A stretch of DNA of 64,000 nucleotides from Gracilinanus agilis (lineage: Eukaryota): the NCBI RefSeq assembly GCF_016433145.1, contig NC_058130.1, positions 646,752,096-646,816,095 on the forward strand. The letters are read 5' to 3'. The translations under genes and the position numbers were made by a program. Of this stretch, positions 1 through 64,000 are shown piece by piece. How positions within the stretch are numbered: the first letter of the stretch is position 1; each line of letters opens with the position of its first letter. The notes beneath the pieces were generated by a model. The model made no database searches and had not been told where the DNA came from. It saw nothing but the letters and a program-made list of their open reading frames with translations.

Positions 1-1099
1 ATACATATATACATATATATGTGACAAAAATAATTCTTTAAACCTGTGCTATTAGAATAGGTAATTATATACATGATGAATTATGGAGGTTGGTCATGGA
101 TTTGTGCCACTCATTCAATGAAATTGATTACAAGATTATTTGTATATCAGCTTGAAGTGTTGCAGGAATTTTTTGTTGTTGTAGTTGTCATGTGACAGAA
201 ATTCTTCCTCTGGTAAAAGCAATGTTAACTTATACTTAAATCCGCATTGTGTTTGAACTGAAAAATACAGAAAAAGAACATTTCCACAGCTATTTTCAAG
301 AATTTTGTAGATCTGTTTAGAATTCATTCAGATCATTAGATCTACCTGGACATTGTCTTTACAGTAGAAAGACACACTAGAAGATAACTTTATTTGTATA
401 TTTGGATATTTTTTTGCAACAGTAGTTTTTATTTCCATCAGTAATTCCTAGGTTTTGTATAAAAACATCTAATAAGGTCATGAATGCAGTGTTCAAAGCA
501 ATTCAGGTACCAAAACATGTAAGTTAGTTTTTAAAAATTGAGAATAAATTTCTAAAATGCCAGATCAAAATAATTTTCTGGAGAAAAGGCTTTGCATGCA
601 AAACCCAGAATTTTCCAGTTGTAACTATATATATATAAATGGAAACTATTGTGTGAAAAGGTTGAGGAACAGCATTTTGAAATTATTTTAACAATAATTC
701 ATAATGCAGTACTATTTTTCATTAGGAAATATTCTATATTTCAATCACATTTTCATCCTTGCATGACTTTGCAAATTACTGTATGCTGTGCATGAAGAAG
801 AGAAGAACTCCAGGGGTAATTTTCTGAAACCAGCAGCTGGAAAATATAATGCAAACAAAAATGAAGATGCAGTATATCTGATCATTATGATGTCATTGAA
901 AACGGTGTTAATGATATACACAAATGTTTATATTCTGTACACTGCAGCATTATGCAAAGGCAAGATTTTGGATTAAAATGTATTACATTTAAAGTCGGAA
1001 TAAGCCTGTTTTTGAGGTTTTAAAAAAGAGAATATAGATCAAGTTGTTCTCATTTTTCAATGCTTCTCTTATTACAGGATAGACAATTTTTTACAATTT

Positions 1100-1307
1100 A
1101 TTTTATTTTTTTAAACCCTCACCTTCCATCTTGAAATCAACACTGTGCATTGGTTCCAAGGCAGAAGAGTGATAGGGTTAGGCAATGGGGGATTAAGTGA
1201 CATGCCCAGGGTCACACAACTGGGGAGTGTCTGAGGCCAGATTTGAACTTAGGACCTCTAGTCTCTAAGCTTGGCTCTCAATCCACTGAGCTACCCGGCT
1301 GCCCCCC
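1100..1307 (-). mobile_element. SINE1_Mdo-type tRNA-derived SINE, long-tail form
   Basis: Reverse complement of ggggcagccgggtagctcagtggattgagagcc...gggtttaaaa. TSD aattttttacaattt / aatttttgacaattt (14/15). Confidence 0.93.
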
Positions 1308-2350
1308 TAATTTTTGACAATTTTTGCCAAGGAAAAAGAAAAAAAAACTTTTTGAAAAACTATCATTGTCCCTTTTTTAAGTTGCTTTTTATTTTTTAAA
1401 TTAACTTTCATTGTTTTTCATCATTACTGTATTACTATAAAATTATGTGTAACAGACTATATTTAATATTAGAGAAAATACATAAATATTGATATATTTC
1501 ATTAACATCAGAATTTCTGCATTTTTGTTTTCAAGTAAATATGTTTTTAGTCAATGAGATGTTTATTAAAATGATGGAAGTGTTTGTATAAATTTTTGTT
1601 TTATCTTCATTGTTACACATGAAAAGAGATGATGGTATACCCCTTAAGTAGGTAGTGTTACGATTAAAATAGATATAGATGGATATAAATAGAAGTATTA
1701 ATATTTTAATTAAAGCCATGTTGGCATAATAAAGAAGGCCACGAGCCTGCTATCATTTAATTCAAATTGTCCACCATACCTTCGTCCCACCTGGCTGTCT
1801 CATACCAAAGAGAGAGTCCAAATCAAGTCCTCTCTATTTAAGGTACGCTTTACGTTGACTCATGTGACCATGTAATACAGGAAACCCATTGAATCATGGG
1901 AAATGTAGTTTTAAAGTCCCCTAAACATCCACAGGAAGTTTATGTCATATATCTAAACATTTAAGGCTCAAATGAACCGCAAATTTCCACTAAGACATTC
2001 CCCCCTGAGAGCAGAAAGAGACTGGTCTCCTTGAATTTTCTTGTAAACATAACTTTTAATTTACAGAAATTTGGGGATAAAAGAAAAGAGGATAAAAAAT
2101 AGTCACATTGACAAAAAAGCCAATTGGGGCAGTCCCCTATTGGCATGAGAATGTACATTCAAAAACAAATGCATTCAACTCCCCATAGTTCAATCAACTA
2201 TACCCCAAAGTTCATTTTGGATCTTCATGATCCAGTAAAGGCTCTTCAGGCATCTTCATGGTGCCTTCTCCAAACAGGTTCATTGTCTGGATTCTATGGA
2301 GATAGCAAATTTCTTATCCTGAAATTACTCTCAAAAGAATTTAAACTTTA

Positions 2351-2382
2351 TAGTAGGTAGCTAGTTAGGTAGACAGACAGGC

Positions 2383-2437
<55 letters not shown>

Positions 2438-2472
2438 CAGATGGATAGATAGACAGATAGACAGATAGATAG
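2351..2472. repeat. (TAGA/GATA)n tetranucleotide microsatellite
   Basis: Direct reading; interspersed CAGA variants. Confidence 0.97.
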
Positions 2473-2652
2473 AATGATAATCTTCTTTTGTACATTCAAA
2501 ATCAGTTGCATGTTCTCCATAGGTAGCAGCAATACTTGGAAATGAATATTTATACTTTTTCTGAAATAAATACTGCATTCTAGAAGGATGTATTGCTATC
2601 TCTATATTTTAGCTGTTGAATAGAGCATCATTACTTCATTTTAATAATTTAA

Positions 2653-2838
2653 AAAATCTTTACCTTTTGTTTTAGAATTTTATTCTAATTTTTATTCTAA
2701 GGAAGAAAAATAGTAAGAGTTGGGGTCAAATGACATGGCCAGGGTCACAGAGCTAGGAAATGTTTAAGGTTAACTTTGAATCCATCTCATCCTGACTCCA
2801 GGCATGGCTCTCTGTCCACTGTGCTATCTAATTGCCCC
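2653..2838 (-). mobile_element. Older SINE1_Mdo-like SINE
   Basis: Ends ctctgtccactgtgctatctaattgcccc, has the CORE ggtcacagagctagg and tail accttttgttttagaat. Confidence 0.75.
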
Positions 2839-3589
2839 TATGAATCTTTTTTTTTAAATATTCTTTTTAGTAAGACTTTCTGACTGAATTACCTGTCAAA
2901 TAGTATTAATATCTGCAGACTAAATAAAAGAAATGAGGTAGCTTTTAATGTCTTTCTCAAAATACTTGAGAAATAAAAATGTACGAACCCATCTGAATAG
3001 CTGTATTCAGTGAGTCTTGATATAGAATATTATCTTTAGAAGTATGTATATGAGTAAGTGGGTATGGCTATGGTTTTGGCTCTGTGTATACACAGTGTAG
3101 CTAATAATAATAAGTTAGAAATCTTTTTTTATATAGCACTGATGTAGTTTCAAAACCAAAGCTAAATTAGCCCTGAAAATAGATACTTAGTTGTAATATA
3201 TTATTTGAGGATTTAATTTGTTGTGTAGGCATGCTGTTGTTTTTAGATGGGCTTTTGAGTATTTTAAGGTCTCTGTTCTTTAAAGGTGTTCTCAGTCAGA
3301 TATAATCAATATCAGCCATTATAACAAAAGAAATTCCAGAATTCTATGGGAATTTCAAAATACTTCTATCTTAGATTGATGGAAATTTGCTTTGTTTTAG
3401 AATGTCTATTGAAGTTTGCCAGCTTACTCAATAGCTCAAAGAACAAGCTTTACTGTCATTAATTAATATTTTGGTGTTTTTTTTTTCAAATTTCAGTGCC
3501 TTAAAGCATATATTATTGTTTGATAGTTATTAGCAATAGAGAAGTTGGTCACTCTACTGTAAATAGTGACTGTTACTATGTTGTATATT

Positions 3590-3825
3590 GGCAGGTAGGT
3601 GATGCAGTGGAGAGAATCCTGAGCTTAGGGTCAGGAAGACTCAAATTGCTGAGTTCAAATCTTGTTTCAGATACTTAGGGACCCTGGGCAAGTCACTTAG
3701 CCCAGTTTGTTTTAGTTTCCCCATCTTTAAAATGAACTGAGAAGAAAATGGCTAACCACTTCAGTATTCTTTGCCAAGAAAACTCCAACTCGCAAAGAAT
3801 TGGGTGTAACTGAAATTACTGAACA
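3590..3825 (+). mobile_element. MAR1 SINE (CORE plus RTE-like tail)
   Basis: Tail gagaagaaaatggctaaccacttcagtattctttgccaagaaaac...tgaaca. Confidence 0.85.
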
Positions 3826-4148
3826 TGTTTATAATATTATTTCACATTTTTTAATTCTGATTTATCTGCTATTCTCTTTTTCAAACAAGTAAAATAATCT
3901 AGTGTCTTTTACTATTTTCTCTATGTTACCATCTATTTAAACCTTTCATAATCTTTGCTCTTCCCATCTCTGTATTTGTAGCCATCATATAGTGTAGAAC
4001 CTGAAAAAAAAAACAATTTTGAATGAAGCAGGTCATTGAACTTAATCAAGAGCTTCAAGATTTTCTTAGTTCTGTCAGTAGGAAACTTCAATCTATTGTT
4101 AAGTTATTGTGTGAAACAGAACTAGATATTGTGAAGGAGGAAAGGGAT

Positions 4149-4397
4149 AATTATTTATAAAGAAATCTACCATGTGTCAGGCACTTCAAAAGTATTATCT
4201 CCTTTGATTCTCACAACTCTGAAATGTAAGTGCTGTAATTATGCACATTTTACAGTTGAAGACACTGAGGCAAACAGAGGTTAAGTGACTTACCTGGGGT
4301 ACACTAATAAGTGTCTGAGACTGGATTTGAGCTCAGGTCTTTCTGACTGCAGATCCAGAACTAAATGTCTTTGAACTGCAGAATTGAGTGCTGCTCC
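4149..4397 (-). mobile_element. MIR-family SINE
   Basis: CORE tttacagttgaagacactgaggcaaacagaggttaagtgactt. Confidence 0.8.
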
Positions 4398-5497
4398 CAA
4401 CTCAGACATTGGGAAACAGATGTTAGGAAAGTCATTTCTTCTTGCTAAGCCACACTCTCCCCACCTATAAAATGAGAGGCTCAGACTCTGATCTCTAACA
4501 TTCCATTTTCTATAATGCTTAAAGTCATGCTGGTTCATGAATCTTATATTCCTTAATTCTAGTTGTGGAGCCCTTTGTCTTTTTAAAAAATCCTTAATGA
4601 ATTACATTATATGGCATCTGACTAATCTCCTGCTTGTCTTCCATTAGGATTCCTTGAACATTTTCAGCCATTCATTTCTCCCTTGTATCTTCTCATTAAG
4701 GGTAGTATCTTGTACTTGTCTTTTAAAACCTTTACTCCCTTTTTTGAGTTTTCTTTTAAATTCCTACGATCATTTGAAAGTCATCCATCCCTTCATTCAT
4801 TTGGCATTTATCGAGCATCTATAACATCAAAATTCTAGGCTAGACATTCTTGGATAATGCAGATTTCTAAAACATAGTTCTCATCATCATTATTCTAACA
4901 GTTCATATATCTGATGAATAAAACTTCACTTTTATATATTGAATGGCAAGCAGTTTACATATAGTAATCTTTGAATTGTAATAATCAACATATCTAGGAT
5001 ATTTTTCTATATATATTCTATATATCTATATATCATATTTACAAATTATATCACATAAATTATATTGTTGGATACAACATCCCCACAACCTCAGTATGTA
5101 GTACTGATGTCACTTTGGGGGTATCAAACTCTCAGGGACTTAGATTCCTTATCTTTAAAGTGAGAGGAATTGGATTAGGCCACCTGTAAAAACTCTTCCA
5201 GCGCTTCTACTGAGAGCAACCATATTAATGCCACTTTCCAGTTACTTCAGTCGCTTCATATTTGGACTTTATAAGCTAAAGGGCACGTTTAAAAATAACT
5301 TTTAGATTTTTGCCCCTTGAATTAATAATAATGGCAGCTAAACTCGTATAATCCATAACAAATCATATTTACTGTCTCAGGGTGGGAGGAAGTAGAGAGA
5401 ATTTGAATCACAAAATATCAGAAAACAATTGTAAAATTTTTTTCTATATGTTATTGGAAAAAAATTAAAGCAAGTAATAAATGAAAGGAAAATTTAA

Positions 5498-6070
5498 CTA
5501 ATAGCGAACATATGTTATGTTCCAGGTACTGAGTGAAGTGTTTTACAGTTTATACCTTGATTGTTCCACCCAATAACCATGGGAAGTAGTTGCTATAGTT
5601 ATACACATGAAAAAAATGGGGCAAAGTTAAGTGATTTTCCCAGGGTCACACAACTAGTAAATGTCCATAGACTGATTTGAACTCAGGTCTTACTGATTGC
5701 AGAACTAGTACTCATTTAACTTCAATACTTCAATATGACAGAAAAGTAAGATGATGGTGGAAACATGGAATGAGAGAGCTGAAGTTACAAAAGTAGTCAC
5801 TCTCAAGAGGACACAAGAGTATTTAATAATATTTAATCATAATTGCTAACATTTACAAAGAACTTAGTATATGCCAGTCACTAAGATAAATCTTTATAAA
5901 TATTGTCTTATCTGATCCTCACAACAACCTGGGGTGATAGTTGCTTTTACTATATTAATTTTACAGATGAAGAAACTGAGGCTCAGAGTTCATAATACTA
6001 TTTGTCTGAGATTGGATCTAAAGTCAGAACTTCCAAAGACCAGACCAAGTGTTCTAATTCTGCTCACCTA
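5498..6070 (-). mobile_element. Two adjacent MIR-family SINEs (~5498-5712 and ~5839-6070)
   Basis: Each has the CORE (gttaagtgattttcccagggtcacaca; ttttacagatgaagaaactgaggctcagag). Confidence 0.75.
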
Positions 6071-6392
6071 AATTCCTGTAAAATATAATTGAGGTAGTTG
6101 GCAAATTAACCAATCAATTAATCCAAAGGCAAAAGTGAACATCTTCTATTTTTATGGGTACAGCATATCTCCAGGCACTGGAGATACCACTTAAATGTTT
6201 CATTTCTATTTTTATTTTTGTATCTGCCAATAAGAAGTTCGTGAATATATGCATACACATATATTACATACTTGTACATATATGTATGAATATATAAATA
6301 TTTACCAGTCTCTCCCTCTGTCTTTCTGTCTTTGTCTCTCTTTGTGTCTATCTCTCATTCTCTGTCTCTGTCTCTTATATTTCTCCATTTTT

Positions 6393-6623
6393 NNNNNNNN
6401 NNNNNNNNNNNNNNNNNNNNNNNNNNNNNNNNNNNNNNNNNNNNNNNNNNNNNNNNNNNNNNNNNNNNNNNNNNNNNNNNNNNNNNNNNNNNNNNNNNNN
6501 NNNNNNNNNNNNNNNNNNNNNNNNNNNNNNNNNNNNNNNNNNNNNNNNNNNNNNNNNNNNNNNNNNNNNNNNNNNNNNNNNNNNNNNNNNNNNNNNNNNN
6601 NNNNNNNNNNNNNNNNNNNNNNN
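6393..6623. other. Assembly gap; others at 8288-8435, 11629-11828, 30380-30683, 38803-38934 and 50402-50677
   Basis: Runs of N. Confidence 1.
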
Positions 6624-6823
6624 CCCTCCCCAGATATGAATTAAAATTCATCCTCAAATATTCACTAGCTCTATGATCATAGAGAAGTCACTTAACTTCT
6701 CATGTGTGTAGATATACATACATACATAAATGTATGTTTTCATATTTCTATACATGTACATTCATATGTACATGAATGTTCATTTCATAGGAATATATAT
6801 TTATGAGAGAAAATATATATATA

Positions 6824-7032
6824 GTAATGCAATGCTGAGCCTGGAGTCAGACACTTACTAGCTGTGTGACCTTGTGAGAGCCATTTAACCTCTGTCTCAG
6901 TTTCTTCATCTGTAAAATAGGGATAAAAAAGCTCCTAAGTCCCATGGTTGCTGTGAGGATTCAATGAGATAATAATTATAAAGTGCTTAACCCAGTACCT
7001 CGCACATCCTAAGCACTAGGTACATGTTAGCT
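6824..7032 (+). mobile_element. MIR-family SINE
   Basis: ctcagtttcttcatctgtaaaataggg...gaggattcaatgagataata. Confidence 0.8.
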
Positions 7033-7520
7033 TTCATAACAAATTATTATCATTATTATCACATATATTTTACTTTATTGTAAAGCACTCAACACAAATG
7101 TAAGGTAATATGTGTGTATGGGTGTGTGTAATGTCTATATTATTTGTGTTGTGTTAAATATTTCTTTCATCTCTTCTTGTTCAATTTATATTATCTTGTA
7201 AGATCCAGCTCAAATTTGGTCTCCTCTGTCACTCTCTGATCCTTTTTCCTCTCCCCACAACTGGAAGTGATTACCCCACCTTACTTGACCTTCTATTAAA
7301 TTGGGTATCTTTCTTCTTGCATGGTGTAGCTACAGGTTTCATGTGATTATTTACCTACTGACTAGACTTTAGCTTTCTTGAGACAATATATAAAGTAATC
7401 AATTTCAGAATAAGAAATAAGAGAGAAAAGAGTACAAGAATATTACCTTCACAGCAAAATTGATTTAAGGAAGATTCAGTTTAAAAAGAGAACCATTGTT
7501 GGGTAATTATTCACTCTATA

Positions 7521-7720
7521 AAGAGGCATTATGGCTGAAGTGGAGTCAGGACTGAATTCCATTCCTGCCTCTGACACTTAGTTTGTGGCCATGGATTTGC
7601 CACTTGAACCTTTTGTGTCTCAGGCTACTTTCTAGGATTTAACCTAAGAAAGATGATTGCTTTCTGGAAGGAGTTTCCATGCCAGGAATTCTCTATTGTC
7701 ATGAAATCACAGATCCTCCA
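7521..7720 (+). mobile_element. Mar3/MIR3-like marsupial SINE
   Basis: CORE followed by ggctactttctagga...ggagtttccatgccaggaattc tail. Confidence 0.6.
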
Positions 7721-9169
7721 GAATTCACTTTTGAAAGAGATTCCTGATTTATGAAGTTACCACAGGATTCTGTGAAGTAATGAGTCCTCCAAGAGTATTT
7801 AAAATATTTGAGGCTATAGAATTTTGATCTTATTATACCCCCTTTCAGGATCTGTGTAAAGTGTAAGGCATGCCTCACTTGTTGCAGCTGGGTAGAGTAA
7901 GCTGAAAATCTCTAAATAAATTTCCCAACTCCCTTGTTGTTCATCTCTGTGAATAAATATCAATGGTTGGACTTGCTCAGCTTTATGCCTTAAGTTAAAC
8001 TAAAATGATGGGGGAAGTGTTTTGCATAAAACTGGAATGGCTGGTAGACCACTGTGAGATTGAAACAGACACTAATGATACAGCACCCTTTTTTTTCTTC
8101 ACTCTTGCTAAGAAGGACTTGGAGATTACAGTTCTGATTTCGTTTCCTTTTTGATTGGGAAAATGTGGTAGATAGAAGATCTGGGAAATGCCATTTGATG
8201 TAAATTAACAAAAACCTATGAAACATAGTTAACCATAGATCTAGTCTGACAGTAAGAAGAATATTGTGAGAAGCAGAGGAAATCGTANNNNNNNNNNNNN
8301 NNNNNNNNNNNNNNNNNNNNNNNNNNNNNNNNNNNNNNNNNNNNNNNNNNNNNNNNNNNNNNNNNNNNNNNNNNNNNNNNNNNNNNNNNNNNNNNNNNNN
8401 NNNNNNNNNNNNNNNNNNNNNNNNNNNNNNNNNNNAACCATCATTTTATCCCAATGCTTTGTATCCCTATGAAAATGAGGCTGGGAGGAGTATGGGAGGG
8501 AGGCAGACTGGTGGGGGGGGGGGGTCAGAGAAACATTATAACAAAGTGTCAAAAATTACCACAGACTTTGGAGGCCTTTATGAAACAAGAGGCAGTCTAA
8601 ATAAATCTTCTGTAGTGAAGTGGATATCGGATTAAAGACGAAAGCTTGGTTTCCTATTGTAGAAAACACACCATGGACAAGTAGACGAAAAAATGCTCTT
8701 CATCTCATTCCCTTAATCCAGTTTGTACTACTAGTTTGGATTTAGGAAATGCAGAAACTCAACTGAAAATGCTGATTTAGACCCTATTTGGAGGGGAGTG
8801 ATTCAGCCTATGAATATCTCACTGCTTTAGCTTCTTTTTACCAAATATCCACATCTTTCCACCACAAGTTTGTACCCAAAATGACCATGAGCCCATATGT
8901 TTATTGACTTACAAAGCAAAATGACCAGCCAAGTAAATTTTTTCCTTCTTCTCTCTAGTCATGTTACTATGATGTTATTCAATAGTAAATCTTTATTTTC
9001 ATACAAAGCTATAAATGACAATAATATTTGGTATAAAATTTGCTAGTCAATTGGCCCCAGAGTTTTTTAATTGATTTCTATTTTGACTCTCAAAAACCAT
9101 TCAACAAAAAGAAACCTTATTGACTTTATTTATTTATTTATTGAATTTATTTCTTTATTGATTCAATTA

Positions 9170-9780
9170 TTTAGTCAACAAGCATTTTAACATGCCTACT
9201 ATATTCCAGGTATGTTCTATGCAATGGGGATATAAAGGCAAAAGTGAACCTATCCTTATATTCAAAGTACTTCTAATTTTACACTGGGCAATAAACCATG
9301 TTCACCACTTAATGCAAAATATTTATGTACATATATGTATAGTTCACACACAAATACATATTTATAATATGTATACACATATATCAAACATATTTACACA
9401 TATCTGTTTATATACCTATACACATAACTTCTATAAAGTAATTACAGGGAGCTGACTGTAAGTGGGAGAATTAGGAAAGGGATCTTTGATTTGAACCTTG
9501 AAGGGAACTAAGTAGTACCAGAGAGACATGAGGAGCATTTTGTTAGAGAAAGCCTGTAAAAAGAAGCTTGAGGCTGGACATGGAAGGTCTTGTAGAGAGT
9601 GCACAGAAAGGAGGTCAATTTGTTTGAAAGGTAGAATGTATAGAGTAAATGAGAAGGAGGAGTGTGTAATCAGCCTGGAAAGGGGGACTGGTATCAAATT
9701 AGCGGCTTTAAACGTTAAGCAGAGGAATTTTGTTTCGTCCTAGAGGCAATAGGGAACTTCTGAAACCTTTGGAGCAGGCC
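9170..9780 (-). mobile_element. L2 3' fragment
   Basis: agtcaacaagcattttaacatgcctacta (reverse L2 end), then purine-rich body cctagaggcaatagggaac. Confidence 0.75.
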
Positions 9781-10479
9781 AGTATGCTTAAAGAAATGGG
9801 CAAAGTTTAATCTGTGGTAATTATAAAATAAATTAATTACTATTAAAATTTCTATATTGATATTATCATTATTCATACTAATGAAATTTTACTTGATCAT
9901 GGTATTAAGAATATGAATTTTTTACATGACAAATTAATTTGGAAAACTATGCTGTTAGGCATTGCTTTTTGATACTAATGTACTAAAACTTGGATTTCAT
10001 TCAACTTTTGTCACAAATGCCTTTGCATATGGAATACCACTACCCTATTGTAAGTCAACATATTCTGGAAGTTTTAAATTTCTACACATTTAGACATATG
10101 CACTGAACGTCATGTTAAACATGCAATATTTGTCATATATTATTAAGGGTTTTTTTTAAAGAAAGTAGCATTACTTAGAATGAAAAAAGATATAAAATTC
10201 CTTTATTGATAATGGATATATTTCAAAAGACTCATTAAAAGGGATTTTATAAGGAATTAATTTTCTTGTCACTATATTCATTAGTAATAATTTATTTAAT
10301 ATAGTTCAATCAGTTTGCCTACACCATGTGGCATTTAGGAACTGTTTCTTTACTTGAAGGAATAAATGCCCTTAAAAACATTTCTTGCCAACATTCCAGG
10401 AATATTTCATACTATTCTCATTCATACACTCTTGAGTTTTCATAAAATTGACCTGTTTGACGTAACTTGAATGAGGAAT

Positions 10480-10803
10480 TCTATTTTCTCTCTCCAACTT
10501 TGCACTAGTTGTCCACCATGCCTGTAGTGTGCTCCTTCCTTCTCTATATCTCATAAAAATACCTAATTCACTTCACAGTTCAGTTCAAAAACGACCTCTT
10601 TCAAGAGGCTCTCCTAAACCCAATAGCTGCTAAGGCCTACAGAATTACTTTGTAATTGTCTTTTATATATATTTTTGTATATGCATGCATGTTCATTCCT
10701 TAATAGAATGTAAGTTCCTGAAGAAGAGGAATGGTTTAATTTTTGTCCTATAATCTAAGTATCTAGGCTAATGCATAGGAGATATTAGGGGCTTAATAAA
10801 TGG
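10480..10803 (+). mobile_element. L2 3' fragment
   Basis: agaatgtaagttcctgaag...gggcttaataaatgg terminal motif. Confidence 0.7.
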
Positions 10804-11384
10804 TTCCCAAGAGAATTTCAGTATTGAGTGAGACATTTGGTTCATTGGGCCTAGCACTATAATATAACGGCAATGATGGAAGGTTGGTATTTAATGTCAT
10901 TCTCAAAAGTTAGGCATATATCCCAAAATAATCCAGTTTGCCTTATTAACTGATTATGGATATGCCTATAATTCATGAATTTATATATATATATACATCA
11001 TCTTTTACTAAAATGTAATTTAATTTTATCATTTTAATCTCCCATTTTTCCTAATTTAATAATTTTAATCACCTATCATTTAATAAATTAAATTAGAATT
11101 TTATTTAAAGAAGATTCTTCTTTCTTTTAAGTGAACAATCCCATAAAATCCAAACTGCAAAACATATACCCAAATAAAAAGTGATAAATTGTATGTTTTC
11201 ATCTACATTCCTACTCCAAAAATTATTTCTCTGGAAGTGGAGAGGATTATTTTTTGGAAGTCCCTCAGAATTGTCCTGGATCATTGTATTACTGTTAGTA
11301 GCGAAATCTATCACATATGTAAATCATCTTTGAATCAAAAATCAGGTTTTTTTTTATTTTATAGAACTGAGTCTATAAGATTAG

Positions 11385-11628
11385 TACTAGTAGGGAAGGG
11401 TGAAGAGAATAAGTATTTAAATTCCTACTATGTGTCAGCCACAAATCTAAGCACTTTAGAAAATTAACTCATTTAAGCATTTTACAAATACTATTGATTT
11501 GATCCTCACTGTTTTACAATTAAGGAATGGAAGGGAGACAGAGGTTAAATGACTTTCTCAGCACCATTTTTCTAGTAAGTGTCTGAAGCCATATTTGAAC
11601 TCAGGTCTTCCTGACTCAATGACTAGTG
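11385..11628 (-). mobile_element. MIR-family SINE
   Basis: gaggttaaatgactt...gtgtctgaagccatatttgaactcaggtcttcctgactc; ends at a gap. Confidence 0.75.
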
Positions 11629-12364
11629 NNNNNNNNNNNNNNNNNNNNNNNNNNNNNNNNNNNNNNNNNNNNNNNNNNNNNNNNNNNNNNNNNNNNNNNN
11701 NNNNNNNNNNNNNNNNNNNNNNNNNNNNNNNNNNNNNNNNNNNNNNNNNNNNNNNNNNNNNNNNNNNNNNNNNNNNNNNNNNNNNNNNNNNNNNNNNNNN
11801 NNNNNNNNNNNNNNNNNNNNNNNNNNNNAATTTTATTGACTAGGTTAAAATCATAACAAATAAAGTGCAGGGCAGTGGTCCTCTAATTGACTAAAGACCC
11901 TGATGGACCTCAAAGAAAATCTGTAAATAGTTTTAGGAGCTCATCATTCAATCCCTCCTTTGAACATCCCAATATATCTGTAACTGGCAAATGGGTAATT
12001 AGGAGGTGGTCCATCAAACCCTCAGCCCTTCCTCAAACTGACAGGTAATGGTTGTTAAGGTTGTCATGTACACAGTAAGAGAATCCTTGTAAAACATTCC
12101 TGTTAGCCAGACTTTGTGAAAGGAACACATTCCTATGGACAAAGAAAATGCAAAAATACCGGGACTAGATAGTGCCTGGGGTCCAAGACTTTGCCCCAGT
12201 AATTCTCTCTAATATACAAAGATTGTGGCCTTTCTACTCCAGGGCCCTAATATAAGAATTAATTCAGAATATAAAAAAAATAAAATTTTACTATGTATTT
12301 TTCACACACAATATTTATATTTTGGATATAACTTTGTATCTGCATATGCTTATATATTTGTCTC

Positions 12365-12367
<3 letters not shown>

Positions 12368-12401
<34 letters not shown>

Positions 12402-12410
12402 ATATATGTA
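12368..12410. repeat. (TA)n microsatellite; similar tracts at ~40920-40945 and ~44473-44516
   Basis: Direct reading. Confidence 0.9.
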
Positions 12411-12559
12411 TATGTATCTAGATCAAATTCTAGATATTGACACTTTGTATTGTGAGAAAAATAAGAAGCAGCTTCTTGTAGGAGTTAGCAGAGGAGCCTG
12501 AGCTCCTTGGACAGAGCTAGGTTTTCTAAGAGGCAGAGGTGAGGAAGGCATCTATATAT

Positions 12560-12784
12560 TAAGCCTCAAGTGTCTGACCTGGATCAGGAGTTAAGATCCC
12601 ATCTCTGGTATTTGCTGACGGGGAGACCCCGGCTGTCACTTAATCTCCATCACCTCAGTCTGCCCAAACGTAAAATGAGGTTAATAATACCTTTAACCAC
12701 TCATTTGATTTGTAGGAGGCTCAAATGAGACATAAAGCATTTTGCCTGTATTAAAGCCCTTTATAAATGCCTGTTGTTATTATT
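12560..12784 (+). mobile_element. MIR-family SINE
   Basis: gtcacttaatctcc...cctcagt...gtaaaatgagg...ctcaaatgagac. Confidence 0.65.
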
Positions 12785-12789
12785 TTTCC

Positions 12790-13030
12790 GGGAATAGGGA
12801 GAGAAGAGCCTGCTCCAAGGTATGGAGAGAAGGGAGATAGAATGTCACAGATAGGTAAGAGCAACTCAGCCAGTTTAGTTTGAACACAAGATGTGTGATG
12901 GGCAGTAATGTACAGTCAGCCTGGAAAGGTGGGCTCAGCCAGGCTGTGAATAGCTTCAAATGCCAAGCAGAGAGGAGTTTGTGTTTTATCCTAGAGGCAG
13001 CATATAGCCACTGAACCTTTCTGAGCCCAG
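12790..13030 (-). mobile_element. L2 fragment
   Basis: gcctggaaaggtgggc...aaatgccaagcagagaggagtttgtgttttatcctagaggcag. Confidence 0.7.
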
Positions 13031-26211: not shown

Positions 26212-26300
26212 AGAGAGAGGGGGGAGAGGAGGAGAAAGAAGAGGATGATGATGAGGAAGAGAAGGAGAAGGAGGAGGAGGAGGAGGATGAAGAGGAAGAT
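26212..26300. repeat. (GAG/GAA/GAT)n purine-rich low-complexity tract
   Basis: Direct reading; preceded by an (AC)n tract. Confidence 0.9.
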
Positions 26301-29300
26301 CTGGGTAGTGTGATTAGAAAGTTTATTAGAAGAGATTGGGGGACAGAAATTTCCAAATGAGACTCATGGCTTTTCTCTCACAATGATTGTGTATGCAACT
26401 GAACCCTTCAAAGTTCACTTTTGTTCAGTTTTGATAACCTTTTAGGAGATGAGAAACGAGGATTGAAACATTATAAATATTACCTCAATGCATGAAATCA
26501 GAAAAAAAGGGGGGAGGAAAGGGCATGATGAGTCCGTGAAGGAAGGGGAGTGGGACAGGAAAGAAACTACTGCCTCAGGCAATAGGAAGTGCTTGTCATA
26601 ATCGCCTATGAGTACACCCTCCCCTTTTTTTGAAGTTGCAAGTACATCTATGTACAGAAACATCCAGATGACTGTATTTTATGATTAAACATATCTGTTA
26701 TGCCTTCTCTAAAATTAGAAAGAATAATCCAGATTAAGGAACTCTACAAAATCTAGGCAATAATGAATTATTCAACTTCACAATCTTCCATATATACTTT
26801 AATATATAAACACCAACAAAAACATTATTTCCATACTAGAATAATGAATGTCTGACTTACTGGGATACAAGGGATATTAGGCTAATTACCTCTGAAAACA
26901 TTTCTTCCCTTTTTTTCTGAACAGCATTAATACAGGGATCTGTGTAAAATCTGTCATATAGCAGCAAATTATAACTCATATGAAGCAAAATATGTGATAT
27001 TATAGTGCTCTTTTTTTGAAATAGAAAAAATAGAACTTCCTAAATGCTGTTAAATACAAGAAAATAAGAGCATAATATGATTTAAATCTTTTTAATAGCT
27101 TAATATTAGTCAAGTTTATAGCTTTATAAACAATATTTTCCTGTTTGGAAATTGGTAATGCACTAAGAGATTCCATAGATCCAAAACTAAATCATTTGTG
27201 TTTGAATCATCCCTTTGTCTTCTCATTGTCATTCTCTTACCATTTGTCCCTTGAACATAAAGCACTCAGTACATCATTGCCTTCATGGGCTAAGAACAGG
27301 TAGGTCTTATCTATAAAAGAGGTCTAGCAATTGTGACTACTATCAGGAGCAATGCTGTTGTATTTGGGCATGATGCCAAATGTTTATGGAAAAGTCTTAT
27401 ATTTAATTTAATTTATACTTTATTTTATTTATGCATCTATATTTATATTTCTCATTCTTCTTTCACACATTTGGAAAATGAAATATTATTATGTTCCTTA
27501 GACTAACCAAAGATTTGCCTAATGCTTTTTCTATAAAAAGCAGTAAGCAATTAAAAAAAGTTCCCCTTGAGTTATCTTATTGTATTTTAAATTTATTTGA
27601 AAATGAGAGGAATCAGTGCCAAGCAATAGAAAAAAATATGGAATTAGCCTCAGAATTCTCTGATATTTTAATATGTCATTGTTTGATTTGTTAAATTTTA
27701 TGTCTTTATTTGCCATCTATGAAATGAAAATACTGGTAAAAGCTACTACCATGGGTTAATTGCTGAATTGTTGCTGGTGCTGTATGATTACTTTAGTAGT
27801 ACATTCTGTATTGAGTCTGCACATGGTGGGAAAATAGTATGTTATTCTTGAGAATTTTCAGTTGATGCTTATCTGATGTTCTGAAGCCCAGATTTCTTTT
27901 TTTTTATTAAAAAAAAAAAAACACCCTTAACTCAAATTGTTTAAAGTCACATACTTGAAAATTATTTTCATTTTCATCCTGGTTTCCTTCCCAACTACAA
28001 TTAATTAACATTTTAATGGTATAAAGTTCCCTAAGTCAAAATGAATTTTTTACTCATATTTTTAGGATCATAACTAATAATGTGCTCTTAGTCCAAGAAT
28101 TCTTGCTCTCTAAATTGTAAGCAAACAGCTAAGAAAAAAAGAAATTCTCAAATCAATTCTAGTTAGTTTCTTTTGGCATTTCAGCTCTCTGATGTTGAAA
28201 ATCATAGTGGAAATGTATATAACAGAAGAGGGACTTTTTTTAAAAAAATACTTTAGTGGAGCTATGATCTCATTTAACCAAGTACTCTCACCTTTCCATT
28301 GGTTCTCATATCAACTCATTAACAACTTTTTATCCTGAGCAATTCTTGTCTGTGCTTTTCCAGAACTCTTCTATAGAACATTTATCTGATATTCTAGAGA
28401 CCTTCTTTTGATCTTTAAAAATATTTTATGAAACCTTGCAAAACAGAAACTGACCATCCCTTATGCTTTGCTTTCCATTATATGATTGAACTACCTTGTC
28501 TTTTGTCCCTACATGCTTTCTAGTTTTATTTCTAGTGAGAATATTGATATGGATGTGGTCCAATTTCTTCAAAAAAGAAACATTTTTTGGATCAAGGTTA
28601 CACTTTGGAGTGGTAAAAATTATTCCTCTCCTGACCATTCTTCCTTTCAGTCAGGATCCTTGTGAAAACAGAAGAGAAAAACATAGTATTCAATTTAATA
28701 AGGATTTATTAAAATCACAATTAAATATTTTCTTATCTTAATGACCTTAAAATTTATTGGGGACAGGGAGAGACATTTTATATTTTTATCTTTTTCATTT
28801 TTGTCTGAGATGAGATTATAAGAAATGAAAAGTTCCAGGTCCTTTAGTGTAAGGTTACCACAGCTAAAGAAAGGTTTTTCCACTTGGAAACCAATGTGTC
28901 AATGATGAAATGGTTTATGGATAAAAGACATAATAATGACTACACGGCACAATTATGAGAATTGATATCTGTTAAACTTTCTTGTATTGATCAAAGAAAA
29001 TGTAAAAATTTTGAGATGGAATATTTTATAATAGACCACTCCCTAAACCAAAGTCCAACCAGGGATCTGGGCAGATGTTAAATTGTTCTTTCTCACAGGT
29101 TATAGCAACATAAAATAATGGTAGAAAGAACTCTGTAGACATCTTATATAACTTCTTGTCCCAGAAAGGAAAGTATATATCCTACAACAATTTACTTTAA
29201 TGCATAACCACAGGGAAAATATCATCATTAATATCAATAATTCAACTTTAAATAAAACAACCTTTAATGCTTAGATTTTCTTCCATGTAATCCGAAGCCT

Positions 29301-30044
29301 TTCCATTAGTATACATTTTCTCTTTTTTTATTTCATTGAAAATGGAGAATGACTGACTGACTGATCCTTCCTATACTTAAAGTTATTCATGGTAAAATGA
29401 TCAAAATCAATATCACTTTTCCTCAGAGCACTTGTTTTCCACCTGAACTTATTTTCGTCATTTTTTTTATTTTTGACAAATCATCTCTATTCCTTATGCA
29501 TTAGTTTGCAATTTCAAGAGGCACATCAAATAGGAGTCATTTAGGATTGATGAAAGGCATACAAACAAAAATAGAAAATAATATCAATAGAGAGAGAAAA
29601 CTAAAAATTTAAATATTAGTAAAGGGCTACTATATGAGTTGGCTCTTGAACTTTGTTTAGAAGAAAATTAAGGCTTGTATAAGGCAGAGATAAAGTCTTC
29701 TATGCATGAAATATTATGTATAAAGGAAGGAGGTGGAATTCAATGTATGGCTGAACAGCAATTAGACACCTAACAGTGTCTTGCACACACCAAATAGATG
29801 TTTATATGCATCTATATCTGTTATCTATTAAATAGATTATATATATATATATCATATATAACATTATCAATTCATACATGAATATATTTACACATGTAAA
29901 CAAATCTACAATATATGCATGAATATATATTTTACATAAACATATTTAATATATGACTATATTAAATAGTACATATACAAATATAAATATTTGAATTGAA
30001 ACATAAATTTCTCTGCCTAAATATTTTTATTGGCTCTCCTTTGT

Positions 30045-30205
30045 CTATAGCAAACATTCTTAATATTTTTGGGGTTATAAATTTATTTGCCAGTGAAGTG
30101 AAGCCTATGGATTGCTAATCAGAATAATGCTTTTAAATGCATAAGATAAAAATGTAGGATTACAAAATAACAAAATTATTAAGTTATATTTAAATACAGT
30201 TATCA
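30045..30205. mobile_element. Old hAT/Charlie-like MITE, partial
   Basis: gtgaagcctatggattgctaatcagaataatgcttttaaatgcataagataaaa is shared with the 55974 copy. Confidence 0.65.
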
Positions 30206-30379
30206 GGGAAGTTGGGTGAATTAGTGGTTTGAGAACCAGGAGAGACAGGAGATTTTGGGTTCAAATCTGGCCTCAGACACTTCCTCAATGTATGACCATG
30301 GGCAAGTCACTTAATCTCTGTTATCTATCCCTTACTTCTCTTCTTCCTTGGAACTAATACACATTATAGATTCTAAGAT
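30206..30379 (+). mobile_element. Older SINE1_Mdo-like SINE, truncated by an assembly gap and inserted into a Charlie-like MITE
   Basis: gggttcaaatctggcctcagacacttcc...cccttacttctcttcttccttggaac. Confidence 0.8.
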
Positions 30380-31501
30380 NNNNNNNNNNNNNNNNNNNNN
30401 NNNNNNNNNNNNNNNNNNNNNNNNNNNNNNNNNNNNNNNNNNNNNNNNNNNNNNNNNNNNNNNNNNNNNNNNNNNNNNNNNNNNNNNNNNNNNNNNNNNN
30501 NNNNNNNNNNNNNNNNNNNNNNNNNNNNNNNNNNNNNNNNNNNNNNNNNNNNNNNNNNNNNNNNNNNNNNNNNNNNNNNNNNNNNNNNNNNNNNNNNNNN
30601 NNNNNNNNNNNNNNNNNNNNNNNNNNNNNNNNNNNNNNNNNNNNNNNNNNNNNNNNNNNNNNNNNNNNNNNNNNNNNNNNNNNAAATTACTTTTAAAAAG
30701 AGATAGTTGCATAGACCCCACTTCATTAGACCCCGGGTTCGATGAAAAACAAATCCCAGTCTAACTAAGCTTTTAACCATTCTCCAATTTATTCTGTCCT
30801 CTCCTGCCTCCATGCATTTGTACTGGGTGCCTCCAATGATTAAAATGTGAGCTTTCCCTTCTGGGTTAAGATGGCAGCAGAGTAGAAGCAGCTTGCTTAA
30901 CCTCTCCTAACCCACACATACAGTACTCCTCAAGAAGACACAAAAACAAATCCAGATGAATGAAGGGTTCCCACAACAGGGAGCAGCATTGAATGTACTC
31001 GGGATCGGGGCATTTCCAAGCTATGAAGGGGTGAAACAGCTCCCACTAAAATGCGAGCTGAGCAACCCACTCCCACACACACCACCTACAGTGCCAAAGC
31101 CAGCACAAAAGACTTAGAGCAAGTTTGGGGCATCCATTAAGTCATTGGCAGCTATCTGGGGTCACCAGGGCCTCCTCCTGAGAGCAGCAAGACTTAAGAC
31201 CCCAAGAGGCTAAAGAACACATGGACTTTGAACACAGACCCTGAGTGCAGGCTCAGTTGTAGCTGAAGACATGGATCCTGAGCATAGGAGCGGACCTTGA
31301 GTGGGGACCCAGTGCAGAGGGGGGCAAGACTGTGGAAGCAGAGCCCCGAGACTGTTAAAGGAGCTTCAGGCAGAGAAAAAAGCAAGGGGACCACCAGGAG
31401 GCTTGACCCTGAGAACAACTAGACCTGAGACCTCAGGAGCCTAAAGAGTGCAGACAGACCCTGGGTGTGAGGATAAAGCTAAGAGGGCACTGGGCTAAAA
31501 A

Positions 31502-32953
31502 ATGGCAAGCCAGAGACAAGAACCACAGAAGAGAAAGATCAAGAAGAAATCCTTAACACTCGACAACTTTTACACAGAAAAAATCCAGACAACAGAGCAA
31601 ACAGCAGAGGAGAACAAACAAGTAATCATATCAAAACCTTCCCCCCCAAAGATGAAAACTGGTCACAAGCTATTGTAGAGTTCAAATCTGAGATTATGAG
31701 AAAGATGGTAGTGAACTGGCAACAAAATAACAGTTTAAAAGGCAGAATTTCGCAATTAGAAAGTGAGGCTCAGAAATCAAATGAATTGATGAGCAAATTG
31801 AAGACCAGAAATGACCATCTGGAAGCCTTGAAGAACCAACAGACCAGATTCAAAAGGAAAACCAAAAGATTATAGCCGAAAACCAGTCTCTAAAACAGGG
31901 GTCAGCAACGATGACTCTCTAGCCATATCTGGCTCTTTTGAGGGCCAGATATGGCTCTTTCTGCAGGAGCCATAAAGTCATTTTTTTCAAGTGCTGTTAT
32001 AGGAGCTCCCACTGTTATAGGAGTGTGTACTGTGAGCACTGTATAGCTCTCACGAAATTACATTTTAAAAAATGTGGTGTTTATGGCTCTCATGGCCAAA
32101 AAGGTTGCCAACCCCTGCTCTAAAGGCTAGAATTGGGCAATTTGAAAAAAAATGCCCCCAAATCAAAAGAATTAATAAGCAAATTGGAGACCAAAATCAA
32201 GCAGCTAGAATACAGGATAGACCAAATCGAAAAGGAAAATCAAAAAATATAGCAGAAAACCAGTCTCGAAAGACAAGAATTGGGCAAGTAGAAGCCAATA
32301 ATCTCTCAAGACAACAAGAACAATTAAAGTAAAGTCAAAAGACTGATAAAATAGAAGGTAACATGAAATATCTCACTGAGAAATTGACAGATCAAGAAAA
32401 CAGGTCTAGAAGAGACAGTTTGAGAATTATTGGTCTTCCTGAAAAAGCAGAAATTAATAGAAATTTGGACTCCATATTAAAGGAAATTATTCAGCAAAAT
32501 TGCCCTGAAGTTCTACAAGAGGACAATATAGACATTGAAAGGATCCATAGATCACCCTCTATACTTAACCCTGAAAAGACAACCCCCAGGAATATGAGCC
32601 AAATTCAAGAGCTTCCAAGTAAAAGAAAAAAATTTTACAAGAAGCCAGAAAGAGACAATTCAGATATCAAGGAGCACCAATCAGGATCACACAGGATCTG
32701 GCAGCCTCCACACTACAAGAGTGTAGGCTTGGAATATGATATTCAGAAAGGCAAGGCTTGGAATATGATATTCAGAAAGGCAAGAAAACTGGGTCTACAA
32801 CCAAGGATCACCTACCCATCAAAACTGACTATATACTTCCAGGGGAAAGTATGGGCATTCAACAAGATAGAAAATTTCCAAGTATTTGCACAGAAGAGAC
32901 CAGGACTAAATGGAAAGTTCAATATCCAACCACAAAAACCAAGAGAAACATGA
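31502..32953 (+). pseudogene. L1 ORF1p remnant (coiled coil, RRM, CTD), disrupted
   Basis: ATG at 31502 (MASQRQEPQKRK...). Track ORF 32363-32953 has ORF1p motifs LTDQENRSRRDSLRIIGLPE, IERIHRS and PRITYPSKL. Broken by frameshifts, a MITE insertion and a 29-bp duplication. Confidence 0.92.
31896..32117. mobile_element. hAT/Charlie-type MITE (222 bp) inserted in L1 ORF1
   Basis: Termini caggggtcagcaac ... gttgccaacccctg (imperfect TIR). 8-bp TSD ctctaaaa (31888-31895) / ctctaaag (32118-32125). L1 sequence is continuous once it is removed. Confidence 0.92.
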
Positions 32954-33664
32954 AAATGTAAATAAAAAAACAGAGGGGAAAGAAAGAAAACTCATAATTT
33001 TTAAATTTGCCTCTTTAAGGGCTTCAATAAGATCTAATTATTTGTATTCCTATATGGAGAAATGTTATGTGTAATTCTCTGTAGTGAACTCTATTCACTA
33101 TTATAGTATCCACTATTATAGTAATTAGAAGAATTATTCACAAGGAGAGGTTGGAGTACTAAATGGTCTAAGATGATAAGGGGGTGGGTGGGAAAGGGGG
33201 GGTGAATAATAGAGAACACCAAGAGAAACTTGAATGAATAAGAAAAATAGGATTCTATTACACACAAAGAGGACATGGGAAGGGGAGGGGATGAATACTA
33301 TGATAAGAAGGAGAAGAAGAGAGCATTAAGAAGTAATATGCAAACCTTACTCTCAGTGGAATTAACCCTGAGAGGGAAGAGTAGCTATATCCATTGAGAT
33401 ATAGAACTCTATCTAACCCTACTGAGAAAGTCAGAAGGGATAAACCAAGGGGAGCAGAAGAGTGGGGAGGTCAAAAAAGGGAGGGGAGGAGAAGGGAGAG
33501 GAAATTCATTAGGCCTTAAAAATAAAAGGAGGGGAACAACAAGGGAGGGAGTAGAATGGGTAGTAAATCAAGGGAGGGGACAAGGGTTACTGGTTTAAAA
33601 CAAATCACTGGTTTAAAAGGAAATAGCCTAAGAAGAAGGGGTAGAACTAAGAGAGGATACCAAA

Positions 33665-34501
33665 ATGTTGGGGAATGCACAACTGATAATTGTAACTCTG
33701 AAAGTGAACGGGATGATTGATTATACTAAATTAAAAAGCTTTTGTACAAACAAAAACAATGCAACCAAAATCAGAAGTGAAACAACAACTTGGGAAAAAA
33801 TCTTTATAACAAAAAACTCTGACAGGGGTCTAATTACTCTAATATACAAGGAGTTAAATCAATTGTATAAAATATCAAGCCATTCCCCAATCAATAAATG
33901 GGCAAGGGACATGAATAGGCAATCTTCAGATAAAGAAATCAAAACTATCAATAAGCACATGAGAAAGTGCTCTAAACCTCTAATAATTAGAGAAATGCAA
34001 ATCAAAACAACGCTGAGGTATCACCTCACACCTAGCAGATTGGCTAAAATGATAGAAGAGGAGAATAATGAATGTTGGAGGAGATGTGGCCAAATTGGGA
34101 CATTAATGCATTGCTGGTGGAGTTGTGAACTGATCCAACCATTCTGGCTGGCAATTTGGAACTACACTCAAAGGGCTATAAAAGATTGCCTGCCCTTTGA
34201 TCCAGTCATACCATTGTTGGGTCTGTACCCCAAAGAGATCATAGATAAACAGACTTGTACGAAAATATTTATAGCCTCGATTTTTGTGGTGGCAAAAAAC
34301 TGGAAAATGTGGGTATGCCCTTCTATTGGGGAATGGCTGAACAAACTGTGGTATATGCTGGTGATGGAATATTATTGCGCTAAAAGGAATATTAAAATGG
34401 AGGAATTCCATGTGAACTGCAAAGACCTTCAGGAATTGATGCAGAGTGAAAGGAGCAGAGCCAAAAGAACATTGTACATAGAGACGGATACACTGTGGTA
34501 A
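33665..34501 (+). CDS. In-frame fusion of the first ~17 aa of L1 ORF2p to its C-terminal ~260 aa; endonuclease and RT domains absent
   Basis: MLGNAQLIIVTLKVNGM resembles the ORF2p N-terminus (human MTGSNSHITILTLNINGL). It runs straight into IDYTKLKSFCT...WEKIF and the CCHC knuckle CWRRCGQIGTLMHCWWSC. 278 codons without a stop. Identity is secure; expression or function is not shown. Confidence 0.75.
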   Translation: MLGNAQLIIVTLKVNGMIDYTKLKSFCTNKNNATKIRSETTTWEKIFITKNSDRGLITLIYKELNQLYKISSHSPINKWARDMNRQSSDKEIKTINKHMRKCSKPLIIREMQIKTTLRYHLTPSRLAKMIEEENNECWRRCGQIGTLMHCWWSCELIQPFWLAIWNYTQRAIKDCLPFDPVIPLLGLYPKEIIDKQTCTKIFIASIFVVAKNWKMWVCPSIGEWLNKLWYMLVMEYYCAKRNIKMEEFHVNCKDLQELMQSERSRAKRTLYIETDTLW

Positions 34502-36149
34502 AATAGAATGTAATGGACTTCTGTACTAGCAGCAGTGCAATGACCCAGGACAATTCTGAGGGATTTATGGTAAAGAACGCTACCCACATTCAGAGGAAGA
34601 ACTACAGGAGAGGAAATACAGAGGAAAAGCAATTGCTTTAACACATGGGTTGAGGCGGACATGATTGGGGATGTAGACTCGAAACTACCACACCAATGCA
34701 ACTATCAACAATTTGGAAATAAGTCTTGATCGATGACACATGTTAAAACCAGGGGAAATGTACATCGGCTATGGGGGGGGGAGGTCAGGGGGTGAAGGGG
34801 AAAGAAAGAACATGAATCATGTAACCATGATAACTTTTATAAAAAATAAAAATTATTAAAAATAAGTGGGCTTTCCACATTTGTAAAAATCACCACCCTT
34901 CTATGAGATGGAATCAAGTGCCTTGATTTCTGCAGCAAGAAAAGATTCTGCCCCTCTGCAGTTTTGTATTCTCCTACTTAATATCCTCATATTTGTCACA
35001 CTAACTTTCATTATAGTTATTTGTGTTCAGGTTTTATTCCTCTTTCAGTAAACTCCTTGTTGGAAGGGAGTATATTATTTTTCATCTTTGTACTTCAGTA
35101 CCTATTAGAGTATATTGTTCATGTTATAGTGGCTCTGTAATTTCGTCAGTGTCAGCACTTCTTTCACTAATTTAGGTCACTACTCCTCCCTGCCCTCTCA
35201 ATGCAGAGCAATTTATGTTCCTGGTTCTCTAAAAATCCCCCTTAGAGGGACTACCCAAATATTTTCACAATTTGAGAAGCAAGGGAGTTAATCTCTGAGG
35301 ATAGGAAAGCTGGGGCTACAGCTGGTAGCCCTAATGAGCTACTGAGCAAGGTCAACCTTCCTCTTATTATAAGACTTATTTTATAGCTTATAAAAGCAGG
35401 AATAGCCAGTCTCTGAGATCAAGTTTCATGCTGACCCATTTCACTGTAATTGTAATATGTTGGCTGAGCATTAGAGTCAGGTGAGATCTCTTTGAAGCAG
35501 AGTAGCAGATCATTGTATTTTTTCCCATGAGGTTTTTCCTTTATGCATTAGTTAAGGTTCTTTTGGACTGTGAGAATGCTTATAGGAAGTCATAATTTCC
35601 AGGCTCTGCTGCAAGCCTACTGAAGTCTTGGTCAAAATATACTTGTGGTTTAGAAAATCTTTGACAGCTATATCCTTAAGATCTGAGACCTTCCCTATTT
35701 TCTTCAGAATACCTATATCAGAAGTTGTAGAACCTTGATACCAAAGTATTGGAGGTCATTGTCTTTTTTTCTTTTCTTTTTCATATTTTTGTAAAATATT
35801 ACAGAGATAACAACATTCCACATTGGTTGTCCATCTGCTATTCTTCTAATTTCATGATCAGCACACATGCTTAAAATATTTAAGATACTATCTCTTCCAG
35901 GATTTCTTACATGTAAGTCATGAGTGATAGCATGTATTATATGCCCACCATATATCTTTCATATGACTTTTAGGTAATTTGTAATACTAATCTTTCAGAA
36001 ATTATATTGCTTCCTGATATATAACAATATATCTTTGGACGAATATTTTTATTGAAGAGGAAAAAATAAGCAGTTTGCAATTATTAAAAGAATTACTCCA
36101 AGGACCTCAAATATAAAATAAAGTATCTTCAATTCATCAATTGATTTTA

Positions 36150-36445
36150 TAGCATCACTCTTTATATTATCAATAGGCTGGGATCTAAGTAGATGATCAT
36201 TAATTGGGAAATGATCAAACAAAATGTGGTACATTAAAATAGAGGGAAACCATTGTGTTTCAAGAAACAATGAATGTGGTAAATACAAAGAAACCTACGA
36301 ACATGTATTTATTGAAGCTAATCAAAATGAGCAGGATCAGGAAAAGAATATTCACAAGCATTATGACAGGTGAGGAATTTACAGACAATCTACAGAGCCA
36401 AAGTCCTTGGCATTGTCAAATGGTTCAACAGCAGAAACTTATATT
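36150..36445 (+). mobile_element. Old L1 ORF2 3'-end fragment
   Basis: aattgggaaatgatcaaacaaaatgtggtacatt...caaaatgagcaggatcagg is a degraded match to the ORF2 end. Confidence 0.65.
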
Positions 36446-36446
36446 T

Positions 36447-36514
36447 TATCAGTGAAAATAACATTATCAGTGAAATAACATTTTAAAATAACATGTATCA
36501 GTGAAAATAACATT
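36447..36514. repeat. Minisatellite, ~3.5 copies of tatcagtgaaaataacat
   Basis: Copies start at 36447, 36465 and 36496, with a partial copy between the last two. Confidence 0.85.
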
Positions 36515-39500
36515 AAAGAATAGATATTAACATCTGACTTGCCACTGTGCCCTAAGAACTATTTGACTTACTGCTAAAACTGTTCATTTCAGTTGTTTCA
36601 GCTATTAGAATGTGAGCTCCTTGAGAACAAGAATTGTCTTAATTTTCTGTTTGAATTCTCAGCACTTACCCCAGGGCTTCTCAAATAGCAAATGCTTAAT
36701 AAATGGTTTATTCATCATTAAGACAGGGTGTTATGTGATGTTTGATGTGCCCCCCAAAACTCTAAGATTAATTGTAAAAGATGATTGATAAATCCTGGTT
36801 GATTTGGTGATCAGTTGTTTTTTTTATTTCAGCCCCCCCCCTTGATTCAATAATTACATAGTAGAACTCATTAATCATGCATTTCAAAAGAAAAAGAGGA
36901 AATGAAATAATAGAGAAGAAAAGGAAAGAAACGGAACAGTTGATTTGATGGTCACCAGAGAAAAAATATTGGGATATTAGGAAATAAATTTTAGAAATGT
37001 TTAAATGCAGAAGGAAACCATGGTGGATGATGGAATGAGAAGAACCTCCTCCTTTAAAAGCACTCAGGGAATAAAGACTACTCTGACTTCTGAAAGCAGT
37101 GCTTAAGATTTAAAATGTATATTAGGTAGTTTTTCTCAGTTCAGGGAAGATCTAATTGTCTTTAATCTCCTATTATATAACCTATAGTGGAAAAAATCCA
37201 ATGTCCCGTCCACAACTCTGCATCTGAATATAGGAGACTCTACCATATGGCAGTTTTACTGAAGTGGTTAAATTCAAATTGATTTACATTACATTATTAT
37301 GATACACTTGATAGGCCATTAAAACCGTAACTAAACTCTCCTGATACTAAACTACTCTGTGTGAGACTGGTGCTACCTGGTACAAACCGTGAGATTGTTT
37401 ATAGTTTTGTTTCACTCAGTTTCTCCTTTTTTGGATTTAAATGCTTCAGGACCAGGTCAGGGTTTTGTAAAATGGTCAGATATTTAGAGGCACTTGGCTT
37501 CACAGTTGACACAAGACATTCAATGGACTGAGAAGAATTTTTCATACTATAGCAATTCCATAGTCAGCGACAGCCAATGCTTGATTATTCATGGTCATGA
37601 TGGACAGGGAGAGCATAAATAATTGAAATCCACAGTTAATTAAGTAACTTTACTTCAGCCAGTTTCAACTTCTATCCATAAGGTTTTGTACTAAAATGGT
37701 ACCAAGGGGGAAAATAAGCAGATATGAATTTTGACTTCTTTGCCCTTCTTTACCTTGAACTAATAATTATTTAGTCTCCCTGGTTGTTACTTTCCATATC
37801 TATGTGAGGAGAGAGTACAACTAGATGATCTATTAAGATGCCTTCACATTTCAAACCTTTACTTCTCTGATCAAAAATTAGATAGCAGGAGATAAAATAT
37901 GCAATCTGTAATTGAGAATTATTCAAAGTGACTTGCTTTAAAATGTCCCTTCCAATCCCTCCTCCCAAATTAAATATTGACATTCCAGAACTCAAATAAA
38001 TTCAAAACAAAGCAAAAGCACCTTGATTTTTTCCAAAATTAGTTTTAATTCAATTTATTTTAAAATAAATAAATGTAGGATTCTATGAACAGCCTACATA
38101 TTTTACTGACTACTATAATTCTATTTGAATGGCAACATAAGATAGTGGCTAGAGGGGCAGCTTCAGAGAGATGAAAACTTAAGTTCAAGCCTTGGGTATC
38201 ACAGGTGTATGTGTTTACACACATGTGTATACTGGCTTTGTAGCCCTGGGAAAGTCACTCAACTTCTCTGGTGTGTCCAGAGGAAAGTCACAAGACAATA
38301 ATCTGCATGAAACTTCCTGCGTTTTGCTAGTAGTGTTTCCTTTTCTGAAAGCACCCTACACCAATAAAGTCTCAAATCTAATAGCAAATGAATTAGTGTT
38401 TTCAAATAGTTAGAAACCATTCCTTATTTTTATTAGCTCATGAGATTATAAAATTGGCTGCATTGTTGCTCTGTTTTAAGATGTAAATGCAGTAATGGTC
38501 ATGGCCTGGTAAGCAGGGTTGCTGTGATGAGGTGCCAATGTATGGATGTTGTTTTCTTTTTTTTCATCTATCCTTGGCTTAATTTTCTTAATCCCAATTC
38601 AGACATACCAATTCTAGCTCTTAATTTTGAGAGGACACTGTATGCTTGCTGCCCTGAGGGTATAGACCCACTGAGCCTGTTGTAAGTCTTGAAAGCCTTT
38701 CCTTCAGTGTGATTCAATAGTTCTGTATCAGTTGAGTCAAAATAAAAGAATGCCTATATAAGCAAATAAAATGAGAATTTAATACAATGTTCCTGATTTA
38801 TANNNNNNNNNNNNNNNNNNNNNNNNNNNNNNNNNNNNNNNNNNNNNNNNNNNNNNNNNNNNNNNNNNNNNNNNNNNNNNNNNNNNNNNNNNNNNNNNNN
38901 NNNNNNNNNNNNNNNNNNNNNNNNNNNNNNNNNNTTCTAGTAAGTCATTTTTAGAGTGTAATCACTTTAATTCTTCCTCCTCTCTAATTTTATAACCAAG
39001 AGACAACCTCTTCATGGAAAATCCCCTAACCTCTTGTAAAGACTTCACTGCTGCTTATTGTTATTTTCCTCAACCAATAAGATGGCCCTGGGATTTGGAT
39101 TTGTTTGGAGTTATGGTTGACCTAGAAATTAGGGAGCACTCTGATGCCTTTTCTCAGTACTCTGTAGCACACAGGATAGATAAACATCATCAATTCCAAA
39201 CATCTTGAATTCACAAGTTTAACATAAAGCCTGTGATTGTTAGATGAGATAGAAGCTTTGATTTGCCTAGTGCTTTTGAATTAGAGAAGAAATGCCAAGT
39301 GTGTACTCACAACAGCACAGCTGAGAAAATTAGAGTGAGACAATCATTTCAGGGTGAAGAGGAAATTAGACAGGACGAAAAGTAATTCAAAATTTTGGAC
39401 AATTAAGAATCTCGATGAAAATTAGAACTACAGCCCATGGCATCAATTCTGTAACTCTCTAAGCCAGTGATTTTTATGGTCATAAATATGATTGCTATGG

Positions 39501-40529
39501 AGAGCAAAGTCTAGTGAAAACTTTTGCGGTGTGATAAAAATCTTTAAAAACCTGCCAACAACTTACATTCCTATCAAAACCAATCTGATTATCGATTTAA
39601 AGAGATTTTTATGACTTGGAATGATTATATTCAGTCATCATGTTCTGGCTTCTTGCCTTGAGATTTTCAAGACTAAATTCAAAGAATTAGCAGTTGCTAA
39701 AATGAGGTTTGAAATGATAAGTTGAGGAATAATTCCGACAGACAGGGGAGTGAGTATAGAATCCAATCATCTGTGCCTAGCAGTCAGAAGATACCCTTTT
39801 TAGAATGGCAAAACTGATATTTTGGTTTCTTCTAAAGTCTTAATTCTCATGCACCATCTTTAGCATCTGTTTGTTTATTAGATATATATCTATAAAATTA
39901 AATGTTTATGAAAAATATAAAGCCATCTAAGTATAACATGTTGAAATAGTGGCCAGTGCATGTTTGTCCAGTCCTCTCTCTTTCTCTGTCTACCTCTCTG
40001 TCTCTGTCTTTAACTTTTTGTCAAAGTTGGGAGTAGTTTATATATGTATATATACACATATATATATCATTATTATTACATATTATATGTATAATATGCA
40101 AAGTCTCGTTTTATATATTTTTCTATTTCCATCCATCCATGGAAAAAAGGTATTTTAAAAGTACCTGTGATTGCTCAGCACTGTGCAAGTTTCTGGGGAT
40201 ACAAAAGCAAAAGGGACAGATTCCTTACTCTCAAAACGCTTACATTATCTTGAGGAAACAACATTATTAAAATAAGACAATGTCGATGCATAAATGCAGA
40301 AGTGTATAGGTATACATATTTGCCTATTTGTATATAAAATGATTATAATGATAATAATAATTAATAATTATATGATGCTTATGAGCTAAGTACCCTTTGG
40401 TCATTTTCCTACTACTCTTCCACTGTCTGCGGAAACAGAAGGGGGGCCAAAAAGAACAGAAGGCCATTTAAAATTCCCATTTTATGATACCAGTTGCCAT
40501 AGCCAAATGGTCAGGCTACTTACTGATGG

Positions 40530-40700
40530 TAATTATTACATTTATATAGCACTTACTATATGATAAGCACTTTATGAATATTATCTCATTTGATCCTCGC
40601 AATAATCCTGGGTTATTATTATTCCCACTTTGAAGATGAGGAAGCTGAGGCAGAAAGAGGTTAAGTAACTTGTACAGATCCATGTAGCTAATAAACTTTT
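40530..40700 (-). mobile_element. MIR-family SINE
   Basis: gatgaggaagctgaggcagaaagaggttaagtaactt. Confidence 0.75.
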
Positions 40701-42379
40701 GATTTCTTATTTATAGCTGAACCAGGTCTCTCTAGGAAGTAACTCCACAGTCCAGGTAAAAAAAAAAGAGAAAGGTCTCGGTTCTAATTTCTATGGTGGA
40801 ATTCCAAAGGTAGCTATAGGATTTGAATTCTGAGAGATCAAGTAGAGAATGATGAAATGCATCATAAAATCTTAGTTTGAAGGGACCTTAAGTGGTCATG
40901 TAATATATTAATGAAATACATGTATATATATATATATATATATATTACTCCTTCCAGTGAGGAATCACTTTTAGAGAACCCCAGCAGATATCCTAATAAA
41001 GGTTAAAGTATCTTGTATAAGGTACAAACATTGATCTATCTTCAATGCTGACCTAAAACTATTTTAAATTAGAGAAAGAACCTGAATAAATCAAAAAAGT
41101 TTTCAATAAGAATTTCCATTTTTTTTTCTTTTAGCAACTCTTGCTGCTAGCAATAGAATCTATCACACCTTCATTTGTTTGGGGCAATACACCAGTGAAG
41201 AGCTGAATCTGTCATTTTATAATTTTTCCTACTCATTTCCCTCCAAATCAGAATTTTCACTCATTTTCTTTACCCAATCTTGTTTTATTGGACAAATAAA
41301 TATTCCTCTAATGTCTTTAATTTCAAAGTGCCTATTTTTATACTTGTGATGCAAATAGGTATAGTAGAAGTAGGAATAACTAGAAAAATTGAGTAGATTT
41401 AAGCACTGATTCTATAACTTGCAAGCTATGTGATCCTTGTTGTTAAACTTAACTATCAATGAATCTGTTTCTTCAGCTATAAAATGGAGACAGATAATAC
41501 AAAGAGTATAATAAAACCTTTCTCAGATGACTATTCCCATAAGTCACTGAGATAGTCTGTGAAAGTGTTTTAAAACCTAAAAAATACCACTCAAATATTA
41601 ATAATAATGCTCATTCTAAGTCATGGGACTACTAAGCAAAAGGAAAGATTTCAAATGTGTTGGATAAATACTTTATATAAGCTTTAAAAATTAATTGGAT
41701 TCAAATAGTTTCAGAAGGGATAATCGAATTGAGAGTTGATCAATGAAAGGAACATCCATGCCCATTTAATGATCATTTCACCAGAATATAAACGTTTCAG
41801 TTATTTAGTGCCACCACTGTTGAAAGCTAGTAACTGTGTATCACATTTCAAAATTGGGAAGCAGTATAGTATAGCAGATAGAGACTTGGATCTGGAGTTA
41901 GGAAGGGTATGATTCAGAGTCGATCTCTATTTCCTAGATGTATGAGTTTTGATAATTCACTGAGCCTCAGTGTCTTCATCTATAAAATGGAGATAATAGC
42001 ATCTTATTGTAGCTTCCTCTCAAGGTTGCTGGCAACTTTAAAGCACAGGGGATAATTTACTCATTAAAATAATCTGTTCACTTGTAATTCTTACATATTT
42101 ATCCCATTAAATCATTCTCATCAAAATATCCAACAATTCTATATTTTATTTCCTCCCATAACCTTCACTTTAAGGAGGACAGTCAGATCAAAAAGGGTTT
42201 CATTCTACCCCAGGCATCTCTCATGTTTATGTAGACTACTTCTTTACCATGCCACAGAAAACCATTCACCTGAGGAAAACACCTGCCCCTGGTTTTCTCA
42301 CAGTGAAAGTACCCCATTGCCACTCTTTTTCCTAATTGACTGGTTACTTCACAAACTTCCATTTTATGGATGAAACCCA

Positions 42380-42632
42380 CGCAAGCCATGTGGTCATTCC
42401 TCTCCAGACAGTACTTCTGACCCTCCAGATTGTCCTTTTGAAGTAACTAGATTCCTACTGGATCCTTCCTTTTCTCTCTTCTTCTCTCTTGCTGCTTTTC
42501 ATCTTCCTTTTAGGCATTTTCTTTGTTCTTTAGAGTTTAAGTTCCTTGAAGGAAAGGTCTTTTTACTTGCATGTCCACTGCTTAGCACAGTACTTGGCAA
42601 ATATTAAACATGCAATAAAGGTTTGTTGACTT
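42380..42632 (+). mobile_element. L2 3' fragment
   Basis: taagttccttgaagg...gcttagcacagtacttggca...aataaaggtttgttgacttga. Confidence 0.7.
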
Positions 42633-43898
42633 GAATCAAATGCAATCATGCAAAGTGCTTTACAACAGAAATGTCAGTTGTTTTAATGGAAATGATTTAT
42701 TGTTATAATATGTAATGATTACATATGCAGAAACATTTTAATGAGCAAATTACCCAAAGTACTTTCACAACTGCCAATTTCCTCTTCCATTTCTCCCTTT
42801 TATTTTTTTGATGTCATTATCAGTTCAAACCAAACCAGAATAAACATTTCAGAAGGTAAAAGCTATGAATTTATGTGTTTGGGAAGCTTTGCTAGCACTG
42901 TCTTTCTATAACTTGAAGATGGAAAGTGAAGCCTGTTGATAAAAGTCATTCTCCCAGAAGCTTAGATAGATGCTTTTTTTTGGAATGACATCCAGTGAGC
43001 TACAATACCAGGGCTAGAATGTGCAGTTCTGTATACTTCTCTACATATTGGATACTATGTGATTATGTCAATGTCATTCAGTCTCAAAGCAGCTTTTATG
43101 ATGCTGTATAAATCATGGCACTACAGTGACTGTGAGCCACTCGAAACTCTCTCTTTTGTACCAGACGTTGTGGTAGGTAACCAAGAGCTCAAGGCTCAGA
43201 GATCCCAGCGATAAGCTCTTAAGCTTGGTTGGTTTGGGGGGGGGGGGTTCCTTGTTTTATTGTCAGGGATCCTCCTTGAAGGCAGCTATGTGAGTTGATC
43301 AGACTAATATGTCATTTGAATTCTTGCTGCCTATTTTGTGGGAAAGATAAAAAATAAGGAAAATGCGTGTTGTATCCCACGATCTTTGGCCTGAGGGTCA
43401 GTGTTGCTCGTCCTCTTCTCTCCTCTCTTCTCTCTCCCTCTCAGATTCTCTCCTTTCTCTGCTCCTCTCCTTCCTTTTTATTTAAGAAGCAAATAAAAAT
43501 AAAATAGAGTTTGAAACTTTACTTTCTATTCTTTCTTCCTATGGGTGTCATCTCATCCTCGTGCCTATAACTTCACATTCATTCCTGTCACTTCTCATGC
43601 TCTGACTATGATAGTCTACATCTGCATATGTCCCAAGATATGAATATATGAATAAAATAACATGGTGAAGGTAGTATAAAACTCCTAATTTGCCTGTTGT
43701 ACCAAAATATGACCTTCCATCTCTTTCCTGTTTCTCTCTTTGAATTAGGATCCTACTTTCTCAGCCATTCAATGGTTTGAGTACCTGCAATAGTTAAGTA
43801 AGTGTACAGTTCTGTAAATATATGAGAAATAGAAAATAATTCTTCTGTTATCAATAATTCAACAAGCATTTATTAAACAGCTGCTGTGCCCAGAAGGA

Positions 43899-44156
43899 GA
43901 AAGCTAGGAGGTGCAGTGGATAGAGTGCCAGGCATGGAATCAAGTATACTCATCTTCCTGAGTTCAAATATGGTCTCAGACTGTGTTTCTAGCTGTGTGA
44001 CCCTGGGGAAGTCACTTAACTCAGTTTGCATCAGTTTCCTCAGCTGCAAAATAAACTGGAGAGGGAAATGGCAAACCAGTCTAGTATCATTGCCCTGAAA
44101 ACCCCAAATGGGATCATGAAGAGTTAAATACGACTAAAACGCCTGAACAACAACAA
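43899..44156 (+). mobile_element. MAR1 SINE, full length
   Basis: Complete head, CORE, RTE-like tail and (caa)n end. TSD tgtgcccagaagga / tatgcccagaaaga (12/14). Confidence 0.9.
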
Positions 44157-45129
44157 TATGCCCAGAAAGAATATGGAATAGCGGATAGAAAGTGGAACTT
44201 GGAGACAGGAAAACCTTGCTTAAAATCCAATCTTTGATAGTTGGGAGCTGTGTAACTCTAGCAAAGTCACTTGATTTCTTAGCTTCAGTTACCCTTAATG
44301 CCTACATCTAGGAGTTTTTGTGGAGATTAAATGAAATAGAGGCAATTCGATAGTAAATTTGACCCCAGACATTTCTTAGCTACGTGATCCTGGGCAAGTC
44401 ACAATTCTGTTTGCCTAGTCATGATTTTTCTTTCTTAGAGTAAGAGTTAAAAGAAAGAGTAAATGAGATAACATATATATGTATATATATATATGTATAT
44501 ATATGTATGTATATATAATGTTTACAAATCATTAAAAGCATTATGTAAATTTCAGCTATTATCATTATTAAACTCTATAAATCAGGTAATTCTCGGAGAA
44601 TAAGAGTTGTAGAAAGTAGTGGTCCTACTCAGCTGAAAGAGTTCCTTCATTAAGGAAATCATAAGTCCTCAACCTACTTAGTAGTTGCCATGCTCAAAAC
44701 TTGTGAATACTATGCCTCACCACCCCCTAGCCCCCCCAGAAAACTCACCTAGTAAACCTGGTACCTAATCCTTGTATTCTAAACACTGGAAAGTTAATGT
44801 TTGCTTGTTCTAGTGGATTTCTGCATAGGTTTTTAAAATTTACAAAGCACCTTCCAGACATTATTTATTTGAGTCTCCACAATTCTAATACTATTACAGG
44901 TATTCTTCTATACATTTTACAGGTCAAAACCCTAAAGAAATTTAAATGAGTTCTCCATGGTCTTATAAGTACTGTCAGAGGTAGGATCTAGACTTCAGGC
45001 TTTATATGTCCATGCCTGGTATATGCCCCACCAAGCCACTGTTTCTCAAAAGAACTACATCCTAATCCTCCTGGAAATAATCATCTACTAGAGAGCTAAG
45101 GCTCTTGCATAGGTCACTCTAATAGAACT

Positions 45130-45540
45130 AAAGTGTTGGATAAAATGAATTTGTGTGAAGTTCAAGAGGACAGATGGTTATAAACCCTGGAGATAGTGGA
45201 AAGCTTCCTCCAGGAAGTGATATCTGAGGTGATCTCTAATGGACAGGCAGAATTTCAAAAGGCAGAAATCAGCCAGAGTAGGAAAGAAAGGCCTGGGCAT
45301 TAGGAACAATATAGGCAAGGTATGATGTTGAGAACATCCATGGCATGTTTGGAAGAATGGGATAGTTCAGTTTGCCTGGAATAGAGAATATATGAAGAAG
45401 AGTATTGAGATAAGGCTAGAAATCCAGGGTGATGCCAGCTTTTGAAAGAACTTGAAATGCCAACCAAACAATTTTGAGTTGATGTATTGCATGATTAGAC
45501 CTATGCTTAAGAAGATAAGTCTGACATCGTCTTCAAGGGA
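45130..45540 (-). mobile_element. L2 fragment
   Basis: Purine-rich body ttgaaagaacttgaaatgccaac...gacctatgcttaagaagataagtctg. Confidence 0.6.
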
Positions 45541-45699
45541 AATCTGGGGTACAGAGAAAGCAGAATGAGGAAAGAACTCTAAAGTATTCAGAGTGGTCAG
45601 GCTGAAGGAGAATGACCAATTTGGATGTCTAAAAATTTAAGAATAAGAAGAAAACGGATAAAGTCCTGATAAGACCAATGGAAAGACTGTAAGAACAGG

Positions 45700-45930
45700 G
45701 GTTATTTCATATAAAGAAGAAAAATCTTAAGGAGTGACTTAATAACTGTCTTCAAGTATATGTCGTATGTCTATAAACTAATGAGCATAAGCCATACAAG
45801 AAAATCAATCTCATTACTTTATAATTATGCCACGTATAAAAGGTTATTGTGAGGAGAATGCCAACCAGTTATTATTCACCTCCTCACAAGATAGAATAAG
45901 AAGAAATAGACCTGAAGTCTTGCAATTTCA
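45700..45930 (+). mobile_element. L3/CR1 3' fragment
   Basis: aagaagaaaaatcttaaggagtgacttaataactgtcttcaagtat is a typical L3 3' ORF end motif. Confidence 0.6.
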
Positions 45931-47849
45931 GGGGTAATGGATTAAATCATATGGCTTTTACGGAATTGTAAATGCCACAAACTGACTTCTAGTTTACTTG
46001 TAGTTAAAATTCCAATTTGTACAAAAAAGGCTACATTATTGGTGAAAATGAGGAGGGGTGTATGAAAGTCATTGCCTAGAATGTCAGATATTTTTATTAG
46101 GAATTCAAGGATGCCAGGGGCATCTAGGTGACAAGTAAAACAGAGAATCAGTCAGACTATTGGGGGCTTGAGGAATGGGTGGGTATCTACAATTCTTGGT
46201 GGCTTAAGTGCTTCTAGAGGCCATTGATCACCGTAATTTCAACAAGGTAGACCACTTTTCAATGATGATACTGCGTTACACCAAGATTCTGCAATTTCAC
46301 CTGATTAGTTGTTCCTTCTACTGATGTATGTTGCAACATTTTCCACTACTTAGCAGTTGCCATGCTCAAAACTTGTGAATACTATGCCTCCCCCCCCCCC
46401 CCCCCAGCCCCAGCAAACTCACCTAGTCAACCTGGTACGTAATCCTTTGCTGCTGAGCCTTCACAGTCTATCACAGTATCTGCTAGAGTTTAACCATTGC
46501 TGTCATAGTCATTGAGGATCCTAGGTCACCTGCAGCCCAGGATGAGCTATTGAATTAGGACCTTAATGGAAATTTGATAAAGTCTCATAATGTTGAACAA
46601 CCTATCTAGGTTGTTCAAGGATAAGGAAGTCTCATCTTGTGGAGTCTCATCATGGACCTGAATGAAGCCTTCTTTTTATATACCTCAACCTTATTTGCTT
46701 TTCTTTGTCAAGAAAATCTCAAGTGGCATTACAAAGAGTTGGACATGATCGAAAATCAACTTTAAAATAATAAATATTAAAAAGGCATATGCTCCATTTC
46801 CAGTTAATAAAACTGAATAAAACTGTAAAGGAATGCTGCAGTCTTTTAGACTTCAGCTAAGTTGTAGGCTATAAGGGGAAAAGACAGACAAAATGAAATG
46901 TCAGGGTGAGAACCTTTCAGATATAAAAGGAAACACTTGACATAAAGTTCTGAGACTTTATAAAGTTCCCTATAAAAAGACCAGCAGAAACAATGAACTT
47001 GCCTGACTCCCTCTCCCCATTATAGATGTCATAAATCTTCTTTGGTTACTCATTTGCCTAACCCACTAGGCATTTTAGAAGCTTATTAGATATTCAATAT
47101 AAATTGGAGTGAAATCTCTCATTGTGAGCCCAGCTCTGAACTAGGAGAATAGAGAAGAAGGGGTTCTACTTCTCTCCGACCTTACCAGGAAGTGTAGGTC
47201 CTCAGTGAGAAAAATAACTGAATTCTTTTGCCAATCCTTTCTGAATGAATGCAGTAGCACCTAACCAGACCTAAGGCTAGGGATTGTGGAGATCTGTTCA
47301 TTGCAATCATCAATGCCAGACCCCATAGTGAGCCTAGTGAGGACTCTGGCAAAAGAACACTGACTGCTGGTGGTTCTGGAGCTATGAAATTCCTGGGTCA
47401 AATATGGCCCCTATAGATGTACTTCACTGTAATTATACTTTGTGTCTATTCTTCTCTTCTTTCCTGGATTCTAGGTATATTTGTGGGCGAACATACCCTG
47501 AATTTTTGGGAGAAATACTTTGTAACTATTATTCCAGCTATGCCATACAAGCATATTTTCTAGAAGTTTAATTGAGTATGCTGACTGATGATTAATAGGA
47601 AACATATCAGTGGACACTCAAAAGCTCCAGTGTTAGAAAAATTCACTTGTGGGATAATACCTACAACCTGAAAAAGCTGTTGATCCTCTTGAGGTCCAGC
47701 CTTTGATTAGTACAGACTGGTAGAGGTGCAGGCCAGAGGTGATGTTACTATTAATTTAACAATGAAAGATATTCTTTCTTCTTCATAGAACTTAAGAAAA
47801 TAGATGTTCTTGCTAGTTATCTGATGGAAATCTTCTTAACTGTTTTAAT

Positions 47850-48270
47850 AGTCAACTAATTAGTCTACCTGTCTTGTCTTGCTTCACTCTACTCCACCCA
47901 CCTCACATCTACTAAGTCATTGTCCTATAACTCAAATCTGATCACATTATACCCCAAGTCAATAAATTCCAATAATTCCTAATATCCTTTAGCATCAACT
48001 ATAACTCTTCTGTTTGATGTTTAAAGGTCTTCATGAAATCAAGCTTAGACCTAATTTTCCAGAACTGTTATTCATTCCTTGCCTTTCCAAATTCTGCTGT
48101 CCTATCAGACTGGTGTTCTAGCTTTTCCTCACCCACATTCCATCTACCATCTCCATTCCATTGCAATTTCTATACTCCATGCATCACTGCCTCTCATAAT
48201 CCCAGATTCCTTCAAACTTTGCCTTCAAACCCTGCTTTCTATGTGAAGTCTTTCCTGATCCTAAGGAGAG
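47850..48270 (+). mobile_element. L2 fragment
   Basis: aaatctgatcacatt...tttgatgtttaaaggtcttcat; pyrimidine-rich L2 body. Confidence 0.6.
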
Positions 48271-51200
48271 AGGCACTTAGATTGTTGAGTTCAAGTCAAG
48301 ATTCTTCTTTCAGGTTCAAAATATATAAAGAACCCACTAGTCAGAGATCTAACACATCCACAAGCAAAGTTTAAACTTTTAGTTTCAAATCCCTTGTTGT
48401 ACTCTCAGAAGTACAAAACAAGGTTCATTGCAAATAAGGCTCCTTCTCATTGGGTAGATGTCCATCTACCTTTAATGACTGTTTAACAAGCTTAATCATG
48501 TGCCATTCCTTCCATGAGCACATATATACACACAAAAACAATCAGCAAGAACTAAGTACAACATATTCCCTCTGCAGTGGGGATTTACTAAACAGTGAGC
48601 CAGCTGGAAGATGTGACTTCAGTATTATGTGCCATGACAAGGTATCATTTTCCAGAAGTGATCCCATCTCTGTTTTGATGACCCATCTGAATATTCAGAA
48701 ATTCTAAGTATTCGTTCTTACTTGGGTTCCCTTCATTAATCACCAAAGTTCTTTATGAGTAAGTAAAACTATCCAAATCTGTAATCTTACAGTTGAATAT
48801 AGATTTCTGATCATAGTTCAGTAACATCATATGTGGGAAAGTAGAAAACACTCTGGAATTAGTGTTGCAAGACATAAGTTCAAATCTTAGCACTTCTATT
48901 TAATACCTATATGACTATGGATGAATCAGTTCATCTCACTGGAACCTAATTCCTTATGGGAAAAAAAGGAGGTTGTACTAAATGGCCTTTAGGGTACCTT
49001 TCCTAGACCTTCCAGATTTTAGATGCTTTTCATCTCAAAAGTTATTTAATATAACATAATATGAACCCATACTTTTGTTATAATTATGCATATGGACATA
49101 TGTGTATACACATATACATGTTATATCCCACACTGGAATTTAAGCATCTTCAGGGCAGAAATTGGTCATTTTTGTCTTATTTTCCACAGAGTCTACCATA
49201 GTGCTTGAGATGTAGTTGGTACTTAAGAAATGCTTGTTTATCACTTGATGTTTGTTGTTTATTCCAGCTCTGGAGTTCAGTAATTTGTCTTCTTTATCCC
49301 CACTGAAATAATTTTTTTATCATCAGTATGGCTTCATAGAAAATGTCATTCATTTTAAGAATACCTATTTTAAGTAGTCAGGAACACAAAACCATATATA
49401 GAACTATAGGAGTTTTATGTTAGACAATAGGATAGGTCTGAGAAGTTCATATTGTGGGAAACAATATATAAAAGAAAGGTCAACCAAAAGGTGAATGGAG
49501 AGACCTGGAAGTCATAAAGTTACTGAAGCAGTAAAGGTAGCAAGCCCTCAAGCATGCTAAAATTACATTGGTAGACGTCAGTTGAAATTTTGTGGCTTTG
49601 AAAGGTATAGAGGTAGAAAATGTGTTAAGGTCTCTTTTGAGGCTAAATATATTCAATTATGATCTTTCTACATATCAGTATAGTTGGCAGAGACTTGCTG
49701 CTGTCATGATTACATAATTAAAAAATTTAGGTAATACTTTTTAGAGAAGCATATATTTCCTGGAATCATTAAAAGTACACCTTGGAATGACTATATACTA
49801 CATAAATGCTTAGGCAATGATACTTAATTTTTTGTTTGTCCCAGAATGAAGAAATCACAGAATTAGTTTATGCTTTCTATTAAAATGTATTTCCTTGATT
49901 TTTCTTTATAAACAACTTTAACCAAATCCAAAGAGAATAATTTTGGTTTGAATGGCTTATGAGTATTATTGATCATTATTAGTGACATTCTATGCATTAT
50001 GCTTTTTCAATGCTGAATTGGGTAAATATTAAAATATATAGAGGAAACTGAGTTTTAAAAAGTCACTTATCAAGTTACGTATTTAGAACCTGGAGATCTT
50101 CAAACTTATTGCCAATTTTCTTGATGTGTATTTATCCCTGGCATTATTTAAGTGGTGTACATTCTCTTTATGTTTTCATTAATTTATTACACCCAAGAGT
50201 CACGGCCTTTTGTTTTTGGCTCACACATTGTATTTTTTGGAGTTTGCCTGCATTTTAAAATCCTGTCAACTATTTGACCAAAGACTTATCTCATTATGAT
50301 TAAGCTGGATTCTATTTTATTCTTCATCCTGGAGTATCCTGCCCTCAGCCCTGCTTCCTTTCACCTCTCAGTTAAAGAACTGCATCATTTCCTAGTGAGA
50401 ANNNNNNNNNNNNNNNNNNNNNNNNNNNNNNNNNNNNNNNNNNNNNNNNNNNNNNNNNNNNNNNNNNNNNNNNNNNNNNNNNNNNNNNNNNNNNNNNNNN
50501 NNNNNNNNNNNNNNNNNNNNNNNNNNNNNNNNNNNNNNNNNNNNNNNNNNNNNNNNNNNNNNNNNNNNNNNNNNNNNNNNNNNNNNNNNNNNNNNNNNNN
50601 NNNNNNNNNNNNNNNNNNNNNNNNNNNNNNNNNNNNNNNNNNNNNNNNNNNNNNNNNNNNNNNNNNNNNNNNNNNNNTTTGTTGGAGTTTGAATGCAACT
50701 AATCTAACAACAACAACAAACTTCAGCCTTCACAAGAGAAAGATGACTTTGTTTGTAATTAATGGCAAAGAAAGAAAGATAAAATAGTCGTATGCTTCAT
50801 ATTGGGAAGTTGGGCTGTTTGCAATCAAATCATTTTTGAAGGTTTTCCATTCATGATTTAACTTTTCATGTTAGAAATGCAAGACAGGACAGTGAAGTGG
50901 TATCCCTACAAGAACCTTTTAAAAAGTGTTTTTCAGTAAAAGGTGAAGTTGAATGGCTATAGTTAGCATTCTTTCTCATTTTCTTCCTATTATAAAAAGT
51001 CTATCAGCAATGTGTAATGTAAAGCTATTGAAATTATGCCCTTGAGAGTTAATTAAAATTAGATATTGGGTTTGAGCTTGCAATCTGAATTGTCATTAAT
51101 TTCTTAGCAAGAATTTGCAGGGCAATGGGCAGATGGCCTCTGACTTCTGAACTGTATCCTCAATACTACCACCACTACCAATTCCTGTTATTATTTTACA

Positions 51201-51869
51201 ATACTGATATTGCAACTTTTTCAGGGATACATACGTCTTGATTGAATCCTGAAGCAAACTTAATGGATATAGAACCCAGCAAGTTTGTTTGCTATTTGGC
51301 TGTGGCATTTCCATGTGTTGTGGTCCATACAATATCGAATTAATTATAAGACATGACTTGACACTAGCATTACTTTTATGTGTTTATTTTAGCCTTTAGC
51401 ATATCCTTGTTATTCAAATAGGAGAAATTAAATGATTGAAGAATGCCAACTAGATAGATTGTTATATTAGTGGGATGGATACCCAGTAGGGTTTGTTTAT
51501 CGATGTATATTGAACAGATACTGAGTTGAGCTCAGAACTAAAAAAGAGGAAGACAAGATACATGGACTATATATCAAATTACAAAGTTCCCTTCATCACT
51601 CCAAACTTCTTGAAACAAAGGACTATTTTATAATAACAAATATTCTCTCTGAGTGATTATGTGACTAAGACATATATAATAGTATCCAGTGGGGAGGGAT
51701 GAGGGAGATCCAAGAGGAGCCCTGTCCTGATGAGAAAGGACAATAGTATCCATATTCAATTATCTAACCTTTTCAGCAGATCTTTGATAGGACTTTTTCC
51801 CATTCTTGTGTTCTTCCATCCCCAACAAATCTCAACTTATCTCCAAGATGGTCCTAGAAAGTAAAAAAA

Positions 51870-52070
51870 AAATAGCTAATACCTAACATTTATATAACAT
51901 TTACCATGGGCCAGGTACTATGCTAAACATTATTTGATCAGGTCCTCACAGCAACCCTTGGAAGTAGGAGTTATTATCCTTATTATTATTATGGCTGAGG
52001 AAACTGAGGCAAACAAAGGTCTTGACCAAGGTCACATAGCTAATATATGACATAAGCTGGATTTGAATTC
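51870..52070 (-). mobile_element. MIR-family SINE
   Basis: gaggaaactgaggcaaacaaagg...gctggatttgaattc. Confidence 0.75.
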
Positions 52071-53229
52071 ATGTCTAATAATACTGATGATGATCATTTG
52101 TAGTAGTAGTAGTAGCAAGAGCAGCATTTTTACAAGCACTAGCCATTATTTAAAAAGTATAGGATTCAATCCTGACTCTTATTATAATATTCTGAGTAAG
52201 ACAGAGCGGAGAAAAGTGTTTTACAATGGATAAGGAAGCTGGAATCAGGAAATCTAAGTTCAAATATTGCCTCGGGAACTAACTATATATGTGAGCCTCA
52301 GTAACTCACATTTCCAATCTTTGTCTTAGTTTCTTCAGCTGTAGAGTGAAGATGTTGGACCTAGTGGCCCCCCCCCCAGTTTTAATAGCTTTTAAATCTA
52401 TGAACTTATGACTATCATACTGATTTAACAGATAGGCTGACCCAGATGATAAAATGACTTGCCAAAGTTATAGAGCTATTTGGTGGCAGAACCAAGAGTC
52501 AAATATATCTCCTCATTTCAAATTCTGTACACCCCAGGAATTTCCTCCTGAATAAAGAACACCACATTATTAATCTCTTCAGAATAGATCTAGCTTCCAG
52601 AGGATTAAACTCTGCTTTTGAGTTTATTTCCTCATTGCCTTCAAAGATTCAATAGAATTCCATCTTGATCTTCAATACTATCACTGTAAGTGAACTTTAC
52701 TTATCAGGACCTGGAGTAGAGTAGGATTCCATAATTTTCTACTGTTAGAGAAAAAATATTTTTTCCAAATTATTTAAAGGTAAGAATGTATGTAGTATTT
52801 GAGATGGTTGGCCATGAAAACTTTCAGTTTGTTTGCTGTTACCAGGAAAATCAATTTTTATTCCATGAGGAAACAAACAAAACTATTAAAGGCAAAGTGT
52901 CCACTACATAAAGGAAATCACAATATTAAACAAGAAAATGTTTAAAATATGGAAGTGGAATAAAAGAATATTGTAAAAATCCTGATAAATTAAGCATTTG
53001 GTTAATTTAAGAAGAAATGAGTTAAAACTACATGTTCTGTCATGACTATATGGGGTTCTTCATTTTATCTTTTTATATTTTAGAACATTTTAAAAATGCA
53101 TTTTTAAAACTTTAAGTCTTTTCTGATATACTTTTATCACAAAATTTTACCTTACAACCAAGGTGAATAATTAAACAAAATAAACTCTGTGTACTTGAAA
53201 GAAGGAAATGTTGTTTAAACTATTAATCT

Positions 53230-53483
53230 GTTATTTATGACCACAAATGATCATTACACCAACACTTAAGAGCTCAGGAACTGTACTTATTTTATGAATT
53301 GTTCTCCTAACTTCTCTATGCATTAATTTGTATAAAATTTCCCGTATTTTTCTTAATTCCTCATGCTTACTATTTCTTGTGACACAACAATATTCTTTTA
53401 TGTTCAGGATTTGTTCAGTTATTTTGTAATTGATCGACACACATTTTGCTTCTAATTTTTTATTCTTATGAAAAATGCTGCTA
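53230..53483 (-). mobile_element. Old L1 ORF2 3'-end fragment
   Basis: Minus ORF IKEYCCVTRNSKHEELRKIREILYKLMHREVRRT resembles the ORF2p C-terminus (compare VMEYYCAKRN...LQELMQSERSR in the 33665 ORF). Confidence 0.75.
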
Positions 53484-53494
53484 TGAATGCTTTT

Positions 53495-53605
53495 TTCATC
53501 TGTAAAATGATTTGGAGAAGGAAATATCAAACCACTCCATTATCTTTACCAAGAAAATCCCAAATAGGGTTGTGAAGAATGGGACATGACTAAAATAACT
53601 GACTA
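53495..53605 (+). mobile_element. 5'-truncated MAR1 SINE (tail only)
   Basis: catctgtaaaatgatttggagaaggaaatatcaaaccactccattatctttaccaagaaaatcccaaat...gacatgactaaa. Confidence 0.85.
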
Positions 53606-54224
53606 AAAAAAAGGGATAGGGAGAGAGATAGTGATTTGCAATATTCCTTTACATTCAAGATTTGTTCAGTTATTTTGTAATTGATTGACATACATTTTTA
53701 AAATTTTTTTATTCTTACAAAAATGCTGCTACAACCTGTGATTTCAATGGAATAATGTATACTTTTTGTTGCTGATTTTTTTTTGTTTTATAGATCACAA
53801 ATTGAGATGTAGGAACTTAATACGAGACTAAAATACGTTCTTCTGTCTTCTCTACTAGCCTTAGACCTCGACAATCTGGGTTCAGATCCTGCTTTTGACT
53901 GGCTTTGTGACCTTGGGCAAGACACTTGCCCTCTTAGTACTCCAGGTTACTCTTTAAAATTATATATTTCAAAGAAATTATGTAGAAACATTTATAGAAG
54001 AGGTCTCCTCACCTTCAAGTTCTCTATATTTTCATAATAAAATAAACTTAATTGATTTTTTGCGTGTTACATGACATTTCCTGGTATATTTCATTCATTG
54101 AATCTTCCTCTATAGTACATTTAAGCTAAACTGACTGAAAATTACTGCTTCCTATTATTCCATTGAAATCATAGTTCTAGTCTCACTCTCTATCTTCCAA
54201 AACCTTTCCCTTTGGCCTTGTTTT

Positions 54225-54447
54225 ATTATTCAGTCATATTTAACTCTTCAAGACACCCACTGGGATTTTTTTGATGAAGATACTGGAAGGGTTTGCTGTT
54301 CCCTTCTTCATATAATTTTCCAGATGAGGAAATTGAGGCAAACATGTTAAGAGATTTTCACTGTCACGTATCTAGTAAGTGTCTTAGGCTGGATTTGAAC
54401 TCAGGTCTTCCTTTCTCCAAGCCTGGTGCTCTATTCACTGAACCACC
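54225..54447 (-). mobile_element. MAR1 SINE
   Basis: gatactggaagggtttgctgttccctt...cagatgaggaaattgaggcaaac...tttgaactcaggtcttcc. Confidence 0.82.
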
Positions 54448-54540
54448 TATCTGTTCCCAGAATATTCTTAAGAAATAGTCAATTAGTAGTTCTGAAGTTT
54501 TAAATTAATTATTATTATTATATAATTAATTTTACTTTTG

Positions 54541-54810
54541 AGGCAGCTGGTTGGCACAGTAGAGAGAGACCTGAGCTAGAAACTGGAAAAAAACAAGTCT
54601 GAGTTTAGTTAAAGCCTGTGACACTTCTTAACTATATAACGCTGGCCAAGTCATTCAGCCTTTCTATCTGCCTCAGTTTTCTCAACTAAAAAATGGAGAT
54701 AATCATAGAACTTACCTCCCAGGTTTGTTGTGAGGATCAAATGAGAAAATATTTGTAAATAGCTTAGCACAGTTCCTGGTACATAGAAGGCATTTTAATA
54801 AATACTGACT
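54541..54810 (+). mobile_element. MIR-family SINE, near full length
   Basis: aggcagctggttggcacagtag...acctcccaggtttgttgtgaggatcaaatgag...taataaatac. Confidence 0.85.
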
Positions 54811-54899
54811 CCCCTCTCCATCACAAACTATCCTTCAGAAATTCTCCCATCTGTGGGTACCTCCTGGTGCCTAGCTTTTTTGGAGGGACTGAGAATGAC

Positions 54900-55290
54900 A
54901 TGCCTTCTACTTCTGGACTTGTACCTGACCTGCTCTATGCTTCAAAACTATGCCCTCTCTTATAGCTGAGCTGTCCTGGAACTGCCTACCTCCCCCATGG
55001 TCTACTCACCCTGAGATATCCCTCTATGAGATCCTTTTTTCTTCTCATTGGTCATTTCCTCCTGGACCCTTCATTTTTTTGGGGTGGGGTGGTCAGAGAT
55101 ATTCTCCTCTTGACCCTGCTCCTAAGTTTCCTCTGGACTTCAAAACTAAGTCCTCATTCTCCCCTTCCTCACTTTTCAGCTCCCTTTTATATAATGTCTT
55201 CCTCTTTTACATTGTAAGCTCCTTGAGGGCCAGTACTATAATTCCTTTTGCTTGTTCCATATCCCCAGCACCTAGAACATCACCTCTCAC
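54900..55290 (+). mobile_element. L2 3' fragment
   Basis: cattgtaagctccttgagggcc...tatccccagcacctagaaca. Confidence 0.65.
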
Positions 55291-55460
55291 CTAATAATAA
55301 TCAATAAAAGTTTCCTTCCTTGTGATTTTGATATATTCTGACAGAATTCACTCTGACCCCGAGAGAGCAAATTGCTTAAGAGAAGCATGTACATGAGATT
55401 TGTCAAGATGAAAATTATAGTCAGTGAAGTCTAACAGGCAAGTTCAGGTCAAAGGAGCTG

Positions 55461-55975
55461 TTAATAAACATTTGTTAAGGGGGGCAGCTGGGTAGCTCAG
55501 TGGAGTGAGAGTCAGGCCTAGAGACGGGAGGTCCTGGGTTCAAACCCGGCCTCAGCCACTTCCCAGCTGTGTGATCCTGGGCAAGTCACTTGACCCCCAT
55601 TGCCCACCCTTACCACTCTTCCACCTATGAGACAATACACCGAAGTACAAGGGTTTAAAAAAAAAAAACATTTGTTAAGGACCTACTATGTGCCAGACAC
55701 TGTGCTAAGTGCTCAGGATACAAAAAGAAGTAAAAGACATCCCTTGTTCTCAAGGAGTTCACAAACTAATTGGAGAGATAAGGAAACACATATATAGGAT
55801 AAATAGGAAATAATTAAGGAAGGAAAGTCACTAGCATTAAGAGACTTCCTGCAGAAGATAAGATTTTAGTTGGGACTTAATAGAAACCAGGGAAACTGGT
55901 AGATGGAGATGAGGAGGGAGAGTATTGTAGGCATGGGAGTCAGACAGAGAAAATGTCCAAAATTGAGAGATGGAG
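55461..55975 (-). mobile_element. L2 3' fragment, interrupted by a young SINE
   Basis: aataaacatttgttaagg|acctactatgtgccagacactgtgctaagtgct (reverse L2 terminus). Confidence 0.85.
55481..55665 (+). mobile_element. Young SINE1_Mdo-type SINE, short-tail form, inserted in an L2
   Basis: A box tagctcagtgg, B box ggttcaaaccc, CpGs retained, poly(A) tail. Perfect 15-bp TSD aaacatttgttaagg (55466-55480 / 55666-55680). Confidence 0.95.
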
Positions 55976-56189
55976 TGTTTCTTAACTTTTTTTTGTTTGT
56001 TTGTTTGTTTTTTAATATCATAGACTTCTTTGGAAGAATGTTGAAGCCTATTGACCTCTGTTGAGAATAATGTTTTTTTAAATGTGTAAAATAAAATTAT
56101 GAAGGAAACTATGCATATTTAAATATGTTTACACACACATATACACACACACATTTTAAGTTTGTAGATCCAAAGGTAGAGAACCCCTG
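55974..56189. mobile_element. Old hAT/Charlie-like MITE
   Basis: Ends ttcttaac... / ...gagaacccctg, with internal gaagcctattgacc...agaataatgtttt. Related copies lie at ~30045-30205 and ~56610-56855. Confidence 0.7.
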
Positions 56190-57884
56190 ACATACTCACT
56201 GAAATTGATACCTATTATCTACTACAAGCTACCCATATTTTTTTGTCCAGGAGTATCTTTAAGTTTATGGCGGCTTCACCCCTTTTAGTACTGAAAAGTG
56301 GGCTGTAAGTTGATATGTGACTGTGGGATCAAACATCTACCTGTTACTACCAAATCAGTCCCAAATGATGCATGTGGAAATTGAGGTATGATCTTCCTGT
56401 TATACAATAAATGTTTAATAAGTGTCCAATTAGATAGCATTTTCAATGTAGTTTTCAAGAAAAAAATGTTTCAAAAGTTATTAAGTTTTTATTAGTATGA
56501 CTAGAAAGTAAGTTTTTATTAAAGCTTAGTTTCAAAAGAGTTAGTGAATTTTTTCAGTGGTCCTAGTATGAGGATTAAAGAAGATGACTGTAGGGGAAAG
56601 ACGTATAAATACAAGGGACCTTGATTGGTGTGTGTGTGTTTTGACTCCCTTTGGCATATTATTGATGCCTATGGACATCCTTTCAGAATGATGTTAAAGA
56701 ATTGAAAGGAATGCTAAATTTTTATTAAAAGTTACCAAAATATTTTTTCCATAAAAGGTAAAGGTCCCCCTGAAATCTCCCTGTGGATCCTAGTAAATAG
56801 AGTTCTATTCTATTCAAGGGTATTTAGTTCCTGGATCCTAGGTTAAGAATCGCTATCTTAGAGAAATTAAGAGGATAAATAAAGACATGTCATTTGACAA
56901 GAGGAAAGAGAAAGAAGGGTGCAAATTTGGTCCTAGGTAAATGTCGAAGTAAATGGATTTTTCTTCATCTCCGCTATTTTACTATTCCCCCCTCCTGCCA
57001 CTTCTCCCTCTAGGAATCCAAACATTGTCACTGTGGCACTCTGTCCAGGTCTTCCATTTTCTCAGTTCTGTGTGCTCCAAGTTAACTTACACTTACTCTA
57101 TAGATTGATAGATAAAGCAAGCATTTTGTATTGCAGGCACTGTACTAACCCCTATAGACACAAATATAAACAAATACTATCTAGCTGAATGATCCTAAGG
57201 AAGTCATTCAGCCCCCCTGAACCTCTGCACTCATGGAAAGAATTCCCACTTAGGGTCTTCCCTACAAAAAGAGAAAATTTTCCTATCTTAGGGCCACAAT
57301 ACTAGGCTCTAGGGATTCCAAGACTAGAAAGGCAGAGTCCTTGCCTTCAAAGAGCATAAAATCTACTAAGAGGGACAATATGTCATTTTTTTAGACTTCT
57401 ATGAAATAGATGGTATAATCCCCATTGCCACAGATAAGAAAACTGAATCGTAGGATTGTTTAATAAGCTCAATTACAAAATAAAGGCTAGAAAATTGCTA
57501 CTTAACAATCTGATTTTTTTTTCATTCCCATCCTGTGTTCTTTGGCCACTGTTCTAATATCTAGCTCTCTAGGGAAGGGACAATGCAGGACAGTGAATTT
57601 GTAATGAATGAGAACTTTTTTGAATCCTACATTTATGCCATATTCTTTGATATGGGCAGTGTGACTAGATTCCTAATATGTAAAATCTAGATACTAACAT
57701 CTTTCTCAAAAAAAAAAGTAGGAGGTAAGGCATACCTGAGTTCAAATTCCACCTGTGATTCACTGGCCCGCCTTACTCTTGCCAGATGTTTTAGCCTCTT
57801 AGGATCTCAGGCAACTCTCTGATATCATAAATTGTCTAGCAATTGGTTGAGAACTTTTCCTTACTTGGTAGCTCTCTATATCAG

Positions 57885-58075
57885 CAGTTTTCAAAGTGCA
57901 ATCCTCGGAAAATGTAAAACTCTTGGCCTGCAACATTTTGGGGACGAGATTTAAAATATAATTGATAATTGTTTAACAGAATAAATAAAAATGCAATTGA
58001 ACATAGATAACATTAATATGCATCTTTCTAAGGCAATACGTAGGATTCAAGTATCATTATATTCAATTTAGTGTT
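57885..58075. mobile_element. Probable old hAT MITE remnant
   Basis: Starts cagcagttttcaaagtg. The AT-rich internal segment resembles marsupial hAT MITEs, from memory only. Confidence 0.4.
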
Positions 58076-59196
58076 CTATATCTCTATATGAGTTTGACTC
58101 TTCCTTAGAGACCCTTTCAGGTTTCCAGAGATAACATCTCTTTTCATAATAGTACTAATAACACCAACATAATAATAGTTTATTTGTCTATTAAGATCTT
58201 TTTCTTTTTTTCCCAGTTTTATTAATATGCAAGGTCAGATTTTCTTCATCAACAAGAACAAAATATTCTAGCAAATTGAATGCAGTATGAGAATTCATCT
58301 GTCTTCTATTAAGACAAACATTAAAGAGATTTATAAAAATATGTAAAATAATACTCCCATCTCTTTTGGGGAAATATTATTTTTCATATAGCATATTATT
58401 GATATCAACATGCTTTGGGCTGAGTATTATTTAAAGCAATCAGAAAATAGATATTTTATTTTTTACCAGTTTTAATTTCTTATGTTCATAGAACCCAAAT
58501 AAACAAAAGCTCTTTGGTGTACTCAATAATAAAGGAACCTAAAAGGATCCTGGTAACAAAAAGCTGGAGGATAATCACATTGATGGTCACTAATGAATCC
58601 ACTGGTTAATACTACCATTCAAAAAACAATAACAACAACAGCAAAAACAAAAGCCTAAAAATCACCTATCTCAAAGATTTGCTTGTGACATTCAAATTAG
58701 AGAAGGTATGTATGTAACACTTTATAAATCTTAATGTTTTATAAATATCAAATATGGGTATCAGGATAAATAGGATACATTCGCAAAATTCTTAAATCTT
58801 TTGTTTTGCATATGATAAGCGTGTAGGCACAACAGAGGAAACTTTTATTTAAGGTCTTGATTACTATTATACTATTTTCGTTCTAAAATGGGTTTTTGCC
58901 TCATCAAAAAGTTTTTCTAACAAAAGCATTCTACCAGATATTGCAAGAAATCAGTGTTGCCAAGAACACTGTCTTGAAATAAATTCCCAAGAGATAAAAT
59001 CTGAAAGCAATTTATAAACATAATTAATGGAAATAGATAAGTTAACTAAAGATGTTGCAATCTATATTCAAAAAGAACTACTAAATAAAATATTTAGTTT
59101 ATTCTTTTCACATAAAAAGTCAGGACAAAGCTACCTGCCTCCATAAAACAACTCACATTTTTTTTAATTTTTGTACAGATTGTATTAATGCCTTTT

Positions 59197-59382
59197 TTTT
59201 AAATTTTAAACCCTTAACTTCTGTGTATTGACTTATAGGTGGAAGAGTGGTAAGGGTAGGCAATGGGGGTCAAGTGACTTGCCCAGGGTCACACAGCTGG
59301 GAAGTGTTTGAGGTCAGATTTGAACCTAGGACCTCTCGTCTCTAGGCCTGGCTCTCAATCCACTGAGCTACCCAGCTGCCCC
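59197..59382 (-). mobile_element. SINE1_Mdo-type SINE, short-tail form
   Basis: Same head and short tail as the 55481 copy. Perfect TSD taatgcctttt (59186-59196 / 59383-59393). Confidence 0.94.
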
Positions 59383-59934
59383 TAATGCCTTTTAATAATA
59401 ATTTTTCCTGTTAATTTTATTTATTTTTTCTGTTTCTAATGTGGAGGTATTTCAATATCTTGACAATCCCTGGGATGTGGGCACTCTCTCCAGAGTTGCA
59501 CATTCCAACTTACTCATACTTTCTCATGCTGTACTCGTCTATGTCCTCTTGTAAATCTTGTAAGAGAGTTCCATTATTTTAGTAACTGTGAAGCAGTTTG
59601 TCTGTTTATTATCTATCCCTACTGTTATATCAAGGTCTAACTTCCTTTCTGGCCACACTTTCCCTTTTGAAATGCTTTAAGCCAATTCTTGCGGCTTCAC
59701 CATTGATATTATGGTGTACTCTTTATGTCTATTATCTTTCCATTACCCTTTAGGTATTATGATTTTTTGATGATTTGTAACATTATAGCTTTAGTGGAAA
59801 AATAAAGATAGGGAACTAAATATGTGAGATGTATATATATATAAAATTAGGACTGAAAAATCTTCCTTACCACAAGCAGGTCAGTACTTTTAATTCAAAT
59901 GACAATATTAAAGACTTATGTAGAGTGCTGAAGG

Positions 59935-60580
59935 GAAGGGAGGCAAGGGGATAAAAGCATTTATTAAGCACCTAATATGTGCCAGGCACTATTGAAAAAA
60001 CTTTTCAAATATCATCTCATTTGCTCTTTACAGCCCTAGGAGGTACATGTTATTAATATCCCAATTTTACAGTTGAAGTAACTGAGATAAACAGAAGAGA
60101 AATGACCAAAAGAATAAGTGATTTATCCAAGCACACATGGTCATTTTATATTAGAGAGAGGATTATACCCAATTTTTTCTGATTCTGAGGCTAGTTCTTA
60201 GATCATTTTCCTATTCTGCCTCTCTAATGAAAGAATGATGGTGTTAAAATATGGGTTTTTATTTCCAAAAGAATATTTGGGGGGACACTGAAATTTGTAC
60301 TTTTGCAAATGGAAAGACAAACAAGTTGTCATTGAGTGGAATTATTGCCAAGGTCAAAATAATATTAACAATGGATCCTTGTGCTTCAGGGTTGACAAGG
60401 CTCTCTCCTGACCACATTCCTGTGAACTCCTTAGTGTAAGCATTATTATCCTTATTTTGCAGATAAGGAAACTGAAGTTTAAAGAGAGGAAGCAAATTCC
60501 TGACAGTTACATGACTAGCAAGTTTCTAAACCATGACCTGGAGCCAGGTCTCCTAATTCTAAACCCTAAGCTCATTCCAT
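59935..60580 (-). mobile_element. Two MIR-family SINEs (~59935-60220 and ~60420-60580)
   Basis: ttttacagttgaagtaactgag; ttttgcagataaggaaactgaag. Confidence 0.7.
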
Positions 60581-60924
60581 GAAAGCAAGAAAGTAAAGGG
60601 AGTGTTCCTAATTGGAGGGAAAAAAGAAATTAATATAGAGGGAAAGAGAAATATTTAGGTAGAGAGAAAGAGATAGAGAGATAGAAAGATAAATAGACAA
60701 AGAGATTGGTTAAATAACAAGCAGATAGAATATGGTTGGAGAGAGCTCACACTAGAGCAATTACTTATCAAATGATCCATTATCTCTCTCTCTCTCCCAT
60801 CTACCTCCCCCTTTCTGTTTATCTCTCCTTTAAGCATATTTTTAGAAATCAGATACATTGTTCATTCCATTGTTTAAGAAAGGATATATGTTTAGTTTTT
60901 TAAATAGGTCACATAAGGAGCAGA

Positions 60925-61095
60925 TACATAGCACAATAGATAGAGCAGCAGCAACGGAGTTGGGAGAATATAGGCTCAAATATGTCCTCAGACGCTTCCT
61001 AACTATGTGACCATAGGCAAGATCCAATCGCCTAACCCTTGATACTCTTTTGTCTTAGAGTCGATACTAAGACAGAAGGTAACAATTTTTAAAAA
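60925..61095 (+). mobile_element. Degraded SINE1_Mdo-like SINE
   Basis: ctcagacgcttcctaactatgtgacc...tcttagagtcgatactaagacagaaggtaa, followed by an A tail. Confidence 0.7.
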
Positions 61096-61419
61096 TGATA
61101 TACTTAGTATTATCCTCTAATATTATATCTCCTTTCACTATCCCTGGAAGGAAAAAAAAAACTTTCCTTTATTCTGAATTCGAGAGATAAATGTGCCATT
61201 ATTGCCTGATAGCAGCTATCAAGATTGCATGCATGCCATTTCAGGAGAAATAATTTAGTTCTGTTGAATTGTCATTAAATCTTAAATTTTTATAAATTAA
61301 CACAAATATTGCAGGAGGAATAATCCAATGTAGTATAAAATGGATGTTTGAAAAGTCTGTCTTTTGTCCTAATTGTTTTTGTCACTGTACCTCAATTGTT
61401 GCATTGCTAGAACAATCCA

Positions 61420-61720
61420 TCTATCCCATGAGCCTATAATCTAATGGGGGAGACAACATGCAAATAAGATAAATGGGAAATAATTAACAGGAGGAAGACA
61501 CTGGGAATGAGAGTTAGGGAGAGAACTTTTCATTTAGGCACAGAGGATGGCCATAAAGAATAACGAGAGTCAGGACTGAGAGCAGTCAGGAGGTCACTGG
61601 ACTAAAGAGTATGTGCTGGTGGATTGGTTGTTAAAAGACTGAGCAGGTAAGAGGGAATTTGATTATAAAGGGCTTTGAATGCCAAACAGAATTTTGTATT
61701 TTCTCCTGGAGATCCTATAT
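61420..61720 (-). mobile_element. L2 fragment
   Basis: gagcctataatctaatgggggagacaacatgc...gattataaagggctttgaatgccaaacaga. Confidence 0.65.
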
Positions 61721-62419
61721 TCCCCATCATTCGCTTCCTTTGAATGGAATTTCATTAGTAGTAAAATCATTTCTTTATGTTTTCTATCTAAGCCAAACTA
61801 CTTTTAAAATAGATTTTGTCCTTTGTTCTTCATCTTTAGAGCATTTAAGATATATTTTGAATTGAATAGAACAAATTAAAAAGGTATTTTTTTCTCTGAT
61901 GGATGCTGAGAAACAAAATTGGAGAGAGCTGGCAGAGTTAAGGTAAATGTAATTTTAGATGAAAGTTTATCTGTTCTTAAAGCAATGCATCTATTTCTAC
62001 TTTAGACAGAGAATAAAAATGAAAGTTGTGGTAACCCAACTCTGTCACTTACTATCTGTGCGACCTCAGACAAATAATCTCTTGTGCCTCAGTTTCCTAA
62101 AACTAAGTAAAACACCTTTAAAATGATGTTTTCCAGCTGTAAATCTCAGGTCCTGTGATTCTGTAATCTAATTAACATGGATTTAGCAAGTTATTAAAAG
62201 AATACATATTTTGGCTAAAAAGTTTAACTAACAAAACTCACAATAGCATAAAACCGTCTGAAGGAAAAATAGTTATCTTAATGTGGTCTTTGTGGAAAAT
62301 GGGAAGAGTAAGGAGTGACAGGTTTTCCTTTTGACAGAGGAATTGCTAAAGAAAAAGTTCAGTGATAATCAGATAAACAGAGTAAGTGCCACCTGTTAGG
62401 GAAGGTTGGAAAGCAAGGT

Positions 62420-63016
62420 GAGGCACAGGAATAAAATGAATGAAGCCTACTTTTAAAAGCTGTACATATTCAAATCTACTGGATTTGATGACCTGTATCC
62501 TTAGGAACATGGTGCCTGATATTGCAGAGCCACAATTTAATTTTTTGAGAACTCATGGAGGACAAAAAAGTCACTGATTATTGGAAAAGGACGAATGTAG
62601 TGTCCATCTTAAAAAAAAGTAAAAAAGACGACCCTGGTAATTATAGACAAGTCAGCTTAACTTCGATACCAGGCAAGATACCACAACAAATCATCAAACA
62701 ATCAATTTGCAATCATCTAGAAGAGCGGAAGGTACTGGGTTGCAACCAACATGGCTTTGTGAAGAACAAATTGTGCCAGACCAATTTAATTTCCTTCTAT
62801 GATAGAGTGACAGGCCATGTAGATAAAGGGGAAGCAATAGATGTAATCTTTGTGGACTTCAGTAAGGCTTTTGATTCTTCCCCACATGGCATTCTCATCA
62901 ACAAACCAGGAAGATATGGTCTAGACCCAATGACCATTAGGTGGGTACAGAGCTGGATGAAGATTCATGCCCCAAAGTTGGCTGTAAAGTTACTTGCTAT
63001 CCATCACCCCGGATGA
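62420..63016 (+). mobile_element. CR1/L3-clade LINE fragment, reverse transcriptase region, with an open 153-codon frame (62555-63016)
   Basis: Translation has CR1 RT motifs W-R-NV, DPGNYR-VSLTSIPGKI, QHGFVKNK-CQTNLISFYDRVT, DFSKAFD and TIRWV. The upstream ~130 bp is homologous but has deletions. Confidence 0.93.
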
Positions 63017-63174
63017 AAGAAGGGTAGGAGGGAGATGATATCATATGTACCTAGTATAAAGTTGGTATTATTTTAAAAATATACTATTCCTACAGAAGAG
63101 AAAACATGATATAAGAGCACCTGGGTAAATTACTTCTGTGGTGAGGAAAGCATTTCTTTTTCCCTAGCAGAGAC

Positions 63175-63420
63175 AACTATGGCATAGGTGGATAGAGTGC
63201 TGGTTCTGGAGTCAGAAAGACTTGAGTTCAATTTGACATCAGATACTTACTTACTAGCTCTCTGACCATGGACAAGGCATTTAACCTCTGCTACAATTTC
63301 CTTAATTAGAAATTGAGAATAAAAATAAAATCTGCCTCCAAGGGGTTGTTGTGAGGATCAAATGAGATATTATCTAGCACAGTGCCTGGCACATCGTAGG
63401 CACTATATAAATACTTATTG
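63175..63420 (+). mobile_element. MIR-family SINE
   Basis: gtggatagagtgctggttctggagtcagaaagacttgagttcaa...gttgtgaggatcaaatgagat. Confidence 0.85.
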
Positions 63421-64000
63421 CCTCCTCCTTCTTCCATTCTGCTGAGGAAAATAGACTGTAATCCTCATACTTAAAGATCAGAGGTATATTTAAGGACATT
63501 TTATGCAGCCATTTAATTTTATAGGTTAAGGAACTGGAACTAAGAGGCAAAATGATTTGTCCAAGTTTACTCAGCTAGTGGCAGAGACACAATTTGAGCA
63601 CACATCCTCTTCTTCCAAATCTAGCATTCTTTGTACCCCACCAAGCTGTCTCCATGCTGCTAGACACACAAGTCTTTGTGTATACAGGCAAGGCAAAGCA
63701 GGTCAAATGAGTGTCTGGAAAGGCTTTGCTGATATAGTTTTTATTAATCCTCTCTTCATATTCTCCCTTTCCCCCATCCTACTTCCTTTGGAAGTAGGCA
63801 ACTTCCTTGTTAGTCATGAGGGTTAGTGCCATGACTGTGAGAAAAGCAAAAAACCAAGAACAACTTTTTTCCCCCATTAATCAAGATGTCATATACAAAA
63901 GAAGGAAACAAGCACCTATGGTGTGCCAGGACTGTACTGAGCCCTTTACAAATATTTTTTCATTTGATCCCCAGAACAATTCTGAGTGGTAGGTGTTATT

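What the first reader, a model, noticed from the sequence alone, without database searches (positions are those of the whole stretch)
30858..34860. 5'-complete L1 with an in-frame ~1000-codon ORF2 deletion: candidate non-autonomous (HAL1-like) family
Seen: 5'UTR, ORF1, spacer, 3'UTR, tail and a degenerate TSD are all present, yet the element is only ~3.77 kb without the nested MITE. At ~33716 (gggatga|ttgattatac) ORF2 jumps from codon 17 of the endonuclease to the C-terminal segment. The fused 278-codon frame, including the CCHC knuckle, has no stop or frameshift, while ORF1 has several lesions. Known: full ORF2p is ~1270 aa, and 'half-L1' (HAL1) families arose repeatedly by ORF2 loss, including in marsupials. 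Inference: this may be a copy of an amplified non-autonomous L1 whose source element made ORF1p plus an EN/RT-less mini-ORF2p. It could instead be a one-off deletion.
Basis: partly seen in the sequence, partly recalled or inferred. Interest (0 to 1): 0.72.

Follow-up and report, generated by a model that had tools for sequence, protein, structure and literature searches.

The report
Internally deleted opossum-type L1 copy
This is one decayed L1 jumping-gene copy in an opossum-type genome that has lost about 3 kb (endonuclease and reverse transcriptase) from its second gene; I could not test whether it belongs to an amplified "half-L1" family, and what I could test makes it look ordinary.

Summary
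A TSD-flanked L1 at 30858-34850 has a leader, a broken ORF1, a 711-nt spacer, a 3'UTR and a short A-rich end. Its ORF2 runs from codon 17 of the endonuclease straight into the last ~260 codons. The fused 278-codon frame (33665-34501) is open, and residues 19-269 align to human ORF2p 1012-1264 (E 5e-83).

The interpretation, an amplified HAL1-like family, could not be tested:
- No tool here reaches this species' assembly.
- The indirect searches found no second junction, but they have almost no power.

Three things I could establish:
- The junction is not a canonical splice site.
- ORF1 has 8 frameshifts, 1 stop and a nested hAT-like MITE, while the ORF2 remnant has no lesions (p about 0.01). 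CpG retention differs the same way (p 0.02). This is the opposite of a HAL1 pattern, where ORF1 is the conserved part.
- The asymmetry could be chance, a two-template chimera, or a source element whose ORF1 was already dead.

Unchecked notes from this scan list other 5'-intact, ORF2-less L1s of other sizes on other DNA of this genome.

My odds: one-off deletion about 0.5, shared-junction family about 0.3, chimera about 0.15. Interest is low to moderate.

The parts
30835..30857 (+). Left target-site duplication (long reading, 23 bp; the core GTGRGCTTTCC is its last 11 bp)
   Evidence: Local alignment with 34851-34876: 21 matches, 2 mismatches, 2 indels. The score is reached by 3 of 2000 shuffles.
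30858..31501 (+). L1 leader (5'UTR), 644 nt; GC 0.52, CpG o/e 0.12. Completeness at the 5' end is not shown.
   Evidence: It lies between the TSD and the ORF1 start. No reference leader was available.
31502..32953 (+). ORF1, broken. Frameshifts lie near 31645, 31838, 32152, 32250, 32595, 32631 and 32725, plus the 29-bp duplication. There is one stop at 32330-32332. The coiled coil is enlarged by an old internal repeat.
   Evidence: Pfam PF02994 and PF17490; tblastn of Monodelphis ORF1p P0149, P0152 and P0160; three-frame reading; pieces joined with X; internal repeat 31738-31894 against 32122-32271 at 72%.
31896..32117 (.). Nested hAT-like MITE, 222 bp, with an 8-bp TSD (31888-31895 and 32118-32125)
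   Evidence: Terminal inverted repeats match 12/14 and the TSD matches 7/8. The 230 nt it adds account for the frame change across it.
32726..32783 (+). Perfect 29-bp tandem duplication inside ORF1 (shifts the frame)
   Evidence: Tandem Repeats Finder: period 29, 2.1 copies, 100% matches; exact unit found at 32726 and 32755.
32954..33664 (+). Inter-ORF spacer, 711 nt, purine- and G-rich, with no CpG
   Evidence: Long spacers are reported for marsupial L1 (509 nt in L1-1_SH, PMC4408412).
33665..33716 (+). ORF2 start codon and the first 17 codons of the endonuclease. The position equivalent to the catalytic Asn14 is Lys here.
   Evidence: Identity as the EN start rests on my knowledge of the human and mouse ORF2p N-termini; a 20-aa query gave no PDB hit.
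33717..34501 (+). Last ~261 codons of ORF2: the end of the RT region plus the whole C-terminal domain with CCHC. It is in frame with the stub and open.
   Evidence: Aligns to human ORF2p 1012-1264, E 4.6e-83. Best didelphid fragments are 76-82% identical. Domain limits come from PMC13103738.
34502..34850 (+). 3'UTR and short A-rich end (34839-34850). If the TSD is only the 11-bp core, the decayed tail runs to 34865.
   Evidence: A 121-nt stretch of this UTR matches 11196-11316 (-) at 71%.
34851..34876 (+). Right target-site duplication (26 bp in the long reading)

Best explanation
This is a single, dead copy of a didelphid-type L1 retrotransposon, inserted once by target-primed reverse transcription (one TSD pair, A-rich 3' end). 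It lacks about 2.98 kb of ORF2, from codon 18 to about codon 1011 in human numbering.

I think the deletion most likely belongs to this copy alone. It was made either when the reverse transcriptase skipped along its template during the insertion, or by a later genomic deletion. The junction falls in frame by chance (1 in 3). The 278-codon frame it creates encodes only 17 residues of endonuclease, the end of the RT region and the C-terminal domain. It has no nuclease or polymerase, so the copy could never move by itself.

Shown: the anatomy, the breakpoints, the broken ORF1, the nested MITE, and the absence of a canonical splice junction.

Inferred: that the junction is unique, and when the deletion happened.
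For: - Anatomy and breakpoints.
- One TSD pair around the whole element: 3 of 2000 shuffles.
- Not splicing: all 13 didelphid-type fragments that reach upstream of the D-Y-x-K-L-K motif read Asn/His/Glu then Phe/Leu just before it. The deleted stretch therefore cannot end in AG in any register of the junction (also 17).
- No second junction: none in the window, in 147 database fragments, in JGI metagenome contigs, or as exact ORFs in the 15-billion protein collection.
- The copy is not young: 9 disabling lesions and a MITE in ORF1, an imperfect TSD, and 7 changes at 137 otherwise conserved positions of the ORF2 remnant, a rate in the middle of the range of broken database fragments.
- Unchecked notes of this scan list other 5'-intact, ORF2-less L1s of 1469, 2096, 2480 and 3144 letters in the same genome. 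That fits a process making many different deletions rather than one family.
- Internal deletions are a recognised class among recent human and chimpanzee insertions (PMC2912911).
Against: - The uniqueness of the junction was never tested against this species' genome.
- If both halves have the same age and decay neutrally, having all 9 point lesions in the 1222 nt of ORF1 and none in the 837 nt of the ORF2 remnant has p about 0.009.
- CpG retention is 0.10 in the 5' part against 0.26 in the 3' part (p 0.02). This comparison is confounded by the different starting composition of the parts.
- Homopolymer density is similar in the two ORFs, so slippage-prone sequence does not explain the difference.
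- Three small runs of the same species (52-83 million letters) hold 26-29% of the stretch's 31-mers. Some part of the element is therefore close to a high-copy sequence, and I could not see which part.
Confidence: 0.5

Rival explanations
1. Amplified non-autonomous family. A source L1 lost codons 18 to ~1011 of ORF2, stayed transcribed from its own leader, and was copied repeatedly in trans by ORF2p from autonomous L1s. This locus is one decayed copy. In the stronger version the CTD-only mini-ORF2p, or ORF1p, helps the RNA get copied.
For: - The element has a leader, both ORF starts, a 3'UTR and a TSD, so it could have been retrotransposed as a 3.76-kb unit.
- The fusion is in frame and open, and the open frame is less decayed than ORF1 (p about 0.01).
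- HAL1 families arose several times in mammals (PMC5753468, citing Bao and Jurka 2010).
- ORF1-bearing bipartite LINE derivatives are a known class (PMC5786205).
- Other ORF2-less, 5'-intact L1s are noted in this genome (unchecked).
- Separately expressed ORF2p fragments can re-form working contacts (PMC13103738), so a free CTD is not necessarily inert.
Against: - No second copy of the junction was found anywhere I could look, though with little power.
- After insertion every copy decays neutrally, so selection in the source cannot explain why this copy's ORF1 is wrecked and its ORF2 remnant is not. That would need a source whose ORF1 was already dead, which is not HAL1-like.
- The other noted elements have different sizes, so they have different junctions.
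- The catalytic-Asn position in the retained EN stub is Lys, and 7 conserved positions are changed. There is no sign of special constraint.
Confidence: 0.3
2. Two-template chimera. During one insertion the reverse transcriptase copied the last ~1.13 kb of a younger L1 RNA, then switched to a transcript of an older L1 whose ORF1 was already broken. It landed at ORF2 codon 17 and ran to that transcript's 5' end. The in-frame junction is then chance.
For: This reading predicts an older-looking 5' part and a younger-looking 3' part inside one TSD. That matches three observations:
- lesions, 9 against 0, p 0.009;
- CpG o/e, 0.10 against 0.26, p 0.02;
- changes at conserved residues, 11% against 5%, p 0.08.

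The 3' part plus the MITE make up 29% of the stretch searched. That is close to the 26-29% of words held by the three small runs, but this may be coincidence. L1 template switching that makes chimeric insertions is described for many RNAs (bioRxiv 10.1101/2025.02.02.635956, abstract).
Against: - Each of the three signals is post hoc, and two are confounded: ORF1 evolves faster than the ORF2 C-terminus, and leaders and ORFs start with different CpG content.
- Post-insertion decay hits both halves equally, and the imperfect TSD suggests that decay is not negligible.
- No source copy could be looked for.
Confidence: 0.15
3. Assembly artefact: the junction at 33716|33717 is a false join between reads of different L1 copies.
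For: The junction could not be checked against reads. There are N runs in the window, one of them 175 nt upstream of the element.
Against: - The two sides share at most a base or two at the junction, so nothing there would mislead an assembler.
- The element is framed by a matching TSD pair.
- The best run holds 60% of the stretch's words.
Confidence: 0.05

Closest known systems
HAL1 ('half-L1') non-autonomous L1 derivatives (Smit 1999; Bao and Jurka 2010, cited in PMC5753468 and PMC5786205)
   Same: It is L1-derived, keeps the leader and ORF1, has no endonuclease or reverse transcriptase, and carries L1-type insertion marks (TSD, A-rich end).
   Different: HAL1 is defined as a multicopy family that encodes only ORF1p. 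Here copy number is unknown, ORF1 is the most damaged part, and a 261-codon piece of ORF2 with the whole C-terminal domain is kept in frame with the ORF2 start. I could not compare it with Repbase or Dfam HAL1 or L1 entries for Monodelphis, because no tool here holds them and PMC2923044 is not held.
One-off internally deleted L1 insertions (classed as 'internal deletion' among recent human and chimpanzee insertions, PMC2912911)
   Same: A single TSD pair, both ends of the element present, the middle missing, and no splice signals at the junction.
   Different: Nothing essential differs. The in-frame, still-open fusion and the uneven decay of the two halves are the only unusual points.
SpIREs, spliced integrated retrotransposed L1 elements (Larson et al. 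2018, PMC5860796)
   Same: It is an L1 copy lacking an internal segment, retrotransposed as a shorter unit. A probable spliced L1 was noted elsewhere in this genome (s1-171001, unchecked).
   Different: By that paper's abstract, SpIREs arise from functional splice donor and acceptor sites within L1 RNA. As I recall, the known joins are within the 5'UTR or from the 5'UTR into ORF1. Here the missing piece is inside ORF2 and cannot end in AG.
Chimeric L1 insertions made by template switching (U6/L1 and others; bioRxiv 10.1101/2025.02.02.635956)
   Same: Two parts sit inside one TSD, with a 5'-truncated L1 as the 3' part. This would explain the uneven decay.
   Different: In the known chimeras the 5' partner is usually a small RNA or an mRNA joined at its 3' end. 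Here the partner would be another L1 transcript entered at an internal point. The two-source origin is not shown.

Membership tests
L1 (LINE-1) retrotransposon copy | ORF1 with the L1 RRM and C-terminal domains | tested here: met
   PF02994 (E 9e-8) and PF17490 (E 1e-4), both above the curated cut-offs. Collinear with Monodelphis ORF1p at E 1e-80 or better.
L1 (LINE-1) retrotransposon copy | ORF2 with endonuclease, reverse transcriptase and a CCHC C-terminal domain | tested here: not met
   Only 17 N-terminal codons and the stretch equal to human residues 1012-1264 are present. Pfam finds no domain in the 278-aa frame. It is an L1 derivative, not a complete L1.
L1 (LINE-1) retrotransposon copy | Insertion marks of target-primed reverse transcription (TSD, A-rich 3' end, A/T-rich target) | tested here: met
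   TSD pair 30835-30857 and 34851-34876, or at least its 11-bp core. The A-rich end is directly before the right TSD.
HAL1 (half-L1) family | Many copies that share the same ORF2-less structure and junction (a family with its own reference) | not testable with these tools
The species is absent from the protein collection. The blanks have no power.
HAL1 (half-L1) family | ORF1 is the only coding capacity and is the conserved part | tested here: not met
   This copy's ORF1 has 8 frameshifts, 1 stop and a MITE. A 278-codon ORF2-derived frame is present and open. This is one decayed copy, so the result does not exclude an intact ORF1 in a source element.
HAL1 (half-L1) family | No endonuclease or reverse transcriptase | tested here: met
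   residues equal to human ~18-1011 are absent.
SpIRE (spliced L1 integrant) | The missing segment is bounded by GT...AG splice signals | tested here: not met
   On the acceptor side, the codons before the junction in all 13 didelphid-type homologues are Asn/His/Glu then Phe/Leu, so no AG is possible in any register (also 17). The donor side could not be read because no full-length didelphid L1 DNA was available.
Template-switch chimeric retrocopy | The two parts come from different source RNAs | tested here: inconclusive
   Lesions 9 against 0 (p 0.009), CpG o/e 0.10 against 0.26 (p 0.02), changed conserved residues 11% against 5% (p 0.08). These are suggestive but post hoc and partly confounded.

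The most novel reading that the evidence does not exclude
The element is one copy of an amplified, trans-mobilised L1 derivative in a didelphid. Its source had lost endonuclease and reverse transcriptase but kept, under selection, a CTD-only 'mini-ORF2p' made from the normal ORF2 start. ORF1 was dispensable. The free C-terminal domain would bind the element's own RNA or the ORF2p of autonomous L1s, and so hijack or modulate them. That would be a non-autonomous LINE living on the opposite half of the coding capacity from HAL1.
Probability: 0.08. Interest if true: 0.7.

Novelty: new member of a known kind. Interest (0 to 1): 0.3.

Why it matters
If the junction is unique, this is one more internally deleted L1 fossil with no wider consequence.

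If the junction is shared by many loci, it would be a non-autonomous L1 lineage that keeps the ORF2 C-terminal domain instead of, or as well as, ORF1. That would bear on two open questions: what the ORF2p C-terminal domain does on its own, and how L1 RNAs without their own enzyme get copied despite cis preference.

The uneven decay of the two halves is a small unsolved point. If real, it shows L1-to-L1 template switching, or a long-lived source with a dead ORF1.

Tried and rejected

- Reads test of the junction. The look-up of sequencing runs gave only Logan-contig runs: X1 holds 0.60 of the words, X2-X4 hold 0.26-0.29, and other species hold about 0.10.
Queries used 33665-33973 or shorter. 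Local scripts masked those codons with X for alignments and otherwise only counted bases.

**Searches that came back blank**
- The junction pattern in JGI metagenome contigs gave 0 hits.
- An exact look-up of 10 ORFs of the element, including the 54-aa ORF that ends on the junction, found none in the collection.
- Earlier findings searched by sequence were blank. Per the operators, that means nothing.
- The Bao and Jurka 2010 HAL1 paper (PMC2923044) is not held.
- A PDB search with the 20 N-terminal residues gave no hit, and no fetched protein contains an EN N-terminus.

**Readings considered and rejected**
- Splicing: no AG is possible at the acceptor side.
- A young 5'-truncated L1 nested in an older L1: the sequence after the 3' end repeats the flank upstream of the leader, not endonuclease sequence.
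- Slippage-prone sequence as the cause of the lesion asymmetry: the two ORFs have similar homopolymer density.

**Not run**
- The big representative-protein search and structure prediction.


Full report
**What is there**

The sequence at 30858-34850 is an L1 retrotransposon copy on the + strand. In order it contains:
- a 644-nt leader;
- ORF1, 31502-32953;
- a 711-nt purine-rich spacer;
- an open 278-codon frame, 33665-34501;
- a 3'UTR and a short A-rich end.

ORF1 carries the two L1 ORF1 Pfam domains, PF02994 and PF17490, both above their cut-offs. It is collinear with Monodelphis domestica ORF1p at E about 1e-80.

Residues 19-269 of the 278-aa frame align without frameshift to residues 1012-1264 of human L1 ORF2p (PDB 8sxt, 8uw3, 9k6g; E 4.6e-83), with the CCHC knuckle intact. 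The first 17 residues have the hydrophobic-T-L-x-V-N-G pattern of the start of the L1 endonuclease. I know that pattern from the human and mouse proteins; a query this short cannot score in a search.

By the domain limits in PMC13103738 (EN 1-239, Cryptic 240-380, Z 381-440, RT 505-1067, CTD 1068-1275), the frame keeps a 17-residue stub of EN, the last ~56 residues of the RT region and the whole CTD. About 994 codons are gone.

Database L1 fragments of didelphid type read Asn/His/Glu then Phe/Leu just before the D-Y-x-K-L-K motif. Here the codon before it is a new Ile codon, built from one base of the EN side and two bases of that Phe/Leu codon.

**Boundaries**

The flanks repeat each other: 30835-30857 against 34851-34876, with 21 matches, 2 mismatches and 2 indels. 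Only 3 of 2000 shuffles reach that score. One insertion event therefore frames the whole structure.

This rules out a young truncated L1 nested in an older one. In that case the sequence after the 3' end would repeat endonuclease sequence, not the flank upstream of the leader.

Without the nested MITE and its TSD the element is 3763 nt. Whether the leader is complete at its 5' end could not be checked, because I had no didelphid L1 leader to compare.

**State of ORF1**

I followed the true frame against Monodelphis ORF1p and against the element's own internal coiled-coil repeat. ORF1 has:
- frameshifts near 31645, 31838, 32152, 32250, 32595, 32631 and 32725;
- a perfect 29-bp tandem duplication at 32726-32783, which also shifts the frame;
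- one stop at 32330;
- a 222-bp hAT-like MITE at 31896-32117 with an 8-bp TSD.

That is why Pfam matches only its two ends.

**Is it a family?**

This is the claim that gave the finding its interest, and I could not test it.
- The runs that hold the stretch are all kept as Logan contigs.

The indirect searches were blank:
- no other copy of this L1 in the window;
- no protein with the junction among 147 fetched L1 C-terminal fragments, 26 of which reach upstream of the motif and show the full-length context;
- no hit to the junction pattern in JGI metagenome contigs;
- none of 10 ORFs of the element in the protein collection.

The best protein hits are only 76-82% identical and come from Monodelphis domestica or unnamed ENA contigs. 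This species is evidently not in those collections, so the blanks say very little.

**What could be learned**

1. The deletion is not a canonical splice. With Asn/His/Glu then Phe/Leu codons before the junction, the missing stretch cannot end in AG in any register.

2. The copy is not fresh. The TSD is imperfect. Seven of 137 positions at which at least 85% of related fragments agree are changed in the ORF2 remnant. That rate, 5%, sits in the middle of the range of broken database fragments.

3. Decay is uneven.
   - All 9 point lesions lie in the 1222 nt of ORF1 and none in the 837 nt of the ORF2 remnant (p 0.009; 0.015-0.026 if neighbouring lesions are merged).
   - The two ORFs have similar homopolymer density.
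   - CpG observed/expected is 0.10 in the 5' part and 0.26 in the 3' part (p 0.02).
   - Changes at conserved residues run 11% in ORF1 against 5% in the remnant (p 0.08).
   - The last two comparisons are confounded by the different nature of the parts, and all three are post hoc.

**What the asymmetry means**

Selection in a source element cannot protect an inserted copy. A HAL1-like family living on ORF1p therefore predicts equal decay, or better-kept ORF1 sequences across copies. It does not predict what is seen here.

Three readings remain:
- chance;
- a source whose ORF1 was already dead while its ORF2 remnant was not;
- a chimera, in which the reverse transcriptase copied the end of a younger L1 RNA and then switched to an older L1 transcript.

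The share of 31-mers held by three small runs of the same species is 0.26-0.29. That equals the fraction of the stretch made up by the 3' part plus the MITE. It is equally what a uniform ~3% divergence from a high-copy reference would give. I leave it unexplained.

**Context from this scan**

Unchecked first-reader notes on other DNA of the same genome describe 5'-intact L1 derivatives lacking ORF2, of 1469, 2096, 2480 and 3144 letters. A follow-up describes a probable spliced L1.

Such elements therefore seem common in this genome and have different junctions. That fits many independent deletions at least as well as one family. I did not see their sequences.

**Verdict**

My odds:
- one-off deletion, at reverse transcription or later: about 0.5;
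- family sharing the junction: about 0.3;
- two-template chimera: about 0.15;
- assembly artefact: about 0.05.

As it stands this is a new instance of a known kind of L1 fossil. A single BLASTN of the junction against the species' assembly would settle the question.

Noticed in passing
window 31738-31894 and 32122-32271: ORF1 holds two copies of a ~52-codon coiled-coil unit, 72% identical at DNA level. The read-through ORF1 is therefore about 400 codons, against 321-327 in the Monodelphis ORF1p that were fetched. The duplication is much older than the copy, so this L1 lineage seems to have an enlarged coiled coil.
   Followed up: partly
window 31896-32117: A 222-bp MITE with CAGGGG... terminal inverted repeats (12/14) and an 8-bp TSD (hAT-like) is inserted in ORF1. 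Its family was not identified.
   Followed up: partly
window 32726-32783: A perfect 29-bp tandem duplication (100% identity) sits inside an otherwise decayed ORF1. It is either recent or lucky.
   Followed up: no
window 32954-33664: The inter-ORF spacer is 711 nt, rich in GGGAGGG-type purine runs, and has no CpG at all. G-rich tracts of this kind are known in eutherian L1 3'UTRs; here they lie between the ORFs.
   Followed up: no
window 33701-33703: In the retained 17-codon endonuclease stub, the position equivalent to the catalytic Asn14 of human L1 EN is Lys. This rests on my memory of the human sequence.
   Followed up: no
(runs X2-X4): Three small runs (52-83 million letters) of the same species and study hold 26-29% of the 31-mers of 30684-35300. 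Part of the element is near-identical to something abundant, or expressed, in that species. I could not see which part.
   Followed up: no
window 30684-30760: Just upstream of the element, after a 304-N run, there is a GGTTCGA B-box-like motif. It may be the end of a tRNA-derived SINE.
   Followed up: no
window 62555-63016: A 153-aa open frame with reverse-transcriptase-like motifs. Another first-stage note (s1-154082) already flags it as a CR1 RT frame.
   Followed up: no
window 11196-11316 (-): The only other stretch of the window similar to this L1 is 121 nt at 71% identity to its 3'UTR.
   Followed up: no
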